Notes: generated by a model not told the origin, from the sequence alone. A stretch of 60,110 nucleotides of DNA from Promethearchaeota archaeon (GCA_019057865.1 JAHLWP010000025.1:1-60110), one strand, 5' to 3'. Shown: positions 1 through 60,110, counted from the stretch's first letter. Numbers and translations are program-made.

Positions 1-61
1 CTATTAATACTTAATAAAAAATAATTAATTATATTTGTTATCAATAAATAGAAGAATCTAT

Positions 62-667
62 TTAATGCTCGAAGTAGAAATAAAAGTTAAAATTTTGGAT
101 CCTAACCTAATAAGAAAAAAATTTGAAGAAAATAATGGTGTCTATAAAGCATCATTACTTCATGAGGATACTTACTTTAATTTGCCTAAAGGGTTAAGAG
201 ATTTTAAGAAAACTGATGAAGCGCTAAGAATTAGGAAATCTATTGAATTCAGTAAAATCAATAGGGAAAAGGCTCAAAAAGCAACATATTTCATTACTTA
301 CAAAGGGAAAAAAATTGATTCTACTACAAAATCTCGAGAAGAAATTGAAGTAAGAATTGAAGATCTTGATAAATTGAAAGACTTATTAAAAGTATTAGGA
401 TTTCAAGAGATCTTTACAGTAAAAAAAGAAAGAGAATTATATGATTTCAAAATCAAAAATTATCATATTAAGGCTTTAATTGATTACTTACCAATTTTGA
501 AACAGCATTTTATAGAAGTTGAGATTATTTCTGATTCAATAGAAAATTTAGAGGCTTATCGTGAAACTCTTTTCGATTTATTAAGTTTGTTTGGAATTAA
601 AAAAGAAGAATCCATAAGGAAATCATATTTAGAACTGATTGCTGATAAGTTTAAAGGGCATTTATAG
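62..667 (+). CDS. cyaB: CYTH-domain protein (class IV adenylate cyclase / triphosphate tunnel metalloenzyme)
   Basis: EVEIK N-terminal motif, HEDTYF, ALRIR, ITYKG, REEIEV, VKKERE, FIEVE, C-terminal RKSYLEL; ATG at 62 preferred over TTG at 35. Confidence 0.9.
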   Translation, partial: LMLEVEIKVKILDPNLIRKKFEENNGVYKASLLHEDTYFNLPKGLRDFKKTDEALRIRKSIEFSKINREKAQKATYFITYKGKKIDSTTKSREEIEVRIEDLDKLKDLLKVLGFQEIFTVKKERELYDFKIKNYHIKALIDYLPILKQHFIEVEIISDSIENLEAYRETLFDLLSLFGIKKEESIRKSYLELIADKFKGHL

Positions 668-738
668 AATTAATTGAGTATATTAAACATAATATACTCA
701 ATAAGGAAATGGAAAAGGTATAAGCTTGAGAAATAATC

Positions 739-927
739 TTATTTGACTAGTAATCTGTCAATTCTTGCTATTTTCTTATCTAAATCATTCTTGACTTTAT
801 GAATGTCATAATTTTCATATATTCTTTTTATTAGACTTCTTTGGATAGAATTGGAATTTTTAGATACATCTTGAATAAAATTCAAGAATTCATAATAACT
901 TGTATCTATTTTCACTTTAGCTTCCAT
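739..927 (-). CDS. small hypothetical protein
   Basis: 62-aa ATG ORF filling an intergenic gap, GTGAG just upstream. Confidence 0.55.
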   Translation of the reverse strand: MEAKVKIDTSYYEFLNFIQDVSKNSNSIQRSLIKRIYENYDIHKVKNDLDKKIARIDRLLVK

Positions 928-1080
928 GGCATCTCACTTATATTTTAATCCTATTCAATTTATCACTAATTATAAAAAAAACATAAGAGAATAAAAATAA
1001 AATGGAGCCCAATTTTTATAGACAAGAAATTTTAAGAAAAAGGTCCTCCTAGCTTATCTAATCCTTTTTCAGGAATTGAA

Positions 1081-1362
1081 TTATTTTTTTAGTAAATCTT
1101 TGTAATTATTATCCATGATTTGGCCAATATATCGCCGTCCTTTAATGATCCACATAATTTTGTGGCCTTCACGTGCTTTCTTAGCCCATTCGGACTTTTT
1201 TCTGCGATTTTGTTCTATAAATCGATATCCAAACAAGTCTACATATTTAATCCCGCTTGAAAACTTTTTGATAGGATACTCAATATCATCTATTTCTACA
1301 TTCTTTTTTTCTTCAAATATAGCATCGAAAATTTTCAAACCAATTTCTTTTAAATCTTCCAT
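1081..1362 (-). CDS. hypothetical protein
   Basis: 93-aa ORF directly downstream of the HD gene, same strand, host-like composition. Confidence 0.75.
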   Translation of the reverse strand: MEDLKEIGLKIFDAIFEEKKNVEIDDIEYPIKKFSSGIKYVDLFGYRFIEQNRRKKSEWAKKAREGHKIMWIIKGRRYIGQIMDNNYKDLLKK

Positions 1363-1376
1363 AATTAAAAACCAAA

Positions 1377-2858
1377 CTAGATGGTTATAACATCTTGTGC
1401 TATAATATCCTCTTTCTTTTTATCCTTTGCTCCAGAAATTCTAATATCTTGAAGGTTGACAGTTGTTTCGGGAAAATTATCTCCACAGTTCAACCTACCA
1501 AATGTTTTTTTCTTCTCATTTGAAAATAACTTGAAATTAAATTCCATCAAGTCTTTAGCTTCTTGATTTTTAAACTGCATCATCCATGAAACTTCATCTA
1601 AATTGAACAAAAGTTCATCTAATAAAGTTACTTTTTTCAATTCTGTAGTAAAATATGTGTCTTTTACCTGAATAGGAATTGGTCTTCCCCATTCCTGTAA
1701 CTCATCAATTAACATTAGAAAAAATGCTAAAGGCTGCTCATCAAAAATATAGTCTTTAAGATTAGCTTTAAAATTATGTAATGCTATCGCTCTTGCGGCT
1801 TTAACATAGCCATCATATTCATCATTAGATTTAATTTCATCGGGAGTTCCAAGTCCTTTTAGGAGGGAAAGTGCAGAAATAACTCCGTGATCTAATTCTA
1901 TAGAGTCTTTAAATTCATATTCTGGATGTCCATTTGGTTGTCTTAAAAAAGTCTGCAAATCATGAGTAAATAAAGTTTTATGATAATATCCTGCTCCTTT
2001 CCTTATTAAAGCACGCGCTTCTTTTGAAAGTCCTTCTTCAATTATCTTTAAATATTCTTCTTGTTGACCCTTCCAAGCTAAATTAATTTCAAAAGGAATA
2101 AATTCTAAATCTAAAGTTGGATAACATTTTAATAATTGATTTACAAGAGAATAATTAATTGCGGTTGTCATTTTTCCTAATGGATACCCAATATCATGAA
2201 GCAGTCCAACAACCCACCAAAATTTATCTTTAAATAGCTTCTTGTCAAGTTCTATTAATTCAGAAATTAATCCTTCTAGTGAGCCTTGCCCAAAATCTTG
2301 TTCTAAAATAAAATCACCTAAGACCGCTACACGAAGAGCATGCTCTGTATGATCTCGATAATATTTTTTTACGCTTGTACTGTAAAGAAAGGCCTCAAGA
2401 TCTGGTAAGGCACGTATGAGATATAAAAGCCCTTCAGTTTCAATTCCTCGTTCTTTAGATACGTCGTAAAGTGCGGATGATAGATCTTTTCGCTTACCAG
2501 TTAAAAAGTCTAAGTCAAAACCAAAATCTAAGCCCTCAATACCTTTAATAGATTTTTTAATTTTTTTTTCAATTGGTTTTTGAGCCCCACTAATCATTTT
2601 CATAGTAAAATTTGAAAGCTTTTTTCCTAAAAATCCTAAATTTGCTAATTCTTCCTGTGCTGCAGCTAATTCCTTATCTGCACCTTTTAATGATTCAAAG
2701 ATTTCTTCTTTTTTGACTTCTCCTAGCATTTCTGAAGGAACATTTTCTAAGGATTTTTCTACCCCTTTCATTAGGTTACTAAACCATTGACTAAAACTAT
2801 TACTTTGAGAGGAGATTCGATTTAATATCCAATCATCATTTATTCGGAAATCTGGCAA
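1377..2858 (-). CDS. HD-domain metal-dependent phosphohydrolase
   Basis: RDHTEHALRV, GLLHDIGYP, DHG, AIALHN and IDELQEWGR motifs; TTG start with GAGGT RBS. Confidence 0.8.
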   Translation of the reverse strand: MPDFRINDDWILNRISSQSNSFSQWFSNLMKGVEKSLENVPSEMLGEVKKEEIFESLKGADKELAAAQEELANLGFLGKKLSNFTMKMISGAQKPIEKKIKKSIKGIEGLDFGFDLDFLTGKRKDLSSALYDVSKERGIETEGLLYLIRALPDLEAFLYSTSVKKYYRDHTEHALRVAVLGDFILEQDFGQGSLEGLISELIELDKKLFKDKFWWVVGLLHDIGYPLGKMTTAINYSLVNQLLKCYPTLDLEFIPFEINLAWKGQQEEYLKIIEEGLSKEARALIRKGAGYYHKTLFTHDLQTFLRQPNGHPEYEFKDSIELDHGVISALSLLKGLGTPDEIKSNDEYDGYVKAARAIALHNFKANLKDYIFDEQPLAFFLMLIDELQEWGRPIPIQVKDTYFTTELKKVTLLDELLFNLDEVSWMMQFKNQEAKDLMEFNFKLFSNEKKKTFGRLNCGDNFPETTVNLQDIRISGAKDKKKEDIIAQDVITI

Positions 2859-2964
2859 CTTACCTCAATTTATAGAATTTTTTAAAAATTAATAAATGAC
2901 ATTAGCATTTAATTCTTTTGAATTTATAAATTTAGTTTTAATTAAGATAAACTTAAAACTTTAA

Positions 2965-4101
2965 TTAGATAATACTCTCTTTCACTACTTCATGATGACA
3001 TACAGTAATGGGATAATTTTTTTGAGAAATTAACTTAATATTTTTTAAGACTTCTACAAAAGAAGCTAGTATTACTATATTACTTTCATTTCCTTTAATT
3101 TCCACATTTTCTTCTATATTACAATTATCTGAAATAATAGATCTTGCAATCTTCACATTTTTTGAAATATATGTTTCATTGTAAATTAAAGCTTCTTCGA
3201 TTTCCGAGTTTTCATCAATATACACATTATCTCCTATTATTACATTGGGACCAATTTTACAATTATTTCTAATTACAACATTTTCTCCTATAGTACATGG
3301 AGGAATTATTTCTACTTTGCCTTTAACTTTAATGGACTCATCAATTAAATTCTTTCTTTTCTCTTTTAAATCTTTCAGAAGATCATTCATCAAAAGAAGG
3401 TTTCCTTCTAATAATTCAGAAGAGTTACCAATATCTTTCCAAATTCCAATAATAGGATAATGGTAAAGCTTTTCTTTGTCTACAACTACAGGAAATACTT
3501 CTCTTTCAATTGAAACCTTTTTATTAGGTTCAATATAGGTAAAGATTTCAGGTTCTAAAATATATACACCTGCATTAATAGGCATAGGAACATATCCCCC
3601 CCCGGAAGGTGTGTACTCATCCTTTTCAAGGAATTTAATTATTCTATTAGAATCCTTATCAGTAATCAAAACGCCATATCTTGAAGGATCTTCGACAATC
3701 TTACTGGCAATTGTTCCTATTCCATTAAATTTTTCATGTGATTTTAACATTTCGCTAAAATCATAATTTAATATGACATCACCATTTAACATAAAAAAAT
3801 TATCATCTTTAAGGAAATCCTCTGCCAGTTTTATTGCTCCTGCTGTTCCCATTGGATGCTTTTCATCTGTATAATGAATTTTTATATCCCATTTCTTGCC
3901 ATCATGAAAATAACCTTTTAGGGCATCAGCCATTACGCTTACTGCTAAAACAACTTCTCTAACACCTGCAGATTTTAATAAAAGCATTTGACGTTCTATC
4001 ACTGGTTTATTGACAACTGGAATTAGAGATTTAGGAATAGTACAAGTCAAAGGTCTTAATCGTGTTCCCCATCCACCTGATATGATAACTGCCTTTACCA
4101 T
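2965..4101 (-). CDS. sugar-1-phosphate nucleotidyltransferase (mannose-1-P guanylyltransferase-like) with left-handed beta-helix C-terminus
   Basis: AVIISGGWGTRLRPLT..PK, GTAGAI, NGD, WKDIG; hexapeptide repeats (IGENVVI, IGPNVII). Confidence 0.9.
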   Translation of the reverse strand: MVKAVIISGGWGTRLRPLTCTIPKSLIPVVNKPVIERQMLLLKSAGVREVVLAVSVMADALKGYFHDGKKWDIKIHYTDEKHPMGTAGAIKLAEDFLKDDNFFMLNGDVILNYDFSEMLKSHEKFNGIGTIASKIVEDPSRYGVLITDKDSNRIIKFLEKDEYTPSGGGYVPMPINAGVYILEPEIFTYIEPNKKVSIEREVFPVVVDKEKLYHYPIIGIWKDIGNSSELLEGNLLLMNDLLKDLKEKRKNLIDESIKVKGKVEIIPPCTIGENVVIRNNCKIGPNVIIGDNVYIDENSEIEEALIYNETYISKNVKIARSIISDNCNIEENVEIKGNESNIVILASFVEVLKNIKLISQKNYPITVCHHEVVKESII

Positions 4102-4315
4102 TTTTGAGAATTCCTTGTATATTAAATGTAATAAACTTAGATTATTTTATAAAAGAATTAAAATTAAAATTAAAATTTAATCTATTATCTCTTTTTTCCA
4201 TCTATTCTAATAGTATTTAATAAAAATAAGATTTATCTTTTACTACTCTTCTGATATATGTAAAAAGCCATGTTATGAATTTTTAATAAAAAGAAAAAAT
4301 TCATAAAAGTCTAGT

Positions 4316-6085
4316 TTACTTTTTTTTAAATAGTGGATCTGCTTCTTGCAATGTACGCCTTTGAATTTTTCCCATAATATTTTTCGGGATTTCATCAATG
4401 AATTCTATAATAGCAGGACATTTCCACTTGGTCATATTCTTTTCAGTCCAAGCAATTAATTGATCCTCAGTAATTTTACCTTTATATTCAGGTTTTAATG
4501 CAACCCACGCTTTTGTTATTTCACCAACTTTTCCTGCAGGATCTGGAAGACCTGCGACTGCTGCTTCTGATACTGCTTCATTACTCATTAACATCGTTTC
4601 AACTTCAGCTGGAAAGACGGAATGACCAGCCACTTTAATTAATTGCTTTTTTCTGTCCCTAAGAGCCACTGTTCCATCTTCATTCATAAAACCTATATCA
4701 CCAGTAAGGAGCCATGTTCTACCATCCCATGTTTTTAAGGTTTCGTTTGTTTCTTCAGGCTGATTTAGATAAACTTTCATAACTTGAGGTCCACAGACAC
4801 ATAGTTCACCTGTATTATCTTCTCCATATTTTGAACCTGACAATCCATCTGCTATTGGACCTTTCTCAAAATCATTTACATCAAAAATTCCCCAATCAGT
4901 ACCTGGAAAAGGCATTCCAATCGTGCCAATTGGGCTCTCGCCAAATAAATTCCCAGCACTAACTACTGGAGATGCTTCTGAAAGACCATATCCTTCAACG
5001 ATTCTTCCACCTGTATTTTTTTGAAATGACTGTTGTACTGGCGCATGTAAAGGTCCAGCACCTGAAATGCAAAGCCTTAACCTTCCCATCAAATTCGGGA
5101 ATTTATCAAGTTCTGGGAAATCAGCAATTCTTTTAAATAAAATTTCTGCTCCCGCATAAAATAATCCCTTTGGAGCAGGAATATGAGTAATTTCCTTTAA
5201 AAATTTATCAGTTGGAGGTGGTATTGGGAATAGCATCATCCAACCTCCCAAACCAATAGCTACATTCATAACAGCCGTCATAGCAAATGAATGGAACAAT
5301 GGTATTGCTCCAATATCTCCAACACCTGGATCTTCACCACCTACCCACAAAACAGCTTGCATTGCATTTGAAACCAAGTTAAAATGTGTTAAAACAGTAG
5401 CTTTAGGAACTCCAGTTGTTCCACCTGTCATTATATATGTTGATGTATGTTCAGTTGGATCAATGTCTACCTTTGGAAGATCAGGTTTAGTTTTGAGTAG
5501 ATCTAAGAACTTATTTGCACCAGGAAAATCAACTTTTCCTTTTGGTATCTTTCCCTTCATTTTTCCTAGACCTTTTTTCCAGCCAGCTATATCAGATGCT
5601 AGATCAGCTACATTAGTATATATAACCTTTTCAACATTTGTTTTATTAATTATTGGACGGACTAATTCACCATATAATGCATCTAATGTGATTAAAACTT
5701 TTGCATTAGTCAATTTAAGATGGTGTAATACCTCTAATGGTTTATAGGTTATATTTATTCCAGTGGCAATAGCACCAATTTTTACGGTTGCATAAAAACT
5801 GATTACATATTGAAAACTATTTGGCAAAAAGAGTGCTACTACATCTCCTTTCTTTATTCCTAAATTATGAAGAGCAGTTCCTAAGGAATCTATTGCCTTA
5901 CCCGCCTCTTCATATGTCATCCATGATTCTAAAAACCACATCATATGTTCATTAGCATACTTCTTTCTTTGTCTTTGAAAAAAATCTCCTAATGATATTT
6001 TTTCAAAATTGTAATTCTTTGGAGTGTCTTTAGGCCACCACTTCTTAAACCAAGCTTTATCTTCATTTACTTGCCATTCTGCCAT
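4316..6085 (-). CDS. long-chain-fatty-acid--CoA ligase (AMP-forming)
   Basis: TGGTTGVPK P-loop, GYGLSE, TGDIG, GELCVCGPQVM, GKIQR. Confidence 0.92.
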   Translation of the reverse strand: MAEWQVNEDKAWFKKWWPKDTPKNYNFEKISLGDFFQRQRKKYANEHMMWFLESWMTYEEAGKAIDSLGTALHNLGIKKGDVVALFLPNSFQYVISFYATVKIGAIATGINITYKPLEVLHHLKLTNAKVLITLDALYGELVRPIINKTNVEKVIYTNVADLASDIAGWKKGLGKMKGKIPKGKVDFPGANKFLDLLKTKPDLPKVDIDPTEHTSTYIMTGGTTGVPKATVLTHFNLVSNAMQAVLWVGGEDPGVGDIGAIPLFHSFAMTAVMNVAIGLGGWMMLFPIPPPTDKFLKEITHIPAPKGLFYAGAEILFKRIADFPELDKFPNLMGRLRLCISGAGPLHAPVQQSFQKNTGGRIVEGYGLSEASPVVSAGNLFGESPIGTIGMPFPGTDWGIFDVNDFEKGPIADGLSGSKYGEDNTGELCVCGPQVMKVYLNQPEETNETLKTWDGRTWLLTGDIGFMNEDGTVALRDRKKQLIKVAGHSVFPAEVETMLMSNEAVSEAAVAGLPDPAGKVGEITKAWVALKPEYKGKITEDQLIAWTEKNMTKWKCPAIIEFIDEIPKNIMGKIQRRTLQEADPLFKKK

Positions 6086-6387
6086 TTTTTTCCACTTACC
6101 TATTTTTTCTTAATTTTTTTACTTAGAGTACAAATATTAGTTATTAAATCGGAATATAAAAAGTAATTTCTTTAAATTTAAAAATTTTATAAAAAACCAA
6201 CTATATGGTTATTTTCTCTGCAAATAGATAAACCCACGCTAAGAAAATAGAGGTAATGAAAAATCATATAGGTTTAATTTCAAATTATCGAAAATAATCC
6301 CCTGAAAAAATTATTCATTTTTATAATAACAAAAATTATAAGATAAAATTAATTCGATTTACTCAGAATTAAATTAAATAACGGAGA

Positions 6388-6762
6388 ATGAAAGATTTGA
6401 TTTGTATTCATGGTTTAGATGAGATGAACTGTCCTACTTGCCGAATTATTAGATCTACATTACCAAAAAATTTTCTTGATACGAATAATAATCCTTTTTT
6501 AAAAATTGAAAATCCCTTATTTAGAAAAAATTATCATGATGATCAGGAAGTTTTAAAAGAGTTACTCCCTAAAAAAGTTAATAGTAATTCAAATCCGATT
6601 AATTTAATTTCAAGACCAAATTTGATTAATGAAATCCCTAACTTTAAAAATAAAATGCTTTCAGAGCGTCTAAATGAATTGGATTTAACCAAATTTGATA
6701 AGTTTGGGATTAGTAAAAAGACACCACTCGAAAGCCCAGAGTGGAAATTTGAAAAAGATTAA
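6388..6762 (+). CDS. hypothetical protein with N-terminal C-x-H...C-x2-C putative zinc site
   Basis: CIHGLDEMNCPTC at N-terminus; ATG start with GGAG immediately upstream. Confidence 0.7.
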   Translation: MKDLICIHGLDEMNCPTCRIIRSTLPKNFLDTNNNPFLKIENPLFRKNYHDDQEVLKELLPKKVNSNSNPINLISRPNLINEIPNFKNKMLSERLNELDLTKFDKFGISKKTPLESPEWKFEKD

Positions 6763-6876
6763 TTATTTTCTTATACTTTACTTATTAATTTTAGATGTTA
6801 CATATCAATTTATAGTTATAAAACTTTAAATCATAAATATAATTTATAGCTTATTTAATGAATAATATTTAAAGAG

Positions 6877-7533
6877 GTGGAACAATTGGAAGCACAAATG
6901 GAAATAGAATGGTTTGGGCAAGCAGCATTCAAGATAAAAATGTTTAGTGGAAGAATTATTTATCTAGATCCTTATGACATTCCTAAAGGAGCTGAAAAAG
7001 CAGATATTATAGTAACATCACACACTCATGGAGATCATTTCGACTCAAGTAGCATTAAAAAGTTAATGAGAGAAGATACAGTTTTATTAGGTCCTGCTAG
7101 TATTGCTAGTAGTTTGAAACAATTCAATGGTCAACCATTAAGAATTGGGGATTCTTTTGATTATAAAGATTTATCTATCGAATTATTTCCAGCTTATACA
7201 ATAAAAAAGAATACACATCCTAAAAGCAATGAATGGGCGGGTACAATAATTGAATCTGGGGGTAAAAGTGTCTATCATGCTGGAGATACAGGAAGAATAC
7301 CAGAAATGAAAGATCTAGCAAAAAGGAACATAACAGTAGCATTACTACCATGTGGGGGAATTTACACTATGGATTTTGAAGAAGCTATTGAAGTAGCATT
7401 AGATATTAAACCAGAAATTGTTGTTCCCATGCACCATTGGGGAAAAGATTTAAATGAGTTTAAGGAACTTCTCGAAAAGAAAGATCCCACTATTAAGGTA
7501 GAAATATTAGAAAATAGATCATTAAAAATTTAG
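6877..7533 (+). CDS. MBL-fold metallo-hydrolase (paralog 1)
   Basis: SHTHGDHFD, YHAGDT, PMHH; true start may be a few codons downstream of the GAGGTG. Confidence 0.9.
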   Translation: MEQLEAQMEIEWFGQAAFKIKMFSGRIIYLDPYDIPKGAEKADIIVTSHTHGDHFDSSSIKKLMREDTVLLGPASIASSLKQFNGQPLRIGDSFDYKDLSIELFPAYTIKKNTHPKSNEWAGTIIESGGKSVYHAGDTGRIPEMKDLAKRNITVALLPCGGIYTMDFEEAIEVALDIKPEIVVPMHHWGKDLNEFKELLEKKDPTIKVEILENRSLKI

Positions 7534-7535
7534 AG

Positions 7536-8198
7536 GTGTACTATTTGGAAATATTTTGGTTAAAACATGCTGCTTTTAAAATTAAAACAGAAAGTGGTAC
7601 AATTATTTATTTAGATCCTTTTAAAGTTCCCAAGGGTGAAGAAAAAGCAGATATTATTATCAGTAGTCATGATCACGGAGATCATTTTGATGAGGAATCA
7701 ATAAATAATATTTTAAAAGATTCAACATTAGTTTTAGGTCCGATAAGTATTTCAGAAGTATTAGATAAATATAAGGGAAAGGGATTGAAATTATATGAAC
7801 CTTTCAAAGTCGATGATATTCAAATTGAGTTTATTCCTGCATATAATATAAAAAGAAAAAGAGAGTCTGGGGAACCATTTCATCCAAAAGAAAGGAATTG
7901 GGTAGGAACAATATTGGAGATTGAAGGAAAGAAGATTTATCATGCAGGAGATACTGAAAGAATTCCAGAAATGAAAGAGTTAGCTTCGAGAAATATTGAT
8001 GTTGCTATGTTACCTTGTGGAGGAATGTACACGATGGATTTTGAAGAATCCACAGATGTTGCAGTAGATATTAAGGCTAAAATTGTAATCCCAATGCATA
8101 ATTGGGATAAAAAGATGCAAGAATATAAAAATATTTTAGCAAAGAAGGATTCTCAAATTAAAGTAGAGACTTTAAAGAATAAGTCATTAAAACTATAA
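7536..8198 (+). CDS. MBL-fold metallo-hydrolase (paralog 2)
   Basis: SHDHGDHFD, YHAGDT, PMHN; tandem paralog of the preceding gene; likely TTG start at 7545. Confidence 0.9.
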   Translation: MYYLEIFWLKHAAFKIKTESGTIIYLDPFKVPKGEEKADIIISSHDHGDHFDEESINNILKDSTLVLGPISISEVLDKYKGKGLKLYEPFKVDDIQIEFIPAYNIKRKRESGEPFHPKERNWVGTILEIEGKKIYHAGDTERIPEMKELASRNIDVAMLPCGGMYTMDFEESTDVAVDIKAKIVIPMHNWDKKMQEYKNILAKKDSQIKVETLKNKSLKL

Positions 8199-8250
8199 AG
8201 ATTTAATCAACTTTTTTAACATTTTCTTATAATTTTTATTATTGGTTTTT

Positions 8251-9012
8251 TTAGTTCTTAACTAAATCTAATATTTCCTTCAAATTTGAAATCTTTTTAT
8301 AAATAAATTTATTCAAATCTTGAGTGTTCATCATTTTAAAAGTATTTTTTGCATCATAATCATTTCCAATTATTTTCTTCTTAGAAATACTACGTTGAAT
8401 TAAAATCGGTTTAATTCCCGCTTTAGTTGCACCAATTATATCTTCCTTACTATCTCCAATATAAATAACATCTTGGGATTCTAAATTCATTTTTTTTAGG
8501 GTAATAAAAAAGATGGATGGATCTGGCTTTTTAAATCCTACTTCTCCTGAAATAGTGATCTCATCGAAATACTCAATTAAATTGTATTTATTTAAAATCG
8601 AGTAAATATAAGGGGGATGGTCAAAATTAGTAATTAAGGCTATTTTTTTAGACTTTTTAAGTTCACTCAATAAAGGAATTGCATCTAAATCAATTCTTAC
8701 ATAATTATGCCAAGCATCAACACAAGCATGAGCAGTTTCCTTTATCTCTGATTCTTTAAGCTTTAAACCTAAATTATCGGAAAAGTATTTAATACGATTT
8801 TCATAAACTGTTAAATTTTTATGCAATACAGAAGGTTCTGGTTTTGTGAAAAAATTATTACACATTCTCGCAAAAATTTTTTTAGATGAATCTAATCCAT
8901 AATCTTTCAAAGATTTATAAAATGTTAAAAACCAGTTTTTCCATGCTTTTTTACTGTTTTTACTAGTTAACAGTGTTCCGTAAAGATCAAAAAGAATTCC
9001 TTTTATCAGCAT
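8251..9012 (-). CDS. HAD-superfamily hydrolase
   Basis: FDLYGTL, ITN, KPDP, IGDS..DI.GA. Confidence 0.9.
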   Translation of the reverse strand: MLIKGILFDLYGTLLTSKNSKKAWKNWFLTFYKSLKDYGLDSSKKIFARMCNNFFTKPEPSVLHKNLTVYENRIKYFSDNLGLKLKESEIKETAHACVDAWHNYVRIDLDAIPLLSELKKSKKIALITNFDHPPYIYSILNKYNLIEYFDEITISGEVGFKKPDPSIFFITLKKMNLESQDVIYIGDSKEDIIGATKAGIKPILIQRSISKKKIIGNDYDAKNTFKMMNTQDLNKFIYKKISNLKEILDLVKN

Positions 9013-9171
9013 TGTGGTATTTATTACTAAAAATTAATATTTTTTAGAGTTATTTGATTTTATAATCTTTCTTTAAACATAAGAATTTAAAATAAGAATT
9101 TTAAGAATAATATATATCATTAAAATAAATACAATTTTTCAAATTAAAATTAAAGAAAATTTGGGAGAATA

Positions 9172-10887
9172 ATGGAAATTACTGAATCTCATAAAGAAAA
9201 TACGTTATTGGGTTATATTTCAATGGAAATAGCTGTAGATTCAAATATCCCAACATATAGTGGAGGTTTAGGAGTTTTATCTGGAGATACAGTACGATCA
9301 GCAGCGGATTTAGAACTTCCCATGGTTGGAATATGTTTATGTTACAGTTCAGGTTACTTTTATCAATTTTTTAATGAATATGGAGAACAAAAAGAAAGAG
9401 AAATTGAATGGAATTTCTTTTATGAGTTCGAGAAGTTACCAGAGCCAATTATTATAAAAATAGAGAATAAAGATGTAATGGTTTCAGCATGGCAATATAA
9501 TGTTATAGGTCAATCTGGTCATATATTACCTATTTACTTATTAACAACTGATGTTAAGGGAAATGAAGAATGGATGAAAAAAATGACTGGATCTCTGTAT
9601 GATTCCACTTCAAGATGGAATAGAATTGTGCAAGAAATGATATTAGGTATAGGGGGTGTTAAACTTTTAAAATCTTTGGGATATAACAATATTCAAACAT
9701 ACCATCTTAATGAAGGTCATGGCTCTTTTGCTATAGTTGAATTATTCAACATGTTAAATGGTGATATTGAAAAAGTAAAGAATAAAGTGGTTTTTACAAT
9801 GCATACTCCTGTTCCTGCAGGGCATGATAGATTTGATCAAAGTCTAGTTGATAAAGTATTCGGAAGTAGAATGCCTGCAGAAATTAGGACATGTGCGGAT
9901 GATAATGGCCAGTTTAATATGACTTTTTTAGCTATGGCTCTATCTCGATATAGGAATGGAGTTGCTAAAAAACATGGTGAAATCTCAAGGAAAATGTTCC
10001 CACAATATGAGGTTGACCATATAACCAATGGGATTCATTTGCCTTTTTGGGTTTCTAAGCCTTTTCGAAAAATATTTAGCAGAAAATGGCCAAATTGGAG
10101 GGCAAATCCTCAAGTTCTTGAAAATGCAATCGAGCTAGATGATTTAGACATTTTTGATGCTCATATTGTGAACAAATTTAATCTAATTAGTTATCAAAAG
10201 GGGCATAGTTGGAATTTGCTTGATGAAGAATTAATAACAGTAGGTTTTGCTAGACGTTTTGCTACATATAAAAGAGCAGTTATTATCTTTCATGATGTTG
10301 ATAGATTAGGTAAAATTTGTAAAAATAATGTACAATTTATTTTTGCTGGGAAAGCTCATCCAAAAGATCAAATGGGAAAAGATTATATAAAAGAGATCCA
10401 TGAAACAGGTGAATATTTATATGATAATTATGGAGTAAAAGTTGTGATGATGGAGAATTATAATATGGATCTTGCACATATGCTAGTAAGTGGATGTGAT
10501 CTTTGGCTTAATACACCAAATAGATACCGTGAAGCTAGCGGTACAAGCGGAATGAAAGCAGCTTTAAATGGAGTACCAAACTTTTCTGTTCTTGATGGTT
10601 GGTGGCTTGAAGGTTATAAAATGAATTCTTATGCAGGATGGGCAATTGGACCAGATGATTCTGATCCTAAAGCTATGGAAAATAATTGGGACGTCGACGC
10701 TAATTATATATATCAAACTCTTGAGAATGAGATTATTCCAACATATATGAATCATGATGAATGGATATTTAGGCAAAAAAATGCAATCTCTTTAGCTGCT
10801 TATTTCAATACTCATCGGATGGTCGAAGAATACGCTGAAAAAGCATATAAGTTAAAAAGACAAAGGCCATGGAAGTTTGTTAGTTAA
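9172..10887 (+). CDS. glgP: alpha-glucan (glycogen/maltodextrin) phosphorylase
   Basis: YSGGLGVLSGD, HLNEGH, FTMHTPVPAGHDRF, ARRFATYKR, EASGTSGMK (PLP lysine). Confidence 0.95.
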   Translation: MEITESHKENTLLGYISMEIAVDSNIPTYSGGLGVLSGDTVRSAADLELPMVGICLCYSSGYFYQFFNEYGEQKEREIEWNFFYEFEKLPEPIIIKIENKDVMVSAWQYNVIGQSGHILPIYLLTTDVKGNEEWMKKMTGSLYDSTSRWNRIVQEMILGIGGVKLLKSLGYNNIQTYHLNEGHGSFAIVELFNMLNGDIEKVKNKVVFTMHTPVPAGHDRFDQSLVDKVFGSRMPAEIRTCADDNGQFNMTFLAMALSRYRNGVAKKHGEISRKMFPQYEVDHITNGIHLPFWVSKPFRKIFSRKWPNWRANPQVLENAIELDDLDIFDAHIVNKFNLISYQKGHSWNLLDEELITVGFARRFATYKRAVIIFHDVDRLGKICKNNVQFIFAGKAHPKDQMGKDYIKEIHETGEYLYDNYGVKVVMMENYNMDLAHMLVSGCDLWLNTPNRYREASGTSGMKAALNGVPNFSVLDGWWLEGYKMNSYAGWAIGPDDSDPKAMENNWDVDANYIYQTLENEIIPTYMNHDEWIFRQKNAISLAAYFNTHRMVEEYAEKAYKLKRQRPWKFVS

Positions 10888-10926
10888 ATCTTCTCATTTA
10901 TTTTTTTAATTTTCTATTTAAAGAAT

Positions 10927-11424
10927 TTAACAATTATATAATTTAAAAGGACGAATTTTAATATATTCATCAAATTTTTTCTGATTGAAATAGTCATCCA
11001 TAACTTGTTTTATAACAAGTTCCATTGTATCAAGCCCTAAAATTAATCCTTTTAAATCTTTTGCTAAAAGTAACATATAAGTTGATGTTGTCTCAAGAAA
11101 AAAACAATTAGAGTTGATTTCTACATTAGAATTGTTCTTAATAATTTGGTTAGTTTCTTTTATAACTTCATTCGTAGTAAAAATTACAATTAGATATTTT
11201 TGTGAGAATTCATCTTTTAAATATGAATCTCTTATACCAGAAGCGATAAGCGGAATATTTGTATAAGACTTAAATAAATATTGAAGCCTAGTTAGTTCTT
11301 TTCTAAATAAATTTTTGTTGTGAAAAAAAACAAACTCCTTATTTAATTTTAAAGGTTCTCCTTCAATGTATGTTATTTCTTTAGGTTCCTTTTCAAATTC
11401 AAATTCTTTAATATAATCAGACAT
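10927..11424 (-). CDS. hypothetical protein, possibly a stand-alone GH20 N-terminal (zincin-like) domain
   Basis: PKEI near N-terminus and FFLE...LLLAKDLKGLILGLDTMEL pattern resemble the hexosaminidase N-terminal domain. Confidence 0.5.
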   Translation of the reverse strand: MSDYIKEFEFEKEPKEITYIEGEPLKLNKEFVFFHNKNLFRKELTRLQYLFKSYTNIPLIASGIRDSYLKDEFSQKYLIVIFTTNEVIKETNQIIKNNSNVEINSNCFFLETTSTYMLLLAKDLKGLILGLDTMELVIKQVMDDYFNQKKFDEYIKIRPFKLYNC

Positions 11425-11531
11425 TTTATAATTTAAATTCAGTAGATTTATTTAATTATACTAAATTTTGTTTTATAAAAAATTTCTTGATTATAATTTG
11501 TAAATAATTATTTAGATATAAAAGCACGAAA

Positions 11532-12512
11532 ATGAAATTAGGATCACTTCATTTAGAAAATAGGTATATTTTAGCTCCTATGCAAAATGTAACTACCAGT
11601 CCTTATAGAAGATTTTGCAGAAAATTTCAAAAAATTGGATTAGTTAGTGTTCCGATGTTATATACTAAGCGAATTGAAAAGAATCCGGAAACTATCGTTG
11701 ATGATTTATGTAAGATTGAAGAGGAGAGACCAATTAGTGTTCAATTAATTAGTTCTGATCCTAGATCTCTTAAGAAATCTATAGATTATCTTGAAAGCTA
11801 TAAATTTGATGTGTTAGATATAAATGCCGGTTGTCCTTCCAAAAGAGCAATTAAAGCAAAAGAAGGAGGATATTTATTAAAAGATTTAGAAAGACTTGAG
11901 AATTTGGTAAAAATTGCAGTAAAAAACTCTTCCAAACCTGTCTCTCTTAAGATTAGAATAGGTTTTGAGAATTCGAATAATATCAAAGAATTAGCTGAAA
12001 TAGCAAACAATTCTGGGATCGATTTTTTAACAGTCCATGCTAGAACCGTTAAGAGTTTTTTTGAACGCAATCCCTTAAAATTAGACATCGTAAAAAAATT
12101 AAAGGAAAACTTAACTATTCCTTTAGTAGGGAATGGGGATATTGCTAGTCCCATCGAGGCTAAGCATTTTATTGATTATACTAATGTTGATGCGTTAATG
12201 ATTGGAAGAGAATCTATGGGAAATCCTCAAATTTTTGATCAAATACATGAATACTTTACTAAAGGAAAAGAAATTCTCTTTAGAAATGATAAAGAAAAAA
12301 TGTTACAAAACATCGAAATTTATAAGAAATGCTTGGATGAATTTCTGAATGGAATTATACTACCTCGCGATATTAATGAGTATAAATTCATGGAACTTAA
12401 AAGGAATTCTATATGGCTTGCAAAAAGTATAAAAAATTCTGCGATTATAAGAAGACAGATAAGTAATACTAAGAATCTTGAGCAACTTGAACTGGTATTA
12501 AATAATATGTAA
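11532..12512 (+). CDS. dus: tRNA-dihydrouridine synthase family protein
   Basis: LAPM, DINAGCP, SLKIRIG, TVHART, GNGDI, MIGR...GNP. Confidence 0.92.
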   Translation: MKLGSLHLENRYILAPMQNVTTSPYRRFCRKFQKIGLVSVPMLYTKRIEKNPETIVDDLCKIEEERPISVQLISSDPRSLKKSIDYLESYKFDVLDINAGCPSKRAIKAKEGGYLLKDLERLENLVKIAVKNSSKPVSLKIRIGFENSNNIKELAEIANNSGIDFLTVHARTVKSFFERNPLKLDIVKKLKENLTIPLVGNGDIASPIEAKHFIDYTNVDALMIGRESMGNPQIFDQIHEYFTKGKEILFRNDKEKMLQNIEIYKKCLDEFLNGIILPRDINEYKFMELKRNSIWLAKSIKNSAIIRRQISNTKNLEQLELVLNNM

Positions 12513-12529
12513 ATAATTTAAGAATTAAA

Positions 12530-13552
12530 TCAGTTTTTATATTTATTTAAGAGTTCCTCAGGTGTAAATACACCATCTTCAGTAATTATTCCTGTAACCA
12601 ATCTAAAAGGAGTAATATCAAATGCATAATTTAAGCATTCAACTCCGTCAGGTACAATTTGAACCTTTCCTAAAACTTTACTTACCTCACTGCTATCTCT
12701 TTGCTCAATTGTAACATCATCAATAGTCTCTTGAAGTGAAAGTGTGGAAGTAGGAGCTGCTACATAAAATGGTATATCATTATCATTTGCTGCTAATGCA
12801 ACTAAATATGTTCCAATCTTATTAAAAACCGCGTCAGAAGTCACTCTGTCCGTTCCTACTATAACTTTATTAATTTTTCCTAACCGCATTAATAATCCTG
12901 AAGAAGTATCTGAAATAACCTTAACGGGTATCTTATCGTATTGGAGTTCGTAAGCAGTTAATCTTGCTCCTTGTAATCGAGGTCTTGTTTCATCAGCGAT
13001 CACGCTAATTCTTTTTCCCTCCTCAATTGCAGCTCTAACAGGAGCTAAAGCTGTTCCATATTGAACAGTTGCTAGAGAACCAGCATTACAATGAGTTAAT
13101 ACAGTATCTCCATTTTTTAATAAAGTAGCTCCATTTTTTCCAATTGCTTTATTAACATTAATATCTTCTTGGGCCATAAGTTGAGCTTCCTCTATTACAA
13201 GTTCAGATAAATTTGATGGATTGTCTGGATATTCGCTTATTATTTTCCAAATTCTATCTATTGCCCAAAATAAATTTGAAGCTGTTGGTCTAGTATTTCT
13301 TATAACATCCGCAGCATCCCCCATTTTTTCAATAAACTTTTCTTTTGGCAATATTTTATATTCAATAGTCGCAAGGGCTAATCCCATAGCTGCAGCGATA
13401 CCTATAGCTGGTGCTCCTCTTATATTCATAATTTTAATAGCAGTTGCGACATCTCTATAATTATCCAACTCAAGGAATTTAAGTTCATGGGGTAACTGAG
13501 TTTGATCAATCATCTTAACCTTGTTATTAACCCACTCAATCGAAGGAATCAT
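12530..13552 (-). CDS. mtnA: S-methyl-5-thioribose-1-phosphate isomerase
   Basis: IDQTQLP, IRGAPAIG, TRPTASNL, LTHCNAGSLAT, ETRPRLQGARLT, NKIGTY. Confidence 0.95.
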   Translation of the reverse strand: MIPSIEWVNNKVKMIDQTQLPHELKFLELDNYRDVATAIKIMNIRGAPAIGIAAAMGLALATIEYKILPKEKFIEKMGDAADVIRNTRPTASNLFWAIDRIWKIISEYPDNPSNLSELVIEEAQLMAQEDINVNKAIGKNGATLLKNGDTVLTHCNAGSLATVQYGTALAPVRAAIEEGKRISVIADETRPRLQGARLTAYELQYDKIPVKVISDTSSGLLMRLGKINKVIVGTDRVTSDAVFNKIGTYLVALAANDNDIPFYVAAPTSTLSLQETIDDVTIEQRDSSEVSKVLGKVQIVPDGVECLNYAFDITPFRLVTGIITEDGVFTPEELLNKYKN

Positions 13553-13617
13553 AAATATTTAAAATATTTATTTTATCTTTTATTTTTCCTTTATAGTCGA
13601 TCAAATTAATTTGGTTT

Positions 13618-16125
13618 TTGGTGGTTAATTTAAGTCAAAAGATTTTAGAAAGAGGTAGTTTAAGAGTAATTATTGAAGAACATGAAAATTTCACATCGGA
13701 AAGAATAGAAATTAAAAATGGAGTCAACTGGATTCCTTTTATTGGTAGTAATGATGGTTTCAGCACTCTAAATTACTGGTCAGGTAGCAAAATTCATTCA
13801 AAGCAATACTCTTACCTAAAAGGGACAAAAAAGAAATTATATTTCCAGTTAAATGATAATGATTTTTCACTAAATTTGGATTATTGTCTTGAGGAAGATA
13901 ATATCATCCATATTAGATATATAATATTGAATACTCGGACGTTAACTTTATCGAAATTACTTGTTAATTATGCTATTTTTTTAGGAAAAGACCCTGATTA
14001 TACTTGGGTTCCTCATATGTGCCCCGGAGAAGATTATGTTATTGGAGACCATGTTTATCGTTCTCCTGTTGTAATTTATAGAAAGGGAAAATATACGTTT
14101 GCTTTCATTCCTGATTTAAAAACTCTTGGAAAAAATCGTCCTTTTCAAACTTTTATTGATTTTAATTTGAAACCAAGAGATTTTAAGGGGATTCCTCAGT
14201 TATCATATGGATTTGGAAATTATAACCCAGTTAATCATACTCTATTCAAACATGACCCATATAATGAATGGAAAGTTGAGGAAAATACGGATTTAACATT
14301 TAGATATTATTTATTATTTTTCTTTGAGAAAACAGAATCCGAAATTCTGAAATTTATAAATAATTTTCTTTGGGAAAAATTTGGCAGAAAGCTATTATAT
14401 GAAAATCTACATCCTCAAGTTCTTCCATATGAAAGAAATGTTGATGAAGGTTTTAAAGCCATTTTTGAAAGGCATAAATACTGGGGAAATTTCATCATTA
14501 ACAATAAGAAATGTGGAGGAATTTGGCAGAGAACATGGGCAGGTAGGAAAAAAAAACCTATTGAGTTCATAAAACCAGAAATGTTAGAGGATTACAGAAA
14601 AAAAAATACAGCTGAAACCGCTAGCTCAAACTCAAAAGTTCATGAAACGTTAAATGATCTTATTTTCGACCCCGAAAAAGTAAAAAAATTTGATAAGCAC
14701 ACTCGACGAATTGCTTTTGTCCCCAGAACAGCAGAAATTTGGAATAATGCTTGGTTTCTAAATATTAGAACAGCATATAGTTTCAGATATTTTGGAGAGT
14801 TATGGAAAAATGATAATCTTATTGATAAAGCAAAAAGAATATTAAATACAGTATTATCCTTGCCTCGAGTAAATGGTGTATTTCCAAGTGTAATTTTTCC
14901 AGCTTCTGTTGGTTCGAAAATTAAATCTACCATTAATGGTTTAAAAGGTTACCTTTATAGTGATGATTATCACGTAGTAGATTCATGTTTAACAATGTAT
15001 TGGGCACTAAAATTTAGAAAAGACTTTAATGAACAGAATCTAAACATTTTGAGGAAGAGTAAAGAATTAATAGAATTAATAGAAAAGCTTCAATTAGAAA
15101 ATGGAGCTATTCCAGCATATATTAATTTCGATTTTGATAAGAATGAACCAATTATTAAAGAAGAATTAAATAGTTCTGCAAGTTCTGGAGCCCCAATGAT
15201 GTTCTTATTAGAATATTATAAAAATAATGAAGATGAAAGAATCCTTCATATTTGTGAGAAAATTGCTCAATATATAATTAAAAAGGTAATTCCAGAAGAC
15301 AAATGGCATGATTTTGAACCATTTTTCAGCTGTACTCAATTACCCCTCGATACTTACGATACTTATACAAAGAGTCACGTAATGAATACATTATGCATTT
15401 ATTGGTGTGCTGAGGGATTTAAAGAATTATATAAGATTACTAAGAAAAATTATTATTTAGAAGCTGGAGAACGTGTAATAGCAGTATTATCACTATTTCA
15501 ACAAATATGGAACATACCTTATCTCAATATTAACACTTTTGGAGGGTTTGGGTCTCAAAATGCTGATGCTGAACTAAATGACGCTCGACAAGGTTTATTT
15601 GTTCGCACTTATATGGAATATTATTTATTAACTGGTAAGGAAGAATATATGGAGAGAGGGATAGCAGCTCTAAGAGCATCCTGGGTATTACAATTACTTA
15701 AAGAATATGAAGAACAATGCCCCGGTAATATAAAAGGAATAGATACTATTGAAAGTGTAGATAAGGGTTGTATGTATGAAAACTATGGTCACACCGGAAG
15801 TGATTTTAGAGTTCCTGGTCAAATTACCTTTGATTGGGGAGTAGGAACTGGATCAATGGCTACAGCATACGTAAAGAAACACTTTGGTGATTTATTTATA
15901 GACTTTAAAGAAAAATTAATTTTTGGAATTGATGGTTTACTTGTAAAGAACTTTGAGTTTAATGAAAAATTTGTTAGTATTATATTTGAACAAATATCTG
16001 GTAAGACTAATATCTTAATAAAAGCAAGAGAAGCACCTATCATTCCAGTTGAAATAATAATAAATGGAAATTCAATTGGAAAACATAGGAAGGATGATCT
16101 AGAAAAAGGAATTATAAAATATTAG
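13618..16125 (+). CDS. large hypothetical protein, probable helical-toroid glycosidase-like fold in C-terminal half
   Basis: 835-aa ORF; repeated helical-hairpin patterns (QLENGAIP, LEYYK, LYKITKK..YL..GE, YYLLTGKEEYMERG). Confidence 0.6.
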   Translation: MVVNLSQKILERGSLRVIIEEHENFTSERIEIKNGVNWIPFIGSNDGFSTLNYWSGSKIHSKQYSYLKGTKKKLYFQLNDNDFSLNLDYCLEEDNIIHIRYIILNTRTLTLSKLLVNYAIFLGKDPDYTWVPHMCPGEDYVIGDHVYRSPVVIYRKGKYTFAFIPDLKTLGKNRPFQTFIDFNLKPRDFKGIPQLSYGFGNYNPVNHTLFKHDPYNEWKVEENTDLTFRYYLLFFFEKTESEILKFINNFLWEKFGRKLLYENLHPQVLPYERNVDEGFKAIFERHKYWGNFIINNKKCGGIWQRTWAGRKKKPIEFIKPEMLEDYRKKNTAETASSNSKVHETLNDLIFDPEKVKKFDKHTRRIAFVPRTAEIWNNAWFLNIRTAYSFRYFGELWKNDNLIDKAKRILNTVLSLPRVNGVFPSVIFPASVGSKIKSTINGLKGYLYSDDYHVVDSCLTMYWALKFRKDFNEQNLNILRKSKELIELIEKLQLENGAIPAYINFDFDKNEPIIKEELNSSASSGAPMMFLLEYYKNNEDERILHICEKIAQYIIKKVIPEDKWHDFEPFFSCTQLPLDTYDTYTKSHVMNTLCIYWCAEGFKELYKITKKNYYLEAGERVIAVLSLFQQIWNIPYLNINTFGGFGSQNADAELNDARQGLFVRTYMEYYLLTGKEEYMERGIAALRASWVLQLLKEYEEQCPGNIKGIDTIESVDKGCMYENYGHTGSDFRVPGQITFDWGVGTGSMATAYVKKHFGDLFIDFKEKLIFGIDGLLVKNFEFNEKFVSIIFEQISGKTNILIKAREAPIIPVEIIINGNSIGKHRKDDLEKGIIKY

Positions 16126-16196
16126 AGATAAATTTATCTTCCCATTTTCGATTGTGTGTATTAGTTTCGATGATTTAATGCAATATTTTGTTTTAA

Positions 16197-17072
16197 ATGC
16201 TTAAAGATAGAATTAATGGATTTTTAAAACTTATCAGAATTGGAATTTCGCTATTTGGGTGCATAGGATTATTTGTTTCTGGGATTCTCGCAGAAGATTT
16301 AACAGGTTTTCAAATTGAATATCTGATAGCCTTTTTTATAATATTTATTTCCGCCGCAGGCGCTTTTGCTATCAATGATTATTATGATTTTGAGATTGAT
16401 AAAAAAAACAAAAGAGATGATCGTCCCCTAGTTTTAGGATTATTATCTAGGAGGACTGCTTTGACTACTGCGATTATTTCTTTTTTAATCGTCATTTTGC
16501 TAGCATTATTTTTAAATTTAATTGCAATGAGTTTAGTATTAATTAGTTTACCTATTTTCTATTTGTATAGTATTGGATTAAAAAAGAAGATTTTATTTAA
16601 GAACCTCCTTATTGCTTATTCCTATGTAGCAACTTTATTTTTAGGTTCTCTTGTTACGGATGCAATTTTAGAACCTTTGATTATTTATTTCGCAATAATG
16701 GGATTTATTGTCGGTTTTGGCTCAGAAATTATGTTTGATATAGCTGATGTTCAAGGTGATAAAGATTTAGGGATTAAAACTATCCCATGTGAATTTGGAT
16801 TGAAAAAAGCGGCAAGAGTGACAGTATTGCTCTATAGTATAATTATCATTCTCGATCCACTTCCTTTTTTTGTTTTAATTGATTCTCGTCTTTATTTAAA
16901 CTTTTTGTTTCTATTCCTAATCCTTCTACCAGTAATTTCATATATTTTTTTATCAAGATCATTGTTAAAAGATCAATCGAAAGAAAATGTCTTAAAATTA
17001 AGGATAATTATCTTTTTAATAATGCAATTTGGAACGATATCATATTTACTTGGTGTTTTAATTAAATTTTAA
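16197..17072 (+). CDS. UbiA-family prenyltransferase (DGGGP synthase-like)
   Basis: NDYYDFEID...RPL and FDIADVQGD...TIP aspartate-rich motifs; multiple TM helices. Confidence 0.88.
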   Translation: MLKDRINGFLKLIRIGISLFGCIGLFVSGILAEDLTGFQIEYLIAFFIIFISAAGAFAINDYYDFEIDKKNKRDDRPLVLGLLSRRTALTTAIISFLIVILLALFLNLIAMSLVLISLPIFYLYSIGLKKKILFKNLLIAYSYVATLFLGSLVTDAILEPLIIYFAIMGFIVGFGSEIMFDIADVQGDKDLGIKTIPCEFGLKKAARVTVLLYSIIIILDPLPFFVLIDSRLYLNFLFLFLILLPVISYIFLSRSLLKDQSKENVLKLRIIIFLIMQFGTISYLLGVLIKF

Positions 17073-17123
17073 AAGTCATAAAATATAATTCCCAATTCAG
17101 TCAGTACTAAACGAATAATTAAA

Positions 17124-17291
17124 TTACCCATAATCTCTTGTTCCCGTAGAACTGATATACCTGCATTTTTGATGGATTGGGTTATTGATAGGATTCGTAT
17201 TGGATATGTGGATGTACCTAATCCGTTTTATCCTTCCCAAATTGCAAGAGTTTCTCTAAAACCTGAAGATGTGAAATGATGGGTTTGGTGA
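17124..17291 (+). pseudogene. 5' fragment of a DUF1848-family gene
   Basis: Reads IISCSRRTDIPAFLMDWVIDRIRIGYVDVPNPFYPSQIARVSLKPEDVK*WVW*; no ATG; homologous to the N-terminus of 17468..18358. Confidence 0.85.
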
Positions 17292-17467
17292 ATTGTTATA
17301 AAACTGTTATAAATCATAGGAGTGTTATTGTTTAAAATGAAAGAATTAATATATCTTGATAAGAAATACTTCAAATAGATTGATAACAAATTAAAAATTT
17401 TAAAAACTTTAAGCATATCAATTATATAGAACATTGGAACTTTAATTAGACTCTGCAGTAGTATAAA

Positions 17468-18358
17468 ATGAAACAAAGTATTAGTTTTAGTCGTAGAAGT
17501 GATGGTGTTGCTTTTTACATGAACCGTCTCGAGAAAGGTATTGAAGAAGAAATTATAGAAGTTCGCAATCCTTTCAACAATAAAATCAGTCGTGTTTCTC
17601 TTAAACCGCGAGATGTTGCGGGCTTTGTGCTATGGTCAAAAAATTTTAAAAATTTTTTGAAGAAATGGGATATTTTTGAGAAGTATAGAGCTAAAAACAC
17701 AATTATTTCGAAAATTAAAATCCCTGTTTATTTTCATTTCACTCGGAATTCTATTATAAGAATCCTTGAACCACTATCGCCTACTCTTGAAGAAAGCTTT
17801 TCTCAACTGGAAGAATTGGTTGAACTTACATCTCCAGCTCACATTATGTGGCGTTTTGATCCAATTCTTTTTTGGATGGAAGAAGGTAACTTAGTTGACA
17901 ATCTTGGTGATTTTAATGAAATAGCATCGCATTTTTCGGATGCTGGAGTGCAGAGATGTACTATTTCTTTTGCTACCTATTATGTGAAAGTAGAACGACG
18001 TATGCGAAACTATTCATTTAATTATTATAAACCAACTATTAAAGAAATGATTAAAACCACTCATCAACTCGTGATAAAAGCAAGAAAGTATAACATTAGG
18101 ATTTTTGCTTGTTGTAATCCTGATTTATTAAAAATAACAGAAATATCTCAAGCTCACTGTATTGATGGTAATTATCTTAATAAACTATGGAACACTAAAG
18201 TTTCTCTTGCTAAAGATACAGGACAGCGAGAATCTTGCGGTTGTACTAAAAGCCGAGATATTGGAGGTTATGATAAAAATTGGAAATGCCATCATGGATG
18301 TCTTTATTGTTATGCTAATCCCAACAATGAAATTTATGAAAAATCTTTTTTAAAGTAA
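17468..18358 (+). CDS. DUF1848 family protein (radical-SAM-related fold, C-terminal Cys cluster)
   Basis: SRRSD, VRNPFN, WSKN, WRFDP, HCID, QRESCGC..SRDIG, C.HGCLYCYAN. Confidence 0.9.
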   Translation: MKQSISFSRRSDGVAFYMNRLEKGIEEEIIEVRNPFNNKISRVSLKPRDVAGFVLWSKNFKNFLKKWDIFEKYRAKNTIISKIKIPVYFHFTRNSIIRILEPLSPTLEESFSQLEELVELTSPAHIMWRFDPILFWMEEGNLVDNLGDFNEIASHFSDAGVQRCTISFATYYVKVERRMRNYSFNYYKPTIKEMIKTTHQLVIKARKYNIRIFACCNPDLLKITEISQAHCIDGNYLNKLWNTKVSLAKDTGQRESCGCTKSRDIGGYDKNWKCHHGCLYCYANPNNEIYEKSFLK

Positions 18359-18395
18359 TTATATTTATTTGATTAGTAGAGCTCACGCTGACACA

Positions 18396-18578
18396 TGTCA
18401 CTGTGTTGACGTTAATAAAATCGAGCAAATAATAGGAGAAAAAATTCCAAAAATAAAAGATACAGGGCAAAGAAAAGAGTGTGGATGTTTTAAATCTAAA
18501 GATATAGGGGGATATTCAGGTATTTTTCGATGTAAGCATAATTGTGCGTATTGTTATGCATCTCCAGCAAAAAGATAA
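18396..18578 (+). pseudogene. 3' fragment of a DUF1848-family gene
   Basis: CHCVD...KDTGQRKECGCFKSKDIGGY...CKHNCAYCYASP matches only the last ~60 aa of the family. Confidence 0.85.
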
Positions 18579-18725
18579 CAATTTTAAAGCTAAAGCTTTT
18601 GAAATTTAAAGGAGAATTATTTAATATAATGCATAAATTATCTTCTATTAGTAGAAATAATATAAGGTAATTTATTTTTCAAAATTACATCAATTATTTT
18701 ATCAATAGATAGAGAGGATATCTAA

Positions 18726-19601
18726 ATGAAGGTTTGTAAATTTTATATAGTAGATGTGTTTGCGGAAAGAAAATATGAAGGAAATCAGCTTGCTGTTTTT
18801 ATATGTCAAGAACCATTAACTGATTCTGAAATGCAACGAATTGCGAAAGAAATGAACTATTCGGAAACAACTTTTATCACTTCATTTGAAAATTATACAG
18901 TTAGGATTTTTACTCCAGAGACAGAATTACCATTTGCAGGACATCCAACATTAGGAACTGCTTTTGTTATTCAACAAGAATTTATTAAAGGTAAAGTAAA
19001 AACAATTCCTTTAAATCTTAAAATAGGGCAAATCCCTGTATTGTTTAAATACAAAGGTGATTATGTTTCAGAAATATGGATGGAACAAAAAGAGCCAACA
19101 TTTCACGGATTTTTTGCCCCAGATTTAATAGCAGAAGTATTAAGCCTAAAAGAAGATGATATAGATAAAAGATTTAGGATTCAGGAAGTTTCTACAGGTG
19201 TTCCTACTATTATTACTCCGCTGAAGTCCTTAAATACATTAAAAAGAGCTAAAATTAACACGGATAAATATTATGATTTAATCGAAAATACTAAAGCTAA
19301 ATCAATTCTGATTTTTTGTCCAGAAACATATGATAAAAATAATGATTTGAATGTTAGATTTTTTGCAGATTTTTATGGTGTACCTGAAGATCCAGCTACT
19401 GGCTCTGGAAATGGATGCCTAGCAGCATATTTAGTTAAACAAGACTATTTTAATAAGAGAAACATAGATATACGTGTTGAACAAGGATATGAGATAGGAA
19501 GACCAAGTCTATTGCTTCTGAGGGCAGAAGAAAAAGAAGGTAAGTATTATGTTTCGGTTGGAGGTAAAGCAATAATCGTTGCAAAAGGAGAATTGGTTTA
19601 A
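18726..19601 (+). CDS. PhzF-family isomerase
   Basis: VDVF..GNQLAV, SETTF, RIFTP.ELPFAGHPTLG, EDPATGSG, EQG.EIGRPS. Confidence 0.93.
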   Translation: MKVCKFYIVDVFAERKYEGNQLAVFICQEPLTDSEMQRIAKEMNYSETTFITSFENYTVRIFTPETELPFAGHPTLGTAFVIQQEFIKGKVKTIPLNLKIGQIPVLFKYKGDYVSEIWMEQKEPTFHGFFAPDLIAEVLSLKEDDIDKRFRIQEVSTGVPTIITPLKSLNTLKRAKINTDKYYDLIENTKAKSILIFCPETYDKNNDLNVRFFADFYGVPEDPATGSGNGCLAAYLVKQDYFNKRNIDIRVEQGYEIGRPSLLLLRAEEKEGKYYVSVGGKAIIVAKGELV

Positions 19602-19903
19602 ATAGAAGTGTTTATTTTTTAATTTGATTTCCATTTTCTAATTATTGTATATGATATATCTTTTCCTAAGCCCTCTTTAGTATCTGATTTATTAATATAC
19701 TCTTTAGATGACTTGACATTATTGGAAAAACTCCAAAATATAATTCTATATTAAAGATTTTATCGTATGAAGAATTTTAATAATTAAATTATGCGTATTG
19801 AATTGTAAGAAGTAGAAATTACTAAATCTTTTTTCAAAATATTTAATTTTTAACTTTTCTTTAATTCTCTTAATTGATTTTTATTTATTATTCTATAAAT
19901 GAT

Positions 19904-21346
19904 ATGAATTACAAAATAAAATTTGGGATATGTGCTTTTATTGTTATTCTAATTCAGTCAACAATAAAATTAATTGGTGTTATATTAACAGGTAGTCTTA
20001 GTTTTTTATCTGAAACAGTAGATACATTTATAGATATAATCTTTGTTTCTTTAACGATTTATTCAATCCATTTAAGCCTAAAGCCCCCTGATTATCAACA
20101 TATGTATGGTCATGCCAAAATTGATTCAGTAGGAGCAATGGTACAAGGGATTATTCTTATTAATATTTACATCTTCATCATTATTAGAGCAATCCAAGTA
20201 ATTTTAGAAGATTCTTCTAGGATTGGTAACCCTGATATAGGATTTCAATTATTAATATTATCATTTACTATCAATCTTTTTTTCTCACGATTTTTAATAT
20301 GGCAGGGGAAAAAAAGAAATAGTTTATCTCTCAAAATTCAAGGTCTAAATTTATTCCAAGATTCACTAAGAGCTATACTAGTATTAATTAATTTCATTTT
20401 TGCTCTTCTTTTTGAAATTGAATACTTAGATCCTTATTTTAGTGTTGCTATATCAATTTTTATAATTTATGGAGCAGTTAAGTTATTAATTGAAGGGATT
20501 GGAAATTTAATTGATGTAAATCCTATAAGTGCTTTCATTTTAGAAGAAATGAAACAAAATATTTTCCACTTAGATCACGTAAATGGAGTTGAAGAACTAA
20601 AAGTGAGAGCGAGCGGGAATTTTTTATTTTTAGAAGTTCATTTATCTGTAGAGGATCATATTTCAATAATCCATGCTAATGAAATTACTAAAGCAATTCG
20701 TACTATGACCAAAAAATATATTCCCATTTATAACGTAGAAACTTTAGTTGAAATGAATCCACTTAGCGGAGAAAAGTCTATAGGGGAAAAAATTATTAAT
20801 ATAATTCATTCAATGAAAAGTGAATTCCCTAAAATTCTTAACTTTAGGGAAGTAAATGTTTTTAGAGTTGAAGATAAAACCTTTTTATCTTTATCAATTG
20901 TTCTCGATGAAAGTTTATCTTTAGAAGAAACTCATGAAATATGTAATAATTTTGAAAGAGAATTGAAGATGCAATCACCATTAATTTCAAGGATCATTAC
21001 TCATATAGAATCAGGACCAGCTATTAAATTATTATCACCAGAACAACTAATATGTGAAAGCATTGATCCTCAAAAAATGCAAGAAATTCAGAAGTTAATT
21101 GAAAAAGTACTTCGAGATGAACCTCAAGTTAAAGGTTATCATGGTTTAGAATGTTGGACAGCAATGGATTTATGGATGTTAGAACTTCATATTTTTTTTG
21201 ATGGATCTCTGAATATATCAGTTGTTCATGATCTAATAACTAAATTAGAACATAAAGTAAGGAAAAAACTTAAAATTGAAAACTTACATGAAATTATTTT
21301 TCATTCAGAACCGATAAAAGGAAGAACTGAGGGTATTATTTTCTAA
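19904..21346 (+). CDS. cation diffusion facilitator (CDF) transporter with three tandem C-terminal metal-binding/dimerisation domains
   Basis: About 6 TM helices, PPD..HMYGHAK, DP motif; three repeats of a beta-(H)-helix-beta-EP unit. Confidence 0.85.
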   Translation: MNYKIKFGICAFIVILIQSTIKLIGVILTGSLSFLSETVDTFIDIIFVSLTIYSIHLSLKPPDYQHMYGHAKIDSVGAMVQGIILINIYIFIIIRAIQVILEDSSRIGNPDIGFQLLILSFTINLFFSRFLIWQGKKRNSLSLKIQGLNLFQDSLRAILVLINFIFALLFEIEYLDPYFSVAISIFIIYGAVKLLIEGIGNLIDVNPISAFILEEMKQNIFHLDHVNGVEELKVRASGNFLFLEVHLSVEDHISIIHANEITKAIRTMTKKYIPIYNVETLVEMNPLSGEKSIGEKIINIIHSMKSEFPKILNFREVNVFRVEDKTFLSLSIVLDESLSLEETHEICNNFERELKMQSPLISRIITHIESGPAIKLLSPEQLICESIDPQKMQEIQKLIEKVLRDEPQVKGYHGLECWTAMDLWMLELHIFFDGSLNISVVHDLITKLEHKVRKKLKIENLHEIIFHSEPIKGRTEGIIF

Positions 21347-21398
21347 AAATGCGATTACTCTTGAAAATTCTTGAAAAAATGAATATTTAAATCTGAAC

Positions 21399-22535
21399 TT
21401 AAAAGGAAAATTTATACTTCTCTAGTCCAAGTTCTTTTTGAATGATTTTAATATCCTCTTGAACGCTTTTATTTACTGGAATTCCAACTTTCTTTATTTC
21501 TTTTTCGGTATAATATTCTTTCTCTCCAGCTGTATAAATGCGTTTTGCTCCAGGAACTATTTTTGAATTTCTAAGCTCTCGCATAATAGTTCCTGTTATT
21601 TCTTGGAATCTATCTAATGGTATAAAATTATTAACATTAATCGCTAAAAAGAAGTGACCCACTTTTAACTTCTTTTGACCATTTTCAATAACTCCTGCAG
21701 TATCTTTAAGATAGATCCCGTCTTGTAATGCAGATGATAAAAGTTCAGCGAATGTTGCATATCCATAGCCTTTATGCCCAGATGTAGCTTCTCCTTTTCC
21801 ACCAAGAGGTAATAACGCTGCTGAACGGTCAACAAGATTATGTAATACATCACTGGGATTAATCTCAGAGTGCCCATTTTTTGTAATAATAACACCATTC
21901 GGGAGGGATTTATGCATTCTATTATAGACTTCTACTTTACCTCTCTGAATAATAGATGTTGCGCAATCGATTAAGAATGGGAATTTTTCATCAGTAGGAG
22001 CTCCATAAGTTAATGGGTTAGTTCCCAACATTGGCTCTACTCCAAACGTTGGAGGAACAGAGGGTCTGGTATTAGTGGTAGTGAATCCAATCATGCCTTC
22101 TTTTATGGCCATCATAGAATAATATCCTGCTATACCAAAATGGGTAGAATTTTTCACTGCCACAGCACCTAATCCATATTTTTTAGCTTTTTCTATAGCA
22201 AGTTTCATTGCTTTATAACCTATAACATGTCCCATACCACATCCTCCATCAATCACAGCAGTAGCAGCATTATCATTAATGACCTTTATTTCGGTTTTAG
22301 GATTATAAATCCCTTCCTTGATCCTGTCACAATACATTTTAAGTCTTTGAACTCCATGGGAATTTATCCCTTTTAAATCAGCAGCAATAAGAACATCAGC
22401 AATTATTTCTGCATCCTCTTCTGGAACTTCAAGTTTGATGAAAACTTCTCTTATAAAACTTTTCAAAAGGCTATCATCCACATAAATTGTGTCTTCCATT
22501 GAAGGTTGTATTGCTTCTCCTTTTGTTTCTTCCAT
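21399..22535 (-). CDS. Ldh_2 (type 2 malate/L-lactate dehydrogenase) family oxidoreductase, paralog 1
   Basis: GINSHG, NSTHFG, GTNP, D.ATS, GHKGYG, GHFF, AGEKE. Confidence 0.92.
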   Translation of the reverse strand: MEETKGEAIQPSMEDTIYVDDSLLKSFIREVFIKLEVPEEDAEIIADVLIAADLKGINSHGVQRLKMYCDRIKEGIYNPKTEIKVINDNAATAVIDGGCGMGHVIGYKAMKLAIEKAKKYGLGAVAVKNSTHFGIAGYYSMMAIKEGMIGFTTTNTRPSVPPTFGVEPMLGTNPLTYGAPTDEKFPFLIDCATSIIQRGKVEVYNRMHKSLPNGVIITKNGHSEINPSDVLHNLVDRSAALLPLGGKGEATSGHKGYGYATFAELLSSALQDGIYLKDTAGVIENGQKKLKVGHFFLAINVNNFIPLDRFQEITGTIMRELRNSKIVPGAKRIYTAGEKEYYTEKEIKKVGIPVNKSVQEDIKIIQKELGLEKYKFSF

Positions 22536-22733
22536 GTTTATCGCATTTTTTAAGTGATCTTTGTGATAGGAAGTATTTATATAACTAAATATTTATATAA
22601 AATCCTATTTAAGATAAGGTGAAAGTTCGTGATTTCTTATAGATTTTATTAATTTTTTTAAACTTTTTTAATATTAAGAGTTTCTATTAAGAAATCGGAA
22701 AGAACTAAGAGTAAATAAGAGAAAATTAAAGAA

Positions 22734-23867
22734 TTAATTAAAATCAAACTTGTATTTATCTAAGCCTAATTCTTTTTGCATAATTTTAATATCTTCTTGT
22801 AGGCTTTCATTAAGAGGGATGCCTGATTTTCTTCTCTCATTTTCAGCATTATACTCTTTTTCTCCAGCAGTATAAATTCGCTCCGCACCTGGTTCTTTCT
22901 TTGAACTTCTTAAATCCCTCATGATATTTCCAGCAGTTTTTGTAAAAGAATTTAAACCTAAAAAACTATTAATATTGATAGCCAAAAAGAAATGACCTAC
23001 TTTTAAACGGTTTTGATCATTTTCAACAATTCCTAAAGTATCTCTTAGATAGATTCCTTCTTGCAAGGCAGCTGATAAGAGTTCTACTACTGTCGCATAT
23101 CCATACCCTTTATAACCAGCAGTTTTTTCTCCTTTACCGCCTAATGGTAATAATGCTGCTTTTCTTTCAAGCATCTCTTCTAATACTTTTCCAGCATCAG
23201 TCATAATTTCTCCCCTATCGTTGATCACAGTATTTTCTGGGAGTGGTTTATCAATTCGATTGTTAAGCTCTACTTTTCCTCTTTGAATAATGGATGTTGC
23301 ACAATCAAGAAGAAATGGAAATTCTTCATCAGTTGGAGCTCCAATAGTTAGTGGATTAGTTCCTAACATAGGTTCTACACCAAATGTTGGTGGGATAGAT
23401 GGTCTGGCATTGGTAACAGCTAATCCAATCATCCCCTCCTTGATAGCCATTAGTGAATAATAACCAGCAATACCAAAATGTGTGGAATTCCTTACAGCTA
23501 CAGCACCTAGACCATATTTTTTAGCCTTGTCAATTGCAGCATGCATTGCCCTATATGCAATGACGTGCCCCATTCCACAATTTCCATCCCATAGCGCGGT
23601 TGTAGGGCCGTCTTTTATGATATCTATTTTTGTTTTTACCTCATAAATCCCTTCTCTAATTCTATCATAATACATTTTACATCTTTGAATTCCATGAGAA
23701 TCTATCCCTCTTAAATCTGAAGTTATTAACACATCTGCAATAATCTTAGCATCTTCTTCTGGCACTCCAAGGCCAATAAAACCATCTTTCATGAAATTTT
23801 CTAGAATTTTAGCATCAATATACACAATCTCATTTGACATCTTAAAAATTTCCTCTTTTATACTCAA
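22734..23867 (-). CDS. Ldh_2 family oxidoreductase, paralog 2
   Basis: Same motif set; highly similar tandem paralog. Confidence 0.92.
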   Translation of the reverse strand: MSIKEEIFKMSNEIVYIDAKILENFMKDGFIGLGVPEEDAKIIADVLITSDLRGIDSHGIQRCKMYYDRIREGIYEVKTKIDIIKDGPTTALWDGNCGMGHVIAYRAMHAAIDKAKKYGLGAVAVRNSTHFGIAGYYSLMAIKEGMIGLAVTNARPSIPPTFGVEPMLGTNPLTIGAPTDEEFPFLLDCATSIIQRGKVELNNRIDKPLPENTVINDRGEIMTDAGKVLEEMLERKAALLPLGGKGEKTAGYKGYGYATVVELLSAALQEGIYLRDTLGIVENDQNRLKVGHFFLAININSFLGLNSFTKTAGNIMRDLRSSKKEPGAERIYTAGEKEYNAENERRKSGIPLNESLQEDIKIMQKELGLDKYKFDFN

Positions 23868-24079
23868 TAAAGTGCTTATAAATTTAAGAATTTATACTCA
23901 ATATTAAATTATCTTTATTGAATAATCGCATTTAAATCATATTAATAAATTGAAGAGACTCTTAAAATTTCACATGTGATATCTCTATATTTATATCCTT
24001 AATAAATCGATTAATTTTGATCTTATTTAGTATTAAATTTGAAAATTCTTAATTAATTAAGATCCGTATTGAAAGAGGA

Positions 24080-24946
24080 ATGAAAAGTAAAGAAAAGCTG
24101 AAATGCCCTGTTTGTAATCTTAAATTTATCCCTAGGACATTTTATCCTGAAGAAACAATTTTTTCGGCTCCAGATGGCAAGAAATTATCTGGTTTTGATG
24201 GTTATATAAGCTCTAGGGGCGCTAAACCACCTGAAGTAGTTCTGAGTTCCTGGGTTACCTATTGTCCTCACTGTAACTACATTTTGAAGTTTGCTAAAGA
24301 ACTTGTAAAAAAAGAGAAAATTCAAAATTCAAATGTAGCTAATAAAGATGTTAAAGAAAAATATAATAGTTATTATTTTGGATTTCCCTTTGAAGATTAT
24401 TCTCAATATCTATCAAAAATAACAACAGAAATAACAAATAAAATAGAGTCGTCTCTTAATGGCTTAAATATATCTGTTTGGGAGAGTATGTATGAAATAG
24501 AGGATAAGTTTAAATTATTAGTTCGGTTTATAGCGAATTTAGAAAATTTCTGTGATGCTATGCTAGATGCAAATAATAACCAAGATATGCCAACCAAGAT
24601 TAAAGAACTCAAGTTGTCTACAGATGTGGAAAAAAGTTTATTAGAGTTAAACGATATTAGAAATAAAACTGTTAGAGGAGACTACGAATTATCCTTAGAG
24701 GACGAGCAAAAGATCAATGCTTCTATTGTTAATTTTATATTATATTTGATTAAAAGGCAAATCGAACCTCAATTAAATGGAAAAAAATTAAAAAATAAAT
24801 ATTACTATGTTGATTTAAGAGATTTTAATTCAGAAATTAAACATTTTCTAACTGGTTATCTGAATGGAATTTTTCATAATAATAAATCCGCTAATACTCA
24901 AATACAGTTATTTATTGATACTCTTTTAGAAAATGGAAAGAAATAA
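24080..24946 (+). CDS. hypothetical protein with N-terminal zinc ribbon and helical C-terminal domain
   Basis: CPVC ... CPHC pair; GAGG RBS; LNDIRNKTVR resembles a degenerate HEPN Rx4H motif. Confidence 0.7.
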   Translation: MKSKEKLKCPVCNLKFIPRTFYPEETIFSAPDGKKLSGFDGYISSRGAKPPEVVLSSWVTYCPHCNYILKFAKELVKKEKIQNSNVANKDVKEKYNSYYFGFPFEDYSQYLSKITTEITNKIESSLNGLNISVWESMYEIEDKFKLLVRFIANLENFCDAMLDANNNQDMPTKIKELKLSTDVEKSLLELNDIRNKTVRGDYELSLEDEQKINASIVNFILYLIKRQIEPQLNGKKLKNKYYYVDLRDFNSEIKHFLTGYLNGIFHNNKSANTQIQLFIDTLLENGKK

Positions 24947-25052
24947 TCCTCTCCTAAATCTATTTTAATCTTCTTTTATTCAATCTGACTAATCTTTAGT
25001 GACATCACCATATTATTTGTTTTTTTGAATCCATTTATCATATTCTAAGAAT

Positions 25053-25271
25053 ATGATATTAAATGATTTAAACGCTAAAGTTGAGGGTAGATTTTTTAAG
25101 GAAGTGACAATCGAGGATGACGGAGATCAAATAACATATGTATTTCCTGATACAAAAGAATTTATATCAATCATTAAAAGAAAAATGCTTAAGGAAGAAT
25201 TGAGATCAAGCCTAGAAACTTAAACTAAGGAAGATGTAATATACAAGAAAAAATTTATATCTGATAAATAA
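25053..25271 (+). pseudogene. small ORF, either 56 aa or a 72-codon frame interrupted by TAA at 25221
   Basis: MILNDLNAKVEGRFFKEVTIEDDGDQITYVFPDTKEFISIIKRKMLKEELRSSLET*TKEDVIYKKKFISDK*. Confidence 0.45.
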
Positions 25272-25282
25272 CTAAGAAATTT

Positions 25283-25586
25283 GGAACATTAGGCCAGTTC
25301 TGTAATCCTATACTGGATGAACCGTAAAATGGTCTATAGCGGAAATTGCCCGATTTAAGGTTTTATAAGCATTGTTATCCATCGTTATGTTCTCGTCGAA
25401 GCATCGGCCATATAGGTGGGTGCTTGGGCAGTATCTTTTGTAGAAAAGATATATGTCCGTAATGTCGAACCCGATCAGGCCCGGGAGGGAGCAGTCGTAA
25501 GACGAGGTGTTCACGCTTTATGGTGTGGGTGTGGAGAGGCATAACACCTGGTTATAACAATAGGATTGAGATCAAGATTCGGGTTT
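25283..25586 (+). ncRNA. ffs: signal recognition particle (7S/SRP) RNA; 5' boundary uncertain (25283 or about 25316)
   Basis: GC-richer island; helix 8 GATCAGG-CCC-GGGA-GGG-AGCA-GTC (25473-25496); helix 6 GTATCTTTT-GTAG-AAAAGATAT (25431-25452); helix 5 pairings GTTATG/CATAAC, ATTGTTAT/ATAACAAT, CCCGA/TCGGG. Confidence 0.93.
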
Positions 25587-25609
25587 TTAAAATTTACAAT
25601 TTATGAATT

Positions 25610-26062
25610 TTAACCCCTATGATCTTCTTTTTCTTCTAAAGTTAATAAATATGAACAAGTTCCATTATTAGATTTAAGATTACATTCTAGAATTTTACCG
25701 GTATATTTAAAACTTGGATCAATTTCATTTAAAAAACCGGATGTATAGGGTTTACACAAACTTTCTTGCATTAGATCAGCTCGATCAGGATAATGCTTCC
25801 CACCAATTGGACAAAATTTTTTCTTATATTTCAGTATAACCTTATAGGTGTTATCATTTATTTTTTGTATATTCGGAGCAGTATTTAGAACTTTGTAACT
25901 CTGCATTAAACTTTTTTCTATCCCTACTATTCCTCGGCCTTTGTATAATTTGCCTAATTTTGCTCCTAAACTAGAAGATATGGTTTTAGGTAAATTAGGA
26001 CCCCCCACATCAATCATTTCAATTATGTAAGATTGAAAAAATTTTAAGGCGTCTTTAGTCAT
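25610..26062 (-). CDS. V4R/MetOD1-like small Cys-containing domain protein, paralog 1
   Basis: FCPIGG ... LCKPYTSGFL ... ECNL ... TCSYLL pattern. Confidence 0.65.
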   Translation of the reverse strand: MTKDALKFFQSYIIEMIDVGGPNLPKTISSSLGAKLGKLYKGRGIVGIEKSLMQSYKVLNTAPNIQKINDNTYKVILKYKKKFCPIGGKHYPDRADLMQESLCKPYTSGFLNEIDPSFKYTGKILECNLKSNNGTCSYLLTLEEKEDHRG

Positions 26063-26221
26063 TTTATCCCCAATTTAAACTTAATGATTAAATCTCTACT
26101 TATGACTATTTAATTGTTTTTGTTTTTAGCTTATTAAATTAAGTAATAACAAAAATTAAATGAAAAGTGTATAGAATGTAAGGAATTTTCAAATCTCTTA
26201 TATTGAAAGCAGAAAAAGAGG

Positions 26222-26671
26222 TTAATTGATGTTATGCTTTTTTTCTACATTTAAAATGTAATGACATACTCTATGGTTGGAGGAAAGAATACAGCTTTTA
26301 ATTTCTGAGCTAAAATTCATTTTTGGAAATATTTCATTTAAAAATCCTTTAGTAAAAGGTATACAAATGTTATCTTGAAATAGGGAAACATTTGAAGGAT
26401 TATAAGAACCTCCTATTGGACAAAACTTTTTTGAATGTTTAATGATTATCTCATATGAATTATCATTAATCTTAGTTATTTTTGGTTTTGCTTTTAGTGC
26501 AATATAAGCTTGCTTTAAAGCACTTTCTATATTAATAGTCCAACCTCTTGCTTTATATAATTTACCTAATTTTGCACCTGATTTAGAAGAAATCGCTTTT
26601 GGTAAATTAGGACCCCCCACATCAATCATTTCTTTTATATATGCTTGAAAGAACTTTAATGCATCTTTCAT
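26222..26671 (-). CDS. V4R/MetOD1-like small Cys-containing domain protein, paralog 2
   Basis: FCPIGG ... ICIPFTKGFL ... SCIL ... VCHYIL; shares KDALKFFQ.YI.EMIDVGGPNLPK with paralog 1. Confidence 0.65.
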   Translation of the reverse strand: MKDALKFFQAYIKEMIDVGGPNLPKAISSKSGAKLGKLYKARGWTINIESALKQAYIALKAKPKITKINDNSYEIIIKHSKKFCPIGGSYNPSNVSLFQDNICIPFTKGFLNEIFPKMNFSSEIKSCILSSNHRVCHYILNVEKKHNIN

Positions 26672-26843
26672 TTATAATATCACCTACTTAAAATAACTTA
26701 AATCCAACTCTTAAAAAATTGAGCATCTATAACCCTAAAATATACAACAAAAAAGTTATTTATATATTTATCCTTTTTTGTCAATTAAACCCTTAAATTT
26801 ACATATAGGTCTGACTCTAAAAATTCAATAAAATATAATATTT

Positions 26844-27443
26844 TCATTTAATATTTAAAGTAAATCTTAGTAATCTATCCTTATCTTCTTCAGCATAATC
26901 AATTCCTATTCGCTTGTTTAAAATAATTTCTTTATCTTTAACTTCTTCTCCTTCAGTGAGATACAACTTTGCATCTATCTTACATGAATCACTTCCATTA
27001 AAGATTTCTTTAGTAATATTCATAGCCATACAAAGTTTCACTGGTCCATCACATAAATTCTTAAAATTTTTCCCTATCTTTACGTTTCTATTTTCTTTCA
27101 TCAATTCAATACCATTTATTGGATATAGTTGTCTTATGAGTACTGCACACGGTACATCCTTAGGTTCTGTAATCACATTCAAACAATAGTACATTCCATA
27201 GACAAAGTAAACATATAAAGTTCCAGGTTCCTCATACATAACTTTTGTCCTCTCTGTCATTTTGGAATCATAAGAATGACATGCTTTATCGTTAATTCCT
27301 AGATAAGCCTCAACTTCGATCACTTTTCCAACCATAACACCTTCTCTTAATTTTCTTACTAAATATTTTCCTAATAATTCTTTTGCTACAAGTTTTGTAT
27401 CTCTGTTGAAAAATTTCCTAGTTAATCGTTTATTAACTTTCAA
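26844..27443 (-). CDS. mpg: DNA-3-methyladenine glycosylase (MPG/AAG family)
   Basis: VAKELLGK, IEVEAYLG..D.ACHS, LYVYFVYGMY..LNV, AVLIR, GP.KLC, RIGI. Confidence 0.95.
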   Translation of the reverse strand: MKVNKRLTRKFFNRDTKLVAKELLGKYLVRKLREGVMVGKVIEVEAYLGINDKACHSYDSKMTERTKVMYEEPGTLYVYFVYGMYYCLNVITEPKDVPCAVLIRQLYPINGIELMKENRNVKIGKNFKNLCDGPVKLCMAMNITKEIFNGSDSCKIDAKLYLTEGEEVKDKEIILNKRIGIDYAEEDKDRLLRFTLNIK

Positions 27444-27564
27444 ATTCTCATATCTTTTTTATTGAAAATTCATTTATTAATCAAAAAAAATAATTATTTT
27501 AATTACTAATTTACCAAATTCTTAAAATTTAGGGGATAAAATTATAAAAGCACCAGAGAGAGTA

Positions 27565-28623
27565 TTGAAAGCCATTAATCATGAGGAACCAGATAGAGTT
27601 CCTGCTTTTGAAAGTGCATTTACGAATTATACGATTATGAGACATTATGGCGTTGATCCTACTAAAGGTCGTGGTTATTATATAACTTATGATTTTTTCC
27701 GCAGAGCTCAAATAGATCTGGTTCTAAGTTATGTAAGTGTTTTTCCTAGAAAGTCTATGAAAGGCGGATATATCGATGAATATGGAAGATTCATGAAAAC
27801 TGAATATTATAAAGATGGAACGATGATATTAGCATATCATGGTGGATCTTTTGAGTCATTTGATGACTATGAAAGTTGGGAAAAGCCAAATCCATATTCT
27901 GAAGTGAGATTAAAACAATTTTTACTAGGGAGAGATGTTCAAAAGAAACTTAAAGATGAAGTATTTTCTATTCCTGCAACAGGAAGTATTTTTGAAAATA
28001 ACTGGGAAGGCTTCGGAATAGAAACATTTTCAAGAATATTAACTAATCCAAAGCAAACTAAAAAAATCTTTGATGATTATGGAACATTTACTCTCGAGCT
28101 TGTAAAATTACTAGCTGAAAATGATGCTAAAGTTATATTATTATGGGATGATTATGGTTTTAAAAGTGGTCTTTTCATGCCTCCTAGAAATTATAAGAAA
28201 TATGTGTTCCCTTGGTTAAAAAGAATATGTGATGCTGCTCATAAACGTGATTGTAAAATATTATTACATTCTGACGGAGATTTATCTGAAATTTTTAAGG
28301 ATATAATTAACTGTGGTGTTGATGCCATTAATCCTATAGAACCTACTACGGCGAATCCTGAGTATGATATCTTCAAATTGAATAAAAAATTTGGTGACAA
28401 AATAACTTTTTCTGGAAATTTAAATCCTGTAATGTTAGCACTGGGGAAGATATCTGAAATTGAGGAATACGCAAAGAGATTAATTCGGGAATTAGCACCC
28501 GGAGGAGGATACATTTTTGGGTCTGGTCATAGTATTCATCCAGCAGTAACGCTAGATCGATTTGAAGCAATGCAAAATATAAGAAGAAAATATGGAAATT
28601 ATCCGATATATATTCCTGATTAA
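27565..28623 (+). CDS. uroporphyrinogen decarboxylase / MtaA-CmuA family protein
   Basis: EPDRVP, DDYG, HSDG, GNL, LAPGGGYIFGSGHSI. Confidence 0.85.
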   Translation: MKAINHEEPDRVPAFESAFTNYTIMRHYGVDPTKGRGYYITYDFFRRAQIDLVLSYVSVFPRKSMKGGYIDEYGRFMKTEYYKDGTMILAYHGGSFESFDDYESWEKPNPYSEVRLKQFLLGRDVQKKLKDEVFSIPATGSIFENNWEGFGIETFSRILTNPKQTKKIFDDYGTFTLELVKLLAENDAKVILLWDDYGFKSGLFMPPRNYKKYVFPWLKRICDAAHKRDCKILLHSDGDLSEIFKDIINCGVDAINPIEPTTANPEYDIFKLNKKFGDKITFSGNLNPVMLALGKISEIEEYAKRLIRELAPGGGYIFGSGHSIHPAVTLDRFEAMQNIRRKYGNYPIYIPD

Positions 28624-28651
28624 AATTTTCTAAGCTTAAAATGTAAAATAA

Positions 28652-29695
28652 TTAATAAATTCCCATAGATTCTGTTAGTGCTTTAGCTATACTTAGATTT
28701 CTTATGGCTAAATCCTTAGGATAGAACGGCCACTCGCATCCTGCTGCGTACATGTACATCCCACCTGGCTTTCCTGCTTCAATAGTATTTGTTATTTCAT
28801 TATATACGCTCAAAATTGAATATATTTCACTCCCTAAAATTTGAGTGTTTGTATTTCCTCTTATACAGTTATTTTTTCCTATTTTTTCTTTAGCGATTTT
28901 CAAATCGATTTGATAATCCAAATCTAGAATTGTTGCTTTTGTCTTCGAAACTAGCTTTAGCATATCTCTCCCTTCTTTGTCGATTACTGAATTATCCCCG
29001 CAGATATGATATAAGACAGGCACATCCTTTTGAATATAATTAAACAATTCCTTTGTTGCTTCTAAACAACATTTTTCATACCTCATAGGGCCTATTTGAG
29101 AAATTGCAGAATCTCCTGCTCCAATTATGTTTGCTCCCGCTTCAATCTGTAATTTAGCAAATTCTTTTTGGATTGGAAGAATTCTTTCGATAAGTGCTTT
29201 TATTCTTTTTTCCCAATCAGAATGCTTACACAATTTAAGTACATTTACTAAACCAAATAGACAACATATTTCTGCAAATGGAGCCTCAATCCAACCAACA
29301 ATGCATTGCTTACCTCCTACTTTCGCTGAGAGTAATTTTACAGCCTCAACTCTATTTTGAATTCTTATATTTACTAATAACTCTGGTGTTTCAATAGATT
29401 CGAATTCTTCAATTTTTAAATGAGTTTTGGCAACAGGTGTATGGCTTTTCCAATCAATCTCAACACCCCATGCATTTGCTTCACGATAAGCATCTGTAGA
29501 TACATTAACATGATCTATTCCAAAGAATTCTGAACACCTTATCATTGAATTTACTAATATCTCTGGATTCTGACAATATTCGTGATTATAATCTACATTT
29601 GATAAGAAAGCAGCAAGATGCATAATAAATGGATTAAAAGGGATCTTCTCTGGTATTCCCTTAATTGCTGATAAAGTTAATTCTAATGAGTTCAT
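28652..29695 (-). CDS. MtaA/CmuA-like methylcobalamin:thiol methyltransferase (UroD family)
   Basis: H-x-C zinc motif (YHICG) and C-terminal AGCE; EAPF; IRGN. Confidence 0.8.
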   Translation of the reverse strand: MNSLELTLSAIKGIPEKIPFNPFIMHLAAFLSNVDYNHEYCQNPEILVNSMIRCSEFFGIDHVNVSTDAYREANAWGVEIDWKSHTPVAKTHLKIEEFESIETPELLVNIRIQNRVEAVKLLSAKVGGKQCIVGWIEAPFAEICCLFGLVNVLKLCKHSDWEKRIKALIERILPIQKEFAKLQIEAGANIIGAGDSAISQIGPMRYEKCCLEATKELFNYIQKDVPVLYHICGDNSVIDKEGRDMLKLVSKTKATILDLDYQIDLKIAKEKIGKNNCIRGNTNTQILGSEIYSILSVYNEITNTIEAGKPGGMYMYAAGCEWPFYPKDLAIRNLSIAKALTESMGIY

Positions 29696-29725
29696 TTTCC
29701 TATCAGTTTCTAATTTTAATTTTAC

Positions 29726-30886
29726 TCAATAATCTCGAAATTCATTTGCAGCATCAAACATGGCAACAATATTTTGTGGAGGAACCTCTGCTGTTATATT
29801 ATGAATATTTGCCGCAATATAACCTCCTCCGGATTTAAAACAATCAATATTTCTCTTAACTTCTTCCCGAATTTGTTTAGGAGTGCCAAATGGAAGTGTT
29901 TGTTGCGTATTACATAAGCCTCCCCAAAATGTAATTATTTCACCAAACCTTCTTTTTAAACTACAAGGTTCCATGTCATAAGCGGAGATTTGAACAGGAT
30001 TATAAATATCATACCTAATTTCTGCCCAATGAGGTATAAATAGGGGAACAGATCCACAACAATGGTAATTGATCTTAACATCTGCTAGTTCATGTATTTT
30101 TTCAGAAAGTCTTTTTTCAATTGGTTTTATAACTTTCTCATATATTTTTAAATTCATAATCGGTCCTGCTTGTTCACCCAAATCTCCATTAATACACACA
30201 ACATCTATATATTCACCGACTTCATTTAAAAAAGTTATATTAAAATCTGTCCAGTATTTTAAAAGACATTCCATTGCGGTGATAATCAATTCTGGTTTTG
30301 TTAGTAAATATCTTAATGCTCTTGTAAAACCAAAAAGAAACGTTGTATATTCGTAAATACATCCTGTAGGTGGAGTAGATAATGCAAAATCGGTGGTTTC
30401 ACGCAACTTTCTCGCATAATCCCTTAATCCCTTGAATGGACTTTTATCTTTTCCGTTAGGCCAATCATAATTTTCAATTTCTTGAATGGTTTTAAAATCA
30501 GCTAATGGATGTATGACTGGATCATAATATAAAATTTCATCTAAATCCTTCTTTGCGTCATTTCCCCAAAAACAACCAAATTGATCATATAATCCTACGT
30601 ATTTTCCTTCATATTGTGGTTGGACATCATTTACATTTATCATCCCACCTAAGGGACGAACATATCTAATATCAATATTAAACCTTTCTAATAATTCTTC
30701 ACATGGTAATGCTATTTGTTGTACAAAATCACAATACTGAATATTATTATCCTGAATTTCCAGAAAATCTAACAACTTTTTATATGCTTTTATATGAATT
30801 CCCGATTGATGCCCTCCTAAATCAATCGGTACTTTATCTGGTTCTTTATGATTTAAGGTAGTATTTACTCTTTCTCTTGAATTCAT
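29726..30886 (-). CDS. uroporphyrinogen decarboxylase / methyltransferase family protein
   Basis: SRERV...HKEPDKVPIDLG, GDLG.Q, YHCCG, NPVQ, FWGG, GGGYI..IHNI. Confidence 0.88.
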   Translation of the reverse strand: MNSRERVNTTLNHKEPDKVPIDLGGHQSGIHIKAYKKLLDFLEIQDNNIQYCDFVQQIALPCEELLERFNIDIRYVRPLGGMINVNDVQPQYEGKYVGLYDQFGCFWGNDAKKDLDEILYYDPVIHPLADFKTIQEIENYDWPNGKDKSPFKGLRDYARKLRETTDFALSTPPTGCIYEYTTFLFGFTRALRYLLTKPELIITAMECLLKYWTDFNITFLNEVGEYIDVVCINGDLGEQAGPIMNLKIYEKVIKPIEKRLSEKIHELADVKINYHCCGSVPLFIPHWAEIRYDIYNPVQISAYDMEPCSLKRRFGEIITFWGGLCNTQQTLPFGTPKQIREEVKRNIDCFKSGGGYIAANIHNITAEVPPQNIVAMFDAANEFRDY

Positions 30887-31041
30887 TAGTAAATATTTAT
30901 ATCATTTATTATAAATAATTTTTTTTTATCTAGATTTAAAAAAATATAAAAAAGGAGGAAAAAGTTTAGATAAATGGCTTCTCAAATAACGACACCTAAA
31001 CCAATATTCCTCATCAGAACTCCAATAGAGAAAATTAGTTT

Positions 31042-33045
31042 TTAAAACTCCGCTTCAAGTTGCTTAATCTCTGCAAAGAAAAGGTCCGCGATTACAATCC
31101 ATTTTCTTTTTGTATCAAGATCGCTTAAAGATTTATTTGTAGACTCTTTTCCTTTTTTAAGATACTCAACTGCTAACTCATAATTTCCTAATTCTTTATA
31201 ACAAATCCCTAATTTAATGTAAGTCTGATAAACATACCAATTTTTACTGCCTATCTCTATTGTTTTTAGGAATTCTTCAATAGCATGCGCATGTTCATTA
31301 AAGAACATTAGAATTTCACCATAGGTATCGTGATATGTAGCATTATCAGGCACGCGTTCTATAAGATTTTGAATAACGTTTAAAGATTCTTCCTTTTTAT
31401 TCAGATATTGTAACCAGCAGGCTTTATAATTTAGAAGATCATTATCTTCTGGATATTTTTCAATCATTTTTTCAATAATCTCTAAACCTGCTTCAGTGTT
31501 TCTCATTTCTTTAAGAATATATGCCCTTTTCATTTGGATGTTCTTTTCTTCTTGATGAAAATCTTTTAGCATTTTATCCAATAAAGTTAATACCTCTCTG
31601 TATCGATTTAAATTAATAAGGATTTTGTTTTTTGAATAATATAGATCAATGTCTTTGGGGTTCAATTTAATGGCTTTATCAATCTCCTTAAGAGCCTCAT
31701 CATAGTTGGCTCCTTTTTGCTCACTAAAGTCTACATGTTGAATCTTAAAATTATATGCCTGGATTTCTTGCCAAATTAATCCTTCCAATTTGTCATATGT
31801 ATCTATTAATTTTTTCTCTTTTTCAATTTTATATGCTAAGTATTGAATATAATCGGGTAAAAATTTCTTTAAAGCATATCTTAAACCATCGAAAAATAAA
31901 TTTTCACAGATCTCATCTAAAATGGCCTCAACTGTAAATTCCAATGTTAATGGAGGAGTTTCGTTTGGGTATTCTTCATATAAATTATGTAAATATGTGA
32001 ATTTAGCAATATGTTCCTCAACAATAGCATTAAGCATTCTTTCTAATTTCTCATTTGCTTGAAAGAAATAATTTTTATCTTTCTCTACTTCTAATTTAAA
32101 AAACTTTACAGGATAAATATCTTCCTCAACAATGCGGAGGATGGTGAAATTAAGTTTAATAAGACTAATATCATATTTCTTAGAAAAATCTTCTGGAGAA
32201 ATATGATGAGGAAACTCATTCGGATGATTTATTGAGAGAAAAAGTAAAACTTTGTTAAAATCTTCTTCCACGTCTAAAGTAGATTTAATCTTTTCATTTT
32301 CATAAGGTAATTTTAAAACATTATTGAGATATCGGAACTTAATATTATTATCCTTTATTTTAAATTTCTCGAAGAAATTTTTAGTCTTTTTAGTTATCTC
32401 CCTAATCCGTTTACTTTCTGCCTCTAAAATTGACTGTCTATCTAAATCATACTCTCTTAACATATCAGAATATGCTGATTTACCTAGTTGAGTAATTCTA
32501 TATTCTTTATTTTCCTTTTCTACAAATCCATCATCAATTAATAAATTCATATTTTTTGATAATGAAGATTGATTAATAGAAAGAGGTTCTTCAATAAAAT
32601 TTGCCCATTTACAATAAGTATTATTATAAACCATCCAAAGAATCCAATGGTCATAGTTCCTCTTGTTTGTGATTGCTTTAGGAGGATAACTTAATTTTCT
32701 TCGTGCAAACTTCGCTTGAGATAATTCATAAAATCTATCTTTGCCTTTAGGAGTAATCTGGTATTTATTATAAGTACTTTTATTGACATAACCTTCTTCA
32801 ATAAGAGTTTTCAAATAATTATATAATGTTGATTTTGAAAATACTGTATCAGATTCAGAATTTTCAATTGCGAAAAAGTCTGAACTTGTACATAATTCGT
32901 TGTTGTTTAACATCCAAAGAATTACTAATTTAAAATTAGGTTTACTCAACTTGGAAGGAGGTTCCAAAAGTTCATTCGGGGGATAATTGATTGTATTTTC
33001 CAAGATAATCTTCCAGTATTTTTCATAATAATTAGAGGTTCTCAA
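31042..33045 (-). CDS. tandem winged-HTH domains plus C-terminal TPR repeats (putative transcription regulator)
   Basis: Two repeats ILWM..NN..C....F...S.S.L.....LI..G.V.K...Y.IT..GK; TPRs (ALKEIDKAIKLNP, YHDTYGEIL, LGICYKELGNYELA). Confidence 0.8.
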   Translation of the reverse strand: MRTSNYYEKYWKIILENTINYPPNELLEPPSKLSKPNFKLVILWMLNNNELCTSSDFFAIENSESDTVFSKSTLYNYLKTLIEEGYVNKSTYNKYQITPKGKDRFYELSQAKFARRKLSYPPKAITNKRNYDHWILWMVYNNTYCKWANFIEEPLSINQSSLSKNMNLLIDDGFVEKENKEYRITQLGKSAYSDMLREYDLDRQSILEAESKRIREITKKTKNFFEKFKIKDNNIKFRYLNNVLKLPYENEKIKSTLDVEEDFNKVLLFLSINHPNEFPHHISPEDFSKKYDISLIKLNFTILRIVEEDIYPVKFFKLEVEKDKNYFFQANEKLERMLNAIVEEHIAKFTYLHNLYEEYPNETPPLTLEFTVEAILDEICENLFFDGLRYALKKFLPDYIQYLAYKIEKEKKLIDTYDKLEGLIWQEIQAYNFKIQHVDFSEQKGANYDEALKEIDKAIKLNPKDIDLYYSKNKILINLNRYREVLTLLDKMLKDFHQEEKNIQMKRAYILKEMRNTEAGLEIIEKMIEKYPEDNDLLNYKACWLQYLNKKEESLNVIQNLIERVPDNATYHDTYGEILMFFNEHAHAIEEFLKTIEIGSKNWYVYQTYIKLGICYKELGNYELAVEYLKKGKESTNKSLSDLDTKRKWIVIADLFFAEIKQLEAEF

Positions 33046-33081
33046 TTAAAAATAGTATAAAAATCTATAAAAATGTTTCTA

Positions 33082-33123
33082 TCCAAAAACTTCTCCGAGA
33101 CTCCAATTGGAGTTTTTGGAGAA
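33082..33123. promoter_or_regulatory. palindromic putative operator in divergent intergenic region
   Basis: Perfect CTCCAATTGGAG (33101-33112) nested within TTCTCC...GGAGAA and TCCAAAAACT...AGTTTTTGGA inverted repeats. Confidence 0.55.
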
Positions 33124-33272
33124 AAACTATATATTAAACTCTGATCTAATAAATATTAATAAATAAACGTAAAAATAAAAAAACACTGATACAAATTATA
33201 CTGTTCTTGTAAAAACTATTTGTCAACTATATAGAAAGGTAATTCAAGAAGAGAATAGAGGGCGTAGTTAAA

Positions 33273-33317
33273 GGAGAGCTCAGTTGTTCATATTCAGAAT
33301 AACAATTTGAGCTCTCC
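33273..33317. other. stable intergenic stem-loop
   Basis: GGAGAGCTCA (33273-33282) / TGAGCTCTCC (33308-33317) perfect 10-bp stem, extended by GTTGTT/AACAAT. Confidence 0.65.
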
Positions 33318-33394
33318 ACATTAAAATTACGAATTAGATAAATTTATGTTTATAATTATGTAAAAAATTTGAAATAAAAAAGAGGTGGTTAAAT

Positions 33395-33622
33395 CTGACA
33401 GAAGTTAAGAAAGTAATATCATATGAATTAAAAGAACTCTTATCTGAAATTAAGGAAGAGGAAATTAAGAGAGAATCGATAAATCAGCTTAGTTAAATCT
33501 ATACAACTCCAGATGATTTGGATTTAATAGATAAGAAAAGAGAACTGAAAAGATGGAAAAAGTCTCTTGATTATTATTATTTACATCCCGAGAAATTTAG
33601 ATTTAGTTTTAAGGATCTATAA
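33395..33622 (+). pseudogene. unannotated small ORF (putative CTG start) with in-frame TAA at 33494
   Basis: GAGGTG RBS, then LTEVKKVISYELKELLSEIKEEEIKRESINQLS*IYTTPDDLDLIDKKRELKRWKKSLDYYYLHPEKFRFSFKDL*. Confidence 0.5.
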
Positions 33623-33672
33623 GTAAATAAACTAACAATTTTTTTTATAAAAATAAAAAAGGGGTGAAAAAA

Positions 33673-34056
33673 ATGCAACAAATTATTAGTAAAAAACACA
33701 ATCCAATTAATCCATCTATAATATGCGGTATTTGTCGAGCCGAAGTTAAGAATAAGGCATCAATCTACCATTCAGGAGTATATACTAGAGTTATCTGCGA
33801 AAAATGTTTCAAAAAATTTTCTTCAAATGATATTGAGTTGATGGTAAACCTTTTCACTGCTTTTGGTGGATATTTTGGTAAACATAAGAAACCTGAGTAT
33901 ATACTATATATAATCCTAAAGGAATTAAAAGAAAAATCTAAGTATAGAGAAAACTCTTTTGGTGCTGCAGAAATCAAGTTGCAGCTACTTCATAAAGCTT
34001 TATTATATGGTATTTCTCCCGAAAAATTCTTTCAAGGACTAAAAACAATTATTTAA
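33673..34056 (+). CDS. small zinc-finger protein
   Basis: CGIC ... CEKC; GGGGTGA RBS before ATG at 33673. Confidence 0.75.
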   Translation: MQQIISKKHNPINPSIICGICRAEVKNKASIYHSGVYTRVICEKCFKKFSSNDIELMVNLFTAFGGYFGKHKKPEYILYIILKELKEKSKYRENSFGAAEIKLQLLHKALLYGISPEKFFQGLKTII

Positions 34057-34070
34057 TAATATTAAAGGAG

Positions 34071-34277
34071 GTGGTTAATCTGATAGAGAGTAAGAAACTA
34101 GTAATCCCGGACTTAAAAGAAAATAAAAAGGCAATTTTAGACAATTTATCAGATTTCAGGTTTAATAATAATGCAAAAGAAAATTCAAAGAAAGCTATTA
34201 TTAAAATATCAACATATTCTTATGGAAGTAATGGCAAGATTTGGCATTATTTGTCTAAATTGACTAAAAAGGAATAA
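34071..34277 (+). CDS. small hypothetical protein (start GTG 34071 or CTG 34080)
   Basis: Strong GGAGGTG RBS; followed by a T-rich tract. Confidence 0.6.
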   Translation: MVNLIESKKLVIPDLKENKKAILDNLSDFRFNNNAKENSKKAIIKISTYSYGSNGKIWHYLSKLTKKE

Positions 34278-34282
34278 TTATC

Positions 34283-34325
34283 TGTTTTTTATATCTTTTT
34301 CATTTTTTATTTTTTATTTTATTGA
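34283..34325 (+). terminator. T-rich archaeal-type terminator
   Basis: Multiple oligo-T runs immediately after the small-ORF cluster. Confidence 0.45.
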
Positions 34326-34422
34326 TTTCTAATGCAATAAACTAAAATTTTATATAAAGAAAAATTCAATCTTACATTAAGCAAGTTTTGTTTAATAGTA
34401 CATATATCAACAATTTCAGTAA

Positions 34423-34962
34423 ATGAATGAAACAGCAGAAAAGTTTCGATTTAAGATTACAGTTATAGGAGATGGACAAGTAGGGAAAACGTCCTTAATA
34501 CAAAAGTTCACAAAAGGTTCTTTTCAGGAGGATTATATCAAGACTATAGGAGCCCAATTCTCTGTATATGACAAGGTGATAAAGGAAGATAAAATTAGAT
34601 TATTATTCTGGGATATAGCCGGTCAGGACAGTTTCAATTTTTTGCGTCCTTCTTTTTTTAAAAATAGTGTAGCTGCTATTATTGTATATAGTTTAGAAGA
34701 AAATGAACTTGGTGAAGACAGTTTTGCTCATATTCCTGATTGGTATTCAGACATTAATCAATTTTGCGGAGATCTTCCAGTAGTTATGTTCGCTAACAAA
34801 GTTGATTTAATTGATGAGAATAGTATAGATCATTCTGAAATCCAAGAAATTGTGGACAAGCAAAATTTTATTGGATATTATATAACCTCTGCAAAAACTG
34901 GTCAAGGAGTCATAAACGCATTTAACGCAATCATTGATGTATTATATAACAAATATAAATAA
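34423..34962 (+). CDS. Rab/Ras-like small GTPase (eukaryotic signature protein)
   Basis: G1 GDGQVGKT, G2 TIG, G3 WDIAGQ, G4 NKVD, G5 TSAK; no C-terminal Cys prenylation motif. Confidence 0.95.
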   Translation: MNETAEKFRFKITVIGDGQVGKTSLIQKFTKGSFQEDYIKTIGAQFSVYDKVIKEDKIRLLFWDIAGQDSFNFLRPSFFKNSVAAIIVYSLEENELGEDSFAHIPDWYSDINQFCGDLPVVMFANKVDLIDENSIDHSEIQEIVDKQNFIGYYITSAKTGQGVINAFNAIIDVLYNKYK

Positions 34963-35027
34963 TTATCTTCAACTCAATAAGGATCAGATTAAAAAGGCTT
35001 TTAAGCAAATATAACTTCTTTTTTTAA

Positions 35028-36869
35028 TTGAAATTTATGCTTAAATCAAAATCAAAAGAATTAAAGCAAGCAGAAGAACTCAAAAATGCAGGTAAGTTTG
35101 AAGAAGCTCTTCAAATCGTGACTAATTTAGAAAAAGAAGAAGGTTTTACTGAAGAAGATTTACTCTCTTTACACATTCTTAAAAGTTCTTTATTATTAGC
35201 TCTTGGACAATTAAAGGATGCACAAAACCTTGCAGAAAGAGTTTTAGAGCAGAGTAAAAAATCAAAAAGTTATGATAAATCAATTGATGCTTTAAATCTC
35301 ATCGCTTGGGTTTATTGGCGACTTGGCAAATTAGAAGAAGCTCTTGACGAGATTGGTAAAGCTGAAGAAATAATCAGTGCCCAATTTCCAGAACCTATCG
35401 CAGAAATTCAGAAAAAACATGCTTCTTTGTTTTTAATAAAAGGGGGTATATTTTTTGCGAGGGGAAATTTAGAGCTTATTAAAAAATGCTTGGAAGAAGG
35501 TTTAGAACTTGTTAAACTAATAAATGATAAAAAATTAATAATGCAATTTACACTTAATACGGGTACTTACTATGGAATAAAAGGCAATATAGACCTTGCA
35601 ATCAAATATCATAGCCAGGCATTAGCTGTTGCTAAAGAAATAAATGATAAACAGAACATTATTATAGCTCTCAATAATTTAGGGTGGGTATATAGAATGC
35701 AAGGTAAATTAGATGATGCTTTTGAAAGTATAAATCAGAGTTATGCTCTTTGTAAGGAGATAAATAGTCCTAAAATCCATATAATCCTCGATTCACTTTT
35801 TCATGTAGCCCTTGATAAAGGTGATCTTAAGTTAGCACAAAAATATTTAGATCAGATGAAGGAGCTTAAAGATCAAGAAGAGTATGAGATTATTAAATTG
35901 GACTATTTAATAAATAAAGCTTTATTATTGAAAGCAAATCCTCGTGCTAGTAATCTTTCTGAGGCTGAAAAGATATTGAGAAAAGCAGTAGAGGAGGATG
36001 TTGTTTTATACGAAGCTCATATTGATGCTTTGCTCAATCTCTGTGATTTACTCTTAATGGATCTCCGTAATACAAATGATCTTGAGATATTAAAAGAAAT
36101 ACAACCCTACTTTTCTCGTCTGTTGGATATTGCTGAAAAAAACAATTCATATCCCTTAATTGCTGAAACAAAACTTTTACAAGCCAGACTTGCATTACTT
36201 ACTTTTAATATTAAAAATGCTAGACAATTATTATCCGAAGCTCAACATATAGCCGAAAAATACGGACTTAATCGATTATCTATGAAAATTTCAAATGAAC
36301 ATGACGAACTATTAAAACAAATGGATTTGTGGGAGAAATTAAAAAAATCAGATTCACCAATAGGTGAAAGATTGAAGTTAACCCAAATAGAAGACGAAAT
36401 GAAAAGAATGATACAAAAACGCACAGTAGACGTTCCAAAATTATCCGAAGAGGAACCCTTATTACTTTTAGTTATGTCCAAAGGAGGAGTACCGGCATTT
36501 TCTCACACTTTTTCTAAAGATTGGGACTTTTCAGATGATCTCCTCAGTGGTTTTTTAACTTCATTCGATTCAATTAGTAAAGAAGTTTTTTCTGAAGGTT
36601 TGGATCGTGCTAAATTTGGTCACCATACTATTCTTATAAACCCTGTTGAGAATTTCCTAGTTTGTTATTTATTTAAAGGGCAATCATATTTCGCAAAACT
36701 AAAGCTGAGGTATTTTACAGATCATATGGGAAGTGATTCTTCTATATGGGAAATTTTTAACAAGTTCTTAAAAAATTTTCAAACTGTTCAGCTGAAAGAA
36801 AATCCAGATCTCAAAGAACTAATTATGGAGAGCTTTCTTACAACAGATCATTTGTTATTAAAAGAATAA
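35028..36869 (+). CDS. TPR-repeat protein with C-terminal longin-like domain
   Basis: N-terminal TPRs (ALNNLGWVYRMQGKLDDA); C-terminal LLVMSKGGVPAFSHTF...LLSGFLTSF...FLVCYLF longin-type pattern. Confidence 0.8.
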   Translation: MKFMLKSKSKELKQAEELKNAGKFEEALQIVTNLEKEEGFTEEDLLSLHILKSSLLLALGQLKDAQNLAERVLEQSKKSKSYDKSIDALNLIAWVYWRLGKLEEALDEIGKAEEIISAQFPEPIAEIQKKHASLFLIKGGIFFARGNLELIKKCLEEGLELVKLINDKKLIMQFTLNTGTYYGIKGNIDLAIKYHSQALAVAKEINDKQNIIIALNNLGWVYRMQGKLDDAFESINQSYALCKEINSPKIHIILDSLFHVALDKGDLKLAQKYLDQMKELKDQEEYEIIKLDYLINKALLLKANPRASNLSEAEKILRKAVEEDVVLYEAHIDALLNLCDLLLMDLRNTNDLEILKEIQPYFSRLLDIAEKNNSYPLIAETKLLQARLALLTFNIKNARQLLSEAQHIAEKYGLNRLSMKISNEHDELLKQMDLWEKLKKSDSPIGERLKLTQIEDEMKRMIQKRTVDVPKLSEEEPLLLLVMSKGGVPAFSHTFSKDWDFSDDLLSGFLTSFDSISKEVFSEGLDRAKFGHHTILINPVENFLVCYLFKGQSYFAKLKLRYFTDHMGSDSSIWEIFNKFLKNFQTVQLKENPDLKELIMESFLTTDHLLLKE

Positions 36870-36909
36870 AACTTATTTTAAAGATTAAATTTGAACGAAT
36901 GAGAGACTT

Positions 36910-37263
36910 ATGACTAGTGAAGAAAAACTTAGATGGAAAAAGTGTGATGAATGTGGGTTCTTACAGCATAAGTCTCATTTGAGATGTTTAAATTGTAAGA
37001 ATGATAAATTTACATTAATGGAAGCATCAGGAGAATGCACATTAATTACATTTACAATTTTAAATGCTCCTCCGGCAGAATTTCGAGATAAGCCATCTTA
37101 TGCACTTGGAGTTGTAGAATTTGAAAATGGAATAAAGGGACTTGGACAAATCACAACTCAAGATAATTTAAAAACTGGAATGAGATTAAAACCTGTATAT
37201 CAAAAGATTTGTGAAAATCTAGATGGAAAAGAAATTAATGCTTTTGTATTTGAACCAATCTAA
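36910..37263 (+). CDS. Zn-ribbon/OB-fold protein (DUF35/ChsH2 family)
   Basis: CDECG ... CLNC, TFT, PSYALGVVEF..G. Confidence 0.88.
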   Translation: MTSEEKLRWKKCDECGFLQHKSHLRCLNCKNDKFTLMEASGECTLITFTILNAPPAEFRDKPSYALGVVEFENGIKGLGQITTQDNLKTGMRLKPVYQKICENLDGKEINAFVFEPI

Positions 37264-37269
37264 TTGTAC

Positions 37270-37296
37270 TGTATACAAAAGTTTATAAACGTATAC
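37270..37296. promoter_or_regulatory. putative TA operator/promoter
   Basis: GTATAC palindromes at 37271 and 37291 bracketing GTTTATAAAC (TATA-like palindrome). Confidence 0.45.
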
Positions 37297-37314
37297 TTAT
37301 TTTTAGATCATTAG

Positions 37315-37833
37315 ATGACTATAATAATTTGCGATTCTTCATTATTGATATTATTATCTAAATTAGAAATGTTGGATTTATTGATTGAAGCATTTGATGA
37401 TGTAATAATACCTCAAGCGATTTATTCTGAGTCTGTTACACTAGGGAAAATATTAAAAAAAATGGATGCATTTTTAATTGAAAAACAAGTAAAGGATAAA
37501 ATAATAAATTTAAAACAAATTAAAGATATTGCAGAAAAAGAAGACCTTATTAAAAATTTTAATATTCATGATGGTGAAGCAGAAGCAATTGTTTTATATA
37601 TAGAAGAAAAAGCTGATTTATTAGGAACAGATGATTATAAAACATTAAAAGTATGCAAAATCCTAGAAATCAAATATTTCACTACTCCAATGTTTATCAT
37701 TCGATGCTTTTTTAATAAAAAGCTTTCAAAAGATTCAACTTTGTTAAAATTTGAAAACCTAAAAGAAATTGGATGGTATAAAGAAAACATTATAATAGAT
37801 TTTATGAATAAAATAGAAAAAGAAGAGGTTTAA
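37315..37833 (+). CDS. PIN-domain protein (DUF3368-like, VapC-type toxin)
   Basis: ICDSSLLI, IPQAIYSE, IHDGEAEAI, GTDD. Confidence 0.85.
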   Translation: MTIIICDSSLLILLSKLEMLDLLIEAFDDVIIPQAIYSESVTLGKILKKMDAFLIEKQVKDKIINLKQIKDIAEKEDLIKNFNIHDGEAEAIVLYIEEKADLLGTDDYKTLKVCKILEIKYFTTPMFIIRCFFNKKLSKDSTLLKFENLKEIGWYKENIIIDFMNKIEKEEV

Positions 37834-37836
37834 AAA

Positions 37837-38133
37837 ATGGGTAAAGTTTTGTCTGTAAGAATTAATAAAAGTTTAGAAGAAACTATTAAAAGATATTCAG
37901 AAGAAAAAAAAAAAGAACAATCAGATATAATTAGAGATTTAATTAATAATGGAAGTATATATTTAGCGATAAAAGGTTATGCTAAAGGAAAATATTCGAT
38001 AGGGAGGGCAGCATATCTAGCAAATCTTCCATTATCAGAGTTTATGGATTTAATAATGGATTTGGGAATTAAATCAAAAATAAGTAAAGAAGATTTACTT
38101 GAAGGATATGAAAATCTAAAAAAAATTTTCTAA
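37837..38133 (+). CDS. UPF0175-family antitoxin (RHH plus HTH)
   Basis: VLSVRI, SDIIRDLI, YAKGKYSIGRAAYLANLPLSEF. Confidence 0.85.
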   Translation: MGKVLSVRINKSLEETIKRYSEEKKKEQSDIIRDLINNGSIYLAIKGYAKGKYSIGRAAYLANLPLSEFMDLIMDLGIKSKISKEDLLEGYENLKKIF

Positions 38134-38445
38134 TTTCTCTCCCTTTATTTAGAATGGTTTTTTTATCCAAGAGAAGGTTATATTCATAAAATGTTGGCTA
38201 TCTTCTCAACCTCACCTAAAGTCCTGACAAAGAAAATTAATTTTCTTATGTATAGGAGATCTTTCATAATAAATTTAGTAAAATGTAATTGTTCTTATCA
38301 TATACCTATTTGATAATTAAATAATTATAGAAGACTATAATATTAATCAATTAAAAATAATACTTTAACTAATAAAGGAATGATAAATGCATAATATATA
38401 AATTATTTTTAAGATATAGGATTCATTTTAAGGTTGGTGAAAATT

Positions 38446-40122
38446 ATGTTTTCAAAAGATGAGCTTAAAAAAATTAAAACTGAGAGAGAAGAATGGCAAA
38501 AACACATATTAAATAAATTCATTACGAAAGGAGAAATTAAGGATAAATTTGAAACACCCTCAGGAATTCCAATAAAACATATCTATGGTCCAGAAGATAT
38601 TGCAGATATGAATTTTATAGATGATATTGGCTTTCCCGGAAGTGTTCCATTTACTAGAGGAGTTTATCCTAACATGTATCGAGGAAGGATTTGGACAATG
38701 AGACAGTATGGAGGATTTGCTGATGCTATAAAGACAAATGAAAGATTCAAATATTTAATATCTCAAGGTCAAAAAGGACTTTCAATAGCCTTTGATTTAC
38801 CTACTCAAATGGGATATAACTCTGATAATCAGATCTGTCTAGGAGAAGTGGGACGAATAGGAGTTACAGTTAATTCATTAAAAGATTTTGAAAAAGTTTT
38901 TGAAGGAATACCTTTAGATAAAGTATCAACAAGTATGACTATAAACGCACCAACAGCAGTACTCTTAGCGATGTATATTGCTATTGGAGAAAATTTAGGA
39001 ATTAACCCTGAACTATTAATTGGTACAGTTCAAAATGATATTTTAAAGGAATATGTGGCAAGAGGGACATATATTTTTCCTCCTAAACCCTCTCTAAGGC
39101 TCACTGCAGATGTAATTGAGTATTGTTCCAAATATCTTCCTAGGTTTAATACGATTAGTATTAGTGGTTATCATATGCGTGAAGCAGGATGTAATGCTGT
39201 TCAAGAAATTGCTTTTACTATTGCGGATGGTATTGCTTATGTTGAAGAAGTCCATAAAAGAGGAATAGATATAGATGAGTTTGCTCCAAGATTATCTTTC
39301 TTTTTTACAACTCATAATAATTTTTTTGAAGAAATTGCAAAATTAAGGGCAGCGAGAAGATTATGGGCTAAAATAATGAAAGAACGATTTAATGCTAATA
39401 ATCCAAATTCATTACGATTAAGATTTCATACACAAACTGCAGGAGTTACATTAACAGCTCAACAACCTCAAGTTAATATAATAAGAGTAGCAATTCAGGC
39501 ATTAGCAGCAATTCTTGGAGGTACACAATCTCTTCATACGTGTGGTGCAGATGAGGCTTTAGCAATCCCTACAGAAGATTCAGTAAGATTATCTTTAAGA
39601 ACCCAACAAGTATTTGCCTATGAATCCGGTGTAACTGACGTTGTTGATCCCTTAGGAGGTTCCTATTACATTGAATATTTAACTAATCAATTAGAAGAAA
39701 AAGCCATGGAATATATCGAACGAATTGATAATATGGGTGGTATGCCTATCGCAATTGAAAAAGCGTTCATTCAACAAGAAATTCAAAATAACGCTTATTC
39801 GGAGCAAAAGAAGGTTGAAGAGGGCCAACGTAAAGTAATAGGAGTCAATACATTTTGTACTGATGAAGAATGTAAAATTGAGACATTTAAACATGATAAA
39901 GAATTTGAAAAGAAAATAGTCGATTCTTTAGATGAATTAAGAAAGACTAGAAATGAAGGCTTAGTTCAAGAAAAATTAGCAGAATTGAAGAATATGGCTC
40001 ATTCTAGTGAAAATATTATGCCAATCATGATTGAAACCGTTAAGACCTATGCAACAATACAAGAAATCTGCGATGTTTTAAGAGAAGTATTTGGAGAATA
40101 TCAAAGCCCTCAGATTTTTTAA
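38446..40122 (+). CDS. mcmA: methylmalonyl-CoA mutase, large (substrate-binding) subunit
   Basis: PFTRGVY..MYRGRIWTMRQY, FDLPTQMG, QNDILKEYVARG, GYHMREAG, GGTQSLH; the Tyr and Arg specificity residues are of the MCM type. Confidence 0.93.
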   Translation: MFSKDELKKIKTEREEWQKHILNKFITKGEIKDKFETPSGIPIKHIYGPEDIADMNFIDDIGFPGSVPFTRGVYPNMYRGRIWTMRQYGGFADAIKTNERFKYLISQGQKGLSIAFDLPTQMGYNSDNQICLGEVGRIGVTVNSLKDFEKVFEGIPLDKVSTSMTINAPTAVLLAMYIAIGENLGINPELLIGTVQNDILKEYVARGTYIFPPKPSLRLTADVIEYCSKYLPRFNTISISGYHMREAGCNAVQEIAFTIADGIAYVEEVHKRGIDIDEFAPRLSFFFTTHNNFFEEIAKLRAARRLWAKIMKERFNANNPNSLRLRFHTQTAGVTLTAQQPQVNIIRVAIQALAAILGGTQSLHTCGADEALAIPTEDSVRLSLRTQQVFAYESGVTDVVDPLGGSYYIEYLTNQLEEKAMEYIERIDNMGGMPIAIEKAFIQQEIQNNAYSEQKKVEEGQRKVIGVNTFCTDEECKIETFKHDKEFEKKIVDSLDELRKTRNEGLVQEKLAELKNMAHSSENIMPIMIETVKTYATIQEICDVLREVFGEYQSPQIF

Positions 40123-40130
40123 AAAGAAGT

Positions 40131-41561
40131 TTATTGCTGCAAATTTCTTTTATATTTAGCAATTTTGGATAATAACGGAATTACTTCAAGGGGATTTGCA
40201 AAAACTGGTACTTTTCTTTCAATTAATTTCTTTGAAACTCTTGCTCTCTCATCTGGGCAATTAACATGTTGAATTATTGGAATTAACGGCTTTTTATGTT
40301 TATGTCCTAAACTCATACTTTCAATCATTTCGTTTTCAAAAGCAAGATCAGTCTTTAAACGAAAATGCCGTGAAAAATAAAAGCTTGGTAAATCCATTAT
40401 TAGGCCATCTATCTTTATATCTGATAAAGCAAGATCAATAATTTCATACACGGTTTTACTAAAAAAGAATTGTGCTGCCAGATCTAATGGATTATTAGAA
40501 CTAGTTCCAGGTAAAAAGAACTTTTCTCTTAATTGTGATTGAGTATCTGGACTAAATGAAGGGACATTCATTCCTTCTTTTTCAATCAAATCAACCAAAA
40601 TAACACCATACCCTCCACTAATGCTAAATACTGCTACGTTATTCATTTCAAAAATTCCATAACAATCGAATAATCGAGCTGTAAATAATAATTGCTCTAG
40701 AGTATCTACTTCAATCAAATTATATTGTTTAAAAAGTGCTTCCCATATACGATTATCCCCCGAAATTGAAGCAGTATGCGTTTCTGCTGCTATCGAACCT
40801 GTTTTAGTTTGACCCCCCTTTAAAATTACTATAAGCTTCTTGTTTTGTGCTAGTACTTTTTGAAGATCATTACTTCTACCTTCTTTTATTCCTTCTACAT
40901 AACATAAAATAATATCTGTCTCAGGATCATTACTTAGAAAATATAATAAATCCACAAAGTCCAAATCCGCACCATTTCCAAAGGAGAATACCTTTGAAAA
41001 ATGGAGCCCTATTTCCCAAGCAGAATAAATTGCAATATTACATACTCCACCAGATTGTGCGATAAATCCAATATTGCCAGCTATAATTGGAAATCTTGGG
41101 CGCCAAGCAAGTCCTATTTTTGGATAAAATAATCCCATTCCATTTGGTCCTAAAATCCTTACTTTATCCTGAGCTCTTTTTATTAACTCCTTTTCTAATT
41201 TAAAACCTTCTTCTGTTCCAGCATCAGAAAATTCAGAAGTAAAAACAGTAACTAACTTTACTCCTTTTTCAACGCAATCATCGATAACATTTAGAATTTG
41301 AGATGGAGGGACAGCGATAAATGCAAAATCAACCTCATTTGGAATATCTTCTAATGATGGAAAAATATTTTCTTGCGGAAAACCAGGAATTTCTTTTATT
41401 GTAGGATGTACTGCGTAAATATTCCCATTAAAACTTTCAGCATGGTTTCTTAAAAAAAAGTAGTCTCTCTTTTTCGAAGGACCAATTACAGCTATGGATT
41501 TAATATTGTTTAGAAATGCTATATCCTTAATGTTTAAAGTGTTCGCATCTTGCTTAGTCAT
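40131..41561 (-). CDS. ADP-forming acyl-CoA synthetase, alpha subunit (CoA-binding)
   Basis: SIAVIG, LGPNGMG, IAQSGG, SFGNGAD, KGG.T..G..AA.THTAS (phospho-His), NNPLDL. Confidence 0.88.
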   Translation of the reverse strand: MTKQDANTLNIKDIAFLNNIKSIAVIGPSKKRDYFFLRNHAESFNGNIYAVHPTIKEIPGFPQENIFPSLEDIPNEVDFAFIAVPPSQILNVIDDCVEKGVKLVTVFTSEFSDAGTEEGFKLEKELIKRAQDKVRILGPNGMGLFYPKIGLAWRPRFPIIAGNIGFIAQSGGVCNIAIYSAWEIGLHFSKVFSFGNGADLDFVDLLYFLSNDPETDIILCYVEGIKEGRSNDLQKVLAQNKKLIVILKGGQTKTGSIAAETHTASISGDNRIWEALFKQYNLIEVDTLEQLLFTARLFDCYGIFEMNNVAVFSISGGYGVILVDLIEKEGMNVPSFSPDTQSQLREKFFLPGTSSNNPLDLAAQFFFSKTVYEIIDLALSDIKIDGLIMDLPSFYFSRHFRLKTDLAFENEMIESMSLGHKHKKPLIPIIQHVNCPDERARVSKKLIERKVPVFANPLEVIPLLSKIAKYKRNLQQ

Positions 41562-41913
41562 TAAGTGTTTAAATAATACAAATAATTAAATTTTTAAGAT
41601 TTGATGCTCTTTTTCAAATCTTCTTTACTTGGAAAATTAATGAATTCCCCTTTTTTTGGATTTAATGATAAATCTTAATGGGTTTTTCTCCCATTTTTCT
41701 TTCTCCTATTTCTGATATGACAAAAGGGAAAATTTTAAATAGCAAGGTATCAATTATAAAAATCACTGAAATTGTCTAAAATTTAATTGATTGTAATCTA
41801 CATTCAAAAATTTTAAGATATTTTCGATGTGTTCAAAATTTATACATTTTGTGTGAAAGAAAAAATAATTTTGAACAAAAAAAATTTAAAAAAAAAAATG
41901 AGTTGATAAAAAA

Positions 41914-44130
41914 ATGAAAAAAAAACAACTAACCGCATTACTAGTAGTCTTCTTATTTATAAATATTGCGAGTGTATCACTGATTTCAACTACCACAGCA
42001 AGCACTCCTAAAGGACTTTTAGATACTGAACCATTAGTATTTGACAATACTCCTGACAGATTTGATTATGATATAAATTTTGAGGGATTAACTACAAGTT
42101 CACTAAAAACAGCAAGTGATGTAGGTGATATTAAGACTTTTTTATCACTTGATGATTATTTTGGTTATTATTTCTTTACTGACTTTAAATTAAGAGCTCA
42201 AAGTGATAATACAGAGATTTGGGTACAACTCGATAGGTTGTGGGACGATACAATTCCTGGGAAGGAAAATTGGAATGATCCAACTTACCAAGATGAGGAT
42301 GGTTTTTATTATTATCCAGAAATAACCGATGCTCAAGTTGCATATTTGTTGGATGAATTTGACAATAATATTTATCCAAAAGATACACAATATTTTGGAA
42401 CTCCAGACTATCATAACGGAAGTGCTTCATTATTAGTAGATTGGGAATATTTCCCAGAAGGGTACTATGAAGATCCAGCTGGAAGGGATATTATCTTAGT
42501 TTCAAATGTTAGAGATGCTAATTACTACACTGACTTTAGATTCTATATCGCTGGCTTCTTTTCCTCTTCACTTGAGGCATATATAGACAGAAATATCATA
42601 TCTATTGACAGTCATCAATGGTATAGAAGGGTAGGACCTGAAGGACAGGTATGGCATTCTGAAGTGCTTGATATAGACTATCCACCTGTCGATCGTCCAC
42701 ATCTTTATGAAGCCACAATTGCTCATGAATATCAACACCTACTTCATTCAGATTACGTTCCTGGAGATCTACTTATTATGAATGAAGGGTTCTCTACATT
42801 TGCAGAATATCTCTGTGGTTATGGAGTACCTGTAGGAGATGTAAACTATTTCTTAGCCACCCCAGATAATTCTCTTACTGAATGGGGTGACCAGCAAGGT
42901 AATGATAACATATTAGCCGATTATGGTCAAGCATTTCTGTGGACAGCCTATCTTAGCGACCACTTTGGTGGACCTGACTTCCTAAGCTATTATATGGATG
43001 TAGGGATAGCAGGATTTGAAGGAATTCAAAATGCCCTTGATTATTTTGGAGCTGGTTTAACATTCGATGAGGTCTTTCATGATTGGCGAATTGCTAATTT
43101 AATCCATTCAGATTGGCCAGGAAATGGAAAATATAACTATGAAACCTTTGATTTAGGCAGTGAAGAATTTAGAGATATTCGTGTATATGATCTTGAGGAT
43201 AATGAAGATTATGTTCCAGGGGATAAATGGCCTAAAGATTTAACTGGTTATGGCTTTGGCTATACTGTATGTGATGATGGCTTTGAATTATTAGATACAT
43301 ATTTAGTAAGCTCATACGGTTCAGATTACATTCGATTTGATAATCCAAGAGGCGGCTTTTTCTCAGGTTTTGAGTTCAATGGAGATGATTGTATAACAGT
43401 TCCAACTTGGATAAAGGAAGATAGGGATGATGATGGAGATTTAGAATGGTATTCTACTCCTGCTGGATCTGAAGCAGATATTCAAATGTTTATAGAAGTT
43501 GATCTAACAGGAGCTACTGACGCTACATTGACTTTTGACACATATTATGATATAGAAATTGATGCTATAACTGGACAAGGTTGGGATTATGCATTTATTC
43601 AAGCATCGACTGATGATGGTGCAACCTGGACATCTCTTACAAATGAATATACGTCCGATGTTCATCATCCAGATGCCTATCCTGATATAATTGCCAACTT
43701 ACCAGGATTAACAGGTTGGAGTGAGGATTGGATTACCATGAGTTTTGATTTGACTCCTTATGCTGGTGGAAGTGTATGGATCGGATTCCGATACATGACA
43801 GATTGGGGTACTGAAGAACCAGGTATTTGGGTTGATAATATTTATGTAGATGGTGCTTTAATTGAGGATGCTGATACAACTGATGCAGTATCTTTCCCAA
43901 TACCTCCCTTAATCGAAGATTTCATGGTTACCTTAATTCGAGTAGTTACATGGATGAAAAGAACCTATTACACCTTAATCTATGATATGACTCTTGATGA
44001 GAATAATGATGGTACTGCATGGTTATTCCCATATGCTATTGGTCGTGCAGATATGATCGCTATAATTACTCCTCTAAATGGACCTGCTGATTACAGTTTT
44101 TCTCTACACAAACATGCTTGGAAATGGTAA
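41914..44130 (+). CDS. secreted zinc metallopeptidase (M30/immune-inhibitor-A-like) with beta-sandwich C-terminus
   Basis: Signal peptide MKKKQLTALLVV..., AHEYQHLLH, NEG.S.FAE; acidic C-terminal domain (WDYAFIQASTDDGATW, FRYMTD). Confidence 0.85.
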   Translation: MKKKQLTALLVVFLFINIASVSLISTTTASTPKGLLDTEPLVFDNTPDRFDYDINFEGLTTSSLKTASDVGDIKTFLSLDDYFGYYFFTDFKLRAQSDNTEIWVQLDRLWDDTIPGKENWNDPTYQDEDGFYYYPEITDAQVAYLLDEFDNNIYPKDTQYFGTPDYHNGSASLLVDWEYFPEGYYEDPAGRDIILVSNVRDANYYTDFRFYIAGFFSSSLEAYIDRNIISIDSHQWYRRVGPEGQVWHSEVLDIDYPPVDRPHLYEATIAHEYQHLLHSDYVPGDLLIMNEGFSTFAEYLCGYGVPVGDVNYFLATPDNSLTEWGDQQGNDNILADYGQAFLWTAYLSDHFGGPDFLSYYMDVGIAGFEGIQNALDYFGAGLTFDEVFHDWRIANLIHSDWPGNGKYNYETFDLGSEEFRDIRVYDLEDNEDYVPGDKWPKDLTGYGFGYTVCDDGFELLDTYLVSSYGSDYIRFDNPRGGFFSGFEFNGDDCITVPTWIKEDRDDDGDLEWYSTPAGSEADIQMFIEVDLTGATDATLTFDTYYDIEIDAITGQGWDYAFIQASTDDGATWTSLTNEYTSDVHHPDAYPDIIANLPGLTGWSEDWITMSFDLTPYAGGSVWIGFRYMTDWGTEEPGIWVDNIYVDGALIEDADTTDAVSFPIPPLIEDFMVTLIRVVTWMKRTYYTLIYDMTLDENNDGTAWLFPYAIGRADMIAIITPLNGPADYSFSLHKHAWKW

Positions 44131-44361
44131 ATCTGTTATTAAGGAAGACTAAAAAACAAAAATTCTTTTTTTTTTATTATTTTAATTCTGTATTAACACC
44201 TTTGTAATAAGAATTTATTAAAGTTAATAATAAGAATTCTAATGATATACTCTTATAAGGATTAAAATAAAACAAATCTAATTTCTCTGAATAATTAAAA
44301 TAAAATCATAAATATTATAATTAGTAATTAAAAGAATTAATAATGCGGATGGCATTTGTAA

Positions 44362-44865
44362 ATGCTCGAAAAAGAAAAAGAAATAAAGAAAAGATCTGAT
44401 CAAATGATAAAATTGTTTAATACATTCAAGGGAAAATAAATAAAAGATTTCCCAGTTCCTCCATTTTCAAAGTGGTTAAATGGAAGGATAATTAGAGCTC
44501 AATATGGTTTAATTGAATTAGAATTCGAAGTTAGACCGGAGATGGCAAATCCCACAGGATTATTACATGGAGGGATGCAATGTGCTTTAATGGATGATAC
44601 AATAGGAATGACTACTGCGACTTTAGGGTATGAAGGATTTCCTATAAGTATAGATTTTCATGTGGATTATTTAGGAAAAGTAAAAGTAGGTGAAAAAGTG
44701 AGAGTTATTGGTAAAATTATTAGAGAGGTGCGAAATATAATCCACGCTATTTGTGAAATATTAGATATAGAGGGCAATTTGATCTCAACAGGTAATTCAA
44801 ATTTATTAAAAACTCATTTTATTCCTGATTATATTAAGAAAGCAGATGAAATATCTAAAAAATAA
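44362..44865 (+). pseudogene. PaaI-family thioesterase interrupted by in-frame TAA at 44437
   Basis: Frame continues upstream of 44542 as MLEKE...FKGK*IKDFPVPPFSKWLNG...EFEVRPEMANPTGLLHGG...D. Confidence 0.75.
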
Positions 44866-44886
44866 TGATCTTGGTTTGAGAAAATT

Positions 44887-45864
44887 ATGGAAAACTGGAA
44901 AGGTAAGTTAAGATTCGATCCATTGCCAGTACTTTTATCAACTGAAAATAAGGCAATTCAATATTTTGCTAGAAAAGATCTATTAGGAGAGAAAGTTGAA
45001 TCTGTTAAAATTTTATGGGAGCTACCAGAAGTAGAAAAAATACTCAAGAAACAACAGGAGGATGGATCTTGGAAATATCCGGGAGGTAAAGTTGATATAC
45101 GTTCACAAGAAAATTATAATCAGCTTGAAACATATCGACAATTAGCTAATCTTATTGAAAAATATGGGTTTACTAAAGAACATCCAATTATAAATAAAGC
45201 TATTGAATTTATCTTTTCATTTCAAACAGATGAAGGCGATATTAGAGGAATTTATGGAACTCAATATTCTCCAAATTACACTGCTGCAATGCTGGAAATT
45301 TTAATAAAAGCAGGATATGAAGATGATTCTCGTGTAGAAAAAGGCTTCAAATGGCTTTTATCGGTTCGACAAGATGATGGAGGTTGGGCGGTACCAATTA
45401 GAACAAATAATGCTAAATGGGCTGAAGTTTCTAATAGTGAAATAATTTTACAACCAATAAGAGAAAAGCCATTTTCTCATTTAATTACTGGTGTTGTATT
45501 AAGAGCGTTTGCAGCTCTTCCGAAGTATCAAAAAATAAAGGAAGCAAGGTCAGCAGGAGAATTTTTAGCTTCAAGAATCTTTAAACCTGATAAATATCCT
45601 GATAGACGCACTGTGGAATATTGGGAAAGAGTTTCATTTCCATTTTGGTTTACAGATATTTTGTCTGCACTTGATATTCTTTATTTTTTAAGATTTACAA
45701 TTAATCATCCTCAAGTTGAAAAAGCACTTAAGTGGCTAGTAAATAGACAATTAGATAATGGTTTATGGGATTTAAACCTATTAAAAGCAAAAGATAAGGA
45801 TCTACCGCTATGGATAGCTTTAGTAATTTGTCGAATTTTAAAAAATTTCTATTATTGTGTGTAA
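44887..45864 (+). CDS. prenyltransferase/squalene-cyclase repeat (QW motif) protein
   Basis: QQEDGSW, FQTDEG, RQDDGGW, RQLDNGLW repeats. Confidence 0.8.
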   Translation: MENWKGKLRFDPLPVLLSTENKAIQYFARKDLLGEKVESVKILWELPEVEKILKKQQEDGSWKYPGGKVDIRSQENYNQLETYRQLANLIEKYGFTKEHPIINKAIEFIFSFQTDEGDIRGIYGTQYSPNYTAAMLEILIKAGYEDDSRVEKGFKWLLSVRQDDGGWAVPIRTNNAKWAEVSNSEIILQPIREKPFSHLITGVVLRAFAALPKYQKIKEARSAGEFLASRIFKPDKYPDRRTVEYWERVSFPFWFTDILSALDILYFLRFTINHPQVEKALKWLVNRQLDNGLWDLNLLKAKDKDLPLWIALVICRILKNFYYCV

Positions 45865-45935
45865 AAATTTGTGCAAAATCATTAATAAAAATTTAATTTT
45901 ATGATAAAAAAAATAAAAATAGGTGAATTACCAAG

Positions 45936-46856
45936 TTGATGAATAATGATATTCAACTAATGTTGGAGGATTTAAGAAATGATAATACTTCAGGAGCTAA
46001 CGAATTAATAGATAAAGCTCTTGAAATAGTAAGAATACAATTAGAGTCGGTTGAAGAAACAAGTGAAAAAATTAAAGCAGAAATATTTAACTTAGTAAAA
46101 AAAATTATGAATTCACGACCAAGCATGGCTCCCCTTATCAATACAATAGGATTCTTAATTCATGATTTAGAAAAGTTAAATAAGAAAATTTTAGAAGAAA
46201 GAATAGATCAATTTTATGTTGATAGAGCAGAAAGAGGAAAAGCTCTTGCCCAAGCTTTTCGCACCTTTCTGACAATTAAAAAAAAGACTGCTCCTAAAAT
46301 CATGTTAATATCCTATAGTTCAACTATTCTTAATCAATTAATTGAAAATAAAGACTATAATTTTGAAATATACATTTTAGAATCAAGACCTCTCCTTGAA
46401 GGAATCAGAGTTGCTGAAACCTTGTCATCTTATTTTAAAACAAATCTCATAATAGATGCAGCAATGGGTAAATTTATTGACGAGATCGATTTAATATTAA
46501 TTGGTGTTGACAGTGTTTTAAAAGATGGTTCAATATTAAATAAAATTGGTACATTTCCATTAGCAGTCTTAGCTAATGAAAAAAATATTGATTTTTATGC
46601 TGTAGGGGATTGTTTTAAATATAATTTAAAGAGCCATTATGGCAAGGAAGTTATTATTGAAGAGAAACCGACTAAGGAATTATACTCTGAGGAAAGTCAA
46701 AAAGAATTATTAAAAATCCATAATTATTATTTTGACATAACTCCTACTAAATACATAACTGGGATTATTTCTGATTTAGGAATTTTAAAAATGGAAGAAT
46801 TTTTAAAACTTGCTAAGGAAAATCTTCCAATTGGATGGTATGAGGATTTTTTATGA
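45936..46856 (+). CDS. eIF-2B alpha/beta/delta-family protein
   Basis: DNTSGA, RPSMAP, SYSSTI, ESRP..EG, GVD, NKIGT, FDITP. Confidence 0.88.
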   Translation: MMNNDIQLMLEDLRNDNTSGANELIDKALEIVRIQLESVEETSEKIKAEIFNLVKKIMNSRPSMAPLINTIGFLIHDLEKLNKKILEERIDQFYVDRAERGKALAQAFRTFLTIKKKTAPKIMLISYSSTILNQLIENKDYNFEIYILESRPLLEGIRVAETLSSYFKTNLIIDAAMGKFIDEIDLILIGVDSVLKDGSILNKIGTFPLAVLANEKNIDFYAVGDCFKYNLKSHYGKEVIIEEKPTKELYSEESQKELLKIHNYYFDITPTKYITGIISDLGILKMEEFLKLAKENLPIGWYEDFL

Positions 46857-46876
46857 AAGATTTGTTAAAATATTTT

Positions 46877-48208
46877 TCAATTTTCTTCTATTTTCTCAGC
46901 CATATGAGGAGTTAAAAACCTAATTGCTATAAAATAAAGAGGAATTACTGATAATTCTACGAAAATAGATATAATAAATGGTGCTCTAGGTCCTATATGA
47001 TCCCATACTAATCCTCCTAAAATGGGGCCTATTAACGCTCCAAATAAACTCATCCACTGAGTTAATCCAAAAATTTTACCTCGGTGACTTTTTGAAACAC
47101 GGCTAACAAAATTTTGTAAAATTAACATTCCTGCCCAAGCAAATGTCGCATCAAAAGTTAAAATAACGCCAAATTCCCATCCTGAGGTTGTATTGACAAT
47201 TAACCAAGTAACCAATGATCCAAAACTACTTGCAATAGCAATTCCTAACATTGGATTTATTTTATCAGAAATCTTACCTAATTTAGGTGCTAGAAGCATA
47301 GCTATAATTTGACTCGGGAAATATATCAACATAACCATAGTAGCATTATTCACCCCTATCTCATCTATTAAATACACTTGAAAGAATGGGGGAGCTAATG
47401 ACTGATTTACATTGCTAGTCATAAATGCAATGGTTAAAAAAATAAATCCTATTAAAAAACCAAAAGCTATATTATTACCTGTTTGAGAGTTAGAAGAAGA
47501 AACATCAATAGTTTGGGATTCTATAAAAAATTCTGCTGAAGGGGGATATATATTAGTAATATAATGGTCATATGTAAGTTCCTCATTTACATGACGATTA
47601 AAAATAATTCCTGCGTATACATTAGAAATGGTAAATAAGATTAAAGGGCTATAAACCAAAAACCTATTATTTGGGACAAAAAAATTAGCAATGCTAAATA
47701 TTATAAAGCTAAGGATGGATCCAAAAAAATTGCCCCAGCCCATCATTCCCCCTCGTTTACCAAAAGCATACGATCGATTTGTTTTATGGGATTTTTCGGA
47801 TATTAATGCATCTAAAGGAGTCCAAAAGAATCCAACGAAAAATCCTTGAACAAACAGACCAATTGCAAATATCATTAAAGAGGAAAACATGATTCCTAAA
47901 TACATTAAAAGATAACAAGTTCCACGACCAAAACTTCCAATTAGAACCAGCAACTTCTTAGAGAATCGATCAGTTAAATATCCAACGATTGGTGCACTAA
48001 TTAACGCACCAAAGATTTGACTGGCATACATAAAACCTAATTGTGTACCTGAAGCTCCTAAGAGTTGCGCTGTTACATAAGGAATCAGAAAAGAAAAAAA
48101 GAAAAAGCCCATACTATTCCAAAAAATAATTCGAATCATAGGCACGAAATCTGGCGTTATCTTATAAGAAGTAGAATTTGAAGCTAATTTTTTTTTGGAT
48201 AAATTCAT
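46877..48208 (-). CDS. MFS transporter
   Basis: About 12 TM helices; GYLTDRFSKK and GKISDK motif A; RGKIFG. Confidence 0.9.
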   Translation of the reverse strand: MNLSKKKLASNSTSYKITPDFVPMIRIIFWNSMGFFFFSFLIPYVTAQLLGASGTQLGFMYASQIFGALISAPIVGYLTDRFSKKLLVLIGSFGRGTCYLLMYLGIMFSSLMIFAIGLFVQGFFVGFFWTPLDALISEKSHKTNRSYAFGKRGGMMGWGNFFGSILSFIIFSIANFFVPNNRFLVYSPLILFTISNVYAGIIFNRHVNEELTYDHYITNIYPPSAEFFIESQTIDVSSSNSQTGNNIAFGFLIGFIFLTIAFMTSNVNQSLAPPFFQVYLIDEIGVNNATMVMLIYFPSQIIAMLLAPKLGKISDKINPMLGIAIASSFGSLVTWLIVNTTSGWEFGVILTFDATFAWAGMLILQNFVSRVSKSHRGKIFGLTQWMSLFGALIGPILGGLVWDHIGPRAPFIISIFVELSVIPLYFIAIRFLTPHMAEKIEEN

Positions 48209-48361
48209 CTTAGTAGAGGAGAATATATCATTATGAGCCTTGCTTAATTATTATTAAGAAAAATATTCTAAGTCCTATAAACTTTGATTTTGTTGAAATT
48301 ATCAATAATGGAATAGTTTTTAAAGATAAATATATAGATAATATAAAAAGGCATTTAAAAT

Positions 48362-49552
48362 TTGATAAATCAAATGGCTGTCAATGGAGATAATGCATAT
48401 CGAATAACCGAACGTCTCGCTTTTCCTCGGCTAATAGGTTCAGAGGGAGAAAAAAAAGCAAATGAAGTTGTTTTAGATGAGTTTCGAAAAGCTGGCTATG
48501 AATCAATTCATCGTGAAAAATTTAAAACTTCTTTTTATAATTGGATAGCAATCCGATTATTATTTTTACCAATTGGACTCTTTTTAGTTCTTTTAGCCAT
48601 CTCTTTTTATATAAATCCGTGGATTACTTTAATTTTATTTATTATAAATGTTTTCGTAGCATCCAGAGTTCTTGGTATGGCAACTACTTCAGAAATAAAG
48701 CTTATGAGGAATGAAGAGAAAAATTATGAAACTGAAAATATTTATGTTAAATTAAAAAATGGTGATTCTAAAGGCACAATTGTTTTTATGGCTCATTGGG
48801 ATTCAAAATCTCAATTATTTTCTTCGTCAATGAGGATTATTATTATAATTATTGCTGCGTTAGGAGCGATTATCATTCTATTATTATATTTAATTTTAAG
48901 TATAATTCAAATTTTTTTACCTTACCAAATACCAATATTAAATCATATTTTGTTAGGTATTAGTATTACTGTTTCAATTATAGGAATCCTTAACTTTTTT
49001 AATAAAACTGGCAATGATTCTCCTGGAGCTTATGATAACGCAGCAGGTGTAGGAGTTGTCATTGAACTCGCCAGATATTTTAAAAATAATTCACTGAATA
49101 ATTTAGATTTTATCTTTTTAAGCACTAGTTCTGAAGAGTTGAATTTAGGGGGAGTAAAGAGTTTCTTGCACCATCATAAGGATAAATATGATAAAGAATC
49201 AACATATTTTATTAATTTTGATTTAATAGGAGGTACAGATTTTATAAGAATAATAACCTCATTTGGAATACCACGAAAAGTCTCTTCAAAAAAATTAAAT
49301 GAATTATTTCTTAATAGTGCCAAAGAATTAAATATTAAAGCTAAGGATATTTATTTGCCTACAGGCGCTTGGTCTGATTATATGCCTGTTGTTCAAGAAG
49401 GGTTTGAAGCATGTTGGATAGCTTCTCAGCCTGGTTTAAAATTAGTGCATACTAAAAAAGATGATATGAGCATAGTTTCTAAAGATAGCATAAAAAATAC
49501 TCTAAATCTATGTGTAGAAGTCGTTAAGAAGTTAAATAATGAATTTTCTTAA
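48362..49552 (+). CDS. membrane-anchored M28 family metallopeptidase
   Basis: AHWDS, GAYDNAAG, SEE, NFD, SDY, HT..D; two inserted TM hairpins. Confidence 0.85.
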   Translation: MINQMAVNGDNAYRITERLAFPRLIGSEGEKKANEVVLDEFRKAGYESIHREKFKTSFYNWIAIRLLFLPIGLFLVLLAISFYINPWITLILFIINVFVASRVLGMATTSEIKLMRNEEKNYETENIYVKLKNGDSKGTIVFMAHWDSKSQLFSSSMRIIIIIIAALGAIIILLLYLILSIIQIFLPYQIPILNHILLGISITVSIIGILNFFNKTGNDSPGAYDNAAGVGVVIELARYFKNNSLNNLDFIFLSTSSEELNLGGVKSFLHHHKDKYDKESTYFINFDLIGGTDFIRIITSFGIPRKVSSKKLNELFLNSAKELNIKAKDIYLPTGAWSDYMPVVQEGFEACWIASQPGLKLVHTKKDDMSIVSKDSIKNTLNLCVEVVKKLNNEFS

Positions 49553-49699
49553 TAGTTTTTTTTTTTTAATTTTCTATATTAATTTTTATAGTGTAACCCT
49601 TGAATTCTTTATAAAAACAATATAAAAAACTTAAATTCTATCCTAAGATTTATTTAATAACAATTGAGTTTTTAATTAATTTAAAGAGATTTTCTAAAA

Positions 49700-50689
49700 A
49701 TGTTAACTCCAGAACAGATTAAAGAAGAATTAAAAGAACATGTGATCAATCTCAGGTTTCATGCACGCGGAGGACAGGGAGGTGTAACGGCCTCTAATCT
49801 ATGTGTTGAAGCTTTTTATGGATATGGTGTTTGTCAACCTTTATTTGGAGCCGAAAGAATGGGATCTCCAACTGAAAGTTATGTACGTTTAAGTGCAAAT
49901 AATGATTTAGTAAGAAGCAATGAGCAAGTTTATGCTCCACATGCAGTCGCAATATTAGATCCATCTCTTCTTGGTGAAATAGATGTTACCGCTGGATTGG
50001 CTCCCGGTGGATGGCTTATAGTAAATACAGTCATGGATCAAAAGACAATTCAAGATATTGTTGGTCGAAAAGATATAAATATCGCAACCATTGATGCATT
50101 AAATATTGCAATGGAAATTTTTGGCAGAAATATAACTAATACAATAATTTTAGGAGCGTTTATTCGTGTGGCTCCAATTTTCTCTATGGATGCTTTAGCT
50201 GATGCGATAATGCGTCGTTTTAAAGGTGAAATCGCTGGTAAAAATGTAGCAGCTATAAAAAAAGCTTATGAAGAAACTTGTATATATGAGACTCCAAATG
50301 CTCCTGCAATTGATTTTACTAAAGATACAAAAGTTCCTTGGCAACAAGTTTTTCCAGGATTACCGGGGTATAAAGAACTAGATAAAGCTGGTGTATGGTA
50401 TTGTGATGAAGATGTAATAGAGATAGGTAGTAAGCAAGTAATTACAGGCTCATGGGGTGAATGGGATATGATTTGGGATGAAGAAAAATGCACTGATTGC
50501 GCTCAATGTTGGTATATCTGTCCTGATTTTGCTATTATCAGAGAAAAAGGTGAGGATGGTTTATGGCATATGAAAGGCATTGACCAATCTCATTGTAAGT
50601 CGTGTCAAAATTGTTTAGAAATCTGTCCTGTTGAAGCTATTAGTAAAAGATTAAAACAAGGACCGGCAGCGTGTGCCGCTCCGGAATAG
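49700..50689 (+). CDS. porC: 2-oxoacid:ferredoxin oxidoreductase gamma-delta fusion
   Basis: RFHARGGQG, FGAERMGSP, NTIILGA (gamma); CTDCAQCWYICP and CKSCQNCLEICP 2x[4Fe-4S] (delta). Confidence 0.92.
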   Translation: MLTPEQIKEELKEHVINLRFHARGGQGGVTASNLCVEAFYGYGVCQPLFGAERMGSPTESYVRLSANNDLVRSNEQVYAPHAVAILDPSLLGEIDVTAGLAPGGWLIVNTVMDQKTIQDIVGRKDINIATIDALNIAMEIFGRNITNTIILGAFIRVAPIFSMDALADAIMRRFKGEIAGKNVAAIKKAYEETCIYETPNAPAIDFTKDTKVPWQQVFPGLPGYKELDKAGVWYCDEDVIEIGSKQVITGSWGEWDMIWDEEKCTDCAQCWYICPDFAIIREKGEDGLWHMKGIDQSHCKSCQNCLEICPVEAISKRLKQGPAACAAPE

Positions 50690-50703
50690 GTGAGGTGAAA
50701 AGA

Positions 50704-51930
50704 ATGTCAATAGAACCAATGAGAATATTTTTTAAGGAAATAAAAGAACCTATAGAAACCACGATGATTGGAAATTATGCAGTTGCAGGGGGAGTTACTC
50801 AAACTGATCCAGATGTTATATGTGCTTTTCCAATCACCCCCCAGACCCAATCAGTTGAGGGTTTATCCGATGTTGTTCATCACGGAAGATTAAAAGCTGC
50901 ATTTGTAAATGTAGAATCAGAATTAGCTGCGATGAGTTTTTCAACCGCTGCTTGTGCAGCAGGAGCAAGAGCTTTTACAGCTACAGCAAGTCAAGGTTAT
51001 TTATTGATGACAGAAGCTCTTCCTATGGCTGTAGGGTGGAGATTACCTTTAACGATGATGCTTTCTGCTCGGGCTTTTAATTCACCGAATTTATCTATTT
51101 GGAATTCTTGGGAATATACTCAAACGAATTCTGAACTTGGTTGGAATATAATTGTATCTGAAAATGTTCAAGAGACCTATGATGCTGCAATCCTTTCTGT
51201 AATGATCTCAGAAGATTCATTATTTCCAACTATATTTGTACATGATGGCTTTATAATATCTCATTCAGTACAGAATCTAACACTAATTCCAGATGAAAGA
51301 GTCAGAAGAATGACGCCTAAAAAGCCAAGACATACAATTGATCCTTCAAAACCCGGTACCTGGGGTGGTATTGTTACTCCTTCTTATTTTATGGAAGGGA
51401 GAGCACAGTTGGAAGATGCAAAACAACTAGTCTTAGGTCAAATGGTTGATGTCTTCAAAAAGTTCAAAGCAGAAACGGGAAGAGATTATAATCTGATTGA
51501 AACTTTTAATTTAGATAACTCATCAAAAACTGCTTTTTGTACAATGGGCTCTGTATGTGGTAATATTATTAGTTGGATGACAAAAAACAAGGATATTGGT
51601 TTAATTAAAATAAGAGCATTTCGACCATTTCCATATGAGGAATTACGAAAAATTGTAGAAGAACATAATATAGAAAAGTTAATTCTTTTAGAAAAAAGCG
51701 ACTCGTTAAATGGGATGTTACCACCATTTTCAATGTCTGTTACCTCTGCACTATATCCACTAGGTACATTGTTTAGAAGTTTCATAGTTGGTTTGGGTGG
51801 ACGTGATGTTACGAGAGATGAGTTTGGTGTAGCGAAAAAGAAAATGGAAGCTGTTACAGACATGAAGGGACAACTATATCAATATCTAGGGGTTAGAGAA
51901 ACTAAAGAAAAAATATATGGGGTGGATTAA
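50704..51930 (+). CDS. porA: 2-oxoacid:ferredoxin oxidoreductase alpha subunit
   Basis: GNYAVA, FPITPQT, VESE, TATASQG, HDGF..SH, RAFRPFP, GLGGRD; ATG at 50704 after GAGGTGA. Confidence 0.93.
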   Translation: MSIEPMRIFFKEIKEPIETTMIGNYAVAGGVTQTDPDVICAFPITPQTQSVEGLSDVVHHGRLKAAFVNVESELAAMSFSTAACAAGARAFTATASQGYLLMTEALPMAVGWRLPLTMMLSARAFNSPNLSIWNSWEYTQTNSELGWNIIVSENVQETYDAAILSVMISEDSLFPTIFVHDGFIISHSVQNLTLIPDERVRRMTPKKPRHTIDPSKPGTWGGIVTPSYFMEGRAQLEDAKQLVLGQMVDVFKKFKAETGRDYNLIETFNLDNSSKTAFCTMGSVCGNIISWMTKNKDIGLIKIRAFRPFPYEELRKIVEEHNIEKLILLEKSDSLNGMLPPFSMSVTSALYPLGTLFRSFIVGLGGRDVTRDEFGVAKKKMEAVTDMKGQLYQYLGVRETKEKIYGVD

Positions 51931-51934
51931 TAAA

Positions 51935-53023
51935 ATGTCAAAACCAGAGAGGAATATAATTAATTTTGAGGATATTTTGGCCAGAAATGAGAAATCTAAT
52001 GTTCTATTCTTCAACTATGATAACGAAGCTTTTATGAATACTGGAATTCAAGAAAGTGGAGGTACACCACCCTACGCTTCCACTACGACTGGTCCTGCAG
52101 GAGAAAAAATACCCGGCAAAATAGGTGTTAAGCAAGATTTAGTAACCCCATTTGCTTTCTATGGTACAATAAAACTTTTCTTAGCTACTGTAAATCCAGC
52201 ATATCCTAATGATTTTATGGGAAAAATAGCAGATGCTCTTAAATCAAATGGATCAGCTTTCATTCAAGCTTATTCAGATTGTATGAGGGGATGGAGACAT
52301 GGTGCTTCTGATGCTTTAAAAATCTCAAAACTGGCAACTGATTGTGGATATTGGCCGCTTTATACAGTGAGAGTAGAAGATGGTGTCCCTATATTTACTT
52401 ATTATCGAGGATTAGATATTGATAAAGAGAAATTTGTAGAGTATCTTAAATCGATGGGCAAATTTAGACATCTTTTTAAACCTAAATTTATGGAAAAAGA
52501 GATTGATGAGATTATCTATTTAACAGAACAACGGAATAAAAAATTAAAAGGTCTTATTGAGAAGTTTGGAGCAGAGAAGCCTGTTGATGTTTATAGATTA
52601 AATAGGAAGAAATTACAGCCTCAAACTCATCTACAACCTGGTCATGGTTTATGTCCTGGTTGTGGTGCTGGAATGGTATTAAATCAAATGGCAACAGCTG
52701 CGACTGCGGTTGCTAATACTAACATAATTTATGTGAATAACACTAGTTGTTCAGAGGTCTCAACTTCAAAAGATAACGTGACCTCATGGAATGTTCCTTG
52801 GGTTCACCACTTATTTGAATCTGGTGCTACTGTTGCTGAAGCTATCTCAACTGCGAAAAAGATTATGAAAGCTAAAGGATTATATAATCATGAAATTCCT
52901 TGGGTTATTCATATCGCAGGTGATGGATCGACATATGATATTGGTTTTCAATTTCTTAAAGCCGCACTAATAAGAACAAGTAGTTTTGTGGAAATGAATG
53001 AATATTTAAGAGATCAGAAATAA
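51935..53023 (+). CDS. porB: 2-oxoacid:ferredoxin oxidoreductase beta subunit, circularly permuted
   Basis: YDNEAFMNTGIQ near the N-terminus; PGHGLCPGCG starts at nt 52637; GDGSTYDIG near the C-terminus; ATG at 51935 after GGGGTGG. Confidence 0.92.
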   Translation: MSKPERNIINFEDILARNEKSNVLFFNYDNEAFMNTGIQESGGTPPYASTTTGPAGEKIPGKIGVKQDLVTPFAFYGTIKLFLATVNPAYPNDFMGKIADALKSNGSAFIQAYSDCMRGWRHGASDALKISKLATDCGYWPLYTVRVEDGVPIFTYYRGLDIDKEKFVEYLKSMGKFRHLFKPKFMEKEIDEIIYLTEQRNKKLKGLIEKFGAEKPVDVYRLNRKKLQPQTHLQPGHGLCPGCGAGMVLNQMATAATAVANTNIIYVNNTSCSEVSTSKDNVTSWNVPWVHHLFESGATVAEAISTAKKIMKAKGLYNHEIPWVIHIAGDGSTYDIGFQFLKAALIRTSSFVEMNEYLRDQK

Positions 53024-53118
53024 ATACTAATTTCTTCAAATCTTATTTTAAGTTTTTTTTTTAATTTGGATTTCCAGTTTATTATTTGAAGATAATAATA
53101 TCAAAAAGAAATACGTAT

Positions 53119-53637
53119 CTAGGATTCAAATTCATCAATTTCTTTTAGAATCTTTGAAAACATCGTAGTAGATATTTTAAATGTAGTGTTTTCTATGAGG
53201 AATTGGAGAAAATATTTGCATTCTTTTTTCATTATTAGCCTTTGATGTAATGCTTTAAGAATAATGCCTAATGTACCAGTGATCTTAAGTTCAAGTGTTC
53301 GTGCTATCTCTCGAGCTGTCAAATCATCAATGATAATGATTTTTTCTTCGGCTTTTTCTTGCATCTCTTTCCCAAGAGCGATAATCGACGCCTCTCCGGA
53401 GTGTATTTGTAAATCTTCCAGTCTTTTTATGAGTTGTTTGTAACTAGGGTTTTTAACAGTTAACCAATCAGAGAAGCATTCTTCTAAAATCAGAAATTCA
53501 GGGACCTTTTCATCTCCTAATACTTCCTTCTTTACTATTGTCGTGGTATAGCACCGTGAAAAAAGTTTAGGAAGTAATGTAATTGCTCCTATTTTCCCCA
53601 AATAGATTATTGGAGAGGCATTTATTATGGCAATCAT
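53119..53637 (-). CDS. PIN-domain protein (DUF3368-like, VapC-type toxin)
   Basis: INASPII, VKKEV, IHSGEASII, IIDD..AR..A, GTLGII. Confidence 0.88.
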   Translation of the reverse strand: MIAIINASPIIYLGKIGAITLLPKLFSRCYTTTIVKKEVLGDEKVPEFLILEECFSDWLTVKNPSYKQLIKRLEDLQIHSGEASIIALGKEMQEKAEEKIIIIDDLTAREIARTLELKITGTLGIILKALHQRLIMKKECKYFLQFLIENTTFKISTTMFSKILKEIDEFES

Positions 53638-53645
53638 GATGTAAT

Positions 53646-53945
53646 TTAACCCAAGGCAAATTCGAGATCTTCCTTAAGAGCTTGTTCATCATATCCTGAA
53701 GGATAACGGTTCTTCAGTTCATGTAGCATTTTTCTTAGCGAGACTCCAGCTATTTCTGCTGCTTTCCATGCACTAATATTTTTTTCACTAACTTCCTTGC
53801 AAAGAATTTCTAACATCTCCTCAGAAAGCGACTTCTCCAATAATTGACGAATATACGTGGATTTGTCCATTACTTTTAATTTCTTAAGTAAAAAACTCAG
53901 TTTTCGTTCTAAATCATCGTCAATTCTTACTGAAAGAATTTTCAT
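53646..53945 (-). CDS. UPF0175-family antitoxin (RHH plus HTH)
   Basis: ILSVRIDD, STYIRQLL, ISAWKAAEIAGVSL, LKEDL. Confidence 0.85.
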   Translation of the reverse strand: MKILSVRIDDDLERKLSFLLKKLKVMDKSTYIRQLLEKSLSEEMLEILCKEVSEKNISAWKAAEIAGVSLRKMLHELKNRYPSGYDEQALKEDLEFALG

Positions 53946-54083
53946 TATACCTATGTATACTAGAACATTCCTTGTATATATACTTTTTCAATTACCTACA
54001 ACGAAAATCAATTATTTTTAAGTATTATCTTTTTATAAAAGAATGATATTAAAAATCAAGAATTGTTTGATAATTTGAAATAT

Positions 54084-54185
54084 AATGGATCAACTTACGA
54101 TATAGGATTTCAATTTCTCAAAGCAGCATTAATTAGAACAAACACGATGGTTGATATGAATATTTATTAAAAAAACCAGAAATAA
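54084..54185 (+). repeat. diverged, colinear duplicate of the last 102 nt of porB (52922..53023)
   Basis: Translates NGSTYDIGFQFLKAALIRTNTMVDMNIY*KNQK* versus DGSTYDIGFQFLKAALIRTSSFVEMNEYLRDQK*; hand count 77/102 nt identical, no gaps. Confidence 0.9.
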
Positions 54186-54227
54186 TTTTTTCTAAATTAT
54201 TTATTTCTTTTATTCTTATCTTCTTTT

Positions 54228-54994
54228 ATGCCAGTAAATATTGAAATAAAGTATCCTGTTTATACAGTTATTATTGATAATCCTAAAGTAAAAAATGCAG
54301 TGGATGGTCCTACAGCAAAGGAACTAGCAGCTTCATTTCGAGATTTTGAGCAAGATGAAAACGCTGAAGTAGCTGTTTTATGGTGGTTCATGGAACATTT
54401 TGTTCAGGAGCTAATTTAAAAGCGATTACTGAGGGCTATGGAAATAGAATCGAGAAAGATGGTGATGGTCCAATGGGACCTACAAGGATGAGATTATCAA
54501 AACCAGTAATTGCCGCAATAGCCGGATATGCTGTTGCTGGTGGTCTTGAATTAGCATTATGGTGTGATTTACGCGTTGTTGAGAAGAGTGCTATATTTGG
54601 TGTATTTAATCGCAGATTTGGTGTTCCTTTAATTGATGGTGGAACAGTACGTTTACCTAGACTTATTGGATTAAGCAGAGCTATGGATATAATTCTTACA
54701 GGATGCCCAATAACAGCCAAAGAGGCATATTCATGGGGTCTCGCCAATCGTATTGTTGAGAATGGACAATCACGACAAGAAGCAGAAAAGTTAGCAAGAG
54801 AAATAGCTGCTTTTCCAAAAGCATGTATGAGAAATGATCGTTTATCTACTTATGAACAGTTTGGTTTAAGTATAGAAGATGCTATAGTTAAAGAATTTGA
54901 ATATGGATTAAAAACTATAGAGAGCGGTGAATATTTAAAAGGAAGTATTGCTTTCAAAGAAGGTAAAGGAAAACATGGTTCTTTTAATGATTAG
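54228..54994 (+). pseudogene. enoyl-CoA hydratase/isomerase (crotonase) split by a -1 frameshift near 54380-54387
   Basis: N-part (P.VKNAVDG, VAVL) and C-part (GTFCSGA.L, KPVIAAIAGYAVAGGLELA..CD) are in different frames. Confidence 0.8.
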
Positions 54995-55040
54995 GAAATT
55001 AATTTAAGTTTTTACAACTTAATTAAATCGTTGTGATATA

Positions 55041-55457
55041 ATGATATTATTTGAAGAATTTAGAGTAAAAACTCCAGAAAGAGAAATTCTTTTAGATATT
55101 ACAGGTGAGATTCGTAGGATTATAAGGGACTCAACTGTTGAAGAAGGAGTTTGTAGAGTATTTGTCCCTCATACTACAGCGGGGATAACTATTAATGAAA
55201 ATGCAGATCCTTCAGTAATTAAAGATATCAGTAATTATTTGGGAAAGCTAGTCCCGAATGGTGGAGGATTTGGTTACTCTTTTAGACATAGAGAGGGGAA
55301 TTCTGATGCCCATATTAAGTGTTCCCTAACTGGACATTCAATTGAATTATTAATCCATAAGAAAAGATTAATGCTTGGAACCTGGCAAGGTATAATGTTT
55401 GCTGAATATGATGGCCCTCGTAATAGAAGAGTTTTCGTTCAGATTCAAGGAGAATAA
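55041..55457 (+). CDS. yjbQ: YjbQ/UPF0047 family protein
   Basis: PHTTAGITINENADP.V..D, GNSDAHIK, LGTWQ, EYDGPR.R. Confidence 0.93.
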   Translation: MILFEEFRVKTPEREILLDITGEIRRIIRDSTVEEGVCRVFVPHTTAGITINENADPSVIKDISNYLGKLVPNGGGFGYSFRHREGNSDAHIKCSLTGHSIELLIHKKRLMLGTWQGIMFAEYDGPRNRRVFVQIQGE

Positions 55458-55543
55458 GTTAAAATCTATTAATTGGAAAAAAATAAGTTTTTTTATTCTC
55501 ATTTCTTTTTCCATTTAATTAGTATTAGAAATGGTTGGGATAA

Positions 55544-56599
55544 ATGGAAATTAGAATATCTTCTTTAAATCATCTAGCAAAAATACAAAAGGATATTAAA
55601 AGAAAGCGAATTTCTAGTTATGATAAGTCTGGGGCAAATATGGACTTCATCACTATAAATCCAATGGAAAAACAAGAGCTATGCAATATTAAAGGAGCAG
55701 GAATTATAAAGCATATCTGGATGACTCTAGCATCACGAGATCCATTTTATCTTAGAAAAGTTATTATACGTATTTGGTGGGATAATGAAGAACATCCCTC
55801 AGTTGAATGTCCAATTGGCGATTTTTTTGGTGTAGGACATGCTAAATCAGTAAACTTTTGGAGTTTGCCACTTGCTATGGGACCTGATGATGGTAAAGGC
55901 TTTAATTGCTGGTTTCCAATGCCTTTTGCTAAAAACGCTAAAATTGAGGTTGAAAATGAAACAAATGAAAAACTTGTGAATTTTTATTATATTGATTATG
56001 AGGAATATAAAGAATTAGATCCTTCTTTAGGCAGATTTCACGTTTATTGGAATCGTCAAAATCCATGTAAGGGTAAAGACTATAAAATACAAAAATTTCA
56101 AGAAACATTTTTTAAAAAGAATCCCACCCATGAAAATGATTTTGTTTTATTAGAAGCAGAAGGTGAAGGACATTATGTTGGATGCCATTTAGATATCCAT
56201 AATTTGTATGAAACAGAAAAGCATAATTGGCCAGGAGAAGGAGATGATTACATTGAAATTGATGAAGGTGAAATAATATTATATGGTACGGGTACTGAAG
56301 ATTATTTTTGTACAGCATGGTGTCCTACCCAATATTATTGTTCCCCTTATTTTGGGGTTCCTTTACCAGGTGGGAAAAACTGGAGTGGAAAAATTTCTTA
56401 TTACAGATATCATATTGAAGATCCTATATATTTTCATAAAAACATCAAAATTAAGATAGAACATGGTCATGCAAATCAACGTTCAGATGATTGGTCCTCT
56501 ACTGCTTATTGGTATCAGACAGAACCTCATAAACCATTTAAGTCAATATTACCAGTTAATGAAAGATTACCTAGAGAAGAACCTAAAGAAAAACAATAG
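55544..56599 (+). CDS. DUF2961 family protein (GH172-like glycoside hydrolase)
   Basis: SSYD..G.N.D, HIWMT, PSVECPIGDFFG, MPF, WPGEGD, GTGTEDYF, EHGHAN, S.AYWYQ. Confidence 0.88.
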   Translation: MEIRISSLNHLAKIQKDIKRKRISSYDKSGANMDFITINPMEKQELCNIKGAGIIKHIWMTLASRDPFYLRKVIIRIWWDNEEHPSVECPIGDFFGVGHAKSVNFWSLPLAMGPDDGKGFNCWFPMPFAKNAKIEVENETNEKLVNFYYIDYEEYKELDPSLGRFHVYWNRQNPCKGKDYKIQKFQETFFKKNPTHENDFVLLEAEGEGHYVGCHLDIHNLYETEKHNWPGEGDDYIEIDEGEIILYGTGTEDYFCTAWCPTQYYCSPYFGVPLPGGKNWSGKISYYRYHIEDPIYFHKNIKIKIEHGHANQRSDDWSSTAYWYQTEPHKPFKSILPVNERLPREEPKEKQ

Positions 56600-56602
56600 A
56601 AA

Positions 56603-58000
56603 TTAAATTTTATGGAAATAATACCGATCAAATGTTAAATCCACTTTTTTTGCTTGCTCATCGATGAAAAATTGAACTTTTATTTCTTGGTCTGGATAAA
56701 GGACTGGAACGTAAAATTTCAATTCCTCAAGGTTTTCAAGAGCAAGTGGCAAGTTTATTGGCTTAGGTTCAATTGGATCTTCAAGTTTCAAGAACAACAT
56801 TCCGTTATTAAGAGATACTTCTATTGTTTGAATTTCTTTATAGGTTTTATATTTTCCCGTTAGTGATTTTAATTTTTTATAAACATTGAAAAATGGAGCA
56901 GCTTCATCAATATTTTTATCTAAGAGAATTCCAAGATATTTACGAGCAATCGCACCAATAACTACTGATGCATCACAATTTGCTCCTATAATAACTCCCA
57001 CCTTCTGATCTGGAACAATTACTAAAGAAGCCGTTGAAGTTGCCACATTTCCGCCATGGCATATTAATCGATGTCCAATAAAATCTTTTTCTATTATCCA
57101 GCCATAACCGTACCAAGCATCTCCTGCGCCATATGGTGATTTTATATAAGGCTTCCACATTTCTTCTACTGAAGATTTTTGAACAATTTCTGAATCATTA
57201 AACCTTCCTTCATTAATCAACATAATAATGTAATTTTGCATTTCTTTAACTGAACTTAATAAACCTCCAGGAGCATAGACAAATTTATCGAATGGATGCA
57301 TACTGGCTTTAAAAGGTTTTTTTTCTTCAGAAGGAATATATCCAGTTAAAACATCGTTATCTTTATTAAACTCTTCTCTCAAATAGATAGACCTGTTCAT
57401 TTTAAGAGGTTTTAGTATATAATTTTTGATATATTCATCAAAATTCATATCTGTTAGTTTTTCAACTATTAAACCTGCACATGTAAACATATCATTATTA
57501 TAGAAGAAATTTTTGTCTGGTTTATCAAAAATTTCTTTAGTTGCACCATTCAAGTGAAGAATAAAATCATCCCAGCTACTTATAGGAATAATAACATCAA
57601 TTGAACCTAGTTGCCGTGCTATTGCTGTAATATTTCCATCCAATTCAGGAATTCCTGAAGAATGAGATAGCATATGACAAATTTTTATTGGATTTTCAAG
57701 ATCTCCTAGTTTAAAATTTAAATATTTATTTACAGGGTCTTGGAGATTGATTTTTCCTTGCTCCATTAGTTGCATTATTGCCATTGCTGTAAATGATTTT
57801 GAGATAGATCCAATTCCAAATAATGTGTCTTCTGTGAATGGAAGATTCTTTTCTAAATTTCTCGCTCCAAACCCTTTAGCATAAAAAGGTTTTCCATCTT
57901 TAACGATTCCGATTGCAAGACCGGGGATTTTAAATTCTCTCATTAATTCTGTTATTTCTAGTTCAAATAATTCAATTTGATTTTCACTCACATATCTCAC
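56603..58000 (-). CDS. serine hydrolase, beta-lactamase/penicillin-binding-protein family
   Basis: IPG, FGIGSISKSF (SxxK), LSHSSG, YNN, PGGLLSS, YGYGW, HGG. Confidence 0.9.
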   Translation of the reverse strand: MRYVSENQIELFELEITELMREFKIPGLAIGIVKDGKPFYAKGFGARNLEKNLPFTEDTLFGIGSISKSFTAMAIMQLMEQGKINLQDPVNKYLNFKLGDLENPIKICHMLSHSSGIPELDGNITAIARQLGSIDVIIPISSWDDFILHLNGATKEIFDKPDKNFFYNNDMFTCAGLIVEKLTDMNFDEYIKNYILKPLKMNRSIYLREEFNKDNDVLTGYIPSEEKKPFKASMHPFDKFVYAPGGLLSSVKEMQNYIIMLINEGRFNDSEIVQKSSVEEMWKPYIKSPYGAGDAWYGYGWIIEKDFIGHRLICHGGNVATSTASLVIVPDQKVGVIIGANCDASVVIGAIARKYLGILLDKNIDEAAPFFNVYKKLKSLTGKYKTYKEIQTIEVSLNNGMLFLKLEDPIEPKPINLPLALENLEELKFYVPVLYPDQEIKVQFFIDEQAKKVDLTFDRYYFHKI

Positions 58001-58098
58001 CTTTTAAAAAGATACTAAGATGATATTAAGTTAAGAACCTTTTTAATTTTTGATTTCAATAGAAAAAAATTATATTATTGTTAAGATTATTCTTAAAA

Positions 58099-59226
58099 AT
58101 GAATCCAAATAATTCATTAAAAATAACTAGTATAGAACTTTTTAAGCTTAATATTCCTTTTAAATTTCCATTTAAGATTTCTTTAGGTATAAGTTATGAA
58201 GCAAATAATATTTTAGTGCGAATTAATACTGATAAAGATATTTATGGGTTAGGTGAAGCATGTTCTTCATCCCGAATTACGGGTGATACCCAATCAACTT
58301 CTTTTGAAGCCGGAAAACATATTGCAAAAGCAATTAAAGGTAAAGATCCGTTAGCAATAGAAGCTCGTATGAGAGACATTAATCAAGCTATTAAAAGAAA
58401 CACACAAATAAAGTCAGCTTACAATTTAGCTCTTTATGATATTATAGGTAAATATACAGAACTCCCGCTATATAAGGTATTAGGTGGTGAAAAACGGGAT
58501 ATTTTCACTGATTATTCTATAGGTATCCAAGAGAATTTAGAAGTAGCAATTAAAAAGGTTAAAGAAGTAATGGATATGGGATTTTCAACGATAAAGTTAA
58601 AAGTTGGGTTAGATAAAGATTTGGATATTGGACTTATCAAAAGAATTAGAGAAGAAATAAGCAAAACAATTTCAATCCGAATCGATGCAAACCAAGGCTG
58701 GGATTTTTCAACAGCAGTACAAGTTTTAAAGGCAATGGAGCCATATAATCTAGAATATGCTGAGCAACCATTACCATTCTGGGACTATGAAAATATGGCT
58801 CGCCTAAGAAAAACGGGTTTAGCTCCAATTTGTGCTGATGAATCTGTTTTTGATCACCACGATGCATTCAAGCTAGCTTCTATGGGAGCGTGCGATTACC
58901 TGAATATAAAGCTAGGAAAGTCGGGAGGTATCTCCACCGCACTGAAGATAAATGCAATTGCTCTAAGTTGTGGAATAAAATGTATGATAGGATGTTTTGG
59001 GGAATCTCGCTTAGGTTTAACTGCCGGAGCTCATTTGGTATCGGCTTGTCCAAATATTGTATTTGTAGATTTAGATGCTGCTCTTATGCTTGCGGAAGAT
59101 CCTGTTATTGGAGGAATACGATATGATGTAAAAAGTAATGGAAAGATAATTATACCAGATACTCCTGGTCATGGCGCTGATATTAAAGAAGATATTCTTG
59201 AAGAGCTAGAGAGTTTTATAATCTAA
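58099..59226 (+). CDS. dipeptide (L-Ala-D/L-Glu) epimerase, enolase superfamily
   Basis: GLGEA, KLKVG, RIDANQGW, EQP, ADES, NIKLGKSGG, MIGC..E, DLD. Confidence 0.9.
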   Translation: MNPNNSLKITSIELFKLNIPFKFPFKISLGISYEANNILVRINTDKDIYGLGEACSSSRITGDTQSTSFEAGKHIAKAIKGKDPLAIEARMRDINQAIKRNTQIKSAYNLALYDIIGKYTELPLYKVLGGEKRDIFTDYSIGIQENLEVAIKKVKEVMDMGFSTIKLKVGLDKDLDIGLIKRIREEISKTISIRIDANQGWDFSTAVQVLKAMEPYNLEYAEQPLPFWDYENMARLRKTGLAPICADESVFDHHDAFKLASMGACDYLNIKLGKSGGISTALKINAIALSCGIKCMIGCFGESRLGLTAGAHLVSACPNIVFVDLDAALMLAEDPVIGGIRYDVKSNGKIIIPDTPGHGADIKEDILEELESFII

Positions 59227-59236
59227 AGAGCTCTAA

Positions 59237-59428
59237 TTAATCTTGTGAAGAAATATAGTATTCAACCCTATCTAACCATTCATTAACTAAAGAATCAAAT
59301 AATATGTCTTGCTCAATTTGTAATATATGCCCTGCTTTATCCAATACAACAAATGTAGCTCTTGGATAATTTTCAATTATTTTCCACGCATCCTGATAAC
59401 CCACAACAGAATCTTGGCGCCCTAAAAG
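59237..59428 (-). pseudogene. 3' fragment of an alpha/beta-hydrolase gene
   Basis: LLGRQDSVVGYQDAWKIIENYPRATFVVLDKAGHILQIEQDILFDSLVNEWLDRVE...; carries the catalytic Asp and His regions; no start codon. Confidence 0.85.
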
Positions 59429-59432
59429 ACTC

Positions 59433-59855
59433 TTATTTACGATCTTCTACTCTAATTTCCATGACGATATTACCCCATCCACCACATTGCAATCCTACAT
59501 CGGAGCAGCCAACTCTATTAAATTCCATCTCGTTAGGATTAGCTCCTGCGTATGAAAGGGCAGTGGATGCATAAATTAATTTTTCAACGGCACTCAAAGC
59601 GGAAATGCAGATTCTTTTTGGGCAGAGTTTTGTAAGTAGATTACCTATCCCATCAAAATAAAACTTATCACCCACTTTATGCTGACTATTGCATCCATGT
59701 GATTTCACAACTTCAATAACAATCGTTTTTTTCATTAAGTCAGGTGCTTTGGTAAGAATTTCAATATTTCTTGGGTTTTCTAAAAATGTCTTCATTTCTT
59801 CATCTGAATAACCTAAATGTTCTTGAATAAAACTTTTTAATTCTTCATTCATCAT
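59433..59855 (-). CDS. TIGR04076-like Cys-containing protein
   Basis: IEVVKS.GC...HKVGDKF, IC..AL, CSD...CGGWGNIVMEI. Confidence 0.7.
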   Translation of the reverse strand: MMNEELKSFIQEHLGYSDEEMKTFLENPRNIEILTKAPDLMKKTIVIEVVKSHGCNSQHKVGDKFYFDGIGNLLTKLCPKRICISALSAVEKLIYASTALSYAGANPNEMEFNRVGCSDVGLQCGGWGNIVMEIRVEDRK

Positions 59856-60013
59856 TATTTTTTCATCTCTTTAGATATTCTATTATTATCATTTTCAATA
59901 ATATTAATTTTATTAGTATAAAAAATTTATATTAAACATATATCCAAAAAATATAGGCACTATCCATCTTTGTAAAAATTTTTAAAAAAATACAAGAAAA
60001 ATTGGTTAAAAAA

Positions 60014-60110
60014 ATGATAAAAGAAGAATCAGCAATACCAGAAATTTGGACTCATAAATTAACTAAAATTTATGGTAGAGGAGAACAAAGTGTAAAAGCC
60101 GTGAATAAGA
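60014..60110 (+). CDS. ABC transporter ATP-binding protein, 5' end (truncated by window edge)
   Basis: MIKEESAIPEIWTHKLTKIYGRGEQSVKAVNK resembles the pre-Walker-A segment. Confidence 0.6.
   Translation, partial: MIKEESAIPEIWTHKLTKIYGRGEQSVKAVNK

Follow-up and report, generated by a model that had tools for sequence, protein, structure and literature searches.

Enzymes that depend on ThDP are defined by a contiguous motif, GDG-x(24-27)-N. The order of their PYR and PP domains differs between transketolase, pyruvate decarboxylase and the 2-oxoacid:ferredoxin oxidoreductases (OFORs), and split subunits are known, such as those of split transketolase and sulfopyruvate decarboxylase. The ThDP site tolerates indeed being assembled from separately encoded or re-ordered pieces. 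These known rearrangements concern entire PYR and PP domains, which are moved or split, whereas the OFOR beta subunit described here is cut inside the PP domain, within the ThDP/Mg signature itself. It is encoded in a stretch of 60,110 nt from a Promethearchaeota archaeon (GCA_019057865.1, JAHLWP010000025.1:1-60110), hereafter called the window.

The closest described protein, by both sequence and structure, is PorB of Methanosarcina acetivorans (9bt4 chain C; NCBIfam NF008819; 1.1e-46, Foldseek rank 1, Z 9.7). Both proteins share the two halves of the ThDP motif, the four cluster cysteines and alpha, gamma and delta partners, gamma and delta being fused in the window, in contrast to the four-subunit PFOR of M. 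acetivorans. Compared with this PorB, the beta subunit of the window has canonical residues 118–291 first and 7–123 last, with about 18 N-terminal residues and a C-terminal tail of 10–15 residues added. The second-best match is the beta subunit of the oxalate oxidoreductase from Moorella thermoacetica (5c4i/5exd/5exe chain C; NF045792; 1.4e-41, Z 9.6–9.7), which has the canonical chain order and a profile scoring slightly under that of PorB. This enzyme also has a fused gamma-delta-like subunit, the corresponding model (NF045790) matching the gamma-delta protein of the window; the profile and structure comparisons of the permuted beta gave no indication of oxalate specificity. The same PP-domain fold is found in domain VI of the homodimeric PFORs (Desulfovibrio africanus 1b0p, Moorella thermoacetica 6cin; TIGR02176; Z 11.0–11.7), where all domains follow each other in canonical order in one chain of 1,170–1,230 residues, with an unbroken GDG...N motif. 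The alignment to residues 974–1099 of 1b0p starts at residue 18 (368-aa form), inside the new leader of the permuted beta. Within its own genome, the canonical paralogs belong to the same family and are co-linear with the PorB/VorB profiles (358–394 bits), and are only 32–35% identical to the permuted protein.

The beta gene lies in an uninterrupted plus-strand ORF (51917..53023) encoding 368 aa. Its true start is likely the ATG at 51935, as had been assumed in the initial annotation, since this codon sits 4 nt past the porA stop, homologs are 359–363 residues long, and many relatives carry a stop codon inside the six upstream codons. Residue numbers given below follow the 362-aa form starting at this ATG, unless the 368-aa form (start 51917) is indicated. 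The genes and the parts of the beta gene are listed in the table. The first protein of the operon contains a Pfam POR domain (PF01558, 1.4e-26, residues 24–191) followed by two Fer4 clusters at 257–319, and matches both PorC_KorC and PorD_KorD of NCBIfam, with a gamma score of 160 against an equivalog cutoff of 225; its gene is kept upstream of alpha in relatives. The alpha protein matches POR_N (2.8e-53) and PFOR_II (2.2e-12) and reaches 298 bits with PorA_Arch, under the 550-bit cutoff; alpha proteins of relatives start aligning at the Met of its proposed start codon.

Genes of the operon and parts of the permuted beta gene (positions in the window)
Feature	Position	Strand	Basis
Fused gamma-delta subunit (PorC-PorD) of OFOR	49700..50689	+	Pfam POR + two Fer4
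Alpha subunit (PorA-type; PYR domain + domain II), likely start ATG 50704	50704..51930	+	Pfam, NCBIfam
Circularly permuted beta subunit, 362 aa + stop	51935..53023	+	Profile/HMM/structure matches
New N-terminal leader, residues 1–18	51935..51988	+	No canonical counterpart in HMM alignment
Former C-terminal half, residues 19–207 = canonical 118–291	51989..52555	+	HMM domain 1, 9bt4_C alignment
Junction from old C-terminus to old N-terminus, residues 208–225	52556..52609	+	Unmatched between the two HMM domains
Former N-terminal half, residues 226–352 = canonical 7–123	52610..52990	+	HMM domain 2, 9bt4_C alignment
New C-terminal tail, residues 353–362, extending the post-GDG helix	52991..53020	+	AF2 helix 336–354

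When the two halves of the protein were scanned apart against NF008819, residues 25–200 matched profile positions 117–286 (2.2e-35) and residues 230–358 matched positions 5–122 (8.2e-24; both ranges in the 368-aa form). The solved M. acetivorans chain behaves likewise, residues 28–199 aligning with 118–282 and residues 232–353 with 3–115 (368-aa form), and the solved oxalate oxidoreductase beta aligns in the same two-piece swapped pattern. With an HMM built here from 40 canonical beta subunits, profile positions 118–291 fall on residues 19–207 (1.6e-43) and positions 7–123 on residues 226–352 (1.3e-32). Judged from these alignments, the swapped homology is far beyond chance, and the claim of the initial annotation that the two halves occupy swapped PorB coordinates is borne out by all three comparisons with PorB-type references. 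No full-length co-linear alignment to canonical PorB was found: the beta subunit obtains 202 bits with NF008819, in two swapped stretches, against a cutoff of 405 bits, and the permutation accounts for part of this shortfall. The Pfam model TPP_enzyme_C (PF02775) is passed (25.7 bits, cutoff 21.9), the match being limited to positions 68–150 of 151 (residues 22–117, 368-aa form); the first half of the domain model sits at the other end of the protein and goes unreported. KEGG and COG assignments do recognise the family (K00170, COG1013).

The unmatched junction of 18 residues compares with about 12 unmatched canonical end positions in the canonical-beta HMM; the old termini are thus joined almost directly. 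The break lies after the helix following GDG and before the strand carrying DN, which places GDG (329–331, nt 52919–52927) near the C-terminus, with 31 residues remaining after it, and D29-N30 near the N-terminus. A break inside the ThDP/Mg motif had been proposed, and it falls indeed between the GDG and DN halves: GDG and YDNEAFMNTGIQ (residues 28–39) are about 300 residues apart in the permuted chain, versus about 27 canonically. Read from the N-terminus, the motifs are YDNEAFMNTGIQ, C116 (in SDCMRGW), WPLY, GKFRHL, then PGHGLCPGCG, which begins at residue 235 (nt 52637), C272 in NTSCSE and finally GDG. The former C-terminal half thus holds the strand with D29-N30, the MNTGIQ loop, the cluster ligand C116, WPLY and GKFRHL, and the former N-terminal half holds the ligands C240, C243 and C272, the WxVPWxH segment, GDG and the helix that follows it. 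The four proximal [4Fe-4S] cysteines (C240, C243, C272 and C116) align with the canonical cysteines, whose pattern is CxxC, a further C and the C of an xCxxGW segment.

Across 87 aligned homologs, which are 50–96% identical to the beta subunit of the window, YDNEAFMNTGIQ, GDG, C116, C240, C243 and C272 are invariant down to 50% identity, as is the W/H segment after C272. Retention of the motifs and cluster cysteines, another point of the initial annotation, therefore extends from this one protein to both motif halves and four cysteines in all 87. Selection was estimated as dN/dS over 23 phylogenetically independent pairs with unsaturated dS. The whole gene gives 0.063 and the two core halves 0.04–0.05, with 0.13 for the new N-terminal leader (residues 1–21), 0.13 for the linker (194–231) and 0.075 for the C-terminal tail (348–362). 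The new terminal extensions are thus under purifying selection, and both leader and tail show class-wide conserved patterns, that of the tail being [FWY]-x-[VI]-[ML]-N. Whether they might pack against each other or regulate cofactor loading, as proposed in the initial annotation, is a matter of speculation. The junction and surrounding linker form the least conserved part of the protein, with a mean column identity of 0.47 over residues 208–225 and their surroundings.

Structure prediction with the 87-sequence alignment (AF2 monomer) gave one compact domain with a pTM of 0.87 and a mean pLDDT of 80. In this model, the core strands flanking the break are 23–30, with DN, and 323–328, before GDG; a long helix (187–211) followed by a strand (212–221) runs across the junction, with pLDDT 86–93 over residues 191–230, and the C-terminal helix spans 336–354. 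The leader is predicted to form a short strand (6–10) and a helix (11–15). Low pLDDT in this apo monomer is confined to loops expected to bind ThDP, the cluster or the partners (34–49, 238–242 and 275–280). All 24 Foldseek matches at E<=1e-3 are OFORs (PFOR/OOR beta domains; TMq 0.3–0.4), and VIA-align separates the PFOR/OOR set (Z 9.6–11.7, about 175 residues aligned) from everything else (Z<=4.8). Both programs align sequentially, a full-length superposition of a permutant being beyond either, so each structural match covers about half of the model. The predicted fold is that of the PP domain in solved PFOR and OOR beta subunits. A complex model of alpha with the permuted beta reached an ipSAE of 0.83, versus 0.00 for the best of three controls, the mark applied being one reached by 58 of 80 solved complexes and by 2 of 110 mismatched pairs; at least 97% of contacts are shared between runs, with partner pLDDT of at least 86. 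Since OFOR complexes have been solved, part of this score may come from structures known to the predictor. The predicted alpha interface involves beta residues 262–358, with the C-terminal helix and residues 355 and 357–358 of the tail among them.

The permuted protein is far from isolated. More than 100 protein clusters (90% identity level) of about 360 residues, 54–90% identical to the query and covering 96–98% of it, come from NCBI, JGI, ENA and Logan assemblies. The idea that the swapped order might mark a clade holds for one class: the order occurs in at least 130 species-level genomes, or 130 of the 400 searched in this phylum, with 128 of the 160 genomes of families f1–f7, which form the class of the window, versus a single match among the 239 genomes elsewhere. 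That sole outside match, a fragment with 90% identity, sits on a short contig (G075:C23:1999-2799) and is probably mis-binned. A full Asgard operon with 85% identity is also found under the label ‘Candidatus Nanopelagicaceae bacterium’ (DATKTW010000155.1), seemingly by mis-binning too. Orthologs occur in four closed genomes: Promethearchaeum syntrophicum MK-D1 (DSAG12_00808; 4.32 Mb), Ca. Lokiarchaeum ossiferum (NEF87_002873; 6.04 Mb), Ca. Harpocratesius repetitus (4.36 Mb) and chromosome CP070831, the first two being single-contig genomes of cultured strains. NCBI names the ortholog ‘hypothetical protein’ in all four. In an exhaustive HMMER search of 1.84 billion representative proteins, matches co-linear with the permuted query consisted of one full-length representative (P0122) and otherwise fragments only; past the permuted set the scores fall from 414 to 194 bits, and all further matches are in canonical order.

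A tree was built from 40 canonical sequences and 24 permuted ones re-ordered in silico. It unites the permuted ones in a single clade (SH-aLRT 100), whose stem measures 1.39 substitutions per site and which is distant from the canonical paralogs of the same genome. PorB is the type with which the nearest canonical relatives score best. The long stem could reflect a change of function. The permutation would have a single origin, close to or at the root of the Loki-type Asgard class, the permuted beta having then persisted as one of three POR/VOR-type paralogs. Footprints of duplication and deletion were sought in the leader and tail, by comparison with the canonical post-GDG helix/strand or N-terminal leader, and none was significant (ungapped profile-profile scores against column shuffles and control segments, z <= 2.2); the six profile positions matched by both new termini (118–123) would be the only hint of such an origin. 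Split beta subunits were also considered as evolutionary intermediates and found no support from the representatives of 184–241 residues that start at the break point, the three that were checked being at a contig edge or on contigs of 1.1–3.6 kb beside unrelated fragments.

The initial annotation had described an intact porC(D)-porA-porB operon, and this gamma-delta/alpha/beta order is conserved in relatives, being kept at 14 of the 16 loci that were sampled, with beta identities as low as 49%. One exception among them is a closed genome (G279) whose permuted beta (C1:1502548-1503600) lies about 543 kb from the alpha ortholog (2045958-2047169; 62% identity). The genome of the window and the four closed genomes of the class each carry two canonical POR/VOR-type beta genes besides the permuted one; in the former, they are located at G000:C31:15445-16320 and G000:C75:48797-49675. 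The possibility that the permuted enzyme is the sole POR-type OFOR was thus rejected, two canonical paralogs being present in every genome checked, and given these paralogs the permuted enzyme need not be the pyruvate-specific one. In MK-D1, DSAG12_00808, 00809 and 00810 are listed under ‘2-oxoacid/pyruvate degradation’ as PFOR beta, alpha and delta/gamma, with EC 1.2.7.1 (PMC7015854, Supplementary Table 4), and are transcribed at 286, 372 and 314 RPKM, respectively (PMC7015854, Supplementary Table 3); the text of that paper is silent on the permutation. The MK-D1 ortholog is therefore transcribed and already treated as the PFOR of the organism, its pyruvate substrate being assigned by annotation only. 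Upstream of the operon, the window encodes an MFS transporter (minus strand) and a membrane-anchored M28 family peptidase (46877–49552), which may fit an amino-acid/peptide-catabolic neighbourhood.

A degenerate second copy of the last 34 codons of the beta gene, in which a Leu codon TTA has become TAA, lies at 54084–54185. About 1 kb separates it from the porB stop (region 53024–54230), and this interval contains a minus-strand gene pair encoding a UPF0175 protein (30.1 bits, above cutoff) and a DUF3368/PIN-like protein (22.5 bits, below cutoff). The remnant and the next 45 nt are closest to the gene end and downstream spacer found in another sublineage (L045, L075 and L052; 85–88%), and the functional 3' end of the beta gene best matches another relative, L007 (93%). 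The same UPF0175/PIN-like pair, with about 91% DNA identity, is found in L054, 3 kb downstream of its own porB. The enoyl-CoA hydratase gene further downstream (54228–54994) carries a 1-nt frameshift near 54375 that divides it into frame A (54228–54416), corresponding to positions 4–46 of the ECH_1 profile, and frame B (54380–54991), corresponding to positions 51–243. Its orthologs are intact in L008, L016 and L033, and the split gene of the window is either a pseudogene or the result of a sequencing error. In many relatives (L008, L014, L016, L019, L021–L025, L033 and L045), only about 75 nt separate the permuted porB from the start of the hydratase gene, and 1.8–3 kb of extra DNA is present at the same place in others (L009–L012, L015, L018, L030, L034 and L037), which makes the 3' flank of the beta gene a recurrent insertion site.

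Taken as a whole, the data are best explained if the ORF encodes a functional PorB-type beta subunit of a POR-type OFOR, a natural circular permutant that arose once and was kept in the class, a reading to which we give a probability of roughly 0.88. In a POR-type 2-oxoacid:ferredoxin oxidoreductase encoded by three genes, the protein would supply the ThDP-binding PP domain and the proximal [4Fe-4S] cluster. Its old C- and N-termini would be joined by a short helix-strand junction, and the new termini would sit in the loop between the post-GDG helix and the DN strand. By analogy with the canonical fold, they would meet at the Mg-ThDP site, which would combine D330, 33 residues from the C-terminus, with N30, 30 residues from the N-terminus, where canonical enzymes use an uninterrupted GDG-x(~27)-N segment. 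In other respects the fold of the domain, the ligands of the cluster and the interface with alpha would be preserved, so the enzyme should catalyse a CoA-dependent oxidative decarboxylation with ferredoxin as acceptor. The substrate would be pyruvate or a closely related 2-oxoacid.

Several other explanations have to be weighed. The window comes from an 87-contig draft genome, where a chimeric join or a collapsed tandem porB pair could in principle have produced such a gene. This chance is practically negligible: the same junction, length and order recur in the more than 100 clusters from four assembly sources and in the 130 species-level genomes, the single-contig genomes of P. syntrophicum MK-D1 and L. 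ossiferum included, and the junction codons are under purifying selection. Misassembly, which the initial annotation had named as a possible refutation, is contradicted by this recurrence in more than 100 independent assemblies. It is also very hard to believe that the ORF yields two separate polypeptides, by synthesis or by later processing, and so a split-beta OFOR. The poor conservation of the junction and linker and the library proteins of about 190 residues starting at the break point would suit such a split, but the latter lie at contig edges or on contigs of 1–3.6 kb with unrelated neighbours and do not belong to this clade. Moreover, the frame is uninterrupted in all homologs, the linker evolves under purifying selection (dN/dS 0.13), and it is predicted as an ordered helix and strand with the high pLDDT noted above.

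A non-catalytic role is another alternative, in which the permuted protein would be a structural or regulatory pseudoenzyme, leaving 2-oxoacid oxidation to the canonical paralogs. The two canonical beta genes found alongside it in every genome checked, the long stem branch and the fact that all subunits stay below their NCBIfam equivalog cutoffs (beta 202/405, alpha 298/550, gamma 160/225) point that way. The residues expected for catalysis and cofactor binding (GDG, DN, the MNTGIQ loop and the four Cys) are nevertheless invariant over the class, the Asn of MNTGIQ aligning with the conserved SNTGGQ segment of homodimeric PFOR. With core halves at a dN/dS of 0.04–0.05, with its own alpha and gamma-delta partners kept in the operon, and with an ortholog transcribed at the level of other catabolic genes (PMC7015854), a pseudoenzyme looks quite improbable. 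A bolder view accepts the functional permutant and adds that the permutation is not neutral, altering ThDP loading, retention or gating, which would make the enzyme a mechanistically distinct PFOR as well as a class-level marker. Both chain ends would then lie at the Mg-ThDP site, with the C-terminal helix and tail in the alpha interface, and possible effects would include reversible ThDP exchange, assembly control or an altered oxygen sensitivity. We consider this extension unlikely, though clearly less so than the three preceding alternatives, and retain the functional, once-arisen permutant as the preferred reading.

The initial annotation knew of no description of this arrangement, and the literature search agrees with it, no paper having been found on a circular permutation with its break within the PP domain, be it of an OFOR or of another ThDP enzyme. 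Searches of main texts for Asgard OFORs and for the ortholog locus tags found no account of the swap, a November 2026 review of PFOR diversity mentions neither the permutation nor Asgard archaea, and none of the curated NCBIfam models calls the permuted beta above cutoff. The protein is a real circular permutant of the PorB type, both conserved and expressed, and represents a known kind of enzyme with a new chain order. The defining ThDP motif has been cut in two, yet it is kept under strong selection across an archaeal class, a natural case of a PP domain accommodating newly placed chain ends at its cofactor. Thanks to the cultured strains and closed genomes, it is a convenient system in which to examine circular permutation and the assembly of a cofactor site within a complex Fe-S/ThDP enzyme.

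The finding also bears on how these archaea are described. Oxidation of 2-oxoacids is the central energy-yielding step in Asgard archaea (PMC7015854). As the swap defeats the NCBI family models, the subunit is named ‘hypothetical protein’ and the operon seems to be without a beta subunit, an omission that can distort metabolic reconstructions of these organisms. The permutation may serve as a clean synapomorphy for the class, and if it proved not to be neutral, it would mark the lineage that serves as a model for the archaeal host in eukaryogenesis.
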